A program made the translations under genes and the position numbers. DNA of 64,000 bases from an uncultured Thermoplasmatales archaeon. GTDB lineage: Archaea; Thermoplasmatota; SW-10-69-26. Positions 1-64,000 of this stretch are shown here, piece after piece. The notes under the pieces are model-generated. The model was not told the DNA's origin, ran no database searches, and worked only from the letters and a program-made list of their open reading frames with translations. Each line of letters begins with the position of its first letter. The first letter of the stretch is position 1. The stretch covers positions 1,528-65,527 of the forward strand of contig CAYNEI010000013.1 in NCBI GenBank assembly GCA_964396185.1. The letters run 5' to 3'.

Positions 1-489
1 GAGGCGGGTCTCGAGGTCACGCACATCGTGCTCACGCACAGCCACCGCGACCACATCGCTGCGCTCGGACCCACCCGTGAGCGCACCGAGGCCCAGCTCG
101 TCGCACACCCCAAGTCCCCGCTCTCCCCCGACATCCCTGCCGAGCACGGCGCGCCGATCGAGCTCGCCGGCGTCGAGATCACTCCCTACCATACGCCAGG
201 GCACGCCCCGGACCATGTCGCCTTCGTCATCGACGACGCCTACCTGCTCAGCGGTGACGCCTTGTTCATCGGGGAATGCGGGCGCGTGGACCTCCCCGGC
301 TCGGACGTCGAGGCCATGTGGCACACCCTCATGGAGGTGCTCCCCGCTCTGGCAGGCCACCTCGTGGTCTGCCCGGGCCACGACTACGGACCCGAGCCGA
401 CGCGAACGCTCTTCGAGGAGCTCGACGAGAACTACACCCTCGAGAAGCGCGACCTGGAGGCGTTCAAGCGGTTCATGGCCGAGCCTTGA
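1..489 (+). CDS. MBL-fold metallo-hydrolase (glyoxalase II / persulfide dioxygenase-like), 5' end outside window
   Basis: THSHRDH (HxHxDH) motif, TPGH, SGDALF, PGHDYG; frame is open from position 1. Confidence 0.85.
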   Translation, partial: EAGLEVTHIVLTHSHRDHIAALGPTRERTEAQLVAHPKSPLSPDIPAEHGAPIELAGVEITPYHTPGHAPDHVAFVIDDAYLLSGDALFIGECGRVDLPGSDVEAMWHTLMEVLPALAGHLVVCPGHDYGPEPTRTLFEELDENYTLEKRDLEAFKRFMAEP

Positions 490-659
490 CAACTCCCCCG
501 ACAACCCTGATCACGAAGGGCACGAAGGGGTCACCAAGGACGCGAAGACGTTCGGAACAGGAACCGAACAAGGGGACAGGGCACGGTTCCCTAGGTCTCC
601 TTGGTTCCCTTGGTGCCCTTTGAGCCCCTTCGTGTCCTTCGTGATCTAGGTCGTTGTCA
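487..659. repeat. Long imperfect hairpin filling the gap between two convergent genes
   Basis: gatcacgaagggcacgaagggg (509-530) pairs with ccccttcgtgtccttcgtgatc (625-646), one mismatch; outer tgacaac/gttgtca arms include both stop codons. Confidence 0.8.
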
Positions 660-1079
660 GAACGGCCCCTTCTCGGTGACCGGCGGCTCGCCTGCGCGCA
701 CGAACTCGTACCGCAACGGCACCTCGTGCTGGTGGCCCGAGCGGTACGGGCACCGGGAGCACCTTGTCCCCACCACCGTCTCCCCGCCGGTGAGCGTCCG
801 GTTCGCTACCCGGTCGAGCTCCTGCCCGCACACGGGGCAAGCCTCTCGGGCTGGCTCGTGGGTGGTCCCCGTGCGCACACGCACCTGCACGATCCCCTCC
901 TCGACGGCCAGCTTGCGCACCCGCTGTTCGCTCACCCGGACCTCATGCTCGCCGGTCTGCTGGAGCTGGGCCCGCACGAGCTGAGCCAGCCGGTGCTGAC
1001 TCTCCACGATGGGCTCTCGGGCCAGCACGGCCTGGAGGGCATCGATCACGTGGTCGTCGTCAGCGACCCGGTACGCCAC
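657..1079 (-). CDS. Hypothetical Zn-ribbon protein
   Basis: CPVC...CSRC pair; GTG at 1079 with AT-rich TATA-like cttaattaa about 25 nt upstream. Confidence 0.7.
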   Translation of the reverse strand: MAYRVADDDHVIDALQAVLAREPIVESQHRLAQLVRAQLQQTGEHEVRVSEQRVRKLAVEEGIVQVRVRTGTTHEPAREACPVCGQELDRVANRTLTGGETVVGTRCSRCPYRSGHQHEVPLRYEFVRAGEPPVTEKGPF

Positions 1080-1109
1080 ACTCGCGCGTAGCCCTGACAC
1101 ATCTTAATT

Positions 1110-1394
1110 AACCCTACTTGTGACGGATAGCGGAACCCGCGTCGCCCTGGGCGTGAAGCTCCGCAAGGAGGGAGAGGAAGGCAACCCCGGAGGGGTTGTC
1201 GACGGACCCCGACGCCGCGCGGCGAGCGCCCAGGGCGACCCGAAGGGCCGCGCAACAGGCGCCCGATGCCGCCCTCGACCCGGGCTGCGGCGCCGGATCC
1301 TCGAAAGGGCCTCCGGCCCTTCCTTGCGGTCCGGCTTCTTGCCTTCGAACGCCTGTCGCCCGGCGCGGGCCCGATATCCGCCACAAGTAGGGTT
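1110..1394 (-). ncRNA. Candidate structured ncRNA (unidentified; alternative reading is a MITE)
   Basis: 20-bp terminal helix 1110-1129/1375-1394 (G-U on minus strand), perfect 13-bp helix 1141-1153/1227-1239, UUCG/UCCG loops, crossing helices; intergenic. Confidence 0.6.
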
Positions 1395-1459
1395 GAAGGA
1401 CCACGGAAGATGTCGAGCCCAGGGAGGGGCTCATAAGGGGGAGCGCCCATCGAGCCGGC

Positions 1460-2002
1460 GTGCCGTCGTTCATCGTCCACGGGCTGATCCCGCTGCTCCT
1501 ACTCTTGGCGCTGCGGCTCACCTCGGTCAGGGTCGCTCTCCTGATGCTCCCGTTCACCTGGCTGGCTGACCTGGACTACTGGTTCGGGTTCCATAGGGCG
1601 ACGACGAGCAACATCTTCTGGCTCCTCCCGTTCCTGCTCGCCTGGTACCTCTGGCGCGAGCACCGGCCGACCTGGGCCCCGTACGCCGCGGTGGCCTCCT
1701 ACTACCTGGCCAGCCACATGATCCTGGACATCTTCGCCGGCGGCGTGGTGCTCTTCTGGCCGCTGTGGGACCAGACGTTCTTCTGGCAGATCCTGGTGCT
1801 CGTGAACACGCAGACCGGCGAGACCGACGTGGTCAACGACCCCGGCAGCTTCGAGGGCGTCCCCGAGGTCGCGGAAGTCTTCGCCTGGATCAGCCCCTTC
1901 GAGGCCGCCATGCTGGCGCTCACCGTGATCGTCGTGGGCGCCACGCTGCTATACCGCCACTGGCCTACGCGCACGGTCCCGGTGCTAGAGGAGATCGAGT
2001 AG
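1460..2002 (+). CDS. Membrane-bound metal-dependent hydrolase (YdjM/DUF457-like)
   Basis: N-terminal H, ADLD, HRATT and HMILD motifs with hydrophobic helices. Confidence 0.7.
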   Translation: MPSFIVHGLIPLLLLLALRLTSVRVALLMLPFTWLADLDYWFGFHRATTSNIFWLLPFLLAWYLWREHRPTWAPYAAVASYYLASHMILDIFAGGVVLFWPLWDQTFFWQILVLVNTQTGETDVVNDPGSFEGVPEVAEVFAWISPFEAAMLALTVIVVGATLLYRHWPTRTVPVLEEIE

Positions 2003-2058
2003 AGCGGACGGTGGCGGCTTCAACACGAAGGCCCTCGTGAACTTCGTGTTGAGGCAGG

Positions 2059-2619
2059 TTACACCGAGGCAGCCAGCGGGTCCTCGGTCAACCCCTCCCC
2101 GAACACCTCGTAGTAGTGCTCCAGGAAACTGTGCAGGGGCCGGCCGTGGTCCCAGCGCAGTACGTAGGTGCCCGAGTCGGTGGTGGGGAGCTGGGGGGTG
2201 CGGCGCGCGATGATGTTGGCCCGCCGGTCCAGCCCATCGATGGGAAGCGAGAAGACGCGCCAGGGGTCGGTCTTGCGGTGACCTTTGAGACGGAAGGCGT
2301 AGAGGGCCAGGGTGCCTGTGGCGCCAGCGATGTCAGCCAGCTCCTGGGCCTGCTCGTGGAGTGCGCCCGAGGATTCGCTGAAGTGCACCGTGTCTCGACC
2401 GGCGGCTTTGACCTCCACGATGAAGGCGAACCCACCCCGCATGGCCACGAGATCACCCGTCCCCAGCGAGCCCGCGGCTCGCACGACAAGGAACGGATCG
2501 GTCATAGGCTGGCGGTAGGCTCGCACCACACTGGGGGAGCCTGTGCGCGTCATCTTCTCGATGGTGCCCTGGTCGCCTGCGAGCACGCCGCGTAACTCAC
2601 GTTCGTATGCGTGTCCCAT
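2059..2619 (-). CDS. hjc: Archaeal Holliday junction resolvase
   Basis: G..YERELR, VRAAGS, GDLVA, IVEVK (PD-(D/E)xK nuclease). Confidence 0.8.
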   Translation of the reverse strand: MGHAYERELRGVLAGDQGTIEKMTRTGSPSVVRAYRQPMTDPFLVVRAAGSLGTGDLVAMRGGFAFIVEVKAAGRDTVHFSESSGALHEQAQELADIAGATGTLALYAFRLKGHRKTDPWRVFSLPIDGLDRRANIIARRTPQLPTTDSGTYVLRWDHGRPLHSFLEHYYEVFGEGLTEDPLAASV

Positions 2620-2771
2620 CCCGGTACGAGTCAGGGGGGGTCGGCGTATCTATCTAGCGGTTCCATCCACGGTCGAGGCCGAGATGAAACCGACAAAGGC
2701 TTTTAACCCCGGACAGTAAGGGTTCCTTGGATGCACTTGCCCGACCCAGGGGAAGCTCACTAGGTGGGAAG

Positions 2772-3422
2772 ATGGCACTCGGTCAGAAACTCAGATCAGG
2801 CAACAAGCGAGGGCTCTTCGGATGGCTCCGAAGCGCTTTCGGGAAAGAACAGGCCAAGGTGGGCATCTATGGCCCACCGAACGCCGGGAAGACCACGTTG
2901 GCCAACCGCATCGTGCGGGATTGGGCCGGCGACGTGATGGGGGCTGCCAGCGAGGTGCCGCACGAGACGCGGCGCGCGCGGCGCAAGTCCAACATCCAGA
3001 TGAGCCACAACGGCTCCGGGCTCACTCTGGATATCGTGGACACGCCAGGCATCGCCACCAAGATCGACTTCCACGAGTTCGTGGAGGACCACGGCTACGA
3101 GGAGGGCGATGCCCGCAAGCGGGCCAAGGAGGCCACGGAAGGCGTGGTCGAGGCGATCCGTTGGCTCGACGATGTGGACGGCATCATCCTCGTGATGGAC
3201 GCCACCCTGGACCCGTTCAACCAGGTCAACGTCACCATCCTTGGCAACCTCGAGGCCAGGCGCCTGCCGGTGGTCATCGCGGCCAACAAGATCGACCTCC
3301 CGGACTCCTCGCCGGCGACCCTCAAGAACGCGTTCCCGCAGCACCCGGTGGTCCCGATCTCGGCGATCACAGGCTACAACATCGATCAGCTCTACGACAC
3401 CATGGTGGAGACCTTCAGGTAG
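2772..3422 (+). CDS. oapA: Era-like GTP-binding protein OapA
   Basis: GPPNAGKTT, DTPG, NKID; first gene of the conserved archaeal GTPase-DUF2073-Zn-ribbon trio. Confidence 0.85.
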   Translation: MALGQKLRSGNKRGLFGWLRSAFGKEQAKVGIYGPPNAGKTTLANRIVRDWAGDVMGAASEVPHETRRARRKSNIQMSHNGSGLTLDIVDTPGIATKIDFHEFVEDHGYEEGDARKRAKEATEGVVEAIRWLDDVDGIILVMDATLDPFNQVNVTILGNLEARRLPVVIAANKIDLPDSSPATLKNAFPQHPVVPISAITGYNIDQLYDTMVETFR

Positions 3423-3432
3423 GTGGTTCGAG

Positions 3433-3846
3433 ATGGACACCCAAGAAAGCGACGGCGGCGTCCGGATCAACCTCGTCTCCAAGGCCAAGCTCGACAGCTT
3501 GAGCCTGCAAGAGAAGATCCGGTTCATCCTGGACGAGGTCAAGCGCGACGTGATCCTGGTCCTCGAAGAGGGCCTGGACCCGAACGAGGAAGCCAAGCTC
3601 ATCGAATCCACCATGGTCGAGATCGACCCGGACGGGTTCGTGGGCATCGAGCTGGAGAGCCAGCGCGACCTCTCGAACCCAGGCATCATCGGCAAGCTCT
3701 TCCGCCGCAGCCAGTTCGGCGGCAAAGCCACCATGACCGTGGTCGGCCCGGCCGACAAGCTGCGCACCGTCTACAAGGACGGCGACTCCATCGAGGCCAT
3801 GGTGCTCAGCCAGCCCACGCCGGAAGCCGCAGGATCGGCCGCGTGA
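3433..3846 (+). CDS. oapB: DUF2073 family protein OapB
   Basis: EKIRFILDEV, LVLEEGLDP.EEAKLIE.TM.EIDPD.F.GIE, TVVGPA. Confidence 0.85.
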   Translation: MDTQESDGGVRINLVSKAKLDSLSLQEKIRFILDEVKRDVILVLEEGLDPNEEAKLIESTMVEIDPDGFVGIELESQRDLSNPGIIGKLFRRSQFGGKATMTVVGPADKLRTVYKDGDSIEAMVLSQPTPEAAGSAA

Positions 3847-3856
3847 GGTTGCCTTC

Positions 3857-4483
3857 ATGCCTCACCAGTGCCTGAGTTGCGGTGAAGCCTTCGAGGACGG
3901 GTCCACGGACCTACTCAAGGGCTGCCCAGGCTGCGAGGGGACCCGGTTCTTCTTCGTCGAGGAGCCGTTGGAAGCCGACCAGCGCGAGGAGCTCAAAGAG
4001 CAGGCCGACCAGAACGTCCACGAGATGCTGCGCGAGATCCTCTCCGAGAAGGAGAAACCCGACATGGACCAGGACATCTGGAGCCGGAAGGCCTGGGAGG
4101 ACTGGATCCGGATGCGGGCCGACGAGGACCCTGAGAAACTCCTTGAGGAGCTCGAGGAGAAGGGGGTCACCTTCAAGGCGACCACGGACGAGCAGGGGGC
4201 CATCGAGCCCCAGTCCGTCCAGGTCCGCCTGGACGATGTCGAGGAGGCCAGCGCGCCAGACGAGGATGAGACCGTTGAAGCGCCGGACCCGTTGGAAGCG
4301 ATCCAGGCCGAGCAAGCCGCGGGCCGTGAAGTCCGACCATCCACCCTGAACATCGTTAACCCTGGCGAGTACGAGATCGATGTCGAGCGGTTGATGGAGG
4401 ACAGCCCGGTCATCGTCGAACGGGATGGCTCGTACGTGATCCATCTGCCGAGTGTTTTCGAGAAGGGCGCGCGTCGGCGCTGA
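3857..4483 (+). CDS. oapC: Zn-ribbon protein OapC (DUF2072) with acidic insert
   Basis: MPHQCLSCG...GCPGCEG..F; C-terminal PGEYEIDVERL...GSYVIHL. Confidence 0.85.
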   Translation: MPHQCLSCGEAFEDGSTDLLKGCPGCEGTRFFFVEEPLEADQREELKEQADQNVHEMLREILSEKEKPDMDQDIWSRKAWEDWIRMRADEDPEKLLEELEEKGVTFKATTDEQGAIEPQSVQVRLDDVEEASAPDEDETVEAPDPLEAIQAEQAAGREVRPSTLNIVNPGEYEIDVERLMEDSPVIVERDGSYVIHLPSVFEKGARRR

Positions 4484-4795
4484 GAAAGAGGGAGAGGACC
4501 GGGACGCGGTGCGTCCCGGCCCTGATGGTCTGTGGACTCGGGGGTGGATCGATCGTCAAGCGTTCGGTAGGCACCTCCGTGAGCGCGGCGTTCGCAACGT
4601 CGTCTCCCTCTTGGTTCCCACTGCGAGGCCATGACCGCAGCCAGGACGGAAAAGCTCCACCAGGGAGCCACTTGGCTGCGACGGTGATGGTTCCCGCGCG
4701 CTTGTCCCCCCTTGCCCGAACTTTCTCCTCCTGAAAGTAGAAGCATCGGGGGAACCCTTTATGAAGCCGCCTCGGGTTACCAGGCCGCGCTTACC

Positions 4796-5776
4796 ATGAT
4801 GTTCGTCGAGAAGGTCGGGGTCGTCGGAGCCGGGACCATGGGTGCTGCCATCGCCGAGGTCATGGCGCTCAACGGGCACGAGGTCGTGCTCAAGGACATC
4901 AACGAGGAGTTCACGAAACAAGGGATGCAGACGATCCGCGGCATCCTGGATGAGCTCGTGGACTACCACGCCTCCAAGGCGGACAAGGCGATCGAGGCCA
5001 CCGAGCGCGACCTTGGCATCTCGCTGACCGACGAGCAGAAAGAGCACATCCGGGAGAGCAAGGCGCCCACGTACGACGCCGAGCGCGCCGAGCGCGTCTT
5101 CGAGAAGATCACCCCGACCACCAGCTACGACGACTTCGAGGACGTGGACATCGTCATCGAGGCCGTCGTGGAGGACCTCGACATCAAGCAACAGGTGTTC
5201 GCGGATCTCGAGGAGGCCACCGAGCGCCACGTCCCCCTGTGCACGAACACCTCCGTGCTCTCGGTCACCCAGATCGCCAGCGGCACCACCGATCGGCGCC
5301 AGAAAGTGCTCGGCGTCCACTTCTTCAACCCGCCCTACACCATGCCGCTCATCGAGGTCGTGCCCGCCCTGGAGACGCACAAAAGCGTCACCGAGAACGT
5401 GGTCAACTTCCTCGAGGAGCTGCGCAACCACCGCTACCCCATGCAGCCCGTGGTCGTGCAAGAGGGCCCCGGCTTCGTGGTCAACCGGGTGCTCGGCCGC
5501 GCCATGGCCGAGGCCTTCCTCATCTACGAAGAGGACCTGGCCTCTCCCCGGGCCATCGACCAGGCCATCCGGCAAGGACTGGGTTGGCCCATGGGGCCCC
5601 TGGAGCTGGCCGACCAGGTGGGCATCGATGTCATCCACCACGTCATGCAAGGCATGAAGGAGATGGGTGCCACCGGCCACCAACGCGAACCCCAGATCAT
5701 CAAGAAGCTCGTCTCGCTCGGACGGCTCGGCAAGAAGAGCGGCCGAGGCTTCTACGACTACTCAACGGAGCAATGA
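4796..5776 (+). CDS. 3-hydroxyacyl-CoA dehydrogenase
   Basis: GVVGAGTMG Rossmann motif, IEAVVEDL, TNTS, HFFNP, PGFVVNR, PMGPLELADQVG, LGKKSGRGFY. Confidence 0.95.
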   Translation: MMFVEKVGVVGAGTMGAAIAEVMALNGHEVVLKDINEEFTKQGMQTIRGILDELVDYHASKADKAIEATERDLGISLTDEQKEHIRESKAPTYDAERAERVFEKITPTTSYDDFEDVDIVIEAVVEDLDIKQQVFADLEEATERHVPLCTNTSVLSVTQIASGTTDRRQKVLGVHFFNPPYTMPLIEVVPALETHKSVTENVVNFLEELRNHRYPMQPVVVQEGPGFVVNRVLGRAMAEAFLIYEEDLASPRAIDQAIRQGLGWPMGPLELADQVGIDVIHHVMQGMKEMGATGHQREPQIIKKLVSLGRLGKKSGRGFYDYSTEQ

Positions 5777-6561
5777 TCCACATGGCAGAACTCGTCCAGA
5801 CGAAGGTAGAGGACAACCTTGCGCTCGTGACCCTGAACAACCCGCCCGTCAACGCCCTCTCCAGCTCGCTTCTCAAGGAGCTCGACGGCGTGCTCGACAA
5901 CCTCGAGGCCGATGAGAACGTCCGCTGCGTCGTCATCACGGGCTCGGGCACCAACGCCTTCTGCGCCGGTGCCGACGTCCAGGAGATGAGCGGGATGAGC
6001 CCGGAGGATGCCGCCGGCCAGGTCAAGCTCGGCAACGATGTCTTCCAGAAGATCCACGAGTTCCCGCATCCCGTCATCGCCGCGGTCAACAACCTCTGCC
6101 TCGGCGGGGGCTTGGAGCTTGCCAGCGCGTGCGATCTGCGCTTCTCCAGCGACCGCGCGCGCTTCGGCACCCCCGAGACCACCCTCGGGCTCATCCCAGC
6201 ATGGGGTGGCGTGCTGCGCCTGCCCCGCCTGCTCGGCGAGGCCAAGGCCAAGGAGATCATCTACACGGGCCAGATGATCAACGCCCAGGAAGCTCAGCGC
6301 ATCGGCCTGGTCAACAAGGTCGTCCCTGACGGCGACGAAGTGCGCGCAGCCCAGGACATCGCCAAGCGCATCGCGGTGAAGTCCTCGCCGCTCGCGGTCA
6401 CGAAGGCCAAGAGCGTGATCAACAAGGCCAACGACCACTCCATCGAGGACGGCTTCGGCTACGTGCTGGAGGCCATGGCCGAACTCGCCGACTCCCACGA
6501 CCTCGAAGAGGGTCTCACAGCCTTCGCCGAGAAGCGCCAACCCGAGTTCACTGGGAAGTGA
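5773..6561 (+). CDS. Enoyl-CoA hydratase
   Basis: LNNPPVNAL, FCAGAD, GGGLELASACD, FGTPE..LGLIP (both catalytic Glu present). Confidence 0.95.
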   Translation: MIHMAELVQTKVEDNLALVTLNNPPVNALSSSLLKELDGVLDNLEADENVRCVVITGSGTNAFCAGADVQEMSGMSPEDAAGQVKLGNDVFQKIHEFPHPVIAAVNNLCLGGGLELASACDLRFSSDRARFGTPETTLGLIPAWGGVLRLPRLLGEAKAKEIIYTGQMINAQEAQRIGLVNKVVPDGDEVRAAQDIAKRIAVKSSPLAVTKAKSVINKANDHSIEDGFGYVLEAMAELADSHDLEEGLTAFAEKRQPEFTGK

Positions 6562-6818
6562 CCGGGCTGAGCGACCCATCACCATCGGATCTCAGCGAGG
6601 GGACCGGCGAGCCCGGGCCGATCAAAGGTCCAGTCAAGGTGGAGCAGACCTTCCGCATCGACGGGCGCAAGCTCACCGTGCTAGTCACCCTGCCCAGCCA
6701 GGTCGCTGACGAGATCGGCATGGAGGCCGCCGTGCTGGCGGCCAACCGGGCCATCGTGACCATCGAGTCCAAGAACCACGAGGTCAAGAAGGTCCGCCGC
6801 AGCGACGTTGCGCCCTAA
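6558..6818 (+). CDS. Small hypothetical protein
   Basis: GTGA overlap with upstream stop; genome-typical codon usage. Confidence 0.55.
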   Translation: MTGLSDPSPSDLSEGTGEPGPIKGPVKVEQTFRIDGRKLTVLVTLPSQVADEIGMEAAVLAANRAIVTIESKNHEVKKVRRSDVAP

Positions 6819-6820
6819 GC

Positions 6821-7570
6821 TCACGAGGGGTTCTTGAGCTTCTTGAGCGCGCGCACGAGCTTGCCGAGCTCATCCAGCTCCCCATCCTCTGCCAGGGTGC
6901 CTGTGACAACCATGCTGGCCCCGGCCTGCGCGGCCTCGATCGCCTGCTGGGTGGATCGGATGCCGCCGCCCACGATGGTAGGCACCCCCGTCTCTGCTGC
7001 AGCCCGGATCAGCGCAGGGGGGACCGGGTCAGGAGCCCCGCTGCCAGCCTCCAGGTAGAGGGCATCGAAGCGCAACACCTTGGCCAGGCTCCCGTACCGT
7101 TTGACGCGCAGGGCACCACCGTCGTCCCTGGGCACCAGGTTGGCCTGGGTCACCTCGCCCACGGTCATGCCGGGCTCCACGATGACATAAGCGGTCGTGA
7201 TGGCATCGATGCCCGCGTCCAGGGCGGGGGAGGCACCCAGAGCCTGCTCCTCGATGATGAGCTCCTGGCGCGTGGAGTTGAAAGTCACCGTGAACAGGAT
7301 CCCGTCGAGTCCACCGGCCAGTTGGGTGTGGCTGGAGGGGAACAGGAAGAGCGGTGCCTCGGTGACGTTGCGGATCGCGTCCACGGTGGCCTGGACGCCT
7401 TGCCCCGTAACACCGGTGGAGCCACCGACGAGCACCAGGTCCGTTCCGGCAGCTGTGGAGACCTCGGCGATCTTAGCTGCATCGCTCGGGGAGCTCGAGG
7501 CGGGGTCGATGAGCACGGCGTGCAGCGGCGCGTCACCGCTCCCGGCCATGAGCTCGGCCCAGCGGCTCAC
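6821..7570 (-). CDS. Geranylgeranylglyceryl phosphate synthase (PcrB family)
   Basis: LIDP, VLVGGSTG, LFPSS, YLEAGSGA, VGGGIR; coupled to DGGGP synthase. Confidence 0.9.
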   Translation of the reverse strand: MSRWAELMAGSGDAPLHAVLIDPASSSPSDAAKIAEVSTAAGTDLVLVGGSTGVTGQGVQATVDAIRNVTEAPLFLFPSSHTQLAGGLDGILFTVTFNSTRQELIIEEQALGASPALDAGIDAITTAYVIVEPGMTVGEVTQANLVPRDDGGALRVKRYGSLAKVLRFDALYLEAGSGAPDPVPPALIRAAAETGVPTIVGGGIRSTQQAIEAAQAGASMVVTGTLAEDGELDELGKLVRALKKLKNPS

Positions 7571-8412
7571 GCGATCGCCCCCACGGTGAAGGCCACCAGG
7601 GCAACGAGCATCCCGAGCTTGGACCGGGTCTGGGCTTGGCCCGGCGTGGGTGCGATCACGGCGGCCAGGAAGACGAGGTCGGCTGCGGCCACGAGCCCCA
7701 AGAACGGCCAGCCGCCGAAGCCCACGAGCAGTGGGAGCGGTGAGAGCACGATGGCGACGAGGGTTGCTGCCTGGCCGAAGCGCACGGCGGCCGGGTCGCC
7801 CCATCGCTGGGCGACGGTGCGCCGACCCACATCGTGCGGGGCGTCCTCGGTGTCCTTCCATGCCTCTCGGCCCACGTTCGCGAAGAAAGACGCCCCAGCT
7901 AAAAAGCCAACGGGCCAGGGCGTTGAACCGTGGGCGATGGCACCGGCCACGAACGTCAACGCCACGAGCCCTGCCACGAGGAGGTTGCCGGCCAGCCCAG
8001 AGGCCTTGAGCCAGGCCTCGTACGCGAGCAAGGCCGCCGTGGCCAGCAGGACCAGGCCGAGCAGAGCCCAGGAGACCAGCCAAGCAGCCACCATGGCCAG
8101 CGTGAACGCCCCGGCAGCCAGGCTGGCGGCGCGCGTGGGGGTCACTCGCCCGGAAGGAAGGGGCCGAGTAGGGTGCGCCTGGGCGTCGACGTGGCGGTCG
8201 GTGACGTCGTTCATGGCGTTCCCGCCGGCGGTGACCAAGCCCGTGGCCACCACAGCCAACAGCACGGCCTGGCTGGGCCCCGCAGCACCTGCCACGATGG
8301 CTCCGATGGCTGCACCGGCACCAGCCATGGCAACGTTGCCTGGCCGGGCGAGCTCGACGAGCGCGCGAAGGCGGATCCGGATCGCAGGCCTGGAGGTCGA
8401 TGGGGCCATCAA
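7567..8412 (-). CDS. Digeranylgeranylglyceryl phosphate synthase (UbiA family)
   Basis: ARPGN, GNAMNDVTDRHVD..AHPTRPLPSGR, REAWKDTEDA..D. Confidence 0.9.
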   Translation of the reverse strand: MMAPSTSRPAIRIRLRALVELARPGNVAMAGAGAAIGAIVAGAAGPSQAVLLAVVATGLVTAGGNAMNDVTDRHVDAQAHPTRPLPSGRVTPTRAASLAAGAFTLAMVAAWLVSWALLGLVLLATAALLAYEAWLKASGLAGNLLVAGLVALTFVAGAIAHGSTPWPVGFLAGASFFANVGREAWKDTEDAPHDVGRRTVAQRWGDPAAVRFGQAATLVAIVLSPLPLLVGFGGWPFLGLVAAADLVFLAAVIAPTPGQAQTRSKLGMLVALVAFTVGAIA

Positions 8413-8522
8413 CGCTGCCGGAGAGGAGACCTTGGGGATTAGCCTTGCTCCATGGTGGCCCCTGTCGGGGCCGAGCCCGCGAAACGGACCCTTTATCCCG
8501 GGGGAGCTGGCATCCTAGCAGG

Positions 8523-9686
8523 ATGGCTCCCTGGCCCACGGCTCGCGGCTGGCTCGTGCTGGTCATGGGGCTCCTGCTTGCCCCCGCCCTGGGCTCCGCG
8601 CTCGCTCAACCCGACGGGTCCCTTGCGCCCTCGGGCGGGGCCGATGGGCCCGGCTTCCCGTGGCACCAGATCGGCGAGGGCCCCGTGGACCCGGGGCTCG
8701 TGGCCGCCGCGGACGGCAAGCTGGCCTGGGGCATCCAAGGGAACGGTTCCCTGGCGCTCTACGTCGCCCAGGTGGCCGTCAACCAGACCGCTCCCATCGC
8801 GAACCTATCGGGAACCGGGGACCACGTAGCAGCCTTCACCTTCGACGGCCGCTGGATCGTCTGGTCCGACGACCGCCACGGCAACCTCGACCTCTTCGCC
8901 CTGGACACAGAGCAAGACAGCGCTCCGGTCCGCGTGACCGAGACGCCCGGCGACGACCTCCAGCCCACCGTCGACGACGGGCGTGTCGTATGGATGCATG
9001 AAGGGGATCTCTGGTCCAGAGTGCTCCCGGACGGGGACATCGAGCTGCTGCGCGCCGGCGTGGGAAGCCTCCCGGAGCCCTCGATCCACGACGGCCTGGT
9101 CGCGTGGTCCCAGGAGGGCCGCTCGGCCCCGTTCGTCGCCGTGATGACGTTGCAGCCCCGGGCCCTGGCCACGCTGCCAGCCAGCCAGGGTGCGGCCAGC
9201 TTCGGGCCCACGGTCCACGGGGACACGGTGGTCTGGACAACCCTCGTGCTGGGACCCAGCTCGGGGCCCAGCCCCACGGTGGAGGGTGCTGTGGTGGAGC
9301 TGGCGACCCTGACACGGACCGGTGGCGGCAACCTCACCATCGACCACCGCAACCTCACCGCTGAGCCCGGGCCCGTCAAGGATGCCACCGTCGCCGGCGA
9401 CTGGGTGGCCTGGCTCGAACTCGGAGAGGGCGGTGGCTCACTTCTCCGGGTGACCGACCACGCAGGGGCCACGGAGCTCACCGTGCCCGGACCCATCTCG
9501 CGCGGCCTGTTGACCGGGGACCACGTGATCGTCGTGGCTTCCCCCGACGGACCTGGCGAGGTCTTCGCCCGACCGATCCTCTTGGAGCCCGAGCCCGGCC
9601 CGCCGGTCGGCTGGTGGACCCTGGTGGCGCTCGGCGCCGTGCTCGTGGCCGCAGGCTTTCTCATGAGCCAGCGCGAGGACGGGTGA
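8523..9686 (+). CDS. Secreted TolB/beta-propeller-like protein with C-terminal membrane anchor
   Basis: Signal peptide, WSDDRHGNLDLF and P.VDDGRVVW repeats, hydrophobic C-terminal helix. Confidence 0.65.
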   Translation: MAPWPTARGWLVLVMGLLLAPALGSALAQPDGSLAPSGGADGPGFPWHQIGEGPVDPGLVAAADGKLAWGIQGNGSLALYVAQVAVNQTAPIANLSGTGDHVAAFTFDGRWIVWSDDRHGNLDLFALDTEQDSAPVRVTETPGDDLQPTVDDGRVVWMHEGDLWSRVLPDGDIELLRAGVGSLPEPSIHDGLVAWSQEGRSAPFVAVMTLQPRALATLPASQGAASFGPTVHGDTVVWTTLVLGPSSGPSPTVEGAVVELATLTRTGGGNLTIDHRNLTAEPGPVKDATVAGDWVAWLELGEGGGSLLRVTDHAGATELTVPGPISRGLLTGDHVIVVASPDGPGEVFARPILLEPEPGPPVGWWTLVALGAVLVAAGFLMSQREDG

Positions 9687-9754
9687 GCACGCATGAAGGC
9701 GTCCGGGGACCGGTGGGCCGGGAGGCTTATCCCAAGCTCCCCCATGGAGCCCCG

Positions 9755-11164
9755 ATGACCGGGCGCAGAGCTCCCTGGGCGCGCGCGCTCCCACCAGCGA
9801 TCCTGGCCGCCATCGTGAGCCTCACCGATCCCGCCAGCGCGCATGCTGGAGGCGCGGGCATCTCCACAGGGGCCTTCCAGTTGCCGGCCTGGGTCATCTG
9901 GGCGCTCGGGGGCGGCGTGGTGGCGATCTCGTTCGCCATGGTGGGGGCCTGGCTTAGCCACGAGGGACGCGGAGGCCAACGCTCGACCAAGCCCGTCACG
10001 CCTGGCGATGTGCGCGCGCTGCCCCAACGCTGGGTCGGCCTCGCGCGCCTGCTCAGCCTGGCCTTGCTCTTCCTCCTGCTCGCCCCGGTGCTCCAGCGCG
10101 GCTCCACGAGCGAGATGCCCGTGGCCATGGTCTGGGTGGCCACGTGGGGCCTGCTCCCCGTGGCAAGCTACCTGGTCGGCAACCTGTGGCTCGTGGTCAG
10201 CCCGTTCCGGGCCCTGGCCGGCCTGGCCGACAAGCTCCGCCGAGGCAAGCCACCGGCTCGCTACCCCAAGCGTTTGGGGGCTTGGCCCTCTGTGATCCTC
10301 CTGCTGAGCCTCATCGGCCTGGAGGTCACCACGGGCGCGGCCCAGGACCCTAGCGGGTTGGCCCGCATCGTGCTCGGGTACACGCTGTTCACCTTCCTGG
10401 GCATGGCCTTCTTCGGGGCCAAAGCGTGGTTGGGCCACGTGGAGGTCCTCGACCGAGTGTTCGCCTGGTGGTCGGCCTTCGCCCCTGCAGGCCTCGGACC
10501 CGATGGTGTGGCCTGGCGCAGGCCCGGGGGCGTGCTCCCAGCGCTGGAGGCACGCGGCTGGGCGGATGTCTGCTTCGCGGTGGCCCTGCTCTACGGCGTG
10601 AACTTCGACGCCTTCCTGGCCACCCGAGCTGCAGGGGCCCTGCGCGCGGGCCTCGAGAGCCTCGGCCCGACGGGATCGTTCGTCGCGGTGCTCGCCCTGG
10701 GCTACGCGATCTTCCTGGTGGCCTTCTTGGCCTGCGTGGTCGCCATCGGCTCCGTGGCAAGCACGCTCCAGCCAAGCTCGTCGTTGGCCCGGCGCTTCGC
10801 CGTGAGCCTGCTGCCCATCGCCATCGGCTACCACCTCGCCCACAACCTTCCCTACTTGCTCGCCGAGGCCCCGGGCTTGATCCGCGCGTTGAGCGACCCC
10901 TTGGGCCTGGGCTGGGATCCCCTCGGGCTCGCTGGCGTCAGCTGGCTGGCAGGACCCAGTTGGCTCTGGGCGACCCTCCAGATGGGCCTGATCATCGCTG
11001 GCCACGTGCTCGCCGTGGTGGCTGCCCACGGCGTCGCCTTCAACACCTTCCCCAGCCGCGTGCAAGCGGTGAAGAGCGAGCTGCCGCTCACCCTGGTCAT
11101 GGTGTTCTACACCGTCATCGGGCTCTGGATCGCAAGCCAAGGCCACGGGGTGGCGCTAGCATGA
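9755..11164 (+). CDS. Polytopic membrane protein of unknown function
   Basis: More than 10 hydrophobic segments; AYHLAHNLPYLL, DPLGLGWD, GHVLAV..AH, SELP. Confidence 0.75.
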   Translation: MTGRRAPWARALPPAILAAIVSLTDPASAHAGGAGISTGAFQLPAWVIWALGGGVVAISFAMVGAWLSHEGRGGQRSTKPVTPGDVRALPQRWVGLARLLSLALLFLLLAPVLQRGSTSEMPVAMVWVATWGLLPVASYLVGNLWLVVSPFRALAGLADKLRRGKPPARYPKRLGAWPSVILLLSLIGLEVTTGAAQDPSGLARIVLGYTLFTFLGMAFFGAKAWLGHVEVLDRVFAWWSAFAPAGLGPDGVAWRRPGGVLPALEARGWADVCFAVALLYGVNFDAFLATRAAGALRAGLESLGPTGSFVAVLALGYAIFLVAFLACVVAIGSVASTLQPSSSLARRFAVSLLPIAIGYHLAHNLPYLLAEAPGLIRALSDPLGLGWDPLGLAGVSWLAGPSWLWATLQMGLIIAGHVLAVVAAHGVAFNTFPSRVQAVKSELPLTLVMVFYTVIGLWIASQGHGVALA

Positions 11165-11511
11165 CCAGCGCCAGCCGAGCGCGCCCGCGTCCCTGTCGGA
11201 TCTGCCAGGAGGCCTTCCTGGAGCCTGCACACCTGGCCTTGCACCGCGGCCGCGCTCACCCTGACGAGCTCGAAGCCGGCGAGCAGGCCGCCTACGACGT
11301 GGCGCTGGCCGAGGAACAGGCCTGGCTCGACACGTTCCGCCGACACACGCGCGCGGCCCTGGCTGCCCTGCCGGTGCTCCTCCTGTACGGCTTGTTGATC
11401 GTGGCCGCCATCGAGTACGGCGTCAACCCGGCCATGGCGGCCCTCCCCGCCCCCGGCGCGTTCGTCTTCTTCGCGTTGATCTACTACCTGGCCTACACGC
11501 ACGAGCGGTGA
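11161..11511 (+). CDS. C2H2-type Zn-finger protein with two C-terminal TM helices
   Basis: CRIC...LALHRGRAH; ATGA overlap with upstream gene. Confidence 0.7.
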   Translation: MTSASRARPRPCRICQEAFLEPAHLALHRGRAHPDELEAGEQAAYDVALAEEQAWLDTFRRHTRAALAALPVLLLYGLLIVAAIEYGVNPAMAALPAPGAFVFFALIYYLAYTHER

Positions 11512-11589
11512 GCCCCCCGACACGACACCCCCGACACGATTCCGGGCTCCTTAAGTAACCCGTCCGACCATCTTGCGCCCGGGATTAGG

Positions 11590-11952
11590 ATGGGATTGTT
11601 CACACGCACGAAGCCTTCCAACAGCGGGTCTCTTGCAGACCAGGAGTTCATCGATCTGCGCGACCACCAGGCACCACTGGGTGGACCTGGCAGCACGAAC
11701 CTCCGCGTGGCCGAGATGCACCGGGTCGAGGATCTGAAATCACTCTCCGGGCTCGTCTACGACGGGGACATGCTGCTCATCGACTTCTCGCCGCTAGCCG
11801 GTGACGAGGTCGCGCTCAAACGCGTGACCAAGGAGTTCAAGAAGATCGCCGGCGACGTCGACGGCGACGTGGCAGGCGTGGGCGAGAACATGCTCATCGT
11901 CGCGCCCACCGGCGTCAAGGTCGACCGGCGCAAGGTGCGCGTCCAGAACTAG
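11590..11952 (+). CDS. sepF: Cell division protein SepF
   Basis: FIDL, VYDGDMLLIDF, LKRV...L..IAGDVDGDVAGVG..LIVAPTGVKVDRRK. Confidence 0.9.
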   Translation: MGLFTRTKPSNSGSLADQEFIDLRDHQAPLGGPGSTNLRVAEMHRVEDLKSLSGLVYDGDMLLIDFSPLAGDEVALKRVTKEFKKIAGDVDGDVAGVGENMLIVAPTGVKVDRRKVRVQN

Positions 11953-11988
11953 GCGGCGCCCCCGGGCGACGTTACGGGCGTCGCCATT

Positions 11989-12375
11989 CTAATCTGCGGG
12001 CCGCGCCCGCAGGACAACCGCGGTCCCAAGGGCCGCCAGAGTCACCCCAACCAGGCCTGGCCATAGCCACGTAGGCTGGTTGTCGGGCCCGACGAGCACC
12101 AGGGCCAACGCAGCTAGCAGGCAGCCCGCGGCGAGGCTTGCTGGGATCCAGAACCGGAAGAAGGCCGGCTCGAGGGCGAGCTTGGCTTTCCACGTGGAGG
12201 CCCAGATGCCACCCCAGTCCGTGGCGTACCCTTGCTTCTCCAGAGAGGCCAAGCCTGCCTCCACGACGGCTTCGTCGGCATCGAGCCGGCGAGCCAGGCC
12301 GGTCACGGTGGTGGGGGTCTCGTCCAGCGCTGGCAACAGGATCTCTGGCGCGATCTCGTCGGTCATCAGAACCAA
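11989..12375 (-). CDS. Small membrane protein with possible N-terminal winged-helix
   Basis: T.TGLARRL....V.AGLASLEKQG followed by two TM helices. Confidence 0.55.
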   Translation of the reverse strand: MVLMTDEIAPEILLPALDETPTTVTGLARRLDADEAVVEAGLASLEKQGYATDWGGIWASTWKAKLALEPAFFRFWIPASLAAGCLLAALALVLVGPDNQPTWLWPGLVGVTLAALGTAVVLRARPAD

Positions 12376-15300
12376 TCCTGGAGGGACGCTTGAGAGGGGC
12401 GACCGGCGAGCTCATCCTTGCTGACACCGAAATAGGCCAAGACCCGGTGGGCCGCTGGGATCACCTGGTTCTCGATGTAGTACTCGTCGTCGACGGCATC
12501 GTCCGGGTCGAGGAACTCGAGGAGCCGAGCCCGCTCGCTGATCAGATCGCTCTTGTCCTTCACGATCACGTACCCGATCTTGGACCCCACCGGAGCCTGG
12601 AAGCCCGGGTTGTTGGCTTGGGCGTGCTCGACGGCCACGGAGTGCGGTTGCTTGGCCTGGTAGTCCTCGGGAGCCATGGTCAGGGTCTTGTGGATGCTGA
12701 GCTCCTCGACCGGGACCTCGCCGTCCCGCAGGGCTTGGACGGCATCGATGCCGATGCGTTTGGCCTCTTCTGGATCGCGGCTCTCAAGCAGGGCATCGAT
12801 GACCTCCTGCTGGACCCGCTTGGCGTACGCGCACCAGTCGCCGCGGCGCACCTCGAGCCCGCGCACGATGGTCTCCCCCTCCCGGGTGCGGCCGGCGTAG
12901 CGCTTCTTAGCGCCCGTGAAGAAGAGCACCTCGAAGCGCGCCTCGACCTCCAGCTCCACAGGCAGCTCGCGGTTGACCTCATCGATGTAGGCCTGGATCT
13001 CCGGGGCATCGAGGATCATGACGCTGTCCGTGTTGTGCAGGAGGATCTGGCCACAGGCGTCCACGAACGTGTTCGTGCCCTCCACCTCCAAGTCGTAGAC
13101 GTAGCCCTCGTAGGGCTCCTCGCGGATGCGCGTCTCCAGGCTGTTGTTCGGCTTTGAGCTCGTCTTGAGCGTGTACGTCTCCTTCTCCTGGCGGTACTGG
13201 AGGCTGTAGTGGACGCCCAGCTGGCCCAGCATCAGGCAGAGACCAGAGATCAGTGGCAGGGACTTGGTCGTGTAGGAGAACTGCTCGTCGTGGTACGCGT
13301 CGGTGTAGCGTGGGTCGGGCCACGTGCTGCCGTCACCTTGCACCATCGTATCGAGCACGATGCGCTGGTATGCTTCCGGGATGTTGAAGACGAAAGCAGG
13401 GAGACGCTTGCCCTCGCTCGTTTGACCGCAGAGTTGGCGGAAGAAGACCGCGGCGAGCTGATTCATCATCTGGAGCTTCTGGGTCTTATCCTCGTAGGCG
13501 AGCACGGAGCCATCCTCCCGCTCAAGCTCCCGGATCCCCCGAGTGGAGCGGATAATCGAGCCCTTGGCGTTCTCGAAGAGGAGGTGGTAGTCAGCTTGCA
13601 GCTGCTCGAGCCAGGCCTGGTCGGCGGATGCGATGCTGGCACCCATCCTGGTGTCGGTCGTCTCCGGGGTGGACGCGCTGCCCTCTGCGACGTATGCGCC
13701 GACGAGCCGGCAGAGCGCCTCGAAGGCTTCCGACCCCATGTCCACGTAGCGGGGGATCGTGATGGGGTCGCGGCGGTTCTGCCAGCCGAAGGCGATGCGG
13801 TCACCAACGGGGTAGGCTCGCGCGTTGCGCGTCTTCCCCTTGACGTGGAGCTCGAACCCGTACGGTTCCAGGATCTCGAGGAGATCGATGCGATCGGGCG
13901 TGGGTCCGCGCTGGATCCCCTCCACGCGGAAGAGATCGCGCAGGCCCACATCCTCTGGACGTGTCCTGGCCAACCCTCCCTCGCCCAGGGTCATGAGCCC
14001 ATGATCCTCGGTCACGCGCGTCTCCCCGTGCTTCTGCCAGACGCGGTAGATCGGTTTCCCAGCCGCGTGGCGGATCACGCCCTGGATGGGCGACCAACAG
14101 GCCTCCTGGGTCTCGGGATCGACGGAGAGGGCCTGGTAGCCCTCTGGTCGAGCGACCTCTTTGCTTCCGTGCTGCTCGATGGCTCCCTGGCCGGCTCGCT
14201 CGAACAGGTCCTCGACGGTCATGGGCTGAACTGCCCCGCTGGGGTCACGCACGGTCACGAGGCGCTCAGCGGTGACGCTGTCGCCGTAGAGCACTTCGAG
14301 ATCGAGATCGCGGGCCATCTCAGCAGCCCGCTGGACGAAATGACGCCCCCAGGCCGTGGTGGCCTCAGCACACGGCACGGACTGCCAGCGCGCCCCACCC
14401 CACCCCATGTACCCGTAGAAGGCGTTGGTGAGCACCTTGATGGCTTGCTCCTCGACCTTGAGGGTCCGCCAACCCTGGCTGCCCCGTTCCTGGACAGCCA
14501 TCTCACCTTTGAGGTCCTGGCGCGTGGAGAGCAGCTCCTGGAGGATGCGCTTGAAGAACCCGTCCGGCTCGGTCCGGAACCGGTGGCCCACGTCCGGGGC
14601 CTCGTGCACCGGGCCATCCGGTGCTTGATCGGGGGGGAGGTAGGTGTCGGGGCTGACGTTGTAGGCCACCATGATGGACGGGTACATGGACGAGAAGTCC
14701 AGGTAGACCACGTCCTCGTGGATGCCTGCCGGCGGCTCGAGCACCACGCCCCCCTCGTACTGCTGGGAGCGAGCGAACCCGTCGCGCTTGTCCGGCGCGA
14801 TGATGCCGCGTCGGTGGGCTTCTGCGAGCAGGTACCAGTCGGCCTGGCGCCCGCGACCCATGCGTGAGCCGTCGCTCAAGTCCTGGTAGGTGCGCCGGCA
14901 GAGCCGGATCTGCAGGGGTAGGAGCTCCTCGCCGATGCCCAGGGCCGAGGTGGCGTCGTCGATGGCGTAGGCCAAGAGCTCCTCGCGCTGGTCGGCATCG
15001 TCCCAGATCTCAGCCATCTTGGCCGAGTCCAGGTCCGTGCGTCCCCCTTCGTCCACCACGCCCAGGTGCTCGGCGACTCGCTCGAGGGTCTTGACCTTGA
15101 CATCCGGGAGGTCGCGCTGGGCCATCTGGTAGCCGTCCACGTTGCCTCGGCCGGTGAGGGTGACCGCCTTGTCCCGGCCGGCTTGCCGGATGTTCGGTGG
15201 CGAGCCGTCACGACCCACGCGCACGTCGATGCCGTGGACCTGGGCGCGGTCGAGCAGGTAGGGCCAGTCGAAGTTGTCGCCGTTGTACGTGACGATCACG

Positions 15301-16010
15301 TCCGGGTCGAGATCCCGGATGCGCTTGGCCAGGGTCGCGATGAGCATCCGATCCGAGTCATCATCGGGCTTGGTGAGCGTCTCCTGGTGGCCTCGGTTGT
15401 CGGCCAGGGAGGCCACGATGATCGGGTCCTGGTCCGGGTTGGGCGTGACTTTCGGGTTGTAGACCTCCAGGTCGAAGGCGAGCACGTGTAGATCGAGATC
15501 GCGCTCTGCGTCCTGCTCAGCGTCCACGAGCTCCACGTGGTCCGGGCGCTGCTCGCTCTTCTTCGTCTCGACCCGCGTCCAGGTGAGTGGCACGAGGCCC
15601 TTGTCGATGAGGTAGCGGTTGGCGAAGAGGACGTCGTCCTCGCGCGTGGAGCCCACGGTCTCCAGGCCGCGGATCTTGCGCCGCAGCGCGGGCACGTCCT
15701 GGGGGTGCCTGGCAACCACGCGCACCACCCCGATGGGATCCAGACCCTCCTGGAGCGTGACGGTCTCGCAGCGATGGACCTCGGCATCCCCGGCTCGCGT
15801 GCCCTCGATCTCAGCCGCCGTGGCTTGCACGTCCGTGCCCAGGCTGGGAACGGCGTAGAAGTAGGGCTCGAAGGTGGGATCTAGCACCGGGGTGGCGCCC
15901 TGTTCACCCGCGATCCAGAGGCGGATCCAGGCGCGCTCGCCCACCGTGAGGTAGTCGGTGGTGAGCAGCACGCCCTCGATCGCGCCAGCCGGCGTCATCT
16001 GGGCCGGCAA
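12366..16010 (-). CDS. polB: Family B DNA polymerase, intein-containing
   Basis: Exo motifs FDLEVY, TYNGDNFDWPYL, YAIDD; polymerase motifs LDFSSMYPSI, KVLTNAFYGY, YGD/TDS. Confidence 0.97.
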   Translation of the reverse strand: MPAQMTPAGAIEGVLLTTDYLTVGERAWIRLWIAGEQGATPVLDPTFEPYFYAVPSLGTDVQATAAEIEGTRAGDAEVHRCETVTLQEGLDPIGVVRVVARHPQDVPALRRKIRGLETVGSTREDDVLFANRYLIDKGLVPLTWTRVETKKSEQRPDHVELVDAEQDAERDLDLHVLAFDLEVYNPKVTPNPDQDPIIVASLADNRGHQETLTKPDDDSDRMLIATLAKRIRDLDPDVIVTYNGDNFDWPYLLDRAQVHGIDVRVGRDGSPPNIRQAGRDKAVTLTGRGNVDGYQMAQRDLPDVKVKTLERVAEHLGVVDEGGRTDLDSAKMAEIWDDADQREELLAYAIDDATSALGIGEELLPLQIRLCRRTYQDLSDGSRMGRGRQADWYLLAEAHRRGIIAPDKRDGFARSQQYEGGVVLEPPAGIHEDVVYLDFSSMYPSIMVAYNVSPDTYLPPDQAPDGPVHEAPDVGHRFRTEPDGFFKRILQELLSTRQDLKGEMAVQERGSQGWRTLKVEEQAIKVLTNAFYGYMGWGGARWQSVPCAEATTAWGRHFVQRAAEMARDLDLEVLYGDSVTAERLVTVRDPSGAVQPMTVEDLFERAGQGAIEQHGSKEVARPEGYQALSVDPETQEACWSPIQGVIRHAAGKPIYRVWQKHGETRVTEDHGLMTLGEGGLARTRPEDVGLRDLFRVEGIQRGPTPDRIDLLEILEPYGFELHVKGKTRNARAYPVGDRIAFGWQNRRDPITIPRYVDMGSEAFEALCRLVGAYVAEGSASTPETTDTRMGASIASADQAWLEQLQADYHLLFENAKGSIIRSTRGIRELEREDGSVLAYEDKTQKLQMMNQLAAVFFRQLCGQTSEGKRLPAFVFNIPEAYQRIVLDTMVQGDGSTWPDPRYTDAYHDEQFSYTTKSLPLISGLCLMLGQLGVHYSLQYRQEKETYTLKTSSKPNNSLETRIREEPYEGYVYDLEVEGTNTFVDACGQILLHNTDSVMILDAPEIQAYIDEVNRELPVELEVEARFEVLFFTGAKKRYAGRTREGETIVRGLEVRRGDWCAYAKRVQQEVIDALLESRDPEEAKRIGIDAVQALRDGEVPVEELSIHKTLTMAPEDYQAKQPHSVAVEHAQANNPGFQAPVGSKIGYVIVKDKSDLISERARLLEFLDPDDAVDDEYYIENQVIPAAHRVLAYFGVSKDELAGRPSQASLQDWF
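13032..14279 (-). mobile_element. Intein (416 aa) with LAGLIDADG homing endonuclease in PolB motif C
   Basis: YGD|SVTAER...GQILLHN|TDS junctions; LVGAYVAEGS and LDTMVQGDGS blocks. Confidence 0.95.
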
Positions 16011-16098
16011 GCGGGCCAGGGATAAAGAGCCTGTGCGATGCCCTGAGGCTAGCCCGAGCCGTAACCCCTATCAACAGGGGAGTGGGTGGCCGCGGCCG

Positions 16099-17004
16099 AT
16101 GCGACCTCGGCACGTTCTCGTGGCCCTCGTGGCTCTCTGCCTGACCCTCCCGACCGCCGCCTTGGCTCAAGAGCCCCCGCAGGTGCTCCACGAGCTCACG
16201 GTCGACGGGGAAGCGCTCACCCCAGGCACCGAGCTCACCCCAGGCCAGACGATCTTCCTCCAGGGCAACGTCACGCCCCCCGATCAGGAGAACATGACAT
16301 GGCGTGTGTTCGTCAACGCGACCCTCGACGGCCAAGCTCCCGGGGGCAACGGGACCGGACCCCTGCTCTCCAACGGGGAGACCGTGGTGTTCGCCGAGCA
16401 GATCCAGGCACCCCACTCTACCGGTGCCCACGAGATCGCCTACACGATCACCGTCCAGTCCCGCAACGAGACCCCCGCCCAGGCCCCGCCACCAGACGGG
16501 AACGGGACCGGCAACGAGACCGGGAACGAGACCGACGGGAACGCCACGACCTCCGGCGGATTAGGGCCATGGCAGACCGCCGAGCTCGTCGAGGAGACCA
16601 TCAGCTTCCAGGTGGCCAACCTAGCCGCTCCTCCGAGCCCAGGGCTCCCCTGGGCGCTCATCCTGCTGGTGGGCGCCGTGGTCGTGGCTGGAGGAGCTGG
16701 AGCATACTGGTGGGTCAACCGGGACACCCAGATCCGCTCCCACAAGCCCAGAAGCCAGGCCATGGCGGACCTCGAGGGCTCGAAGTACAAGGGTCAGCCT
16801 GCAGCGCAGGCCGACCCCGAGGTCCATCCCCAGCTCAAGATCCTCGAGGCGCGAGCGGCTGACATCCGGCGCATGATCGAGCTGGCCAAGGACCGCCACG
16901 AGCGCGGGGATCTCACCGAGCATCAGTTCAACACGATCCGGGAGCGCAAGGAGGCCGAGCTCGAGGGGATCGAGCGCGAGATGAGCGAGTACCGCGAAGG
17001 CTGA
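16099..17004 (+). CDS. Membrane-anchored protein: exported Ig-like domain, TM helix, cytoplasmic SHOCT-like coiled tail
   Basis: Signal peptide, N-x-T sequons, TM helix, RGDLTEHQF..IR. Confidence 0.7.
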   Translation: MRPRHVLVALVALCLTLPTAALAQEPPQVLHELTVDGEALTPGTELTPGQTIFLQGNVTPPDQENMTWRVFVNATLDGQAPGGNGTGPLLSNGETVVFAEQIQAPHSTGAHEIAYTITVQSRNETPAQAPPPDGNGTGNETGNETDGNATTSGGLGPWQTAELVEETISFQVANLAAPPSPGLPWALILLVGAVVVAGGAGAYWWVNRDTQIRSHKPRSQAMADLEGSKYKGQPAAQADPEVHPQLKILEARAADIRRMIELAKDRHERGDLTEHQFNTIRERKEAELEGIEREMSEYREG

Positions 17005-17053
17005 GGAGCCCGTGGGTTATATATGCCGGCTCGGTATCGCTGCTCGTGGTCCC

Positions 17054-17320
17054 ATGAAGGCGTTCCGAATCTCCGGGGAGTTCCGGATGGGCCTGAAGCC
17101 CCAGCCGTTCACGCTTGAAACCCTGGCCGAGACCGAAGAGGAGGCCACCGAATGGGCCTACTCTGTGCTCGGCTCCAAACACCGTGCCAAGCGTCGCCAG
17201 ATCGACATCCAAGATGTCCACGCTGAGGATGCCTCGGAGATCGAGGATCCCAGCATCCAGTTCGCCCTCGAGCACGAGGACGAGTACAAGGAGCGCAAGT
17301 CCGAGGAGTTCCATGGCTGA
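17054..17320 (+). CDS. rpl18a: 50S ribosomal protein L18Ae (LX)
   Basis: MKAFRISGEF, YSVLGSKHRAKRRQIDI; synteny with pfdA-ftsY. Confidence 0.92.
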   Translation: MKAFRISGEFRMGLKPQPFTLETLAETEEEATEWAYSVLGSKHRAKRRQIDIQDVHAEDASEIEDPSIQFALEHEDEYKERKSEEFHG

Positions 17321-17780
17321 AGCCGACACGCAGCAGCAGATGGCCACCGCCGAGCAGCTCCAGAACCAGTTGAGCCAGCTCGAACAGCAACGCGAGCAAC
17401 TGCTTTCCTACGTGAGCGAGCTCGAGCAGACCAAGCAAGCCATCGAGACCATCGGCGAAGCCGATCAGGGTGAGGAGGTCCTCATCCCGCTCGGTGCTGG
17501 CGCGTTCGTCCATGCCACCCTGGCGAGAACGGACACCGTCGTCGGCTCCATCGGGTCCGGCGTGTTGGCCGAAGAGGCGCCCGCCAAGGCCGCCGAGCGC
17601 ATTCAGGCCCGCGTCGAGCAGGCCACGAAGGCGGCCGACAGCATCGAGGAGAACATGGAGCACCTGGAAGCCCAGCTCCAGGAGCTCGTGCAGGGCCTGC
17701 AGGCCCAGATGGCCGCCCAACAACAAGGAGGCGGCCCCGGTGGTCCTGGCGGAGCCCAAGGCCCGCTGGGTGCTGGGTGA
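17313..17780 (+). CDS. pfdA: Prefoldin alpha subunit
   Basis: Coiled coils flanking EVLIPLGAGAFV...VGSIGSGVLAE. Confidence 0.93.
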   Translation: MAEADTQQQMATAEQLQNQLSQLEQQREQLLSYVSELEQTKQAIETIGEADQGEEVLIPLGAGAFVHATLARTDTVVGSIGSGVLAEEAPAKAAERIQARVEQATKAADSIEENMEHLEAQLQELVQGLQAQMAAQQQGGGPGGPGGAQGPLGAG

Positions 17781-17784
17781 GACC

Positions 17785-19005
17785 ATGGGCATGTTCGACC
17801 GGCTCCGCGATCGCCTCAAGGAGGTCGAGCAGGAAGCCGAGGACGCCGCGGTGTCCATGGAGGACCTCCGCAAGAGCGACGACGAACTCCTCGCCGAGCT
17901 CGACGCCGAGCTGGGCGAGCTGGACGAGGAACAGGACACCGCGCCTGGTGGCGCTGTAGACGACGACGAGCCGGATGCGAGCGAGCAGCAGGCCGACGCA
18001 GGAACCGAGGCGCCGGAAGCTGCACCAGAGCCCAAGGCCGAGAGCGCCCCCGCCGCCCAAGAGACCCCTGCATCCGAACATTCCAAGCCCTCCCCGAGCG
18101 CCGGCCAAACCAGCGCTCCCGAGGCCAAAGCCCCCACGAAGAAAGCCAAGGGACGCTTCGCCATCGATCCAGAGCGCGTCGAGGATCTGCTCTGGGATCT
18201 CGAGCTCGTGCTGCTCGAATCCGATGTCGCCGTGGACGTCGCCCATGCCCTTCGCGACGAGATGGAGCAGCGTCTCCCCAAGATCCGGGTGGACCAGAAG
18301 AGCGAGGTCCCGGACGCCATCGAAGCCGCTCTGCGCGATGCCATCGTGCAGATGCTCGAGGGCAGCCGGTTCGACTTCGACGAGTGGGTGCTCACCAACA
18401 GCGGCGACAAGCCCCTGGTCGTCATGTTCGTAGGCGTCAACGGCACGGGCAAGACCACCACCATCGCCAGGGTCGCCCACCGCATGAAGGAGCTCGGCTT
18501 CGGCGTCGCGCTGGCCGCCGGCGACACCTTCCGCGCGGGTGCGATCGAGCAGCTCCAGAAGCACGGCGACAACCTGGGCGTGCGCGTGATCAAGCACACC
18601 GCCGGCAGCGACCCGGCAGCGGTGGCCTACGACGCCATCGAGCACGCCAAGGCCCGCAAGAAGAGCCTCGTGCTCGTGGACACGGCCGGCCGCATGCAAA
18701 CCAACTCCAACCTCATGGACGAGGTCAAGAAGATCGACCGGGTCGCCAACCCCGACCTGACCATCTTCGTGGGCGACTCCCTGGCCGGCAACGACGCCAT
18801 CGACCAAGCCCAGAAGTTCGACGAGGCCGTCGGCCTGGACGCCTGCGTGCTTACCAAGGTCGACACGGACGCCAAGGGGGGAGCCGCGCTCAGCATCGCG
18901 CGCGCCGTGGGCAAGCCCGTGGCCTACCTAGGCGTCGGGCAGGACTACGACGACCTGATCCCCTTCGACCCGAACTGGCTCGTCCAGCGCATCTTCGGGG
19001 ACTGA
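17785..19005 (+). CDS. ftsY: SRP receptor FtsY with acidic N-terminal region
   Basis: GVNGTGKTTT, DTFRAGAIEQL, DTAGR, TKVDTDAKGG, GVGQDYDDL. Confidence 0.97.
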   Translation: MGMFDRLRDRLKEVEQEAEDAAVSMEDLRKSDDELLAELDAELGELDEEQDTAPGGAVDDDEPDASEQQADAGTEAPEAAPEPKAESAPAAQETPASEHSKPSPSAGQTSAPEAKAPTKKAKGRFAIDPERVEDLLWDLELVLLESDVAVDVAHALRDEMEQRLPKIRVDQKSEVPDAIEAALRDAIVQMLEGSRFDFDEWVLTNSGDKPLVVMFVGVNGTGKTTTIARVAHRMKELGFGVALAAGDTFRAGAIEQLQKHGDNLGVRVIKHTAGSDPAAVAYDAIEHAKARKKSLVLVDTAGRMQTNSNLMDEVKKIDRVANPDLTIFVGDSLAGNDAIDQAQKFDEAVGLDACVLTKVDTDAKGGAALSIARAVGKPVAYLGVGQDYDDLIPFDPNWLVQRIFGD

Positions 19006-19074
19006 GCTGCACTCAAGGAGCTCCGGGCCTTCAGCCGCGATCAACGACGACGGGGGGTGATGGGCGAGAAAGTC

Positions 19075-19100
19075 ATGTATACATTCATACTTTCGTATAC
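19075..19100 (+). promoter_or_regulatory. Candidate vapBC operator (palindromes)
   Basis: atgtatacat palindrome at 19075-19084 and gtatac at 19095-19100 in an AT-rich stretch upstream of the RHH gene. Confidence 0.4.
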
Positions 19101-19143
19101 CTATTGAAAACAGCTAAATAAGAGCGTAAACAACGGTGGAAGC

Positions 19144-19392
19144 GTGTCCGATGTCGTGAGCTTCCGGCCGACGAGCGAAGACCTCGAACTCATCGAGGCG
19201 ACCCGGGTGCGCATGGGATTCGACTCTCGGGCCGAGGCGATCCGGTTCCTCTTGCGCGAGGCAGCACAGGCCGGGCGGTCCATGCGCGATGAGCCAGTGT
19301 TCCGGTTCCGCGTCCCTGAGGAACACCGAGGCGGCTCGGATGTCACGAGCCGTGGGATCGACCGCGCGCTTTACGGCTCCCGGGAGGCGTGA
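19144..19392 (+). CDS. Ribbon-helix-helix (CopG-like) antitoxin, VapB
   Basis: VVSFR beta-strand, SRAEAIRFLL helix; overlaps PIN gene. Confidence 0.8.
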   Translation: MSDVVSFRPTSEDLELIEATRVRMGFDSRAEAIRFLLREAAQAGRSMRDEPVFRFRVPEEHRGGSDVTSRGIDRALYGSREA

Positions 19393-19784
19393 TGCGGGCG
19401 ATCGCCTGGGATACCTGGGCTTTCGTCGAGGTGGCTCTGGCGCTGCCCCGGGGGAGCGAGGTTCAGGAACTCCTTGAGGAGGATCCAGTCGTGGTCACGA
19501 GCCGGGACGTGGTCGTCGAGACGTTCAACTTCCTGGTCGGTCGAACTGGGGGCGCGGACGTGGCTCTGGCGTGGTGGCAGGACCTGAGATCCAGCCGGGT
19601 ACGTGTGATCGACGCGCGCCTTGAGGATCTCCATAGGTTCGCTGCCGAGCACGGGGTTGGGACGTCGCTGAGCTTGGTTGATCTCTCGCTGGCCTTCGCG
19701 GCCTCAGAGGCTGGCGCCTCTGAGGTCGCTACGGAGGATGCTGCCTTCCGGCGCCTCGGTCTCGACCCGCTGTTCGCTCGGTGA
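19389..19784 (+). CDS. vapC: PIN-domain toxin VapC
   Basis: WDT..F, T..VVVE, SLVD, ATED acidic motifs. Confidence 0.8.
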   Translation: MMRAIAWDTWAFVEVALALPRGSEVQELLEEDPVVVTSRDVVVETFNFLVGRTGGADVALAWWQDLRSSRVRVIDARLEDLHRFAAEHGVGTSLSLVDLSLAFAASEAGASEVATEDAAFRRLGLDPLFAR

Positions 19785-19851
19785 TCCGGGCGCGCGCAAG
19801 CACATGTTCGGCCCCCGCGAGGCTGAAAACGCCTCGGATCCTGGCAACCAC

Positions 19852-20115
19852 ATGGCCCCCCAGATCGAGAAGGTCGAGACGGAAGACGAGTACATCCACG
19901 TACGCTTCCGGGACGCAAGCAACTACGATAAGATCCGCACGCCAGACTGGGCGCAGGATGTGGCCGAGAGCGTCTCTGAAGGCGCCGAGGTGCGAACAGG
20001 GAAGAAGAAGGGAAGCGACGACTGGGAGGTGCAAGCCGTGCTCATCAAGAAGAGCGTGGGCGAAGCGAAGGCCCAGGAGCAGGCCAGGAAGATCGTCGAG
20101 AAGATCGAATCCTGA
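19852..20115 (+). CDS. Small hypothetical protein resembling a haloarchaeal family
   Basis: IHVRFRD...IRTPDWA...SVSEGAEVR.G...DDW.VQAVL (family resemblance from memory). Confidence 0.7.
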   Translation: MAPQIEKVETEDEYIHVRFRDASNYDKIRTPDWAQDVAESVSEGAEVRTGKKKGSDDWEVQAVLIKKSVGEAKAQEQARKIVEKIES

Positions 20116-20162
20116 CTAGGAGGCGAACCATTGAAAGACCCCCTCTCGTTCCCAGCTACACC

Positions 20163-20666
20163 ATGACCGAGCTCCCGCTCAAAGGCCGGCATCCCATCAG
20201 CCCCAAGGAGACCACCCACGTCAACGACGCGATCGAGCAGGCGCTCGGGGTGCGCCCGCTTCTCGAGGAGAGCCTCGTGGAGAAGGCGAGAGCTGGTCCC
20301 TACGAGCTCCTGCTCAGCGATGGCAAGGCCTTCGTCGTCCTCGAGGGCCCAGAGCGCTCCGAGCCCACACCGACGCTTCGCGCATTGATCACGCACCGCC
20401 CCGAGCGCGGCTACGTCACCGTGGACATGGGGGCCGTCCCGTTCCTTCGCAACGGTGCCGATGTCATGAGCCCAGGCATCACCGAAGCCGACCCCGCCAT
20501 CGCCGAGGGCGATCTCGTGTGGGTGCGCGACGAGGAGCACGGGGTACCGCTCGGCATCGGGACCGCCCTGGTGGACGGAGAGGAGATGGTGTCAGCAGAC
20601 AAGGGCAAGGCCATCGCCATCTGGCACCACGTCGGCGACGAGCTCTGGAGCATCGGTGAGACCTGA
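20163..20666 (+). CDS. PUA-domain RNA-binding protein (MCT-1/Tma20-like)
   Basis: PTLRAL, VTVDMGAVPFLRNGADVMSPGI, KGKAI...HHVGDELW. Confidence 0.9.
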   Translation: MTELPLKGRHPISPKETTHVNDAIEQALGVRPLLEESLVEKARAGPYELLLSDGKAFVVLEGPERSEPTPTLRALITHRPERGYVTVDMGAVPFLRNGADVMSPGITEADPAIAEGDLVWVRDEEHGVPLGIGTALVDGEEMVSADKGKAIAIWHHVGDELWSIGET

Positions 20667-21017
20667 GGCCTCCCCCGGCTCGTCCGAGACGAAGGCGCTG
20701 AGTTCCGCCCAGATCCGCTCGACCTTGGACCACGCCCCTTGCGAGAACGCTGAGCGTACCTCGCCGTGGCTGCGCCGGGATGGCGCCGGCCAGTGCACCT
20801 CTCCTACGATGAACCGTTTCTCGCCAGCCACGCACACGCGCGCATCGCGCGCCCGCTCACCGATCTCCCAAGGGACGGGGAGCGAGCCGGTCAACCAAGG
20901 GTCCAAGAGCGCGTGCATGGCCTCAGACGCGTTGTGCGCCTCCACCGTGTTGACCCGGGCGTGATCCGGGGCATCGGATCGGTAGAGGTAGAAGGTCCGC
21001 TTGCCGGTCATGCCCAT
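20592..21017 (-). CDS. Hypothetical protein, paralog of 21157-21588
   Basis: Shares FY..SDAPD, VGEV.WP.P..R..GEVR..F and W..L motifs with neighbour. Confidence 0.65.
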   Translation of the reverse strand: MGMTGKRTFYLYRSDAPDHARVNTVEAHNASEAMHALLDPWLTGSLPVPWEIGERARDARVCVAGEKRFIVGEVHWPAPSRRSHGEVRSAFSQGAWSKVERIWAELSAFVSDEPGEASGLTDAPELVADVVPDGDGLALVC

Positions 21018-21156
21018 CGTGCCGGCGTTCACGTAGCCGTGGTGGTCAACGCTCGTGGCTCCCGCAGGTCCCATCCCGCTTGCTTCCATGGCGCCGGCAG
21101 AGGGGCCCGTCTCCTTCCCGCCATCGCCGAACCGTTCGACCCAACATCGGTCGAGC

Positions 21157-21588
21157 TTAAGCTTTGACCGTGGCGAGCTGGGCCCAGGCCGCCTCGAAGC
21201 CCGCCCATTCCACAGCATCGAACATGGCGCGCACCTCGCCATAGGTGCGCTCGACGGGCTCGGGCCAGTCCACCTCACCCACGAGCAGGCAGCGGCCGTC
21301 TCGGGTGCGGCAGACGCGCATCTCGGGGGCGTGCGGCAACACTGGCCCCGCATCATCCCACGGCGGGAAGGGGAGCGAGGACTGGAGCCTGGGAAGCAGC
21401 GCCTCCTCGCTGGCCGCCTCAGCATCGAAGGCTTCGATGGTCTCGATCCACGCTTCGTCCGGGGCATCTGCATCCAGGACGTAGAAGGCGCGCGCCTGGC
21501 GGCCTTCCACGAGCTCCCGGGGCCGAACGTAGACGCGGTCGCGCGTTCCGGCAGGTCCAGGGAACAGCGGGCGTCGTCGGGTCTCCAT
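21157..21588 (-). CDS. Hypothetical protein, paralog of 20592-21017
   Basis: FYVLDADAPD, VGEVDWPEPVERTYGEVR. Confidence 0.65.
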   Translation of the reverse strand: METRRRPLFPGPAGTRDRVYVRPRELVEGRQARAFYVLDADAPDEAWIETIEAFDAEAASEEALLPRLQSSLPFPPWDDAGPVLPHAPEMRVCRTRDGRCLLVGEVDWPEPVERTYGEVRAMFDAVEWAGFEAAWAQLATVKA

Positions 21589-21653
21589 GGTTCTGGATGG
21601 TCGCGCAGCCCCATCGAACCCTCGACGAACCGTTCGATTTCCCTTGGAACGTA

Positions 21654-22640
21654 TCAGTCTCGCCGGTCCCGGATCTGGGCATCCAGCGCGCGGGCCACCT
21701 CGGCCGGGTCCCCCACCAGCGCCCAGTCGGCCCGCTTGGTCATGGGGGCCTCAGCGTCCCGATGCACACTGACCACCCACTCAGCGCCCTGGATGGCCAG
21801 GGTGTGCTCGAAGGTGCCGAACACGCCGAAGCCGAGGTAGAGGCGGGGTTTGATGTAGGTCCCTTCGGCGTCGACCAAGCGGTCCTGGTCTGCCCGGCCA
21901 CCATGGACCGCACCGCGCGTGGCACCAAGGCTGCCACCGAGGGTCTCAGCCAGGGCCTCGAGCGCCTCCCAGTGCTCTGCGTGCATACCGCGCCCACCGA
22001 TGACCACGACCTCGGCCTGGTCCAGCGAGGGGGGCTGTCCTTCGGTGGTACCGGTCACCTCGGGCGCCTCCCCGAGCTCGAAGGGGATCGTGTCCACCGA
22101 GCCGAAGCGCATCTCGTCCGGGAAGCCCTCGCGGGCCGCCCCCGGACGCAGCGTGGCGATCTGGGGCCGCGCCTTCGGGATGACGACGGTCTCCTCGAGC
22201 TGGCCACCGTAGACGGGTCGCTTGGCCAAAAGGCGGCGCTCGCTGTAGTCGATGCGAAGATCGACGCACTCGTTGGCCGCACCTGTGTCGAGCCGGGCGC
22301 CGAGCATGGGGGCTAGGTCTCGGCCCATGTCGGTGGCAGAGAGGAGCACGATCTCGGGCTGCTTGTCCTGGACCAGGCGCATGAGGGGCTGGACCATGGG
22401 CCCTGCCTGGAACCCGTCGTGATCCCCTTGGGCGATGAGGACCTGGTCGGCGCCGTGATGTACGGCGGTCTCCGCCATCTCCTCGTCGTCGGTGCCCACG
22501 AGCAGGCAGGTGAGTCGTCCGCCGAGCTGGTCGGCCAGTTCGCGCGCCTTGGCCAAGAGCTCCAGCGTGCAGCGCCGGATCCGCCCGTCTGCGTTGAGCT
22601 CGCCCACGACGAGGATGCCGCGCCACTCGTCGTCGGTCAT
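21654..22640 (-). CDS. etfA: Electron transfer flavoprotein alpha subunit
   Basis: GRDLAP.LGARL.TG..N.C, RPVYGG, AEVVVIGGRG, GATR.AV, IKPRLY. Confidence 0.92.
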   Translation of the reverse strand: MTDDEWRGILVVGELNADGRIRRCTLELLAKARELADQLGGRLTCLLVGTDDEEMAETAVHHGADQVLIAQGDHDGFQAGPMVQPLMRLVQDKQPEIVLLSATDMGRDLAPMLGARLDTGAANECVDLRIDYSERRLLAKRPVYGGQLEETVVIPKARPQIATLRPGAAREGFPDEMRFGSVDTIPFELGEAPEVTGTTEGQPPSLDQAEVVVIGGRGMHAEHWEALEALAETLGGSLGATRGAVHGGRADQDRLVDAEGTYIKPRLYLGFGVFGTFEHTLAIQGAEWVVSVHRDAEAPMTKRADWALVGDPAEVARALDAQIRDRRD

Positions 22641-23437
22641 CGCAGAAGCCCCCTGGAGGCCATGCGGCGCACCAGGCTGGTGGCCACGTCCTCGCTCTCG
22701 CCTTCGAAGACCTCGGTGTCACGCTCCTTCTCGGCCACGGGCTCCACACCCTGGACCGTGGTGACCGCGGCCGAGGGTCCCACCTCGTGCTTGGAGAGGG
22801 ACAGATCGTCCAACGTCCAGGTCTCCACGCTCCCGCTGGTGAAGGCTGCGTGCACGCCCCAGCTGGTGGCATGCCGCGCCCGCGGGGCGGCGTTGCCAAC
22901 GCTGATCAGGCATGGGGTGGGCACCTCGAGCTGGGCGATCCGGCCATCGGTGAGGACCTTCTCGAAGGAGAGAGTGCCCCCGTCGAGATCCACCCTGCGG
23001 CCGTGGGTCGCGATGCTCCAGCCGAGCAGGGCGGCCATGGCTGGACCTACGTGCCCTGCGTAGCGGTCCGTCGTGCGGGCGCCGGTGATGACGATATCGA
23101 TGTCGGCGAGCTTCTCTACGGTGGCGGCCAGCGCTTTGGCCACGCCCAGGCTGTCGCTGTCGGTGATGAGCGGGTCGTTGAGCAGGATGGCGCGGTCAGC
23201 CCCCATGCCCAGGGCCTCACGAAGGGTCGAGGAGGCCGCCTCGGGGCCCAGGGAGAGGGCGAGGACCTCGCTGCCGGGGTCTTGTTGTTTGATCCGGAGG
23301 GCGGTCTCCAGGGCCTTCTTGCCCAGGGGGTTCATCACGCCTTCCTCCAGGTTGAACACGGGCTTGCCCGTGCGCTTGGAGACGGCGACCTTGCCCTTCT
23401 CGGGCACGTGTTTGACCGGGACCACGATCCTTACCAT
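22637..23437 (-). CDS. etfB: Electron transfer flavoprotein beta subunit
   Basis: VPVKHVP, MNP..KALE.AL, REALGMGADRAILL. Confidence 0.93.
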   Translation of the reverse strand: MVRIVVPVKHVPEKGKVAVSKRTGKPVFNLEEGVMNPLGKKALETALRIKQQDPGSEVLALSLGPEAASSTLREALGMGADRAILLNDPLITDSDSLGVAKALAATVEKLADIDIVITGARTTDRYAGHVGPAMAALLGWSIATHGRRVDLDGGTLSFEKVLTDGRIAQLEVPTPCLISVGNAAPRARHATSWGVHAAFTSGSVETWTLDDLSLSKHEVGPSAAVTTVQGVEPVAEKERDTEVFEGESEDVATSLVRRMASRGLLR

Positions 23438-24645
23438 TCGAAGTACCCCCTCTGCACGAGCTCGCGGCCGATGACGAGGCGCTGGATCTCGTTGGTGCCC
23501 TCGAAGATCTCCGCGATGGGTGCATCCCGCAGGCCCTTCTCGAGCCGGAAGCCCTCGGCCAGCCCGCGCGCGCCCATGATGTCGCAGGCCATGTCCGTGA
23601 CCTTGGCCGCGGTCTCGCTGGCAGCGATCTTCACCTGGGCCGAGCGCCTGCTCACCTTCTCACGGAAGGGCTTGGGCACGCGCTCGCCAGCCGCGACCCG
23701 CTCGTAGTACTCCTCGACGTACTCGAGGCAGTGGTAGGTGGCGTAGCGCACCATGGTGATGTCCGTGCTCATCTCAGCCAGCTTGAACTGGACGTCCTGG
23801 TGGTGGGCGATGGGTTGGCCGAACTGCTCGCGGGCCTTGGCGTACGTGAGCGCCATCTCCAAGCCCTCCAAGGCTCCACCCAGAGAGCCGGCGGCCAGGG
23901 TGGCACGCCCGCCGTCCAGGGCGGTCAGCGCCACCAGGAAGCCCTCGCCGACGTTGCCCAAGACGTTCTCGGCCGGGACCCGGAACTCGTCGAACTCGAT
24001 CTGGGCGGTCGTGGAGCGCCGGATCCCCATCTTGTCCTCCTTGCTGGAGACCCGGAACCCCTCGCCATCGGTCTCGACGATGAACGCGGTCACACCACCT
24101 CGGGCGCCCAGCGCTGGGTCTGTGACTGCGCTGACCATGATGATGTCGGCCACATCACCGTTGGAGACGTAGATCTTCGTGCCGTCGAGCACGTACTCGT
24201 CCCCGTCGCGCTGTGCCTGGGTCTTGATGTTGGCCGCATCCGAGCCAGCCTGGGATTCGGTGAGCGCGAAGGCGCCCAGCGCCTCGCCCCGGCACAGCGG
24301 TGGCAGGTACTCCTCCCGCTGCTCCTCGGTGCCGAACAGGTAGATGGGTGCTACGCAGATGCCGGTGTGGGCACCGCAGATCGTGGCCAACCCAGTGTCG
24401 ACCCGGGAGAGCTCCTCAAGCAGGATCCCGTAGCCCACCTCGCCGAGGCCCGCGCCGCCGTACTCTGGCGGGATGGGCACGCCGAAGAGGCCCTGCTCCT
24501 GCATCTTGCGCACGGGGTCCCACGGGAACTCCTCGGTCTCGTAGAAGGAAGGCTCGATGAGCGGCCGGATCTCGGCGTCCAGGAACTCCCTCAACGTTCG
24601 GCGGAAGAGCTCCTGCTCCGGTGTGAACTCGAACTCGAGGGCCAT
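23431..24645 (-). CDS. Acyl-CoA dehydrogenase
   Basis: FALTESQAGSDA, GTKIYVSNG, KMGIR.S.T, REQFGQPI, IFEGTNEIQR. Confidence 0.96.
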   Translation of the reverse strand: MALEFEFTPEQELFRRTLREFLDAEIRPLIEPSFYETEEFPWDPVRKMQEQGLFGVPIPPEYGGAGLGEVGYGILLEELSRVDTGLATICGAHTGICVAPIYLFGTEEQREEYLPPLCRGEALGAFALTESQAGSDAANIKTQAQRDGDEYVLDGTKIYVSNGDVADIIMVSAVTDPALGARGGVTAFIVETDGEGFRVSSKEDKMGIRRSTTAQIEFDEFRVPAENVLGNVGEGFLVALTALDGGRATLAAGSLGGALEGLEMALTYAKAREQFGQPIAHHQDVQFKLAEMSTDITMVRYATYHCLEYVEEYYERVAAGERVPKPFREKVSRRSAQVKIAASETAAKVTDMACDIMGARGLAEGFRLEKGLRDAPIAEIFEGTNEIQRLVIGRELVQRGYFEW

Positions 24646-24765
24646 GGGCTCGGCCGGGAAGCGCAAGCACCGGTAATAAACGGTTGCTCTTATCGACTAC
24701 CGAGCGGAGGAGAAAAGGCTCCCGCGGGCAGGGCAGCGGATGCGGGGAGACGCCTGCTTACGGCG

Positions 24766-25161
24766 TCACTCGCTTTCGGTCTCGAAGCCGCACGCAATCC
24801 AGTCCTTGTAGCCGCCAGCCATGTTGCGCACATCCTGGAAGCCCATCCTGCGCATGGTATCGGCCGCCAGGAGCGAACGCCCTCCGCTGGCGCAGTGGAC
24901 GACGATGGAGGCCTCGCGCTTGTCCACCAGGTCTTGCCGGGCCACTGGGCTCTGGGGGTCGATGAAGAACTCGAGCAACCCCCGGGGCGCGTGGACTGCG
25001 CCCGGGATGCGCCCCTCAGCCCACTCGTTGGGCTCACGCACGTCGAGCACGAGGTCGATCTCGCCTGCCTCGATGCCTTCCTTGGCCGCTTTCGCTGTGA
25101 TCTCCGGAACGCGCTCGCGGGCTTCGGCCATCATGTCTGCGACGGTGGTCTGGTCGGTCAT
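24766..25161 (-). CDS. Rhodanese-like sulfurtransferase
   Basis: LDVREPNEW..GRIPGA.H.PRG.LE, HCASGGRS, MAGG...W. Confidence 0.9.
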   Translation of the reverse strand: MTDQTTVADMMAEARERVPEITAKAAKEGIEAGEIDLVLDVREPNEWAEGRIPGAVHAPRGLLEFFIDPQSPVARQDLVDKREASIVVHCASGGRSLLAADTMRRMGFQDVRNMAGGYKDWIACGFETESE

Positions 25162-25286
25162 GATTCGGACTCTCCGGCCCGGTGATGGGCTTCTCAAGCT
25201 TGAAGCTGATGGCCCAGAACGTGCACACGAGCGGGAGAAGACGACCGCGGACCCCGGGAGCGCCCGGGGCCGCGAGTCGTCAGTGT

Positions 25287-25634
25287 TCAGAAGTCGCGAC
25301 GAGGCGGCTTGTGCTTGGAGAAGCAGTCCCGGCAATAGACGGGTTTGTCCCCGGTGGGCTTGAAGGGGACCTGGGCATCGGCACCACAATCATCGCACGT
25401 GATGTCATGCATCTCCCGGTTCCCGCCGCGTCCACCTCCGCCGCGTCCGCCACCACCACGGCCACCGCCGCGGCCGCTGCTTGAGCCGCGCTGCTTCTGG
25501 AAGCAGTCGTTGCAGTAGACAGGTCGTCCTTCGCTCGGTTTGAAGGGGACCTCGGTGTCGGTCCCACAGTCGCTGCACGTCGCTGGGTGCATCTCGCGGG
25601 GGCCACTCTGGCCACCGCCTCTTCCTTGGTTCAC
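25287..25634 (-). CDS. CxxC-x17-CxxC domain protein (two repeats, RGG linker)
   Basis: REMH..TC.DCG...EVPFKP...RPVYC.DCF twice, separated by GRGG repeats. Confidence 0.9.
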   Translation of the reverse strand: MNQGRGGGQSGPREMHPATCSDCGTDTEVPFKPSEGRPVYCNDCFQKQRGSSSGRGGGRGGGGRGGGGRGGNREMHDITCDDCGADAQVPFKPTGDKPVYCRDCFSKHKPPRRDF

Positions 25635-25852
25635 GATATCGCTTCCTGCCGGGAGGGGATCGCATCCAAGGATCGAAGATCCACCGGAACGACACCGTCT
25701 CGACGGGGTCAAGGAGATCCAGGGAGTATATCTAGTATTGCCTTGGGGGGTGTGCAGATGGGAGCTCTCAGCAGCTTGCGGCCGCGTCATCGCGGTCGGC
25801 GGCAAGGGGCGGCCGGTGGCTGGGGCCTGCGCAGAGTGCTCGCCTTGGGCGA

Positions 25853-26002
25853 TCACTTGCTCCGGGCTGGCGGCGTCTCCCGTGGCGGCCTCGGCGAGAC
25901 AGGTGCTTCGTTGACGCCCCCCTTCCGGAGATTCGTGCGCTGCTTCTTACGGCCTCGCTTCTGTCCGGCTTCCGTTGTGTCTTCCCCGGTAGGCATCATC
26001 AT
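25853..26002 (-). CDS. Possible 49-aa basic peptide
   Basis: GGAGG RBS and tttaag box upstream; MMMPTGEDTTEAGQKRGRKKQRTNLRKG...; below ORF-track cutoff. Confidence 0.35.
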   Translation of the reverse strand: MMMPTGEDTTEAGQKRGRKKQRTNLRKGGVNEAPVSPRPPRETPPARSK

Positions 26003-26144
26003 CTATCCCTCCCTCCGGGGCCTTAAATGTTCTCCATCGATCACGGCTTCCTCGATCCCGATCGTAAGGTCCTCCGGTGATCTTCGGAGGTACAGGCCAG
26101 GAACCTGGTAGAGTTGGTTCCAGCGATGGCTAGACACGCCGGCC

Positions 26145-27080
26145 TCAGTGGTCGTAGACTTCGTCCAACGACACACTCGGGCGAGGGCCCCAGTCGATGG
26201 TCACATCGAAACCGGTGTAGTGGACCGCAGCGGTGTGGCCGCGCGCACCTGGCAGGGGATCGTGGTGGTGGGTGCCGGTGTGCTCGAAGTAGCCTTGGCC
26301 GCGGGCGACGAGGTGCTCGCCGGGTGTCGTGGTCAGGTCGAGCGCGATGGGCGGGCGGGTGTCGTTGCCTGCGTGGCCTTGGGCCCACAGGCGGGTGAGA
26401 TCGGCAGGCCGGTCACCCAGGGGCTGAACGGGATAGGTCGAGCGGTAGGCCCCGTTCCCGTCGGTGGCCATCCGGATGTCCACCAGGTCCTGCTCGACCA
26501 CCAGTTCAGCCGACATGCCCATGGCCGGGATGCCGACGGCCTGCAGGCGCTCGAGCAGCTCCTCTTCGTTCGTGGCGAGAACCGTGACGAGGTACTCGTC
26601 GTCAGCGCGCGTGGTCGCGAAGCTGGGTGTCTCGACCTTGGGGCCGACGAAGCCGAGCATCAGCTCGCTTCGCTCCTCTCCGTCCAGGGTCCACTGCTCG
26701 CAGGTGAGCGTTGCATGGTAGTGGCCCCAGGTCTCCCCCTCCTCCGGGACGGGGTGCATGGGATCCGGGATCTCGCTGTACGTCACCTGTGGCCCCGTGT
26801 CCTCGAGCACGTCGGCCACCTGCCAGGGCTCTGGCACGACGTCAGCCAGCTCGAAGAGGCCTGCCACCTCGCGTGGGTGGACGCTATGACCACCGCCCTG
26901 GGTGCAGGTGGTGCCAGTGAGGGAGAGGGATGGTGGGATGCTGGATGGATCGGTGGCCGGGCCGCTGGCTGCATCGACTGGCTGGATGGCTTCCTCGTCT
27001 CCGGGCTCGTCGGTGGCCAGGCAGCCGGCCAGCGCGGGAGCGGTGAGCAGGAGGAGGGCTAGGCCGGCGGTGGCTCGCAT
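26145..27080 (-). CDS. Secreted lipoprotein, unknown function
   Basis: MRATAGLALLLLTAPALAGCL lipobox-like signal. Confidence 0.75.
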   Translation of the reverse strand: MRATAGLALLLLTAPALAGCLATDEPGDEEAIQPVDAASGPATDPSSIPPSLSLTGTTCTQGGGHSVHPREVAGLFELADVVPEPWQVADVLEDTGPQVTYSEIPDPMHPVPEEGETWGHYHATLTCEQWTLDGEERSELMLGFVGPKVETPSFATTRADDEYLVTVLATNEEELLERLQAVGIPAMGMSAELVVEQDLVDIRMATDGNGAYRSTYPVQPLGDRPADLTRLWAQGHAGNDTRPPIALDLTTTPGEHLVARGQGYFEHTGTHHHDPLPGARGHTAAVHYTGFDVTIDWGPRPSVSLDEVYDH

Positions 27081-27239
27081 CGACGGATGAGTGGATCGCC
27101 CTCTTAAGCAGGTTGTGGCGGGGGTGTTGAAGGGATCGACAGGCGGTCTAGACGATCGCGCCTGTCGAGGAGGAGACGCATGGGCCGGGGCCGGGCTCCC
27201 TACCGGGTCGAGCTCAGCCCATCCCATCCATAGACGAAT

Positions 27240-27644
27240 TTAGAGCGCATCCAAGCCGGCTTGGTAGATGCCCTCGATGAGTTCTACGGCCTCAGCATCG
27301 CTGATCCCTGCAGGCTCGAAGGTCCCCTCCCACTCCACCACGCTGCCATCACCGTCGGCGCGGACCTGGAACGTCGCGCGGTAGTCCTTCACAGGGAGAG
27401 GTGACTCCTCGAAACGGTACGAGTAGGAACGTTCGTTCCGCTCCAGAAGCTTCTCGACGATGACGGCGCCGTCGCCCAGGGTCAGCGTCCTGACCGAACC
27501 GTCCTCGGATACATCCGTGGACTTGACCGCGGGATGCCACTCGTGGATCGACCCCCAGCCGCCTACGCGACCCCAAAGGTCGTCGGCTGACCGTTCGAAC
27601 TTCCTTGAACGCTTCGCTTGACTCAACTGTATCACTTCATCCAT
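27240..27644 (-). CDS. SRPBCC / polyketide cyclase-like protein
   Basis: LW..VGGW..IHEWHPAV, VRTLTLGDG..IVEKL, SPLPVKDY.ATF.V. Confidence 0.85.
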   Translation of the reverse strand: MDEVIQLSQAKRSRKFERSADDLWGRVGGWGSIHEWHPAVKSTDVSEDGSVRTLTLGDGAVIVEKLLERNERSYSYRFEESPLPVKDYRATFQVRADGDGSVVEWEGTFEPAGISDAEAVELIEGIYQAGLDAL

Positions 27645-27728
27645 GGGGAGCGGCTTGCCATCCCGGTCGCCCACCGTGAGATAGGTCGGACGAGTATATC
27701 TCGCTGACTGGTCATCGAACTTCGTTCG

Positions 27729-28208
27729 TCACGGGTTTTCGGACCGGTGTCGACGACCAACGTCCCAGGCGGCAGTCGCGCAGGCGGCGACCATGAGTAC
27801 GTTGCCCGGTTGCCACCACCACGCCCCGAGGTCGGCGTACACCCAGATCAGGCTCGCGAACCCCGCCAGGGCGAGGCCCCATCGCTGCGGCAGCACCGAG
27901 CCCCGCCAGGCGCCTCCAGCGGCCACCACAGCTCCTGTGGCGAAGAGCAACCCCGCGACGTTGTAAACGCTGGACCACAGGTCACCACGGTAGAACATGG
28001 CGATGCCAACCGCCACTGCGAGCAAGCCCACGGGGATGAGAGCGGTCCGTTCACTGTGCTCGCCGCGTGCCGAGACCGAGAAGCCGATCACGATCACCGC
28101 CAAACTCAAGACGGTCCAACCGTCCGGGACACCGGCGACCACCGCTACGATCCAGAGCAAGGCTGCGACCGCTGCAAGACCGAGCCCCAAAACGTAGCGT
28201 GAACGCAT
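27729..28208 (-). CDS. Membrane protein (about 6 TM helices)
   Basis: Hydrophobic throughout; promoter-like motif shared with the 27080 gene. Confidence 0.65.
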   Translation of the reverse strand: MRSRYVLGLGLAAVAALLWIVAVVAGVPDGWTVLSLAVIVIGFSVSARGEHSERTALIPVGLLAVAVGIAMFYRGDLWSSVYNVAGLLFATGAVVAAGGAWRGSVLPQRWGLALAGFASLIWVYADLGAWWWQPGNVLMVAACATAAWDVGRRHRSENP

Positions 28209-28378
28209 GGCCCACACGAGGGACGGTGGGATAAGCAGGTTGTGGATGGCTCCTTGAAATGAACGGGGGTTCTGGCTTGAAGACGCGCAACGCCATCGTC
28301 ATCTCCGGAGGGCCGGGCGAACACGTTGTAGCATCGCGTTGATGGTCCGGTGGATGAGCAGGTCGAGCCGGGTCGATG

Positions 28379-29674
28379 TTATGGGAGCATGCCCGACGCA
28401 GACCACCCGACAGCGATCTTCGGTTCGCCGCTCCTGGGATCGCTCATCGCCCACCAGACCTTGCCGTCCGCACCCACGGCGATGCCACCGTACTCGTCGC
28501 CAGCTCCCGTGCCGCGCGGCGGAGGCTGGTCGACGGGCCCGGCGAGCTGGATCGTTCGGATCGTCCCGTTGGTCGCCAAGGTGACGAGCTCGGCCCCCCA
28601 CACCGCGTCGCCCTCAGCGCGCCCATACGTCGCAAGCACGTGCAGCGCGCCGTCCGGTCCTTGGGTTGCAACGTTCCACACATAGGAGCCTTCGGGTGCT
28701 CCATCCGTGAGCGTCTCGGGCGCGCTCCATGAGGCCCCGGCGTCGGTGCTTTTTGCACGAAGAAGTCCGGAAGCCGGGAATGCCGCCAGATCCAGACGCG
28801 ATCCGTCACCGCCCAGGGCGCTCATGTCCCCGATCCACGCGCCGCCGCCGGGGAAGACCATGTGCCCAGACTCGAAGGTCGTCCCCGCGTCGCGGCTGAC
28901 AACCGCGTGCAAACCGGACGAGCTCTTCGCCGTGATGACGACGACCCCGTCTGGGTAGGCCGCGACCCGGGGCCAGAACGTTCGGTATTCGCCCAGGAAC
29001 GCGTTCAGCGGCAGCGGTGCCGACCACGTTGCGCCCTCGCCATCGCTGGTCCAGAACCACAAACCGCCGCCCTGCAGGGGGCCCGCCCCGGCCACGACAA
29101 AAAGCGCTCCTGTGTCGGGCGCGACGGCGAGGTCCATCGCATCCCAGGTCAGCACGCCCAAGTTGTGCGGGATCTGGGTGAGCGTCCACGTCGCGCCGGC
29201 GTTGGAGCTGCGGACCACGAGGATGTTGGACTCTGTGGGGAACCGCGTCTCGCCGAAGAGGACGAGTGCGTCCCCGTTGGGCGCGAAGGCGGCGATCGGG
29301 TCGAAATGCCATGAGCCTGCGGCGAGGTCCTTGGAATTCGTCTTTTGCCAGGTCTGACCGGCGTCCGTGGTAACCGCGAGCCACACGGTCCACGCTCCGG
29401 GGACGTTCTCGATCCACGCAACCAGGGCCGTATCTGGGTCCGTCGGATGGGTCGCGAGCGAAACCTCGCGATCAGGATGCTCGCCTGCGTTGAGGATCAT
29501 GGCGCACGGACGGGTCGATTCGGGCTGCTCGGCGTTCGATCGGGTGCATACGCTGGCCCTCGCATCTGTTTCGACCCTGGGGGCTCCACCCTTATCATCT
29601 GATGCAGCCTGGTCCCCGAGGCAGCCAGAGAAGCCGACGGTCACGAGCAAGAGCACAAGCGCCACGCCTTTCAC
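28379..29674 (-). CDS. Lipoprotein with BNR/Asp-box beta-propeller (sialidase-like fold)
   Basis: GFSGCL lipobox; Asp-boxes TTDAGQTW, SSNAGATW, SDGEGATW, SRDAGTTF, STDAGASW. Confidence 0.85.
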   Translation of the reverse strand: MKGVALVLLLVTVGFSGCLGDQAASDDKGGAPRVETDARASVCTRSNAEQPESTRPCAMILNAGEHPDREVSLATHPTDPDTALVAWIENVPGAWTVWLAVTTDAGQTWQKTNSKDLAAGSWHFDPIAAFAPNGDALVLFGETRFPTESNILVVRSSNAGATWTLTQIPHNLGVLTWDAMDLAVAPDTGALFVVAGAGPLQGGGLWFWTSDGEGATWSAPLPLNAFLGEYRTFWPRVAAYPDGVVVITAKSSSGLHAVVSRDAGTTFESGHMVFPGGGAWIGDMSALGGDGSRLDLAAFPASGLLRAKSTDAGASWSAPETLTDGAPEGSYVWNVATQGPDGALHVLATYGRAEGDAVWGAELVTLATNGTIRTIQLAGPVDQPPPRGTGAGDEYGGIAVGADGKVWWAMSDPRSGEPKIAVGWSASGMLP

Positions 29675-29838
29675 GACATCTCCGCCACTCGCCTTCGGAC
29701 CGCGAATCGTACTGCCTCCGACCCTCCATATGTGTTGCCCCATCGATGAATCATGCTCCTTCTCCGCATCCACTGGCCGAGGCGGCGGAACGCCCGGCCG
29801 TCCGGCGGTGGGGGCAGGGGCACGTGTGGATTACCACC

Positions 29839-30924
29839 TCAGAACCCATGCCGGTCCATCCACTCCAGGACAGCACGATGCACTTCCCGGTGATTGAGGT
29901 GGTGGAACACGGCGTGCCCCGTGTCCGGGAGCAGGAGGAGTTCGAAGTCCGCGTTCGGGTAGTGTTCCCCTTGTTGGTGCTGGTCCTCGCCCTCGTAATA
30001 GAAGTCCTCATCACCGAGGATGTTGAGAACAGGCACGTCGATCCGGGTGGTCACCTGGTTGTCGGGCCTCAACGACGCGGGCCGCGCGTCGTCCAAGGGC
30101 CGAAGCTCGTACACCCAACATCCCGCACACGCCGTCCAAACACCGAAGCTGGCGCCGACTGTGAAAGGCATGGGTGAGCCGTCGTACTCTTCCTCCCAGG
30201 CGTCGATCACGGCGGGGTCCACATTATCGAAGTGCAGCATCCACACCTGCCAGTCTTCCGGGCAATCGTCCGTCGTGTAACTCCAGCAACGATCCGCTTC
30301 ATCGGAGAAACGGCCATGGGACCAAGCCGTGGGAACGATCCCGTCGAAGGATGCGAACAGGCCCTGGGTCATGTCCGTGAGAAGACCGCCCATGGAGATG
30401 CCGGAACCCACCACGGTGTCGTGGGCGCGGGCGTCGGCCGCGGGACCGGTGACGTAGTCTCCGCTGCGCAGAGCATCCGCGACTTGGTCGATGACGAACG
30501 CGTAGTCCTCCAAACCGACAAGCCCGTCCATGCCGGGCGTGTCGCCGTACCCAGGAAGGTCGATGGCGACCGCGGTACGGCCGCTCGTGGTGAGCATGTG
30601 GGCAACAGAGTAGCCGGGGGCGGTGAGGGGTCCGAAGAGCCCCATCCTCCCGCCACCAGAGCCGTGGATCAGAAGCACCACCGCGTCCGCATCCCGGGCC
30701 TCCCACATCGCGCCCGCCACGTCCACCTCGCCGCCAGCGCGCGTCTGGACCCGGAACGTCGCTTGCACGTGGGGAGCGGACTCGTCCACGTCGTCGAGGA
30801 GCCCTGCCGGATCTGCGGGGTCTTCCGTCTCGAGCGCGTCGGGGGTGAGACAGCCTGCGAGGGCAGGAATGATGAGTAGGGCTACGATGATTCCAGCATT
30901 CTTCAAGACCACGACCTCCTCCAT
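29839..30924 (-). CDS. Lipoprotein alpha/beta hydrolase
   Basis: LAGCL lipobox, LIHGSGG, IDLPGYG, GISMG nucleophile elbow, GDED, TGH. Confidence 0.85.
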   Translation of the reverse strand: MEEVVVLKNAGIIVALLIIPALAGCLTPDALETEDPADPAGLLDDVDESAPHVQATFRVQTRAGGEVDVAGAMWEARDADAVVLLIHGSGGGRMGLFGPLTAPGYSVAHMLTTSGRTAVAIDLPGYGDTPGMDGLVGLEDYAFVIDQVADALRSGDYVTGPAADARAHDTVVGSGISMGGLLTDMTQGLFASFDGIVPTAWSHGRFSDEADRCWSYTTDDCPEDWQVWMLHFDNVDPAVIDAWEEEYDGSPMPFTVGASFGVWTACAGCWVYELRPLDDARPASLRPDNQVTTRIDVPVLNILGDEDFYYEGEDQHQQGEHYPNADFELLLLPDTGHAVFHHLNHREVHRAVLEWMDRHGF

Positions 30925-31081
30925 TTCGAGGGCGACCCAAGCCAAGGCGCCGTCGATCCGTGCAGGGATAGGTAGCCCAACAACTATTTCTTGGTTTGGG
31001 TGCTCGAATCGACTGCGGGGCCCGTTCCTGGGACCGGCCTGTCGCCGGTCGCATCATAGAAGTCGATCGCATGGCGTGATG

Positions 31082-31139
31082 GGATAACGGCAGAGGTCAG
31101 CCGCTGCCGAAGGCGGTCGGCCGGACCGAGATGTTCTAC
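31082..31139 (-). mobile_element. Integron attC-like site (58 bp)
   Basis: Minus strand GTAGAAC-5nt-GGTCCGGC...GCTGACC-6nt-GTTATCC; extrahelical G and T in canonical positions. Confidence 0.75.
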
Positions 31140-31290
31140 TGAGGGGCAGTGCACACCTGGGTAGATTCTCCCATTGTCCACGCAAGCTGGTGAAGGCCGT
31201 CGCGACGAGAAGAAAGGAGATGAGAAGGAGGTCGAAGTCCGCGTTCGGGTGCTGAGGAATGTCCTTCGCGCTTTCGATTCGTTCATACTC

Positions 31291-32943
31291 CTATCGGCCT
31301 GCGTCCCCGATGAGCGGCAGCACCGTCCGCCACGCCCCCTCCCAGTCGGTCCCGCCCATGAGCCGGAGGGCCTCCGCGACCTCGGAGGCGTCTGCGTGAC
31401 CGGCATGCACAGCCTGCTGCACGGCATGGCCGGCACGGTTGCGGGCGAAGTTCGTTTGGTCCGCGACGCCGAAGTCGATGGTGCGCTCCAGCGTCTGGTA
31501 TCCCATGGTGCTCCAGGTGCTGGAGAAGGTCAAGGAGAACTGCGGGTACCAGAGCCACTCGGGGTCGTCGTAGGGCTCGAGGTACGCATGAGGATGAGCC
31601 AGGCCGAGAAGATGCCCTGTCTCGTGGCTGAGGAGCATGTTGGCGTAGTCATAGGCGCCTCGGGAAGCGTCCCGGTCCTCGAAGCGGTGCAGGTCTGTGA
31701 TCTGGCTGAAGCTTACGCGCCGGTCCGCGTTGACGTCATAGTACGCGTACCCGGTCGAGGTGCGGCTGTCCGCGGCGTCGCCGAAGAGAATGAAACTCAC
31801 GTACGCTTCGCAGCCTGCGTGTTCCACCCAATAGCGCTCCCAGTTGGCGTCCATCCACTCCCGGTAGACGTCGCCGTGGCCCTCCATGTGGAGGCCGCCC
31901 ATCAGGAGCAGCGTGTGCGAGTTGGAACGGGAGACGGCGTCCAAGCCGGGGTCGTCCAAGGGGAGATCGAGTAAGACGGCGTCCACGCGCACGTCCCCTC
32001 TCGTGGCGTTCACAAGGGTGGCCCGCAGCCGCTCGGCGTCCACAAGGTCGGCCGCCCTCGGCGTGCCGGGAGCGATCTCGGATGCGCTCGTGGATCGCAC
32101 GCCCACGACGAGCGTGACGGCGTGGCACGGCGCCGTCGAGACCGGGAACGTGGGCCCTTGGAGGAGGCGGTAGTTGGCGGCTTCCCGCGTCGCCTCCACG
32201 ACGGCGGCCACAGTGGACTCGCCGCCGGGTCCCAGGGGCTCGTCGTGGGCGCGGGTCTCCAAGTCCCACGATTCGGTCGTGTCGTGGACCCATGGGTCCT
32301 CGCGTGCGGATATGTCGAGCACGAGCACGGGATGGCGCTCACCGAAGACGCGCACGGGCTCGAGCCACCCGTTCGCGTACTTGTAGCGGAAGGCGTGGGA
32401 TCCCCAGTCCCCATCCGGGTCTCCATGCACGAGGACGAGGGCCGGCGCGCCGGGATCGACAGGCACGCCAAGGACGGGGAGGGTGTCGGCGAACCAGTCC
32501 TCGATGGCGTTCGCGTCGTACGTTTGGCCCGCGTCCGTGACGGATGCGTCGAGGGCGTGGCGGTAGGCGTCGACCACGTCGGGCCCCGCCTCGTGGACCA
32601 CGAAGCGAGCGGTGGGTACAACAGACGGGGGAATCACGGTCCCGTAGGTTTCAGGGTCGTCCGGCAGCCCGATCTTGCCGGACGTGAGGGCCACGTGAGT
32701 GATCTTCTCGTCGTTGAGCCGCTCGTCGACCTCATCCGCGACGCCCTCGTCGAAGCCGATGAGGACGACTTGCACGTCCACGTCCACTGCAACGGCACCG
32801 TCGTCGAGGAGTTGGGCGGCGGGGTCTCCGTCCTGCGACGCCGACGGCTCGGTGTCCCCCGCGTTCAGGCACCCGGCGAGGACGGTGATGAGGAGGACCA
32901 CGGCGATCGCCGACGCGAGACCCGGCGGGCGTCCCCGTCGCAC
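31291..32943 (-). CDS. Lipoprotein zinc metalloprotease (metzincin)
   Basis: LAGCL lipobox; HETGHLLGLAH (HExxHxxGxxH); STMGY Met-turn. Confidence 0.8.
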   Translation of the reverse strand: MRRGRPPGLASAIAVVLLITVLAGCLNAGDTEPSASQDGDPAAQLLDDGAVAVDVDVQVVLIGFDEGVADEVDERLNDEKITHVALTSGKIGLPDDPETYGTVIPPSVVPTARFVVHEAGPDVVDAYRHALDASVTDAGQTYDANAIEDWFADTLPVLGVPVDPGAPALVLVHGDPDGDWGSHAFRYKYANGWLEPVRVFGERHPVLVLDISAREDPWVHDTTESWDLETRAHDEPLGPGGESTVAAVVEATREAANYRLLQGPTFPVSTAPCHAVTLVVGVRSTSASEIAPGTPRAADLVDAERLRATLVNATRGDVRVDAVLLDLPLDDPGLDAVSRSNSHTLLLMGGLHMEGHGDVYREWMDANWERYWVEHAGCEAYVSFILFGDAADSRTSTGYAYYDVNADRRVSFSQITDLHRFEDRDASRGAYDYANMLLSHETGHLLGLAHPHAYLEPYDDPEWLWYPQFSLTFSSTWSTMGYQTLERTIDFGVADQTNFARNRAGHAVQQAVHAGHADASEVAEALRLMGGTDWEGAWRTVLPLIGDAGR

Positions 32944-33191
32944 CTTCCCAATCGGTCGCGCCCGTGATATGTAGAGCTCGTTCCATCCCTGGGGTGGCCG
33001 TGGGCCATGCCGTGAAGACTGGATGCACGGCGTTCCCGGCGCAGAAGAAGCCCCGTGCCACCACCCGGCTCCCCACGTCACAATTCGCAGGTGACGAGCT
33101 ACTTGTTATATGTTTCCCGTGTTCGCGTTGGAATTGGCGTTCTCTGGCGGTTTCGTTCCATCGCGTCGAAGGATGCCACCATGGCACCTTC

Positions 33192-33251
33192 GTATAACGG
33201 TCAAGCTCAGCGGACGGCCGAAGGCCATTCAGCGGGGTCGACATGTGCGGT
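33192..33251 (-). mobile_element. Degenerate attC-like site (60 bp)
   Basis: Plus strand GTATAAC-6nt-GCTCAGC-gg-acggcc gaa ggcc; other arm has the right spacing but many substitutions; 16 bp from stop of upstream gene. Confidence 0.5.
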
Positions 33252-33266
33252 GGGAGAATTCGATGA

Positions 33267-34538
33267 TCAGGCCACCGTGGCCATTTTCTCCATTATTTGC
33301 TCTTCGATCTGGTTTGCGTGGCCTGGGCCCAAACCCAGAACCTTCTGGAGACGCAGTAGCGCACGACGTTCCTTTACACTGATCTGGCCATCCGCGGCTA
33401 AACTCTCCACCTGTGCCCGATAGATCGTTGCCCGGCGCTCAACACGGTAGGCGTGGGAGTCTTGTACGTTGGGCATGGCACGCTCACTGATTCGTTGGGC
33501 GAGGCTCTGTAGGGGTGCGATGGCGAAAACGAGAGCGCCGGCGGCGAGGATGCCGACATACTGCGACCCGAGGGTCTCGCCGAAGAACTGCTGCGCAGCC
33601 TCGCTCGCCACGAAGAAGACTGCAATGAAGACGGCTGCCATTGTGCCCCGATTGATTGTCCATTTAAGTTTGAGGTCCAAGTCGATGAGGTTGTAACGAG
33701 CCACAGCATAGAGGATCAGGAAGACGAAGACATAATCCACATAGTAATGTACGATTCCCGTCCCCGTGCGATCGAGGACCTGAAGGAGAGTGAGTGGTAG
33801 CAGGTAGAGACTCACGAAGGCGAGCGCCCGCTCGTCCGGCGTGGGGTTGCCTCTGATGACGCGAGCCATCGCGATACCCACGAGGACCAAGGCCGTCAAC
33901 ATCGCGAGGAAGGATGTAGCCAACACCGCCTGGTAGGGGGGGTCTGTATAGACCCGGGTCCAGTGCCAATGGAGGGCGAAGAGGTGGGGATAAACAACAT
34001 CGAAGAGCCCGTGATGGAGATTCACGAAGATGAATGGGAGAAGACCCCATGCGATCTGTATGCGATGGGGCCCGGGGGGACTATTTAGCCAGCGGGCGCC
34101 AAGAAAGACCAGGACAAGTAGGAACATCAGGCTGCTTGTGAGGAAAAATGTGGCCCACCAGATGGATGTAGCCTCTCCCTCTTGGAAAAAGAGCCCCGGG
34201 CTAGATAGCACGAACCCGAGGAGGATCGCAACGGCCGCCCCGGTCGAGCCGAGCATGATGATGTGCCAGCGTTCCAGGATCACACGGGGATAAACGATCC
34301 CGAAGGCCAAAGCGGCTCCTGAATGGAGTACGGCCATAAGGAGCGCTGCTATATGGGCAAAACCGGGATCGACACCAGGGAACTTGTCAGACATCAGAAG
34401 TAGGAACATCATTCCATAGAACAACACCGCGAGGCCAAGGAAGAGCCCCCCAAGTGTCCGTCGTGCGAGCCAGATCAGTACAACGCCGGCTAAAATGACG
34501 AGTATCGTGAGGACAGCGAAGAGGATCCACATCGCCAT
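33267..34538 (-). CDS. Polytopic membrane protein with TerB-like C-terminal domain; lower GC
   Basis: About 9 hydrophobic helices; C-terminal YRAQVESLAADGQISVKERRALLRLQKVLGL; more A/T at third codon positions than neighbours. Confidence 0.75.
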   Translation of the reverse strand: MAMWILFAVLTILVILAGVVLIWLARRTLGGLFLGLAVLFYGMMFLLLMSDKFPGVDPGFAHIAALLMAVLHSGAALAFGIVYPRVILERWHIIMLGSTGAAVAILLGFVLSSPGLFFQEGEATSIWWATFFLTSSLMFLLVLVFLGARWLNSPPGPHRIQIAWGLLPFIFVNLHHGLFDVVYPHLFALHWHWTRVYTDPPYQAVLATSFLAMLTALVLVGIAMARVIRGNPTPDERALAFVSLYLLPLTLLQVLDRTGTGIVHYYVDYVFVFLILYAVARYNLIDLDLKLKWTINRGTMAAVFIAVFFVASEAAQQFFGETLGSQYVGILAAGALVFAIAPLQSLAQRISERAMPNVQDSHAYRVERRATIYRAQVESLAADGQISVKERRALLRLQKVLGLGPGHANQIEEQIMEKMATVA

Positions 34539-34764
34539 GGCAGCGCACCCCGTTCACCGCACACGGGCGTCCGGCACCCTCCGCGACACCATGCACCTAA
34601 ATAAAGGCATATGTTGTCCCTCGGTCTCTTATTCAAGACGTACGGTTCCTCAACCATGCGAACCGGGTGTCCGTCGTTCCCGTACTACCGACTACCCTGA
34701 CTTGGTCCAGATGCGATCCGATTGCGATTCCTCAATACTTGACACCTCCATCATCCATCTTGTC

Positions 34765-34820
34765 GCCGAACGTTGGAGCTCAGCGGCGCGCAGCGCGTCT
34801 GCTGGAGCGAGTTGTCCGGC
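34765..34820 (-). mobile_element. Integron attC-like site (56 bp)
   Basis: Minus strand GCCGGAC-AACTC-GCTCCAGC...GCTGAGC-TCCAAC-GTTCGGC; 7/5/8...7/6/7 architecture with extrahelical G and T. Confidence 0.8.
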
Positions 34821-34882
34821 GTCCCGGGGTCAGCGACGGCCATGTTACCTTGCTGGAGCCCTGTGCGCTCCCGATCGGGGAG

Positions 34883-35665
34883 TCAGTTCGGTGGTTGGTA
34901 TGCGGCTGACCAGCCAAAGCGTGGAACGGCGATGCCCAGGCTGGTCGTCGCTTCGCCAGCGATCTCATCGGCAAGCGTGCCAGAATCCCATGTGGCTTGC
35001 ACGCTTCCGGCTTGCACATCCGCAGTCACGTCATAGTCAAACCAGGATGGCCCCTGCGGGGTGATGTGCCAGAAGCGGCTTAAGCCCTCCAAGCTACTTG
35101 GCGCCAAACCCACAACCTCCAGACTGTACTCCTGCACATCTGTTCGAACGTCGCTGGCCATCGGTACGCCTGCAGCGACGGCCACATCGCCCGCGATCGT
35201 ATTCCAACCATCAGCAATCAGCATATCGAGTTCAGGACCTGCGGGCAGGACCAGTTGTGCCAGATAGTAATGGGCATCTACCGGAGCGTTGTCTAGTTCG
35301 GGGTCCTCAACGAGGATGTTGATCTCAGCCCCGACGAAAGTGCCGTTGGTGGCCACATGCTCGTCGCACGCGTACGCAGTTAGCAGAGCCGCTCCTTCTC
35401 CGACTGGGGCGGGCGCACCCAGAAGCCCCGCGGCATCAGCCGGCCTGAAGCCGTCAGGCAAGAACGTCTCTAAGTGGTTGAAAGGAACAACGAAAGCACC
35501 TACAGCAAGGCTACAACCGGTGGCACCCCAGTCCACGGACTCCTGCAGCGTGCGATCTTCGGAGGTCCTCTCGGAAGATGGATCATGATCCTCCGCGCCT
35601 CGATCGGAGTGCAGGCAACCCGCCAACAACAACATCGTCACCAGAGCCACCGACACCCACTTCAT
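34883..35665 (-). CDS. Secreted lipoprotein, unknown function
   Basis: MKWVSVALVTMLLLAGCL lipobox. Confidence 0.75.
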   Translation of the reverse strand: MKWVSVALVTMLLLAGCLHSDRGAEDHDPSSERTSEDRTLQESVDWGATGCSLAVGAFVVPFNHLETFLPDGFRPADAAGLLGAPAPVGEGAALLTAYACDEHVATNGTFVGAEINILVEDPELDNAPVDAHYYLAQLVLPAGPELDMLIADGWNTIAGDVAVAAGVPMASDVRTDVQEYSLEVVGLAPSSLEGLSRFWHITPQGPSWFDYDVTADVQAGSVQATWDSGTLADEIAGEATTSLGIAVPRFGWSAAYQPPN

Positions 35666-36029
35666 GGACTCTAGATTAGGGCGGTGTACTTCAAATGTCT
35701 CTCACCAGCATACCAGATGAACAGAACACCACCATCGGCCGGTGCCAGCTGGCTTCGGCAGATATCCAACCTTGCCTTCCACGGGAGGTAGAACCCTTGA
35801 CGCCGAACTTGTCCGTCACCGGTGTTCCGGGTATCCTGACGCCGCCATGATCCTCGGCGTGACCCATGTGCGGGACTGAACCCTCTCCTGCCAGCCGTCT
35901 AGGTGCCGTTTCGAGCACTCTCAACCACCCACCCCGGGAACTGATCCTGCCGCACCCCAACCAGGCCGTCCATATTCTCCCGCGACTGGCCAGCCCAGTT
36001 CAAGGCCTCCTTGGCCACCCGCAGGAGCG

Positions 36030-36460
36030 TAGATCCTATCTCCCGTTCGCAATCAGTTCAGCGATCTTGCCGAACCTCCACACAGTTGGCGCGGTTCGGC
36101 CGCTCGCGGACTCGATCCTACGCCCTCTGCGAGATCACGTCCGCGATCTGCCCGAACATCCGCGTGGTTGGCGCGTTCGGACGCTCGCGAGCCTGATCCT
36201 ACGCTCTTTGCGCGATCAGGCTCGCGATATCCCCGGGGAAATCCGCCACCTCCACGCCGGCCGGAGTGACTGGAGACTTGCCGCAGCGTGCGTGGCGCTG
36301 CGGCCAGTCTCCAGATACGGACGCACCACCGCTTCGTTGGGGCGGCGGCGCGTCCTATCCGCAAGGCGGGCGCTCCGCATCGCGGATTTCCCTTCAGTAG
36401 CGGAACTGATCCTATGCACGCTGTGCGATCAGTTCCGCGATGTCGCCAGGGAAGTCCGCG
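36030..36460 (-). repeat. Array of diverged copies of the sucD 3' end, each folded into a hairpin
   Basis: Units at about 36032, 36114, 36195 and 36408; minus-strand translations ...[37 protein letters not shown], and native IAELIAQRA*. Confidence 0.75.
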
Positions 36461-37281
36461 ACCTCCACGCCCGCCTTGCGGAACGCCTCGATCTTGGACT
36501 CCGCCGTGCCCTTGCCTCGGCTCACGATGGCTCCGGCATGCCCCATCTGCTTGCCCGTGGGCGCGGATCGGCCGGCGATGTAGCCGTAGACCGGCTTGTC
36601 CACGTGCTCCTGGATGAAGGCGGCTGCCTCCTCCTCGGCGGTGCCGCCGATCTCGCCGACGACCACGATGTGCTCGGTCTCGTCGTCGGCCTGAAAGAGC
36701 TCGAGGGCGTCCACGAACGTGGTACCGGGGCACGGGTCGCCGCCGATGCCGATGCAGGTGGATTGGCCGATGTCGTTCTCCGTGAGCGCACCGACGAGCT
36801 CGTACGTGAGGGTGCCTGAGCGGGAGACGATGCCCACGTTGCCCGGAGCGAAGATACGGTTGGGCAGGATGCCGAGCTTGGTCTGCTCGGTGGGCGAGCA
36901 GACGCCGGGGCAGTTGGGCCCGAGCACACGAGCACCCTTGTAGGTCGCGTAGTGGCTGAAGATCACCGCATCGTGCGGGGGGATGTGCTCCGTGATGACG
37001 TTGACCAGCTCGATGCCTGCGTCCAGCGCCTCCAAGGCTGCGTCCCTGGCGAAGCGAGCGGGCACGAAGACGACGCTGGCGTTGGCGTCGGTCTCGTCCA
37101 CGGCTTGCTGGACGGCGTCGAAGACGGGCAGGTCGTTGACCACTTGACCCCCCTTGCCTGGCGTGACGCCTCCGACGACGTTGGTGCCGAAGTCCATCAT
37201 GGACTGGCTGTGGAACTGGCCTTGGTACCCGGTGATGCCTTGCACGATCACGCGGGTGTCCTTGCCGACCATGACGGCCAT
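36412..37281 (-). CDS. sucD: Succinyl-CoA synthetase alpha subunit
   Basis: [44 protein letters not shown]. Confidence 0.97.
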
Positions 37282-38423
37282 CACGCACCACCTCCGTTGG
37301 TGCCGGCTGCTTCGTTCCTGAGCTTCACGGCGAGCTGGGCGGCCTCCTTGGGGTCCTGGGTGGCTTCGACACCTGCGGCCTCGAGGATCTCGCGCGCCTT
37401 CTCCTCGTTGACCCCACGGATGCGGGTGACCAGAGGCACATCCAGGCCTTCTTCCTCGAGGACCTGGACGACGCCCTTGGCCACCGTGTCAGCCTTGGTG
37501 ATGCCGCCGAAGAGGTTGAGGAAGACGACCGACGGGTTGGCCTTCTTCATGAGCCGGAAGCAGGTCATGACCTTCTCGGGCGAGTCCGTGCCGCCGAGGT
37601 CCAGGAAGACGCCACCGTTGCCGCCGTAGTGCTCGAGCGCGTCGAGGGTGGCCATGGTGAGCCCGGCGCCGTTGGCGATCACACCGATATCGCCGTCGAG
37701 CTGGACGAAGGCGATGCCCTTCTCCTGGGCCTCCTTCTCCAAGGCGGTCAGGTCCTCCTCGCCGCCCTCGATGTCCGGGTGGCGGAAGGTGGCTGCGTCG
37801 TTGATGCTGACCTTGGCATCCGCGGCGACGACCTTGCCCTCGCCGGTGATGGCCAAGGGGTTGATCTCCACGAGATCCGCGTCGCTTTCGAGGTAGGTGG
37901 TGTAGAGCTTGGAGAGGATGCTGGTGACCTGCTTGGCCTGATCCTTGTCCAGGCCAAGGTTGCCCACCAGGTGGCGGGCGTGGTAGGAGGAGAACCCGGT
38001 GAAGGGGTGGACGGTCATCTTGTGGATCTTGTCGTCCGGCACCGACTCGATGTCCACGCCGCCCTCCGCGCTGATCATGACCATGGGGAGCCTGCTGGAG
38101 CGGTCCAGCAGGACCGAGGCGTAGAGCTCCTGGGCGAAGTCGAGCATCTCGACCAAGAACACCTTCTCCACCGTGAGGCCCTTGATCTCCATGCCCAGGA
38201 TGTTGTCCAGGTGCTCACGGGCCTCATCCGCGTTGTCAGCGAACTTGACGCCGCCGGCCTTGCCGCGCCCGCCGGTGAGGACCTGGGCCTTGACCACGAC
38301 CGGGTAGGGGAGATCGTCCTTGACGGCCTCGAACTCCTCGACCGACGAGACCACAACACCCTCCGGGGCCGGGATCCCGAACCGCGTGAAGAGATCGCGC
38401 CCCTGGTACTCGTAGAGCTTCAT
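37281..38423 (-). CDS. sucC: Succinyl-CoA synthetase beta subunit
   Basis: [46 protein letters not shown]. Confidence 0.97.
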
Positions 38424-38621
38424 AGCAGCGCCCATGGGCCTGCCGTTGAAAAGGGTTGCGTGGAGACACGTCCAGGGGGGTGGGCGTCGAAGCACGGGAC
38501 TTGTTCCGGTCCCCGATAGATGGGTGAGCCGGTGTCGAGAGGTTGAACGTTTCTAGCAAACGCTGAGCAGCGCCCCAAACCATTAAATCCCCACCTACAG
38601 ATTGTTCGTCCTTGGTGCATC

Positions 38622-41516
38622 GTGCTGGCAAAACTGTTCCCTCGGAAAATCATGCTTGTGGCCGTCGTCGCTGCGATGTTGCTCGCCCCGGCGACTGCGA
38701 CCATCTCGCCGATCGTGGTTGCTGACGGACCGACTGCCGACGCAACCGCACTGGGCACCGACGAGGCGCGACGGGATGACCAGATGGACCTTGTCCGCCA
38801 CGTTCTGCAGGTTCTGGACAACGACGGGGAAGGGAGAGCCAGCCAACAGGCGATGTTCCAGGCCGCCCGGCTCGCGGTCGACCATCGTCAGACCCTGGTC
38901 GGCGGCCTCCTTCCTGAAGCCGCCGGGCCAGCTCTGGCTCAACTACACAGCAACCTGGACAGCGCCGAGGACCTGCTGGCCATCGCCGACACCGACCACG
39001 AGGACGACCTCGAACGAGCGGTCGCACTGGCCAAGGAAAGCACCCGGTGGCAGGCCGAAACCCTGGGCCTGCACTGGACGAACACCGTGCCACTGCATGC
39101 TCACCGATCCCCGAGCGAAGCGCTTGGCGAACTGGCCGAGCGCCAGGGCGTATCGCCCAGCGCCGAAGAGCGGGCCCGGATGAAGAGTCTCGACGTACTC
39201 CCCGAAGACCTACAGGACGCCTTGGTGCGGTTCGTGGACGCGTTCTTGGCCCTGGACACGGCCACACACCTTGCATATCAGAACGCCGACACCGCACGAT
39301 TGGAATCCCTCGCGGGAGAACATGGACGGCTGTGGGCGCAGCAAGGCCCCCTGGTCGAGCAGTACATGACCTTGAGCCTCAGCCTGGACATGAACCCAGA
39401 GGAGAGCCTTGCCCACCTGGAAGACGATGGCTGGTGGCCGGAGATCGCCCCGGTGGCCGACCTGCTCGGCGAGGCGGGCGTGGACTTCACCCCGGTCTTC
39501 CCGATCCGCAACCAGTTGCTTGACGCCGTACTCGGACTGGACCAGGCGCTCACCCTGCACCCGACGGCCGCATCCGCTTCCTGCGACTCCTTGCAACTTC
39601 CACCCGTCTTCAGCATCGACCTGGGCCAATGCGACAACGTCTACGCGCAGGACTTCGCACTCGTATTGGACGCCGGCGGCAACGACGTGTACAACAACAA
39701 CGCCGGAGGGAGCAATCTCGGTGGGCCGGACAACTGTCCCGCCGAGCTGAGCGAGGCAGGGACCTACTCGGCGGCCGCGCTCGTGGACCTGGGGACCGGA
39801 AGCGACCGGTTCGGCGACCCGCAAGCGCCCCGCGGATGCGGCGCGAACGGCGGCGGGAGCGTCGGCGTAGGGTTCCTGTTGACCGGGGGTGGAGACAACG
39901 AATACCATGCAGATGCCCACGGTACGAACGGTGGCGGCGGTCTCGCCGCCGCCGGGTTCCTGTTGGATGCATCGGGTAACGACACCTTCAACGCCGCGGG
40001 AGACGGCACGAACGGCGGCGGCAGCCTCGGCGTGGGGACGCTCATAAACGGCGGCGGGCACAACGAGTACAACGCGGGGAACTGGGGCACGAACGGCGGC
40101 GGCAGCATCGGCGTGGGTACCCTGATCGACGGCGGCTGGGGCAGCAAGTTCGACGCCGGGCTGGAGGGCACGAACGGGGGCGGGTTCTTCGGCGGCACCG
40201 GGTTGCTCTTCCATGGCCTTGGGGGAGGCACGTACAACGCCAGCGATTTCGGGACGAACGGCGGCGGCGGCCTCGGCGGCTCGGGTTTCCTGCTCAGCGG
40301 AGACCGAGACAGCACGTACAACTCCGCCGAGTACGGCACGAACGGAGGCGCAGGGATCGGCGTCGGTTTCCTCATGGACCTCGGCGGCGACACCGACTAC
40401 AGGTCCATCGCCATCAGCACCAACGGTGGATCGGGCAACGGAGCCGGTTTCCTGTTGGATGGCGGCGGGGACGACACGTTCACCACCGGCACCGCTGCTA
40501 CGAACGGCGGCGGTGCCGTCGGCGCGGGGTTCCTGCTGGACGCAGCGGGCAACGACACCTACATCGCCCCCGGCTCGGTCACCAACGGAGCCGCGGTCGG
40601 GTTGGGGCTTCTACTCGATGCTGGCGGCACCGACTACTATGAGGACCCCGCGATCCCAGGTGGCTTCTGCCTGGACTGCACGGTCGTCCCCAAAGGACCC
40701 CTCGGCATGCACGTCGACAGCGACGACATCTCGCTCAACCTACCGATCTGCATCCTGCACCCGACGATCTTGATCACGGAAGAGGTAGGCACACAAGGAT
40801 TCGTGCTTGACCAGGAGGACCCCACAACGGGACGGCCCCTCTACCGACCCGGAAGCGGTGTCACCAGCGGGTCCGGCACCGCGGAGGATCCGTACGTCAT
40901 CGAGGATTGGTGCATCCCCGGCGGGGCGGCGACCGGAACCCCCCGGATCGGGATCCAGGGCACGGACAGTCACGTCGTGATCCGCAACAACACCCTTGCG
41001 CACGCGGAGGGGGTGAACCAGCAGTGGCTGGATCACGGAGTCCTGCTCGACTCGGCACACAACGTGACGATGGAGGACAACCGGATCGGGAACGTCTTCC
41101 ACTCCGGCGTAGCCGTCCTCGGCTCGAGCAACACCGAGATCCGCGGCAACACGATCGACGGCCTCGGGAGCGGCATCTTCCTGGATGGATCGCAAGAGAC
41201 CGTGATCCGCGCGAACACGATCGAAACCTTCCCCAATCGAGGGCCGAGTATACGGATCCTGGATTCCGAAGGGACCGCGATCCATGACAACGACCTTTCA
41301 GGTGGTACGGACGTGGCCTTGCAGGCGGTGGGTGTCGAGACGCCGATCCTGGCCACGAACAATTGGTGGGGGCACGACTCGGGACCCGGCGGCGGTGTCG
41401 AGGATGCATGCACGGGCGCGGTGGCAGAAGGCGACGGGTACGGCATCGAGCTTGAGGATGCTTCCATCTGCTTCGACCCATGGCGGTCACAGCCCAACGC
41501 GGAAGCCGGAGCTTAG
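38622..41516 (+). CDS. Large secreted protein with 10 Gly/Asn/Asp-rich 27-28 aa repeats and a C-terminal right-handed beta-helix (NosD/CASH-like)
   Basis: Signal peptide; TNGGG..G.G.L.D.GG.D.Y repeats; N.I.GN.I repeats; NNWWG. Confidence 0.8.
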   Translation: MLAKLFPRKIMLVAVVAAMLLAPATATISPIVVADGPTADATALGTDEARRDDQMDLVRHVLQVLDNDGEGRASQQAMFQAARLAVDHRQTLVGGLLPEAAGPALAQLHSNLDSAEDLLAIADTDHEDDLERAVALAKESTRWQAETLGLHWTNTVPLHAHRSPSEALGELAERQGVSPSAEERARMKSLDVLPEDLQDALVRFVDAFLALDTATHLAYQNADTARLESLAGEHGRLWAQQGPLVEQYMTLSLSLDMNPEESLAHLEDDGWWPEIAPVADLLGEAGVDFTPVFPIRNQLLDAVLGLDQALTLHPTAASASCDSLQLPPVFSIDLGQCDNVYAQDFALVLDAGGNDVYNNNAGGSNLGGPDNCPAELSEAGTYSAAALVDLGTGSDRFGDPQAPRGCGANGGGSVGVGFLLTGGGDNEYHADAHGTNGGGGLAAAGFLLDASGNDTFNAAGDGTNGGGSLGVGTLINGGGHNEYNAGNWGTNGGGSIGVGTLIDGGWGSKFDAGLEGTNGGGFFGGTGLLFHGLGGGTYNASDFGTNGGGGLGGSGFLLSGDRDSTYNSAEYGTNGGAGIGVGFLMDLGGDTDYRSIAISTNGGSGNGAGFLLDGGGDDTFTTGTAATNGGGAVGAGFLLDAAGNDTYIAPGSVTNGAAVGLGLLLDAGGTDYYEDPAIPGGFCLDCTVVPKGPLGMHVDSDDISLNLPICILHPTILITEEVGTQGFVLDQEDPTTGRPLYRPGSGVTSGSGTAEDPYVIEDWCIPGGAATGTPRIGIQGTDSHVVIRNNTLAHAEGVNQQWLDHGVLLDSAHNVTMEDNRIGNVFHSGVAVLGSSNTEIRGNTIDGLGSGIFLDGSQETVIRANTIETFPNRGPSIRILDSEGTAIHDNDLSGGTDVALQAVGVETPILATNNWWGHDSGPGGGVEDACTGAVAEGDGYGIELEDASICFDPWRSQPNAEAGA

Positions 41517-41683
41517 AACAAGCGCAACACGGACCCGCCCCCTGTCCCAATCGCCAAATCCCAGATCGTCTTAGGCACACCGTTCGGAAGGTGGTCGACG
41601 TCGGCCGCCGTGGGTGAGCCGAGTGATGATCCGGCGGGAAGCTGGCGCCGGCGGGTGAGCCCGAGCTGGGTCGAGAATGGATG

Positions 41684-41943
41684 AGCCGCCAGAAGTTCGG
41701 CGGCGTGTGAAGGTCAACCGCCCGGCCGACCCTGCGGCAAGGGTACCGGGCGTCGCATCCGGTCTTTCGACCTCCGGGTTCTACCCCGGCCATCCCGGTT
41801 GTCCCCTCAGGAAGCAAGCCGAAGCTTGTTCCCCTCCGGGTGTGTTCTCCATCCCCGCGAACGGGTGTAGGAGTGGACGCGAGTATGCCGCGCGTCTCTC
41901 CGAGATGCGGATGGTCCACGACGCAAGCGCCGTGTGCAACCCT
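41684..41943 (-). ncRNA. Unidentified structured RNA, copy 1
   Basis: Aligns end to end with 43188-43448 with compensatory changes; UUCG, GAAA and CUUG loops on the minus strand. Confidence 0.8.
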
Positions 41944-42120
41944 CCATGGGTGCCGCTTGCGTATCTAGTTGTCGGGGGCCCTTCCGCTGGAGCCGGTGGG
42001 GCGCATCCAGCCGTGCGCCTCGACGGTTCACGACCCAGGCGACGCTGCACGCGCCGGTACCTTCGCCGACCCCCGAGGGCATCCTTGACATGCCTCCGGT
42101 CCCCATGCGCATGTGAGCCC

Positions 42121-43134
42121 ATGATCGACGACCGCCGCCATCCGCTGCTCTCGAAGGCTGAACCCGTGGGTCAGATCGAACTCGGCCAGGGCTCGAGCCG
42201 CAAGCAGCGCCTCGGCCAGCGCCAGGTCCAGGAGGTCACGGCCAGCCAGGCGCTCAGCGACTTCACCATGGGCGGCAAGGCCAGTGGCGTGGCCTGGAGC
42301 CTCAACCCGTACGCTGGATGCCACCACGCCTGCACGTACTGCTACGTGCCCAACACGATCCACGCCGATCGGCGCCGCTGGGGCAACTACGTGTTGGTCA
42401 AGCGCAACCTCCTGGCTCTCCTGCGCAAGGAGCTCGATCGCAAGGATGTGCGCACGGTCTACCTGTCCACCGCCACCGACCCCTACCAACCCATCGAGGC
42501 CGAGCGCGAGCTCACCCGCAAGGCGCTCAAGCTCTTGGCCCGCCACGACTGGCCAGTCGAGATCCTCACGCGCAGCCCATTGATCCTGCGGGACCTCGAC
42601 GTGCTCGATCGGTTCACGAACCTGCGCGTGGGCCTGAGCGTGCCCACCCTGGACGACGAGCTGCGCGCCATCCTCGAGCCTGGGGCACCAGCCATCCGTG
42701 CCAGGCTGGACACCCTCCAACGCCTCTCCCAGGCCGGGCTCACGGCGTTCGCCAACTACGCACCGGCCTACCCGCTCACCGGTGAGACCACCGTGGAGGA
42801 CATCGCCGAGGCCTTCGCTGAGGCCGGGGTCCAGTGGGTCAACACCTCCTTCTGGCGACGCCGCGGGAGCATCGTGGTCCCCATCTGGGACCTGCTCAAG
42901 GGCACCGAGCATGAGGACCTGGCCAGCTTCATCGCCAACCGCCCTCCACAACACGAGCTGCGCGAAGAGCTCACGGAGGCCATGGACCGGGTGGGCCTAC
43001 CCCTGCACACGGCGTTCTACAACCCACCCTTCCAGATCGCAGGTTTCCGCTCCCGGTACAAGCAGCTCAAGCTAGGACAAGTGCCGATCGAAGCGCCAAG
43101 GCAAACCCAGCACCGCCCAAGCTTGGAGCGCTGA
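42121..43134 (+). CDS. Radical SAM protein, spore photoproduct lyase (SplB)-like family
   Basis: SLNPYAGCHHACTYCY (CxxxCxxC), STATDPYQP.E, LTRSPLILRDLD, VGLSV. Confidence 0.9.
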   Translation: MIDDRRHPLLSKAEPVGQIELGQGSSRKQRLGQRQVQEVTASQALSDFTMGGKASGVAWSLNPYAGCHHACTYCYVPNTIHADRRRWGNYVLVKRNLLALLRKELDRKDVRTVYLSTATDPYQPIEAERELTRKALKLLARHDWPVEILTRSPLILRDLDVLDRFTNLRVGLSVPTLDDELRAILEPGAPAIRARLDTLQRLSQAGLTAFANYAPAYPLTGETTVEDIAEAFAEAGVQWVNTSFWRRRGSIVVPIWDLLKGTEHEDLASFIANRPPQHELREELTEAMDRVGLPLHTAFYNPPFQIAGFRSRYKQLKLGQVPIEAPRQTQHRPSLER

Positions 43135-43187
43135 ACATCGCCCAGGGCCCAAGCCAGAAGGTACCGCAGGCTAGCCGATGAGGGATC

Positions 43188-43448
43188 AGCCGCCAGAAAG
43201 ATGGCGGTGTGTGAAGGTCAGACAGCCCGGTTCACCGTGCGGCATCGGTCCCGGGCGTCGCATCCGGCCTTTCGGCCTCCGACCTCTCAGCCGGCCGTCC
43301 CGGTTGTCCCCTCAGGAAGCGTGGCGAACCACGTTCCCCTCCGGTTCAGTTCCCCATCCCGTCGAGCGGGTGTGGGGTTGGGCGCGAGTATGCCGCGCGC
43401 CTCTCCGAGATGCGGATGGTCCACGACGCAAGCGCCGTGTGCAACCCT
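43188..43448 (-). ncRNA. Unidentified structured RNA, copy 2
   Basis: As copy 1; TATA-like ttata on the minus strand at about 43465-43469. Confidence 0.8.
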
Positions 43449-43579
43449 ACGTGGGTCTCGGCGGTATAAGTAACCTTGCAGTGCACCCTCGGGGCAGCCG
43501 CTGGGTTCGGTGGACGCCGTCTGCAACCGGGGGCTACTTTGAAATACCCCTCCCAGGTTCGCTAGCCAAGGTGCGAGAC

Positions 43580-44404
43580 GTGTCAACGAGTTTCTCGGAG
43601 GGCGACATCGTCCTCGTGGATTTCGAAGCCTGGACCGACGACGGTGACCTCTTCGACACGACCCGCGAAGCGGTGGCCAAGGACGCTGGCTGGGATCTCG
43701 AGGAGCAGTCCTTCGACCCCCTGCCTGTCGTGCTCGGGGCCCAGCGCGTGGTCCCCGGCTTCGAGGCGGCCCTGCTCGCCGCGGGCTTGGATGAGGAGAA
43801 GGAGGTCGAGGTCCCCCCGGGCGAGGCCTTCGGGGAGCACAACCCCGACCGCGTCAGGGTGTTCCCCCGCCGGGACTTCGAGAAGAAGGAGATCGACCCC
43901 TACCCAGGCACGCGCGTCGAGATGGGCGGCAAGCGCGGCACCGTGGTCCAAGCGACGGCGAGCCGGGTGCGCGTGGATTTCAACCATCCGTTCGCGGGCA
44001 AGACCCTCACGTACAAGTTCAAGATCGTCGAGCGGGTCGAGGACGATGAGGAGCGGCTCCGGTCCCTGCTCAAGCTCGACTACGGGGTCAAGAAGGCCGA
44101 GGACCTGGAGGTCGAGGTGGACGGCACGACGGCCACGATCCGGCTCCCGGAGAGCGCCATGTTCGACACGGAGTGGTTCATGGCCAAGCACCGGCTCGGG
44201 CACAGCGTCTTCGAACACACGGAGCTGGAAACCGTGGAGCTCGTCGAGGCGCTCACGCGGGAGGACTTCGAGGCCCACGACCACGGCCATGGCGACGCGC
44301 ACCCGGCCGTGGAGGACGCCGTCGAGGAGGCTGGCGACGAAGCGGCCGGGGAGACGGACGCTGAGACGTCCGACGAGGACGCAGAGGACAAGGAAGAGGC
44401 CTAA
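43580..44404 (+). CDS. slyD: FKBP-type peptidyl-prolyl isomerase with insert-in-flap domain and His/acidic tail
   Basis: G..FDTT, VVPGFEAAL, PPGEAFG, VDFNHPFAGKTL, HDHGHGDAH tail. Confidence 0.92.
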   Translation: MSTSFSEGDIVLVDFEAWTDDGDLFDTTREAVAKDAGWDLEEQSFDPLPVVLGAQRVVPGFEAALLAAGLDEEKEVEVPPGEAFGEHNPDRVRVFPRRDFEKKEIDPYPGTRVEMGGKRGTVVQATASRVRVDFNHPFAGKTLTYKFKIVERVEDDEERLRSLLKLDYGVKKAEDLEVEVDGTTATIRLPESAMFDTEWFMAKHRLGHSVFEHTELETVELVEALTREDFEAHDHGHGDAHPAVEDAVEEAGDEAAGETDAETSDEDAEDKEEA

Positions 44405-44441
44405 TTCGACCGCTCCCCCGGACGCGTGCGGATCGCGACCC

Positions 44442-44798
44442 TCAGCGCTCGGTGAGATCCTCGCGGATCCGGAGGTACTCGTCGCGCTCGATCTCGCCTG
44501 AAGCGTAGCGCTGCTCCAGGGTGGAGAGGGCACCTGAGCCTCCCCGCTCGCCACCGGACCGGTTGTTCGTCGGCTTCTTCTCGCGGTCCCGCTCGATGAG
44601 CCAGTAGGCCACCAAGCCGATGAGGATGAACGGCAGCAGGGACCACAGCCAGCCGATCATGAGCCAGGGGCCGAAGTTGAAGAACATCTCCATGCCCTCG
44701 TGGCCGAACCCCCACCCGAAGCTGGCCGCGCTCATGCTCATGGTGGCCAACAGGAGGAAAACAAGGAACCCAGCGACGAGCCAACCGAGCGCTCTCAA
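44442..44798 (-). CDS. SHOCT-domain membrane protein
   Basis: Two TM helices then ALSTLEQRYASGEIERDEY. Confidence 0.85.
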   Translation of the reverse strand: MRALGWLVAGFLVFLLLATMSMSAASFGWGFGHEGMEMFFNFGPWLMIGWLWSLLPFILIGLVAYWLIERDREKKPTNNRSGGERGGSGALSTLEQRYASGEIERDEYLRIREDLTER

Positions 44799-44893
44799 CC
44801 GATCACCACGCTTGGATGGCGGCAGAGGGATGTGAAGGTTGTGGCCAGAACGCGAACCGCCGGGTTTACGCTACCAACCACACCTGCCCTGTT

Positions 44894-45559
44894 ATGGCTC
44901 AGCACGACGCCGGTCTCGACGCGGACCTGTTCACGGATCCCGGCGAGTTCATCTCCGCCTTCGGGGATGAGATCCTGACGCTGCTTGTCCTGATGGCGGG
45001 GATCCTGATCTACACGCTGATCGTGAACGAGTTCTACCAGCGTCTGTCCAAGCGCGTCATGTTCGCCAAGGAGGACGAGCAAGGGCGGGTGCGCTCCAGC
45101 TTCTGGGGCTGGCTCCGCTATATCTTCCTGTTCCCTGTGGTCTCCTTCGCGTTCTTCCTCCTGCTCTCCCTGGCGCTGCTCTTCCTTTCAGATGAGGGCC
45201 AGGCCCCGCTAGAGGTCTACATGCTCTCCATGGCGATCCTGGCCGCTGTCCGGGTTGCAGCCTACTTCAGCGAGGCTGCCAGCCACGACCTAGCCAAGCT
45301 CTTGCCCCTGGGCCTGTTGGGCGTCTTCCTGGTCCGCTTCGAGTACGCTGGCCTGGCCGCGACAGCCAAGCGGTTGCTGGACGCGGTCGAGAACCTCGAC
45401 CTGCTGATCGCCTTCTTCGTCGTGGTGCTCGCGCTGGAGTACTCGCTCCGGCTGCTCCGGGCGATCTTCGTTGCGCTCGGCGGCGGTGACGACGATGAAG
45501 GGGGGGGCGGTACCCCCGCGAAGCGAGAGCCGGAGGGTGGGACCTTCGAGAAGGCGTGA
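44894..45559 (+). CDS. Membrane protein, unknown function
   Basis: About 5 TM helices; SHDLAKLLPL. Confidence 0.7.
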   Translation: MAQHDAGLDADLFTDPGEFISAFGDEILTLLVLMAGILIYTLIVNEFYQRLSKRVMFAKEDEQGRVRSSFWGWLRYIFLFPVVSFAFFLLLSLALLFLSDEGQAPLEVYMLSMAILAAVRVAAYFSEAASHDLAKLLPLGLLGVFLVRFEYAGLAATAKRLLDAVENLDLLIAFFVVVLALEYSLRLLRAIFVALGGGDDDEGGGGTPAKREPEGGTFEKA

Positions 45560-45597
45560 GACGCGGGCCGTCTGGGCCCCTCGTCATCGAGGGGTCG

Positions 45598-46002
45598 TCA
45601 CGACGTGACGGGCCCGAACTTGTACCCGTAGTGGATGACACCGCTCTGGCTGGCCTCGCCCAGCTTCCTGAAGCGTGCCTCGAGCTCGAGCCCGAACCCG
45701 AGCTCCTCCGGGTCCAGATCCACGATCTGGGCGGTGAGTCGGGGCCCGTCCTCGAGCTCGACGATGCCGAGCACGTACGGCGTCTCCATCTCTCGCCCCT
45801 CGCTGCCCTGGTGGACGATGGTCCACGTTTCCAGGGTGCCCCGGCCGGTCAGCTTCAGGTCCTCCATCTTGCCTGCCGAGCGGTGCCGGCACTCTGGACA
45901 GAGGGTTCGCCGGGGGAAGACCCGGTGGCCGCAGGCACCGCACTCGCTGCCGATCAGGTTGTAGCGCTCGTTCTGCTCGCGCCAGTAGCGGGGGACCTGC
46001 AT
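45598..46002 (-). CDS. DUF35 Zn-ribbon/OB-fold protein (thiolase-HMG-CoA synthase scaffold)
   Basis: PRYWRE, CGACG..FPRR..CPEC, PYVLGIVEL, YGYKF. Confidence 0.92.
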   Translation of the reverse strand: MQVPRYWREQNERYNLIGSECGACGHRVFPRRTLCPECRHRSAGKMEDLKLTGRGTLETWTIVHQGSEGREMETPYVLGIVELEDGPRLTAQIVDLDPEELGFGLELEARFRKLGEASQSGVIHYGYKFGPVTS

Positions 46003-47180
46003 CAGGCACCACCCCCATCGTTGGTGAGGAGGTGGACGATGCTCGTCCCGCCCGTCCCGGCCACGGCGTGGGTGAGCCCCCACGTCGCGCCGTCCACCTG
46101 GCGTTCTCCGGCGGTGGCACGGAGCTGGCGGGTGATCTCGGCGGCTTGGGCCAGCCCGGTGGCGCCCAGCGCGTGTCCACGGGCCTTGAGCCCGCCGCTG
46201 GGGTTCACGACGGCGTCGCCTCCGAAGGTGGTGCGGCCCTTCTCCGTGGCGCCGGCAGCCTGGCCCTGCTCGTAGAGCCCCAAGGACTCCAGGGAGAGCA
46301 GCTCGGCGATGGTGAACACGTCGTGCACCTCGGCGACATCCAGGTCCTCGGGATCGATACCGGCTTGCTGGAAGGCGTCCTGGGCAGCCACCTCCGTGGA
46401 GCGTAGCGTGGTGATCGAGTCGCGTCGGTGGAGGGCCAGGGCGTCGCTTGCCTGGGCGCTGGCCGCGATGCGGATGCGTGGCCCCTCGAGCTGCTCGGCG
46501 GCGGCCTCGCTGGCGAGCACGATGGCGGCTGCACCGTCCACCGGGGAGGCGCAGTCGAAGACCCGCAGGGGGCTGGAGACCATGGGGCTGGCCTTGACCT
46601 TGTCCACCGTGGTGGGGAACGGGTAGGCCGCCTCGGGGTTCTTGGCCCCATGCGCGTGGTTCTTGACGGCCACGTGGGCGAGCTGGTCGCGGGTGGTGCC
46701 GTGCTCGGCCTTGTGGGCTCGCGCCATCATGGCGTAGAGGGCTGGCAGCGTGGCACCGAAGAAGCCCTCCCACTCCATGTCCGCGCTCGAGACGAGGGCG
46801 GCTGTCGCGTCCCCCTCAAGCACGTCGGTCATCTTCTCGACGCCGCCGGCGACGACGACGTCGTGGGCGCCGGAAGCGATGGCATGCGCGGCAGAGCGCA
46901 GGGCAGCAGCGCCCGAAGCATCCCCGGCCTCGATGCGGGTGGCGGGGATGTGGGTGTTGGCCAGCCCGGCCTCGTCCAAAGCGAGCACGCCCAGCTGCTG
47001 CTGGCCGAGCAGGCGTCCAGCTGAGGTGCTGGCGACGTACATGGCATCGATCTCGGGCCCAGAGATCCCCGCATCGGCCACGGCGGCCAAGCCGGCATCG
47101 GTGATGAGCTGGCGCAAGGAGTGCTCCCAGAGCTCCCCGAACTTGGTCGTCCCGACGCCGACGACGAAGACATCACGCAT
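46002..47180 (-). CDS. Archaeal thiolase-family protein lacking canonical catalytic cysteines
   Basis: GVG.TKFGE, EKM, KNH, DGAAA, NPSGGLKARGH..GATG; EAGDASG and HDVF replace EAACASG and HDCF. Confidence 0.9.
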   Translation of the reverse strand: MRDVFVVGVGTTKFGELWEHSLRQLITDAGLAAVADAGISGPEIDAMYVASTSAGRLLGQQQLGVLALDEAGLANTHIPATRIEAGDASGAAALRSAAHAIASGAHDVVVAGGVEKMTDVLEGDATAALVSSADMEWEGFFGATLPALYAMMARAHKAEHGTTRDQLAHVAVKNHAHGAKNPEAAYPFPTTVDKVKASPMVSSPLRVFDCASPVDGAAAIVLASEAAAEQLEGPRIRIAASAQASDALALHRRDSITTLRSTEVAAQDAFQQAGIDPEDLDVAEVHDVFTIAELLSLESLGLYEQGQAAGATEKGRTTFGGDAVVNPSGGLKARGHALGATGLAQAAEITRQLRATAGERQVDGATWGLTHAVAGTGGTSIVHLLTNDGGGA

Positions 47181-47264
47181 GCCTATCCCTCCCTTGACCC
47201 GTCAGCCACGATCCATCGCGGCCGCAAGCCGTGACCCCGCAGAGCGGACCGGTCGGCGATCGTG

Positions 47265-48317
47265 TCATGCGGTCACCTCCCCGGAGTGGATCTTGCCCCG
47301 GAACTTGGCGTACATGGCGTAGTCGATCTCGACGCGGTCGTCGATGAGCTCCTGGACCGTCGGGCTGGTCTTGGCGTAGGAGGCGATCTCATCGGTGACG
47401 GTCAGATCGAAGGCGTCCGAGCCCGCGCCGGAGCCGTAGCCGCATACGAAGATGCGGTTGCCGGGACGGGCGACGTCCAGGATGGCAGCCAGGCCGATGA
47501 GCACGGCGCCTGAGTACGTGTTGCCGATGACGGGTGCGAGCAGCCCGGTCTCGGTCTGCTTGTCGTTGAAGCCGAGCTTGCGCGCAGCGCGTGCCGGGAA
47601 CTTCCCGTTAGGCTGGTGGAAGACGGCGTAGTCGTAGTCCTCCGGGTCGGTGCCGGCGGTCTCGAGCAGGGATCGGGAGCACGAGAGCGTGTGGCGGTAG
47701 TAGGCGGGCTCGCCGGTGAACCGGGCGGCATGGGTGGGGTACTTCTCCCCTTCGCGGCGCCAAAAGTCCGGTGTGTCCGTTGTGAAGCTGACGGTCTCGT
47801 TGATCTCGGCGATGACGTCCTCGCGCCCGATCTGGAAGGCCGCGGCGCCGGCCGAGGCTGCGTACTCGAGCGCATCCCCCGGCGCGCCTTGGCTCGTATC
47901 AGCCCCGATGGCCATGGCCGTATCGACGAGGTGGCTGGAGACCAGGCCGAGGCTGGCTTGGATCGCAGCGGTGCCGGCCTTGCAGGCGAACTCGAAGTCG
48001 GCTGCGGTCATGTTGGGTGAGGCACCGATGGCTGCGGAGACGATGGTGGCTGTGGGCTTGACCGCGTAGACGTGGCTCTCGGACCCGATGTAGATGGCGC
48101 CCAGGCTCTCCGGGCCGTGGGGGGAGCGGTCCAGGGCTTGGCGTGCGGCCTCGACGGAGAGCGTGGTGGTGTCCTCGTCCGGGCCGGGCACGCTCTTCTC
48201 GATGACGTTGAGGCCTTTGCCAAGCGTGTTGCCGTCCTTGCCCCAGACGCGCGCGATCTCCTCGGTGGTGATGCGGTAGCGGGGGATCCAGGCTCCGTAG
48301 CTCGTGATGCCGACCAT
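47265..48317 (-). CDS. Hydroxymethylglutaryl-CoA synthase, archaeal type
   Basis: [47 protein letters not shown]. Confidence 0.96.
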
Positions 48318-48333
48318 GGGTCTCGTCTCCTTG

Positions 48334-49023
48334 CTAGATGTCTCTCAACGTCTCGATCAGACGGTCGAGGGGGGTGGTGGTCTTGACCAGGGGGATCCCC
48401 TCCATGCGGGCCAGCTTGATGGCCAGGTCGTCCACGCTCTTCGGCTGGTGGTAGATGACCATGGCTGGCTTCATGGGGTGCACGCGCACGGCGACCATGG
48501 GGCTGCGCCCGTACTGGATGCCGGTGAAGATCAGCGCGCGCTCGCTCGACCAGCCGTACATCTTGAGGTAGTCGAACGAGGAGAGCTGGGTGATCGCCTT
48601 GAGCGAATCGACGACGGTGTAGCCCTTGAGCTCCCGGGAAAGAGCGTCCTTGCCCGCCAAGACCTCGCCGTCCAACGCCTTGACGAGCACCTCCGCGGCC
48701 ACCGGCTCGTAGAGCTCCCGGATGTCCAGGATCGCGTCCGGGGTGTCCAGCATGGAGGAGTACCGGCGCAGCACCGTGCCCCCGGCGGCTTCGTCGATGT
48801 CGAGCAGGGCATCGACCAGGCGCCGCACCGTCTGGGTCCCGGGGCTCTTGCGGCGTCCCGACTCGTAGTCGGAGATGACACTAGGGGAGACGTCGAGCTC
48901 GGCGGCCAGGTCGGTCTGGCTCACCGCGAACGTGTCCCGCCATTTCTTGATCGTCTGGCCAGGGTTCTCCGAGAGCGTGATCTCCCCGGCCATCTTCTCT
49001 GCGAGCACCGAGCGTGTCTGCAT
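48334..49023 (-). CDS. Conserved archaeal XRE-family HTH regulator (COG1709-like)
   Basis: [46 protein letters not shown]...KP. Confidence 0.88.
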
Positions 49024-49196
49024 CCGCCCTTGAAGAACCCCACGACCCTTCTTAAGCGTTGTCGATTCAGGGTTCGCGGTTCGTCGATGGGGTGCCAGGG
49101 GGGGACCCAAGAGTGGCGCCCCCTGCGCGGCGCTCGACGGGCGTGCGTGGTTGAAGCGCCGCGGGGGTTTCGTAGGAGCAGCGGGATGGGTAGCTC

Positions 49197-49637
49197 GTGC
49201 GGTTCACATCGAGGGGCTATGCGACACCGGGGCTTGCATCGGATGCAGTGCTCACGCACGGCGGCGAGGTCCTGCTCATCCAGAGGGGTCGGGATCCAGG
49301 CCAGGGGCAGTGGGCCATGCCCGGGGGCTTCGTGGAGGTGGGTGAGCGCGTCGAGGAGGCCTGCCTGCGCGAGCTTCGGGAGGAGACCGGTGTCGAGGCG
49401 CGCATCCTGGGCCTGGTAGGTGTCTATAGCGACCCGGACCGCGACCCGCGCGGGCACGTGGTCAGTGTGACCTACCTCTGCCAGCCGACAGCCCCGTCCC
49501 GCTGCGAGCCCGAGGCCGGCGACGATGCCGCCCGTGCCCGGTGGTTCGCGTGGGAGGAGCTGCCGGAGACGTGCTTCGACCACGCCAGGATCTTGGCCGA
49601 CGCCCGATCGTTGCTCGACCAACACGCGCCAGGATAG
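49197..49637 (+). CDS. Nudix hydrolase
   Basis: PGGFVEVGERVEEACLRELREETG Nudix box; YSDPDRDPRGH, GDDA, FDH. Confidence 0.92.
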   Translation: MRFTSRGYATPGLASDAVLTHGGEVLLIQRGRDPGQGQWAMPGGFVEVGERVEEACLRELREETGVEARILGLVGVYSDPDRDPRGHVVSVTYLCQPTAPSRCEPEAGDDAARARWFAWEELPETCFDHARILADARSLLDQHAPG

Positions 49638-49722
49638 CGCAGGCCCGGAAGGACTCCCTTGGTGGCCCGGAATAGGAACGGACTACGCTCTTATACGAGA
49701 AGTGCGATGGGCCGCCCCCTCA

Positions 49723-49797
49723 GGGCGAGTAGCTTAGCTTGGCTGGAGCACCCGGCTGATAACCGGGAGGTCGCCGGTTCAAATCCGGTCTCGCCCA
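49723..49797 (+). tRNA. tRNA-Ile (GAU)
   Basis: gggcgag/ctcgccc acceptor stem, cccgg-ctGATaa-ccggg anticodon arm, ttcaaat T-loop; ttata at 49691. Confidence 0.95.
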
Positions 49798-50165
49798 CTG
49801 GCGCGCCAGCGACAGAAGGAGAGGTGCCCACCAGGGCACCCCCTCACGGGATGGTTCTTGCAAACCGCGTCCAAGGTTCCGATGGACCGGATTTGAACGC
49901 CGGGCCATCAGGCCCGGGAGCTGCGCTCGTCAGAGCGCAATACGCTGGTCCTCCCCAACGGCGTCTCAACTTCGCCGCGCCGTTCGTACGAAGCTGGAGG
50001 TCCGGCGACACCGTGAAGCGGACCTCCAGGCATGAGCGAAGCGGGCTCGCCCACTGGCGCGCCAGCGACAGAAGGAGAGGTGCCCACCAGGGCACCCCCT
50101 CACGGGATGGTTCTTGCAAACCGCGTCCAAGGTTCCCATGGACCGGATTCGACCGCCGGGCCATC
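49790..50165 (+). repeat. 120-bp direct repeat (49790-49909 and 50046-50165) starting at the tRNA-Ile 3' end
   Basis: 117/120 identical, 256-bp offset; first 8 nt are ctcgccca. Confidence 0.9.
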
Positions 50166-50346
50166 CAGAACCAGGAGCCGCGCTCACCTGGTGAGCCACA
50201 ACGTTTAAGTCCCCTCTATGGAGCCTTGGGGATGCCGAACCCGCCAGCGCCGAGCCACGCTCGAGCCTACACCGCGCCAGCGCAAGCGCTCGCTGCCGCA
50301 CGCGGGACGGAGGTCCCCCATGCACGCCCCGGGCCGAGTCCATGCG

Positions 50347-53079
50347 ATGCAGCCACCTGTCCAGCCCGGCTGCCCGCTGGCGGCCCCGTTTCTCGCCACG
50401 CTGCTCTCCACCCTGCTGGCTCTGGCCCTCGTCGTGAGCCTGGCTCCCAGTGTGCCCGCTCAGTCCGCTCCCATCGTCGATCCCGCGAGCCTGGAGCTGA
50501 CCCCGATCTTCCTCCACCCCGGCGATCCCCCCGCCACGCTCACCCTGCTCGGCGAGACAACGCCACAGCGCAGCCTCCACGAGCTCCGGCTCACCGCACC
50601 GGCGGGGCTACCGATCGAGTGCCCGTCCACAGGGACGGACCGGGTATGCCAGGCCGACGAGCAGGCCGCCACAGGCCAGCACGAGATCCGGGTGACCTTC
50701 ACACCCCCCGTCCAGGGCGCCTTCCAGGTGCACGTCCCCACGGGGGACCCGGCTGCCCCGTTCAACGCCACGAGCCCGGACCAGCACGACCGGGTTGACG
50801 AGTGGGCGCTGCGGCTCACGAGCCCACCGGTCGATGAGGCGCCCTCCGGCACCAACCCCCTGGGCCAGCGGGTCCAGCAGGCCACCCTGGAGACCACCGT
50901 GGACCTGGAGCCACCGACCACGACCGTGGAGATCCTCGACGATGGATCCGCGTACAGCCAGGCCAACCGAACGGTCGAGTTGAACGCAACCGACCCTGGG
51001 GCAGGGCCTGCATGGCTCTACGTTACCACGGATGGGACGGACCCGACACGGTCGAACAACACGAACCGCACGATCCATCCGGCCGACGAGGGCCCCATCC
51101 TGGTCAACCTGACCGAGGAGGGCGAGCATGTGGTGACATGGGCTGCCGAGGATAGGCTTGGCAACCTGGCAGCCCCAGCCAACCGCACGATCACCATCGA
51201 CCGCACCCCGCCTCGGCTCACCGTAACGGATCCAGCCCCTGGCCAGGTGCAGCCCACTCGGTCGGCCGAGGTGGGCTTCGCGGTCACCGACGCGCTTGCC
51301 GGACCCGCCCAACTAGAGCTGGACTGCCGCCTCGAACCTGGGAGCTGGGCGCCCTGCCAGAGCAGCCAGGACCACACGTTCGAGCTCACCGCAGACGGGA
51401 CCGCGACGGTGCACCTACGCGCCACGGACCCCGCCGGCAACCAGGTCGAGGAGAGCCTCTTGGTCCACGTGGACACCGCCCGCCCCGAGCTCGCGCTCGG
51501 CACTCTGGGCCCCACGCACCCGACGGACAGCGTGCGGCTCAACGTCACCGTCGAGGACCTCCACCTGGATCACCCGGGCTTCGAGCTGGCGTGCCGTCTG
51601 GCTGGCGCGAGCTGGGGGGCCTGTGATACCTCGACGTACCACTGGTTCCGGTCGCTCCCGGACGGTGACCACGTGCTCGAGGTCCGCGCCACGGACCCGG
51701 CCGGCCACACCACCACCGCCACGCGAGCGCTCACCGTGGACACCCAGCCCCCCGAGCTCACCCTGTTTGCGCCCGTGGACGGTGCGGCCGTCAAACCCGG
51801 GACCCAAGCCACCTTCGACATCCAAGATCCGGACCCAGGTGCTGGTATCGAGGAGGTGGCTTGCCAGCTGGATGACCAGCCCCCCGAGCCCTGCACCTCC
51901 CACGGCCACCACCCCCTCACTGATCTCGAGCCGGGCGTGCACACCCTCACGCTGCTCGCCCAGGACCGGGCAGGACACATCACTCAAGCGAGCACGACGT
52001 TCACCATCGACGATGTGGGGCCGACCGTCGAGATCCTGGACCCGGCTCCAGGCGGCCACGTCTCGCCCAACGCGAGCACCATGCGCTTCCACGTGGACGA
52101 CCCGACCACCCCCACCGAGGAGATCACCCTGATCTGCTGGGCCGACGACGAGGTGCCTGTACCGTGCGAGAGCACGATCAGCCACGCCTTCGAGCTCACA
52201 GACGCCGGTGCCCACAGCTTCCATGTGCGCGCCACCGACCCCGCCGGCCACACGAACACGACGAGCATCCCCGTCCACCTGGATATCGGCCTCCCCACCG
52301 TCCGGATCGAGCCCTCCGAAGCTCCGTGGCGAGCCACCGAGCCCAACCAGATCACCGCTCACGCCGAGGATCCTGATGGATTGGCCAGCATCACCTGGTC
52401 CAGCAGCGGGCGGACCCTCACCACGGATGACGCTCAGGGGTCCAGCACGTTCAACAGCACGCTCACGCACCTGTTCCGCCACAGTGGCATGTACACCATC
52501 GCTGTGACGGTGGTGGATGCCGCTGGCAACACCGTCACCGAGGAGGCCCAGGTCGAGGTCGATGTTCCTCCCGAGCGCATCGAGCGTGTCGGGTCGGGCA
52601 GCTCGGGAAGCGATGACCGCGAGCAGGCCGGGACCAGCCTCCAGGACGATGCAACCGAAACCAGCACCTCCACGGATGTGGACGCGCAACAAGATGCCGA
52701 GACGGAAGACGCGGCGGAAGACGAGGATGGAGACGAGGCGGCGCCTGGGGAGGATGAGCTTCCCATCGCGCCCGTGCCCGACCACCTGGTCGCGGATGCC
52801 TCGGAGCAGCCCGGCGAGGGGGCAGATGGGACCGATGTTGCGGGGATCGACGGGACCGATGATGACGCTCTCGTGCCTGGTGGATCCAAGGATCTCGAAG
52901 AGGAGGCCGAACCGCTCCTCCAGGCAGGGGCGGACGACGCTGGATCCGGTCAGCCTGCAAGCATGCTTCAAGGCGTAGGTTGGGGCGCCTGGCTGTTCAT
53001 CGTGCTCGGCATCGGGGTGAGCCTGGGTGCGGTGGCGGTGGCTTGGCAGGCACGATCCGTGACACGGGCGCGTGGGTGA
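50347..53079 (+). CDS. Cell-surface protein with tandem Ig-like repeats, acidic stalk and C-terminal TM anchor (start uncertain)
   Basis: D..PP...VRATDPAG(N/H) repeats with paired Cys; hydrophobic C-terminus followed by basic residues. Confidence 0.8.
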   Translation: MQPPVQPGCPLAAPFLATLLSTLLALALVVSLAPSVPAQSAPIVDPASLELTPIFLHPGDPPATLTLLGETTPQRSLHELRLTAPAGLPIECPSTGTDRVCQADEQAATGQHEIRVTFTPPVQGAFQVHVPTGDPAAPFNATSPDQHDRVDEWALRLTSPPVDEAPSGTNPLGQRVQQATLETTVDLEPPTTTVEILDDGSAYSQANRTVELNATDPGAGPAWLYVTTDGTDPTRSNNTNRTIHPADEGPILVNLTEEGEHVVTWAAEDRLGNLAAPANRTITIDRTPPRLTVTDPAPGQVQPTRSAEVGFAVTDALAGPAQLELDCRLEPGSWAPCQSSQDHTFELTADGTATVHLRATDPAGNQVEESLLVHVDTARPELALGTLGPTHPTDSVRLNVTVEDLHLDHPGFELACRLAGASWGACDTSTYHWFRSLPDGDHVLEVRATDPAGHTTTATRALTVDTQPPELTLFAPVDGAAVKPGTQATFDIQDPDPGAGIEEVACQLDDQPPEPCTSHGHHPLTDLEPGVHTLTLLAQDRAGHITQASTTFTIDDVGPTVEILDPAPGGHVSPNASTMRFHVDDPTTPTEEITLICWADDEVPVPCESTISHAFELTDAGAHSFHVRATDPAGHTNTTSIPVHLDIGLPTVRIEPSEAPWRATEPNQITAHAEDPDGLASITWSSSGRTLTTDDAQGSSTFNSTLTHLFRHSGMYTIAVTVVDAAGNTVTEEAQVEVDVPPERIERVGSGSSGSDDREQAGTSLQDDATETSTSTDVDAQQDAETEDAAEDEDGDEAAPGEDELPIAPVPDHLVADASEQPGEGADGTDVAGIDGTDDDALVPGGSKDLEEEAEPLLQAGADDAGSGQPASMLQGVGWGAWLFIVLGIGVSLGAVAVAWQARSVTRARG

Positions 53080-53280
53080 GTGCGAACCAGTGGGCAAGGG
53101 GGTGGTTTCGCCGATTCGGGTCAGCGCAGGGGAGGTTGGGCGCCCTCCGCCACTGAGGGTCGGGCGCCCTACCTCCAGAGTCACCCGAACGCTCCGGCCT
53201 GATCGCGTAGTTGGGCGGGCCGGAACGTTCGGGTTTTCCTGCCCTCCGCGCTCAGCTTGCGCTGTTGGAGAGAAGCTGAG

Positions 53281-53365
53281 TGCGGAGGGCAGGATTCGAA
53301 CCTGCGAACCCCTATGAGACAGCGCCCTCAACGCTGCGCCGTTGGCCAGGCTTGGCAACCTCCGC
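53281..53365 (-). tRNA. tRNA-Leu (GAG)
   Basis: gcggagg/cctccgc stem, cagcg-ttGAGgg-cgctg arm, long variable arm, gttcgaatc. Confidence 0.95.
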
Positions 53366-53483
53366 ACGGTGGGTCGTGCCTGGTGGCGGCGCAAAGGGGT
53401 TGCCCTATTTCAACGTGACGGGCCGCGTCTCGACCGGCCCGATAATCCTCGGTTGTATGATAGGCTTATATCCAGGGCGTGGC

Positions 53484-55043
53484 ATGGCCTCGGCCGTCAT
53501 GGTCACCGCCGGCATCGTGCTCACCATCACCGCGGTCACGCTCGCCGTGTTCACCGTGCTGGGGATCTGGTACACCCGCGGGCGCGTTGGGTCCGTGGAC
53601 GATCTGCTCACCGCCCGCGGGACCGCCGGGGCTGGAGTCACCGGGGCGACGTTGATCGCCTCGGGGATGGGCGCCTGGATCCTCTTCAGCCCCGCCGAGG
53701 CCGGCGCAGCCTTCGGCGGGATCTCCTCGGTTCTCGGCTACGCCCTGGGCAGTGCGCTGCCCATGCTCGCCTTCCTGCTGCTCGCACCCCGTATCCGCGA
53801 GTTGCTCCCGCGCGGACAGAGCATCACCGGCTACGCGGGCGCCCGCTACGGCGCCACCATGCACGCCTACGTGCTCGTCGTCTCGGTCTTCTACATGTTC
53901 ATCTTCCTGGCCGCCGAGATGACCGGCATCGCTGGAGCCCTGGCGCTCGTGGCTGGCGTGCCGGCCTGGCAGACCGCCGCGCTTGTAGGTGGCTTCGTGC
54001 TCCTCTACACGGGCTACGGGGGCTTGCTGGCAAGCCTCTTCACCGACACGATCCAGACCCTGCTCATCCTGCCGCTCATCGTCATCGGGTTCGCAGGCGC
54101 CGTGCTCGCCCTGGGCGGGCCCGGAGCTGTTCACGCGGGCGTGCTCGAGGCCAGCCCAGCCAGCCTGGATCCTGGGTTCGGGCCCGGCCTCCAGTTCGGG
54201 GTGTTCGTCATGGTCGCCATCCTTGGCGCAGAGATGCTCAACCAAGCCTGGTGGCAGCGCATCTATGCAGCCAAGGACACCCACGTGCTCCGCCGCGGCT
54301 TCACCATGGCGGCTGTCGCCATCGTGCCCATGATCCTGCTCGCAGGGCTCTTCGGCCTGGCCGCCACCGGACTGGGCCTCGTGCAAGCCCCAGCAGATGC
54401 CAGCATCTCGTTCTTCCTCGTGCTCGACCACGCCTTCCCAACCTGGGTCACCCTCGGCGTCGTCCTCCTGGCTGTGCTCTTGGTGATGAGCACGGCCGAC
54501 ACGTTGTTCAGCGCCATCTCAAGCTTGGTCACCACGGATGCCGCCCAGCTCACCGGGACCCGCTCGGACGCCCTGTTGCAGACGATCGCCCGGGTCACCA
54601 CAGCCATCGTGGCCCTCGGTGCCGTGGTCATCGGGGCCCAAGGCTGGAGCGTGCTCACGCTCTTCTTGGTGGCCGACCTGCTTGCCGCGGCCACGTTCAT
54701 CCCCCTGCTCGCCGGCTTGTACAGCCGACGCCTCGGCGGCGGCTCAGCTCTGACCGCTTGCCTGGCTGGTCTGGCCGGTGGGCTGGTCTACTTCCCCACC
54801 CTTCGAGCCCCGCTCGAGGCGATCCCAGGCGTGGCTGGTTTGCTCCCGGCCCCATCGTTCCTCTACGCGTTCCTGGTGGCTGCCGGCCTCTCCGGATCGC
54901 TGGCGTGGCTGCTCTCACGCATCCGCTCAGCCGACGTGGATCTCGGCGGGTTGCAGGCCAGCCTGGATGCCCGGTCAGGCCGGCCAGGACCACCGGCACA
55001 ACCCACCGATGCCGCTGCCACCGAGCTCGGAGGTGAGGCGTGA
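53484..55043 (+). CDS. Sodium:solute symporter (SSS) family transporter
   Basis: About 13 TM helices; ASGMGAWILFSPAE, YTGYGGL.AS..TD..Q, WWQRIYAA, MSTAD. Confidence 0.9.
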   Translation: MASAVMVTAGIVLTITAVTLAVFTVLGIWYTRGRVGSVDDLLTARGTAGAGVTGATLIASGMGAWILFSPAEAGAAFGGISSVLGYALGSALPMLAFLLLAPRIRELLPRGQSITGYAGARYGATMHAYVLVVSVFYMFIFLAAEMTGIAGALALVAGVPAWQTAALVGGFVLLYTGYGGLLASLFTDTIQTLLILPLIVIGFAGAVLALGGPGAVHAGVLEASPASLDPGFGPGLQFGVFVMVAILGAEMLNQAWWQRIYAAKDTHVLRRGFTMAAVAIVPMILLAGLFGLAATGLGLVQAPADASISFFLVLDHAFPTWVTLGVVLLAVLLVMSTADTLFSAISSLVTTDAAQLTGTRSDALLQTIARVTTAIVALGAVVIGAQGWSVLTLFLVADLLAAATFIPLLAGLYSRRLGGGSALTACLAGLAGGLVYFPTLRAPLEAIPGVAGLLPAPSFLYAFLVAAGLSGSLAWLLSRIRSADVDLGGLQASLDARSGRPGPPAQPTDAAATELGGEA

Positions 55044-55177
55044 TGGCGCCCGTGGGCGAGACCACGTTCGCCGTGCTCGTCTGGAGCGCCATCGCCCTCG
55101 TAGCCACGGTATTCGCCTACGAGGTGGCCATCGTGCTCCGGGAGCTCCGCGAGAGCCGTGGTAAGGACCAGGCGTAA
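55043..55177 (+). CDS. 44-aa single-TM peptide coupled to the SSS gene
   Basis: TGATG overlap; MAPVGETTFAVLVWSAIALVATVFAYEVAIVLRELRESRGKDQA. Confidence 0.65.
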   Translation: MAPVGETTFAVLVWSAIALVATVFAYEVAIVLRELRESRGKDQA

Positions 55178-55209
55178 GCCTGATGCCCAGCTAGCCTCCT
55201 TGCCCCGCC

Positions 55210-55626
55210 ATGGCCCCGAGCGCGATGTCCGGCTCCTTCCATCCTGCTGACCGGATCGTCATCCCAGTGGAGGGCACGGATCGAGAGTACGTGGTCCAGC
55301 AGTGGGCCGCCGAGCTGGCCGCTGCCTTGGGCGTTCCGGTCCACGGGCTTCACGTCACCTCGGGGGACGAGGAGGAGATCCACGACGAGCATTTCTCCTT
55401 CCTGCAGACCGCGTGCGAGAAGTGGGGCGTCGAGCTCACGCACCGCGTGGCCAGCAGGGACAACGTCGCAGCTGAGATCCTCGACGAGCTCGGCACGCGA
55501 GACCTCGTCGTCATCGGAACGCGCCAACTCGGCGGCAGCCAGGACTACCACGTGGGCAGCGTGGCCGCCGAGCTCGTGCGCAACGCGCCCTGCCCCGTAC
55601 AGATCGTACGCCTCGAGGGCCCCTGA
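55210..55626 (+). CDS. Universal stress protein (UspA family)
   Basis: IVIPVEG, GLHV, DLVVIGTR, GSVAAELVRNAPCPV. Confidence 0.88.
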   Translation: MAPSAMSGSFHPADRIVIPVEGTDREYVVQQWAAELAAALGVPVHGLHVTSGDEEEIHDEHFSFLQTACEKWGVELTHRVASRDNVAAEILDELGTRDLVVIGTRQLGGSQDYHVGSVAAELVRNAPCPVQIVRLEGP

Positions 55627-55690
55627 CTCCAGAGGGTCCACCGGAAGGCCACGGGGAAGCGTGAAGAGCCCCGGGCCACCATGCACGCCT

Positions 55691-56182
55691 ATGGGGCTGC
55701 TCTCCGACAAGACGATCCAGGCGCTCGTCGATGCCGACGAGATCGGTATCGAGCCGTACGAACGGGCCAACCTGACGCCCAACGGGATCGATCTGCGCGT
55801 TGGCGAGGTTGTCGTGCCGGAGCTCGACGAGCCGCTTGAGGTCACCGAAGGCGTTGCGACCATCCCAGGCCGTGAGCGCTTCCTCGTGAGCACCACCGAG
55901 GTCGTCACGTTCCCCGCTGCCCTCTCTGGCCAGCTCTGGATCCGCTCCACCTATGCACGAAAGGGCGTGCTCGCCTCCTTCGGCAAGGTCGAAGCCGGCT
56001 TCAGCGGGACGCTCACCATCGGCGCCTACAACGCCTCCAAAGAGCCCCTGGAGCTACCCATCGGGGAACGGTTCTGCCAGCTCGCCTTCGAGACCCTCAC
56101 CGAGGACGCCGAGGCCCTCTACAGCGAGCGCTCCGGCACCTACCAAGGCCAACGCGGCGTCACGCTGGCGCCTGACTCCTGA
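55691..56182 (+). CDS. dcd: dCTP deaminase / trimeric dUTPase family
   Basis: LLSD..I, PNGIDLR, RSTYARKG, GFSGTLT, GERFCQL.F, YQGQRGVT. Confidence 0.88.
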   Translation: MGLLSDKTIQALVDADEIGIEPYERANLTPNGIDLRVGEVVVPELDEPLEVTEGVATIPGRERFLVSTTEVVTFPAALSGQLWIRSTYARKGVLASFGKVEAGFSGTLTIGAYNASKEPLELPIGERFCQLAFETLTEDAEALYSERSGTYQGQRGVTLAPDS

Positions 56183-56258
56183 CCCCTCGTGCCACAACCC
56201 CTGTGCAACCGCTGTCTGGCACAGGAGGGCTTTAATCCCACCAACCCGATGGCCAGGC

Positions 56259-57470
56259 ATGGAAGGCAGGCTTGCACGGAGGCACGGCATCGTCTGGATC
56301 GCGACCATCTCGCTCTTGCTCGTGGGCATGGGACCGCTCACGGCCTCCGCTGGCACCACGGTGCACACCGTGGCTCCAGGGGAGAGCATCCAGGACGCCT
56401 TGGACGCCGCCCAGCCCGGTGATACCGTCCAGTTGCTTGCAGGCGTGCATCAGCCGAGCAACGGTCTGCTCATCGACACCCCCGACATCACGCTGGAGGG
56501 CATCGACCGGGACGGCACCGTGCTCGACGGGGACAACCTCCACCCGCAGGCACCCCAGAAGCACGCCATCGAGATCGTGGCCAACGATGTGACCGTCCGG
56601 TCGCTCACGATCCAGCACTTCACGGGTCACGGCGTCTTCTACCACGACGTCACCGGCTTCCTCGTTGAGGAGGTCACCGCCATCGCCAACGGCCCCTACG
56701 GCATCTACGCCATCCGCTCCGAGCTCGGCACCTTCCGGGACTCCTATGCCGCGGGCCACGCGGACAGCGGCTTCTACCTCGGCGAGGTCGGCGCCTGCGA
56801 GTGCGTCATCGAGAACGTGATCGCCGAAGACAACCTCATCGGCTACTCCGGCACCGGTGCCAGCCACATCATCATCCGGGACAGCCTCTTCCAGAACAAC
56901 GCCGCAGGCGTCGTGCCCAACGTGCTCCCCAACGAGCCCGAGGCCCAGACCAACCTCATGATCACGGACAACGTCGTCCGGGACAACAACAACCAGACCG
57001 CCTCGGACAAGTGGCACTTCAGCCAGGGCGTCCACGTCCCCAGCGGGCTCGGCATCGTCATCGCCGGCGGCATCGACGACCTCGTCCGCCACAACGTGGT
57101 GACCGGCCACGAGCGCGCTGGTGTGGCCATCTCCTTCCTGTTCACCGAGCCCAGCCTCAACCGGGTCCTGGACAACACGTTGGACAACCCCGGCGACGAC
57201 ATCCTCTGGGACGGCGGCGGGGTCAACAACTGCTTCGAGGGCAACACGCGCCTGGACGGCTCGCCCGCCACCTTCGATGCAGGCACCCTCTGGAACACCG
57301 TGGGCGAGCTGCCCGACTGCTCGACCCCCAACGCTGGAGCCCCGGACCCGGGCATGATGACGCGGCTCGTCTCGCTGTTGATCTTCAACTGCGAGCCCTG
57401 GGAACAGCCCGGTGCTCCCTGCCATTCCAGCCATCTCGCTGGCGGCGGGTACGGCTCGCTGCTCCCCTAG
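56259..57470 (+). CDS. Secreted right-handed parallel beta-helix protein
   Basis: Signal peptide; PGESIQDALDAAQPGD.V, GPYGIY, GHADSGFY.G, NN.AG repeats. Confidence 0.8.
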   Translation: MEGRLARRHGIVWIATISLLLVGMGPLTASAGTTVHTVAPGESIQDALDAAQPGDTVQLLAGVHQPSNGLLIDTPDITLEGIDRDGTVLDGDNLHPQAPQKHAIEIVANDVTVRSLTIQHFTGHGVFYHDVTGFLVEEVTAIANGPYGIYAIRSELGTFRDSYAAGHADSGFYLGEVGACECVIENVIAEDNLIGYSGTGASHIIIRDSLFQNNAAGVVPNVLPNEPEAQTNLMITDNVVRDNNNQTASDKWHFSQGVHVPSGLGIVIAGGIDDLVRHNVVTGHERAGVAISFLFTEPSLNRVLDNTLDNPGDDILWDGGGVNNCFEGNTRLDGSPATFDAGTLWNTVGELPDCSTPNAGAPDPGMMTRLVSLLIFNCEPWEQPGAPCHSSHLAGGGYGSLLP

Positions 57471-57509
57471 GACATCGAGACATGCGGCCCGCGGCACCCC
57501 CGCGGGCCG

Positions 57510-58304
57510 CTAGCGGATCGCGCCGGCTGCAAGCGCTCCGGTGGCCGAGGTATCGAGCTGGTCGAAGAGCTCATCCACCGGGCCCACGTCGCGAACCACC
57601 TCGTACCCGCCCTGACCATCCAGGGTGAGCCGAGCCACGCTCTCACCCAGCTCGTCGTTCGCCGCGGTCACCAGCAGCTCTCCGCTGGCACCGCCCGGGA
57701 GCGAGGGACGAAGCGCGTACTGGCCGTCACCGAGCTCCTGGGCGTGGTGGTCGAGGGGCTGCCCGTCGAGGGTCACCTGGAAGGTGGCATCCGTGATGGG
57801 TTCACCCAGTCGGTCGAGATCGAGCCGGAGGGCGTCGAGCTCGCCAGCCACCTGGACGCGCAGGGGGTAGACCCGCAGGAGCCCGAACATGCCCGCCTCG
57901 AAGTGCGTGTCCACATGGCAGTGGTAGAGCCAGTCACCATCGTGGCCCTCCTCGAGCCCGGCCGTGACGTTGAACACGTGGGTCTCGCCGGGCAGCAGCA
58001 GCTTGGTGTCGATGAAACCCCCGAAGCTGGGATCGTGCCAGGGGTGACCGTGGACGTGGAACGTGTGGGCCTCAGCGTAGGCGGGGACGTGCACGATGAA
58101 CTGGAGGCGCTCGCCCACGTAGGCCTCGAGCAGGGGTGTGTCTGGCCACTGCTCACCGTTGAACTGGTTGCCTTCCATGACCAGCGCGAACGCGCGGTGG
58201 CCGACCACGATGTCGGGGGCGTCGTCATGGTGGCCGATGGCGCCGGTGATCCCGGCGGGGGTCAGCGCGAGGCTGAGGGCCACAGCCATGAGCAGGCGGC
58301 TCAC
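57510..58304 (-). CDS. Multicopper oxidase subunit B: small-laccase domain 2 plus C-terminal extension
   Basis: HTFHVHGH and WLYHCHVDTHFEAGM (complete T1 site); own signal peptide; GTGA overlap. Confidence 0.85.
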   Translation of the reverse strand: MSRLLMAVALSLALTPAGITGAIGHHDDAPDIVVGHRAFALVMEGNQFNGEQWPDTPLLEAYVGERLQFIVHVPAYAEAHTFHVHGHPWHDPSFGGFIDTKLLLPGETHVFNVTAGLEEGHDGDWLYHCHVDTHFEAGMFGLLRVYPLRVQVAGELDALRLDLDRLGEPITDATFQVTLDGQPLDHHAQELGDGQYALRPSLPGGASGELLVTAANDELGESVARLTLDGQGGYEVVRDVGPVDELFDQLDTSATGALAAGAIR

Positions 58305-59176
58305 GAGACCACCACCTCTCCCGTGTACTCGCCCAGGAACGGGTGGAAGGCACGCCAGGCGTATGCGCCAGGCTCCGGGTTCTCGACGACGAAGCTGCGC
58401 GAGACACCGGGCCCGATGCGTACCTCGCCCACCTCCTCCCCGCTCGGCGCGTCCAATGTCACCGTGAACCACCAGTCGCCCAGCCCGGAGACGGCCAGCT
58501 CGAAAGCCTCGCCTGCGGGGTGCTCGACGTCGAGGCCGAGCCCTCCGTTGGCCCCGGCGTTGCTCATGTGCAGGCCGTAGATCTCGTGGGCCGGTTGGCC
58601 TGGGGCGAGCACCACCATGGTCCCGAACAAGCCGCGCTCCTGGCCATGCACGCCACCGGGGCCCATGACGTGGTCGTGGTAGTGCCAGGAGCCCCGCCAG
58701 GGCACCGTGAACGTGTACGTGAACGAGCCCCCTGGCAGCGCCAAGCTGTCCTCTAGCTGGGTAGCTGGGATCGCCCGGATCCCATCTGAGCTGGCAGGCC
58801 CGGAGACGCCGTGGCGATGCAGGCTGGCCGGCGCCTGGCTGAGCTCGGCTTCGAGCTCCGGGTCCACGTCCAGCCCAGCCACGGTCTCGGGGATCCGGTT
58901 CTCCAGCGTGATCCGCACGGTATCGTGCTCCTCGAAGACCAGGGTCGGCCCTGGAACTTGGCCGTCGTAGGCCAGGCAGACGTCGTCCTCGTGTTCGTTG
59001 TCGAAGCCCGGCGGGCAGGCGATGGCCTCCACGGTTATGGTCAGCGCGTGGTCGGGGCCGTCGTGGGACTGCACCGACACGGGCGATTCGTCGGTGGACC
59101 CGGTGGGGCCCATCGCGATGGCACCCGCGGCCACCAGACCCGCGGCGACCAGCAGCCAAGCGTGCGCGCGGACCAT
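58301..59176 (-). CDS. Multicopper oxidase subunit A: small-laccase domain 1 plus ligand-less second domain
   Basis: VPGPTL, SLHRHG, WHYHDH, GLFG; own signal peptide. Confidence 0.85.
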   Translation of the reverse strand: MVRAHAWLLVAAGLVAAGAIAMGPTGSTDESPVSVQSHDGPDHALTITVEAIACPPGFDNEHEDDVCLAYDGQVPGPTLVFEEHDTVRITLENRIPETVAGLDVDPELEAELSQAPASLHRHGVSGPASSDGIRAIPATQLEDSLALPGGSFTYTFTVPWRGSWHYHDHVMGPGGVHGQERGLFGTMVVLAPGQPAHEIYGLHMSNAGANGGLGLDVEHPAGEAFELAVSGLGDWWFTVTLDAPSGEEVGEVRIGPGVSRSFVVENPEPGAYAWRAFHPFLGEYTGEVVVS

Positions 59177-59181
59177 GTGGC

Positions 59182-59778
59182 TCAGAGCTCCAGGGTGATA
59201 ACGAGCTGGCCCCGCTGGAGGCCCGGGTGGACGGTGCAGATATAGTGGAGCACGAAGGACCCATCAGCCTGCCCGACCGCCTCAGGGCACGGCGTCCAAA
59301 CCACGACCTCTCGCTCCTCCCCCTGGTCGTCCTCAACGATCTTGATGCTGCGCGATTCCAAGGTCCCGTTGGCCAGCCGGAAGGTCCCGGTGGCCGGCGC
59401 GTTCGGCGCCAGACCCTTGTTGAGACAGCTCCCGGTGGCTGGGGTGTCGTAGTCCGGGTCGGTGCTGGTGACCGTGTGGAAGCCGCCGTCGTCGCTGGTC
59501 CAGGTGACCGTCGTGTTGGCCTCCACGATGGTGGTGGGGCTCATGAAGCGGAACGCGCTGGCGCCGATCTCGCACGACGGGATGCACAACCCCTCCTCGT
59601 GGCTGGGTGGATCCTCTGCCGGTTCATCGCCTGGTGGCTCCGCGTCGTGTCCAGCTGCTTCTGGATCCTCTGAGAACCCCTGGCCTTCGAGTTGGCCTGG
59701 GGGATCGCTTGCCAGCGCCCACGCGCCCAGCCCGGTGGGCACGAGCAGCGCGAACGCTACCAACAGCGCGCCTCGCAT
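59182..59778 (-). CDS. Secreted cupredoxin (plastocyanin/halocyanin-like)
   Basis: TVTWT...HTVT and YICTVHPGLQRG. Confidence 0.75.
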   Translation of the reverse strand: MRGALLVAFALLVPTGLGAWALASDPPGQLEGQGFSEDPEAAGHDAEPPGDEPAEDPPSHEEGLCIPSCEIGASAFRFMSPTTIVEANTTVTWTSDDGGFHTVTSTDPDYDTPATGSCLNKGLAPNAPATGTFRLANGTLESRSIKIVEDDQGEEREVVVWTPCPEAVGQADGSFVLHYICTVHPGLQRGQLVITLEL

Positions 59779-59915
59779 GGAGGGTGCATGGGCTTGGAAG
59801 CGTAAGGGCTTCGTTGGTCACCGGGAGGGGCTGCGCTCGGTTCGCTTAGGAGGAACGCTCTTCCTTTTTGTACCGGGCGGGCCTTGGCCACGTGATCGAC
59901 CCGGCAGGTGGATGG

Positions 59916-60863
59916 ATGGCGGCCAACGACGAGCTCGAACCGATCTTCCTCATCGGCGCCCCCCGGTCCGGCACCGGGATCCTCCAGAACGTGCTCCGCC
60001 TCCACCCCGAGGTGGCCTGGGTCACACCGGCCAGCAACGCCATGACCGGGTTCGTGGCCCAACGCGGGCTCCCCTTGGCTCCCGCCTTCCTGGCCGCTCG
60101 CGTCCTGGACCCCATCTCCACCTGGATCCCTGACGACTACCTCCCGCGCTTCCTCCAGGGCCCCTTCGATGGATCCATCACCGACGATCCCTACCCCGTG
60201 GCCGTGGAGGGCTCGCGGATCTGGTGCTGGCACTTCCCGGACCGGGACCACGACCGGGTCACCGCCGAGGACGTGACCGAGGAGGCGCGCGCGTTCTACA
60301 GGGCGGTGGTCCAGCGCCACACGGACCGCTTCGATGGAGCCGAGCGGTTCCTGGAAAAGCGGCCCCAGAACAGCCTACGCATCCCGTACATCGAGGAGAT
60401 CTTCCCCCGGGCCACGTTCATCCACCTCATCCGGGACGGCCGGGCCGTGACCAGCTCCATGCTCAAGCGCCGCCAAGCCAACCCGGACGATGAGTGGTTC
60501 GGCGTCAAGCCCCCGGGCTGGCGAGCCACCCTTGATTCGCCCGTGGTGGCCCAGTGCGCCTGGGAGTGGGCGACCTCGCTGGAGATCATCCTCCAGGACC
60601 TGGCGGCCTCCACGAGCCAGCGCACCATCGAGGTCCGCTACGAGGAGCTCACAGAGGACGCCCACGGCACCGTCGAGCGCGTGATCGATGCTCTCGGCTT
60701 GACCACCGGGGCAGTGGGCGCATCCGTGGAGCCCTACCTCGACCAGCTGGAGAACCGCAACCACAAGTGGCGCGACCAGCTGGACGACAAGCAGCGCGCC
60801 CAGCTCCAGGACGCTGCGGGCGCCATGCTCGACCGGCTCGGCTACGAGCCCGCGAGCCCGTGA
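59916..60863 (+). CDS. Sulfotransferase family protein
   Basis: PIFLIGAPRSGT (5'-PSB), EKRP.N, IHLIRDGRAV.SS (3'-PB), VRYEEL. Confidence 0.88.
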   Translation: MAANDELEPIFLIGAPRSGTGILQNVLRLHPEVAWVTPASNAMTGFVAQRGLPLAPAFLAARVLDPISTWIPDDYLPRFLQGPFDGSITDDPYPVAVEGSRIWCWHFPDRDHDRVTAEDVTEEARAFYRAVVQRHTDRFDGAERFLEKRPQNSLRIPYIEEIFPRATFIHLIRDGRAVTSSMLKRRQANPDDEWFGVKPPGWRATLDSPVVAQCAWEWATSLEIILQDLAASTSQRTIEVRYEELTEDAHGTVERVIDALGLTTGAVGASVEPYLDQLENRNHKWRDQLDDKQRAQLQDAAGAMLDRLGYEPASP

Positions 60864-62521
60864 GGGTCGCCCTCCCCTTCCACATCCGGGACCCCCTCCC
60901 CCTCGTCGAGACCGAGCAAGGCGCCTGGGTTCATGATGCCCTGAGGGTCCAGGGACGCCTTGGCCGCGCGCAAGGCGTCGAGGAACCGCGCACTGGTCTC
61001 CGCCTCGTACCACGCTCGGTGGGTGCGGCCCACGGCGTGGTGGTGGGTGACCGTGCCCCCGTGCGCGGCCAGGGTGTCCAGGGCTGCTTGCTTGATGGCG
61101 CGCCACTGATCGAGCTCCCGGCCCCGCTCACCTGGCGCGATGAACGTGTAGTAGGGCGCGGGCCCATCTGGGTAGACATGGGTGAACCGCGTGGAGAGCC
61201 AACCCATGCCGCACGCCTCGTCCATGGCCGCGCGCACCTCCCGCTGGAGGGCTGCATGCAGGGTGGGGAAGCGCTCCCAGGTGGTGCAGGTCTCGAAGGT
61301 GTCCACCACCACGCCCATGGAGACCAGCGCGTTGAACAGGTAGGGAGCATCCAGGAAGGCGCGGCGCCACCGGGACCCCCCATCCTCGCCACCAGCCTGG
61401 CTCGTCTGCTGGCTCGAACGGTCCTCGTGGCTGGCACCCTCTGGGCACCGGCCGCCGTGGCCAGCGGCGAGCTCCAGTGCGGTCTCCATGGCCTGGGAGC
61501 AGGAGCCCGCGAGCCCCTCGAAACCGATCATCAGGACGGGTTCGCCTCCGAAGCTGACCTGGTTGAGCATGGCTTCATCCCCATCGAGCAACCGGAGGTT
61601 GGCTGGGGAGAGCCCCGCTTGGGCGATGGCGCGAACAGCCTCGACGGCCCCGTCCCAAGCATCGAAGTGCACCGTGGCACGGGAGCGGTGCGGGGGCCGA
61701 GGTTGGACGCGCATCCAGGCCTCGGTGATGACACCAATGGCCCCCTCGCTGCCGAGCACGAGGCGCTTCGGGTCGGGCCCGGCCCCGCTGGCTGGGAAGC
61801 GGCCCGTCTCGAGCACGCCGCCCGGTGCGACCATGCGCACGCTGTGCGTGAGATCGTCGATGTGGGTGTAGACCGTAGCGAAGTGGCCACCGGCTCGGGT
61901 GGCGATCCACCCGCCCAGCGTGGAGAACTCGTAGGACTGGGGGTAGTGCCTGAGCTGGAGGCCGTGCTCGGAGAGCGCATCGTTGAGCGCCGGGCCTCGG
62001 ATGCCTGCCTGGGCGCGAGCCAAGCGGCTGGCCTCGTCGACCTCGAGCAGCTCATCGAGCTCGCCCAGATCCAGGGTGAGCGTGCCAGCGAAGGGGGATG
62101 GAACGTCGGCCTCGACACCAGCGACGACGCTCGTACCGCCACCGTACGGGACGACCGCCACGCGCTGCCGGCTCGCCCAGGCAAGGGCCTGTTCGATCTC
62201 CTGCTCGCTCGTAGGAGCAGCGACCACATCGGGAGGGTGCTCGAAGCGGCCCTCGAACCCACGCAGCAGGTCCGGGAACGCGCGCCCGTACGAGCGTCGG
62301 ATGCGCGCCTCGCGATCCGAGGAAGCGAACGTGGCAAGCTCGCTGGGGACCTCGATGCGGGGCTTGGCAAGTGCGACGTCCTCCAGGCGTGGTGGGTCGC
62401 GCAGCTCGAGCTCCGGGAAGCCCAGCATCCCCCCGAGGAGCTCCTTGAGCCGCCCGCGCTCCTTGTCCGAGGGGAAGCGGTCGGCTCGACCCCAGCCCCA
62501 GAAGCTCAGCTCCTCAGCCAT
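60842..62521 (-). CDS. FAD-linked oxidase, alkyl-DHAP synthase (AgpS)-like
   Basis: VPYGGGTSV..G, HYPQSYEFSTLGGWIATRAGGH, GSEG..GVITE, THVY..G.APY, HHHAVG, MNPG. Confidence 0.88.
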   Translation of the reverse strand: MAEELSFWGWGRADRFPSDKERGRLKELLGGMLGFPELELRDPPRLEDVALAKPRIEVPSELATFASSDREARIRRSYGRAFPDLLRGFEGRFEHPPDVVAAPTSEQEIEQALAWASRQRVAVVPYGGGTSVVAGVEADVPSPFAGTLTLDLGELDELLEVDEASRLARAQAGIRGPALNDALSEHGLQLRHYPQSYEFSTLGGWIATRAGGHFATVYTHIDDLTHSVRMVAPGGVLETGRFPASGAGPDPKRLVLGSEGAIGVITEAWMRVQPRPPHRSRATVHFDAWDGAVEAVRAIAQAGLSPANLRLLDGDEAMLNQVSFGGEPVLMIGFEGLAGSCSQAMETALELAAGHGGRCPEGASHEDRSSQQTSQAGGEDGGSRWRRAFLDAPYLFNALVSMGVVVDTFETCTTWERFPTLHAALQREVRAAMDEACGMGWLSTRFTHVYPDGPAPYYTFIAPGERGRELDQWRAIKQAALDTLAAHGGTVTHHHAVGRTHRAWYEAETSARFLDALRAAKASLDPQGIMNPGALLGLDEGEGVPDVEGEGDPHGLAGS

Positions 62522-62663
62522 CTGGGCCAGTCAAGCGGGACCCAAGGGATGAGGCTTGCGACCTCAGGGTCCACGGCGAGCGCGCCGCGGGCCGTGAAGC
62601 TCAAATAGGGGCCCGCGATTGCCCGGGTGCACCCCGAACAGACGTCCGGGGCGCTCCCCTACT

Positions 62664-62736
62664 AGCCCGGTAGTGTAGTGGCCAATCATACGAGGTTCTG
62701 GTCCTCGTTACCCAGGTTCGAATCCTGGCCGGGCTA
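62664..62736 (+). tRNA. tRNA-Gln (CUG)
   Basis: agcccgg/ccgggct stem, cgagg-ttCTGgt-cctcg arm, gttcgaatc. Confidence 0.95.
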
Positions 62737-62756
62737 CTTTTCCAACTGCGCCAGGC

Positions 62757-62964
62757 AGCCCGGCCAGGATTCGAACGGGGTTCGATCGTGGACCTCGGGC
62801 TTCCACCGCGCAACCGAGGTCCACGAGAGCCCGCGCACAGCGACTGCCCTAGGCGCGGGTGAAGTCCTGGCCGGGCTATCCTCAACGTTTACCCCAGGGG
62901 ATCGGCCGGCAGGATGCGGCCGGCTGGGCCAACGCAGACGAGCCGGCCAGAATCCTGGCCGGGC
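62757..62964. repeat. Inverted and direct copies of the tRNA-Gln 3' end plus hairpins
   Basis: 62757-62776 is the perfect reverse complement of 62716-62735; direct copies at 62865-62878 (14 nt) and 62950-62964 (15 nt). Confidence 0.85.
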
Positions 62965-63098
62965 GATCCTTAACCTCCCCTGACATCACCACCGAGGTCC
63001 AGCCGTCGGCACCCAGAACCGGGCGTTGAGGTTGACGGGACTGGACGAGGTGTACCTCACCCGAGACGGCCTCGACCCGATCAGTTCAGGCGTGCGCC

Positions 63099-63860
63099 TC
63101 ATCCCGGAGGCTGGTCCCTCGTCATGGAGTGCAGCCGGTAGGTGCCGTCCATGGAGACAGTGACCTCCACCGGGAGCAGGCCCTCGTTGCGCCACAGGAG
63201 GCTGTAGACCTGGGTGTCCGGTGCGGTGAAGTTGCCCTCCAGCTCGGTGCCTGTGTGCTCGATGGGTCGCGCTGTCTCGCCGTCGGCGTGGTAGTGGAGG
63301 TTGAAGTAGAGCTCGCCGTCGCTCTGCCACGAGAAGGTGAAGCCGTTGCCGGGGACCATGTTGAGGTTGATCTCGGCGAACTCCTGGGGCTGCACGGTGT
63401 AGGTGCGCTCGATGGAGCCGAAGGGCTCGCCCTTGCGGACCTCGATCACGAGCGTGTAGTGGACATCGGCGCCCTGTTGGGCGGTCACCTCGGCGGCCCA
63501 CGTCCCCGGGGGTGGGGGATCGGTGGTGGTCACGTAGCGGTGCGAGTCGCTCTCCCCCCACCCATCGGCAGCGATGTCGCCTGCTGGGTTGAGTAGCTGG
63601 AAATCCAGAGCCCCGCCAGGGATGCTCCATGTCAAGAGCCCCATGACCTCCGTGGTCCCGTTGGGGACCTCGAAGGCGTAGGTCTGTGGGTCGTCCACGC
63701 CGCCTGCCACGAACCCGCCATCGAAGGTGTAAGACGCCGGCTCGAAGGGCGACTCGGTGGCCGGGGCGTCGGCTGCGTCGCTGCTCTGCTCGGGCGCGGT
63801 GCTCAGACAGCCAGCCGCGACGAACAGGGTGGCCAGCGCGATGGGGATCCAGCCTCGCAT
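63099..63860 (-). CDS. Secreted lipoprotein with two beta-sandwich domains
   Basis: VAAGCL lipobox; LDFQLLNP.G...PG.W; FNLHYH...YSLLW.N. Confidence 0.75.
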   Translation of the reverse strand: MRGWIPIALATLFVAAGCLSTAPEQSSDAADAPATESPFEPASYTFDGGFVAGGVDDPQTYAFEVPNGTTEVMGLLTWSIPGGALDFQLLNPAGDIAADGWGESDSHRYVTTTDPPPPGTWAAEVTAQQGADVHYTLVIEVRKGEPFGSIERTYTVQPQEFAEINLNMVPGNGFTFSWQSDGELYFNLHYHADGETARPIEHTGTELEGNFTAPDTQVYSLLWRNEGLLPVEVTVSMDGTYRLHSMTRDQPPG

Positions 63861-64000
63861 AGGTCGCCGCTCGAGAGAGTGCTTTGGACTACATAACTCC
63901 CGTCGAGCGTTGTTGCACACAGATTGGCAAGAAAGAGAAAGTCGTCCCCCCGGGCACGGGCCCGAGGGGAGCGGTTGACACCGTCGCCATCCCATCCCGT

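Follow-up and report, generated by a model that had tools for sequence, protein, structure and literature searches.

To our knowledge, every multicopper oxidase of the textbooks draws all of its copper ligands from one gene product. The type-B two-domain enzymes, or small laccases (SLAC, 3cg8; Ssl1, 4m3h; the Amycolatopsis enzyme, 3ta4), are characterized by the motif set HxH, WHYHDH, HTFHxHGH and HCHxxxHxxxxM, the T1 and cluster ligands of domain 2 being located in the same chain; their trinuclear cluster lies between domain 1 of one polypeptide and domain 2 of another, such that, around the ring, every domain 1 has its cluster side covered by the domain 2 of the neighbouring chain. SLAC is exported by means of a twin-arginine signal. 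In the three-domain oxidases (ascorbate oxidase, 1aoz; McoC, 3zx1; Thermus laccase, 2xu9; CueO), domain 1 provides cluster ligands, the middle domain is copper-free and the last domain provides the T1 site together with the remaining cluster ligands. Multicopper oxidases with a second kind of polypeptide have also been described. In the Mnx complex (MnxG with MnxE/F, 9bxa), a single chain houses the whole set of catalytic copper ligands, none of the small subunits being an oxidase domain. The same applies to the fungal heterodimers POXA3/NLAC, whose catalytic copper ligands are all found in one chain and whose small subunit is not an oxidase domain (PMC10443355). Our searches of the available literature returned no description of a conserved two-gene layout of the kind presented here, or of a split or heteromeric oxidase of this type.

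The window analysed here, a stretch of 64,000 nucleotides from an uncultured Thermoplasmatales archaeon, contains three tightly linked genes on its minus strand, lying where the original prediction had placed them: C, encoding a secreted cupredoxin-like protein recognized from its signal peptide and motifs (59778-59182; 198 aa), A, encoding an oxidase domain 1 followed by a ligand-less domain 2 (59176-58301; 291 aa), and B, encoding a T1 domain followed by an extra beta-sandwich domain (58304-57510; 264 aa). The stop codon of C is separated from the start of A by 5 nt, and the GTG start of B at 58304 overlaps the TGA of A by 4 nt (GTGA). This GTG, to which we have corrected the start of B, is preceded by a Shine-Dalgarno-like GGAGAGGTGGTG, and an 86%-identical protein (P0056) has been called with the same start, giving the length of 264 aa. 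Convergent with B is a plus-strand gene for a secreted parallel beta-helix (NosD-like) protein identified with Pfam (56259-57470; 403 aa). The 39-nt gap between the two (57471-57509) folds into a G+C-rich, 11-bp hairpin (-30.8 kcal/mol; z-score against shuffled sequences -1.74, a weak value) that may mark the end of the transcript.

The A protein starts with a Sec-type signal peptide (MVRAHAWLL...) and contains an invariant Cys54/Cys67 pair (59017-58976), HRHG at residues 120-123 (58819-58808) and WHYHDH at residues 164-169 (58687-58670). As anticipated, these are the motifs of a domain 1 devoid of a T1 cysteine: Pfam Cu-oxidase_3 is matched above its cut-off (residues 66-191; E 1.8e-15, 57.5 bits), the protein offers four trinuclear-cluster histidines (H120, H122, H167 and H169) and no T1 ligands, and the HCH motif is absent from it and from all 43 A sequences. 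The remainder of the chain (residues ~196-291) had been described as a vestige of domain 2 without ligands, and profile comparison bears this out. Using hhalign, A 196-291 aligned in register with domain 2 of the two-domain oxidases with a probability of 89% (E 2.4e-6, versus 6e-4 to small-laccase domain 1), DWWFTVT (58477-58457) standing at the position of the small-laccase HTFHLH; in the alignment, WFTVTL takes the place of HTFHLH, and RAF that of HCH. The within-family comparison of this region with the copper domain of B was weak (probability 4.5%), the match coming from the outgroup profile instead. Judging from these profiles, domain 2 of A is a degenerate homologue of small-laccase domain 2. 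The AlphaFold2 model of A (pLDDT 89.1, pTM 0.83) retrieved two-domain small laccases as all of its best 50 PDB matches in Foldseek, over ~290 columns and with TM-scores by target length (TMt) of 0.62-0.66. A is thus predicted to fold like a whole two-domain small laccase, with two cupredoxin domains in one chain; it differs from these enzymes in that its own domain 2 lacks any T1 or cluster ligand and is reduced to ~95 aa.

The B protein presents the complementary picture. Following its own signal peptide, MSRLLMAVALSLALTPAGITGA, are HTFHVHGH at residues 80-87 (58067-58044), which holds one T1 histidine and two cluster histidines, and HCHVDTHFEAGM at residues 128-139 (57923-57888), which holds the T1 Cys, His and Met and two further cluster histidines. 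The T1 site is complete (H80, C129, H134, M139), and the cluster histidines are H83, H85, H128 and H130. Pfam Cu-oxidase_2 is matched above its cut-off (E 1.7e-10, 41.3 bits), MnxG and two-domain laccases are the PDB sequence matches (E 1e-18 to 1e-19), and the protein is 38% identical to domain 2 of P0054, a relative of the Streptomyces small laccase, the hhalign comparison with small-laccase domain 2 giving an E-value of 2.8e-35. All 18 stand-alone B sequences retain the motifs and an N-terminal hydrophobic, signal-peptide-like segment. In contrast to the small laccases, B lacks a domain 1 and carries at its C-terminus an extra domain of ~115 aa, which is all-beta and modelled with high confidence in a fused relative; Ig-like or CarboxypepD_reg-like Pfam matches in two relatives probably fall within it. 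MAFFT first aligned the two domains of B on the two domains of A; homology between the extra domain and domain 2 of A was rejected on an hhalign probability of 9.6%. The original prediction of a secreted subunit with an intact domain 2 and an additional domain is therefore upheld. No twin-arginine (RR) motif is found at the N-termini of A, B (MSRLLMAV...) or C, and copper must consequently be loaded outside the cell, a point that tells against the assembly proposed below. In this respect A and B, with their Sec-type signals, also differ from SLAC.

All 12 canonical copper ligands are thus present solely in A and B combined: taken together, the two proteins complete the four HxH motifs (eight cluster histidines) and the T1 set, which is exactly the ligand set of the small laccases. 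Along with the fold of A and the sequence of B, this bears out the proposed type-B kinship. What other members of the superfamily derive from one gene product is here split over two genes, and the split is conserved. The pair differs from the small laccases in that each half of the cluster has a gene of its own, and from POXA3/NLAC and Mnx in that the cluster ligands themselves are divided between the two polypeptides. It shares the domain logic of the three-domain oxidases; compared to these, the chain is broken after domain 2 and restarted by another signal peptide, the middle domain is far shorter, the sequence ancestry lies with the two-domain oxidases, and single chains are found only among the fused relatives.

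A search for the same arrangement in other genomes, as had been suggested, recovered 43 A-type and 17 B-type stand-alone clusters and nine fused single-chain ones. At the level of 50%-identity representatives, this corresponds to ~18 split versus two fused forms, beyond which E-values jump to 1e-10. A scan of genome contigs was dominated by Streptomyces small laccases sharing GxWHYHDH, and included three archaeal loci. The split pattern is seen in more than 40 independent assemblies, a recurrence far above what chance would give. These data bear directly on whether the split could be an artefact or recent damage, be it a frameshift, an assembly error or a pseudogene of a single-chain oxidase. 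The frame of B remains open throughout gene A, which is unremarkable at 69% G+C, and single-chain relatives do exist; against this, dozens of assemblies obtained independently show the split again at 40-50% identity, the signal peptide of B is conserved and is replaced in the fused forms by an acidic, disordered linker, and fusion is the later condition, all of which leaves such an explanation with hardly any credibility. An ordinary three-domain oxidase broken by a frameshift was rejected on the same observations and on the finding that, beyond the family, two-domain oxidases are the closest relatives.

The order of events in the family can be read in part from its phylogeny. In trees rooted on the two-domain oxidases, the fused forms make up one clade (SH-aLRT 99 and 100), and the A tree places this clade within the split forms, behind branches supported at 99 and 97, which makes the split the ancestral state and fusion a later change. 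Forms of both kinds are present in related genomes, and one genome, G004, has both. They also differ at the T1 site, which reads HCHxxxH when split and HCHxxxD when fused. The most economical history would be one of duplication followed by reciprocal degeneration, as originally proposed.

We consider that the observations as a whole are best explained by A and B forming an obligate heteromeric multicopper oxidase, a reading to which we assign a probability of about 0.75. The two subunits would be synthesized and secreted independently of each other and would come together extracellularly. A would contribute domain 1, with four cluster histidines, and a copper-free, structural domain 2, while B would contribute the remaining four cluster histidines as well as the T1 copper site (His80, Cys129, His134 and Met139); electrons would then pass from the T1 copper in B through the His-Cys-His bridge to a cluster at the A-B interface, where O2 would be reduced to water. 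As in the small laccases, the cluster would be located between domain 1 and the domain 2 of another polypeptide. By the logic of the ligands, a trimer of A only would be short of half of each cluster and presumably could not be active. The physical complex, its stoichiometry and its substrate are inferred. This leaves room for A and B not being assembled at all, with A acting as a copper-binding or structural protein and B as a lone T1 electron carrier whose cluster histidines are left over, single cupredoxin domains being able to work alone. We regard this as quite improbable: the eight cluster histidines show little or no variation across both families, though useless to either protein alone; the A and B genes are neighbours in each of the nine related genomes that carry both, every one of which was checked; the 4-nt start/stop overlap is found at all five junctions read in detail (the window, G001, G019, L114 and L116); and fusion of A to B, usually a sign of interacting partners, has become fixed in one clade.

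As to the form of the assembly, the original prediction was of an AnBn complex built in the manner of the small laccases; the ligand split and the homology support its heteromeric part, and the ring appears less likely than a 1:1 heterodimer. A larger ring of the same subunits, such as (AB)3, organized like the small-laccase trimer or ceruloplasmin, would be in keeping with the trimeric two-domain oxidases being the nearest relatives and with the whole two-domain, small-laccase-like fold that A is predicted to retain. In such a ring, however, the dead domain 2 of A would occupy the neighbour position and block the very surface of domain 1 to which B has to attach, making a heterodimer the likelier arrangement. 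The model of a fused relative (P0046; pLDDT 85.2, pTM 0.83) is that of a compact monomer that, among PDB entries, aligns best with three-domain oxidases (TMt up to 0.64, over 470-584 columns), a fit that is moderate (rmsd 7-10 Å) and that may owe something to a preference of AlphaFold for known folds. Its confidence and its resemblance to three-domain oxidases nonetheless favour the 1:1 heterodimer, and we consider the ring unlikely. The likeliest assembly would then be one A and one B in a three-domain-oxidase-like arrangement, originating by complementary loss from type-B two-domain (small-laccase-like) oxidases, with the split as the ancestral state and the single chain arising later through one gene fusion.

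The placement of the oxidase genes in an operon with a cupredoxin gene, also part of the original prediction, holds beyond this genome: such a gene lies upstream of A in five of five loci, with His/Cys/His kept. The counterpart in L114 is 31% identical to C (E 4e-19) and retains all cysteines and ligands; G001, G019 and L116 also have the gene, and His/Cys/His is conserved in five counterparts. In C itself, a signal peptide is accompanied by a conserved C-x3-C (CIPSC); GFHTV (59484-59470) holds a candidate ligand His, and CTVHPGLQ (59238-59215) supplies Cys/His. Its axial position is occupied by Leu/Gln rather than Met, and by Phe/Gln or Met in its counterparts. It has no Pfam match. Its other matches are weak and include halocyanin TIGR03102 (E 0.0076), the blue copper protein 5fc9 and the tethered cupredoxin domain of nitrite reductase (9cck), the nearest solved relative. 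C is a conserved partner, and we infer that it most likely serves as electron donor or shuttle to the T1 site of B. It could instead be a copper chaperone, given its C-x3-C and the lack of the usual axial Met. That alternative forms part of a broader one, in which the cluster is a copper-homeostasis module akin to Cop/Pco whose oxidase converts Cu(I) to Cu(II) and in which the heteromer may still hold. Suggestive of this are the CopC-CopD fusion gene that adjoins the cluster in G001 and L114 and points away from respiration, the best NCBIfam match of A, to a copper-resistance oxidase family far below threshold, and the non-canonical features of C. CopCD is, however, absent from the cluster in the window, G019 and L116, the CopD genes of the genome under study sitting on other contigs; C keeps the full His/Cys/His T1 set; and no methionine-rich segment, such as cuprous oxidases carry, was seen on reading the A and B sequences. 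We therefore view a role in copper homeostasis as possible, if rather doubtful.

The beta-helix gene belongs to the operon in relatives: in G001, G019 and L114 its counterpart has the same orientation as its neighbours, the cupredoxin gene on one side and A on the other, and in the window the gene is inverted. The protein matches Pfam Beta_helix and NosD as well as NCBIfam beta_helix_1 (117 bits, under its cut-off), and has no sequence match in the PDB. A NosD role in N2O reductase maturation is not supported, since TIGR04247 matches over its first 67 positions only and scores 38.6 bits where its cut-off is 300; no nosF-, nosY- or nosZ-like genes were seen among the open reading frames read around the cluster. 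"Parallel beta-helix protein" is accordingly the safer description.

At its most far-reaching, the reading would run from duplication of a small-laccase-type gene, through complementary loss, to an obligate A-B heterodimer and then to fusion in one clade accompanied by a change of the T1 His to Asp; with the cupredoxin, the heterodimer would constitute an extracellular cupredoxin:O2 oxidoreductase of Thermoplasmatota rather than a phenol oxidase. We put this complete sequence forward tentatively, at somewhat less than even odds. If true, the A/B family would preserve, in living organisms, a route by which three-domain single chains can arise from trimeric two-domain oxidases. The coexistence of split and fused forms in related genomes, and even within G004, would provide an experimental handle on the long-debated path from two-domain to three-domain oxidases. 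An oxygen-reducing cluster formed by two secreted proteins would likewise represent a new quaternary form in a heavily studied and applied class of enzymes, whose two halves might be of use in engineering modular oxidases or assembly-dependent activity, and it prompts one to ask how an archaeon puts together a trinuclear copper site beyond its own cell.

Genes C (cupredoxin-like; 59778-59182, 198 aa), A (the domain-1 oxidase subunit; 59176-58301, 291 aa) and B (the T1-domain oxidase subunit; 58304-57510, 264 aa) follow one another in that order on the minus strand, A starting 5 nt past the stop codon of C and the GTG start of B overlapping the TGA of A (GTGA). The sole Pfam match in A is to Cu-oxidase_3 and the sole match in B is to Cu-oxidase_2. 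Both domain-1 HxH pairs for the trinuclear copper cluster are found in A (HRHG at residues 120-123 and WHYHDH at 164-169), which lacks a T1 cysteine; B provides the T1 His, Cys, His and Met together with the remaining two HxH pairs (HTFHVHGH at 80-87 and HCHVDTHFEAGM at 128-139). From these ligand inventories, the canonical set of 12 ligands is complete only when A and B are combined. The cluster histidines of A are invariant (n=43 A sequences), and both ligand motifs of B are retained in 18 of 18 B sequences. The motifs of A and B and the proximity of gene C confirm the original prediction of a split laccase-like gene pair accompanied by a cupredoxin, including its description of A as carrying domain-1 motifs and of B as having an intact domain 2, an RBS-like stretch and a signal peptide of its own: a purine-rich GGAGAGGTGGTG lies upstream of the GTG of B, and the N-terminal segment is the most hydrophobic part of each of the A, B and C proteins, in none of which was a twin-arginine motif or a membrane segment beyond the N-terminus found.

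The split between A and B is real and old. The oxidase family is present in 9 of the 21 genomes of the class examined, with A and B neighbours on one contig in all nine, and in just 2 of about 380 other sampled genomes of the phylum. In protein searches, A stood alone in 43 clusters and B in 17, and 9 further clusters consist of fused single chains; the same split does recur in other genomes. Among 1.84 billion library representatives, about 20 clusters (about 18 split and 2 fused) belong to the family, after which E-values drop to 1e-10. Relatives are labelled Thermoplasmatota or Thermoplasmata archaeon. A 4-nt start/stop overlap occurs in 5 of 5 loci inspected closely (the window, genomes G001 and G019, and loci L114 and L116), and all B proteins have a signal-peptide-like segment at the N-terminus, which in the fused proteins is replaced by an acidic, disordered linker, a lipobox-like AGC being located at their N-terminus. 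A frameshift, an assembly error and a pseudogene were ruled out by the recurrence of the split, the adjacency of A and B, the 4-nt overlaps and the conserved signal segment of B.

The second half of A was proposed to be a ligand-less vestige of domain 2, and the searches bear this out. The BLASTP match of A to P0054, a Streptomyces small-laccase relative, extends beyond domain 1 into domain 2, with GLGDWWFTVTL of A aligned to THGDYFHTFHL. A profile of A residues 196-291 matched domain 2 of two-domain oxidases in register (probability 89%, E 2.4e-6), against a probability of only 28.6% for their domain 1. When A was modelled with AlphaFold2 (pLDDT 89.1, pTM 0.83), the best 50 PDB matches were exclusively two-domain small laccases, over about 290 columns with TM-scores by target length (TMt) of 0.62-0.66. 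Together, these matches show A to be a whole small-laccase-like chain whose domain 2 has shrunk and lost all of its ligands. This domain is under maintenance rather than decay, since many of its residues are nearly invariant. Domain 2 of the two-domain oxidases is also matched by B, with an E-value of 2.8e-35, and B shares 38% identity with domain 2 of P0054. Alignment of the A sequences further showed that the ligand-less domain starts with a motif peculiar to the family, DLH(L/M)xDxGxNGGxGL, in which His203 is nearly invariant (A residues 201-206; 58576-58559); the motif has no counterpart in small laccases, and its role may be to line the interface of A with B or to bind metal.

In small-laccase trimers, the cluster face of domain 1 is covered by domain 2 of the neighbouring chain. 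A similar ring could be envisaged for A and B, but the dead domain 2 of A, placed as in that ring, would keep B off the cluster face. A fused relative, P0046, was modelled with confidence as a proxy for the A-B complex (pLDDT 85.2, pTM 0.83), and among PDB structures the model matched three-domain oxidases best (470-584 columns, TMt up to 0.64). Because of this resemblance and of the obstruction expected in a ring, we favour a 1:1 A-B heterodimer resembling a three-domain oxidase. In known heterodimeric laccase-like enzymes the small subunit is not an oxidase domain (PMC10443355), whereas here the cluster ligands are shared out between A and B; our literature search found no oxidase with cluster ligands divided over different gene products.

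All five loci have a cupredoxin-like gene upstream of A. Gene C has no Pfam match; it and its counterparts conserve the ligand His, Cys-x2-His and four further cysteines, including a C-[IV]-P-x-C motif, and vary at the axial position, which is Leu/Gln in the window (59238-59215) and Phe/Gln, Phe/Met or Met in the counterparts compared (P0238, P0239, L028 2216-2764 and the L029 cupredoxin ORF ending at 3084). They would thus represent an unusual T1 subfamily. Among solved structures, gene C comes closest to the tethered cupredoxin domain of a nitrite reductase and to a blue copper protein of Nitrosopumilus, both weak matches. A role as copper chaperone is possible; that of electron donor, close to the shuttle originally suggested, fits best. 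A CopC-CopD fusion gene adjoins the oxidase cluster in two relatives (G001, L028 5810-7933, minus strand; L114, 1481-3160, minus strand) and is not beside it in the window, G019 or L116; CopD genes of the window genome are on contigs C64 and C91. Within the clade of larger forms, the cluster has a conserved neighbour that encodes a parallel beta-helix protein; this product was rejected as a bona fide NosD. In three relatives the beta-helix gene separates the cupredoxin gene from A and shares their strand, and in the window it has been moved and inverted (56259-57470, plus strand) such that it converges with B. The four-gene set has outlasted this local rearrangement. An 11-bp G+C hairpin between the convergent genes (57471-57509; z-score -1.74 versus shuffles) may be meaningless given DNA of 69% G+C.

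The deepest branch of the family (L116 5565-7265) holds a minimal three-gene set without the beta-helix gene, consisting of a cupredoxin (142 aa), A (260 aa) and a B (161 aa) that is devoid of the extra domain and ends in a His-rich tail, GHHHGHA. With two-domain oxidases as the root, separate trees of the A and B parts each recover the fused proteins as monophyletic (SH-aLRT 99 and 100). Within the A tree, they are nested among split forms across branches with support of 99 and 97, with which the B tree is consistent at weaker support. A single fusion event accounts for this topology, and the split is ancestral within the family as it exists today. The core of the original prediction, ligands split over A and B, stands, and its heteromeric enzyme born of duplication and reciprocal degeneration is refined in stoichiometry (1:1 favoured) and history (fused forms derived). 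Genome G004 encodes fused relatives (L025 2726-4600, minus strand; L026 3-1712, plus strand) as well as an ordinary split pair (contig C69). The second T1 histidine is replaced by Asp in 9 of 9 fused relatives (P0046-P0053 and P0014; HCHxxxD, e.g. HCHINADIPMW), and a long branch leads to the fused clade in the B tree, which together suggest that these proteins have a remodelled T1 site and an altered function.
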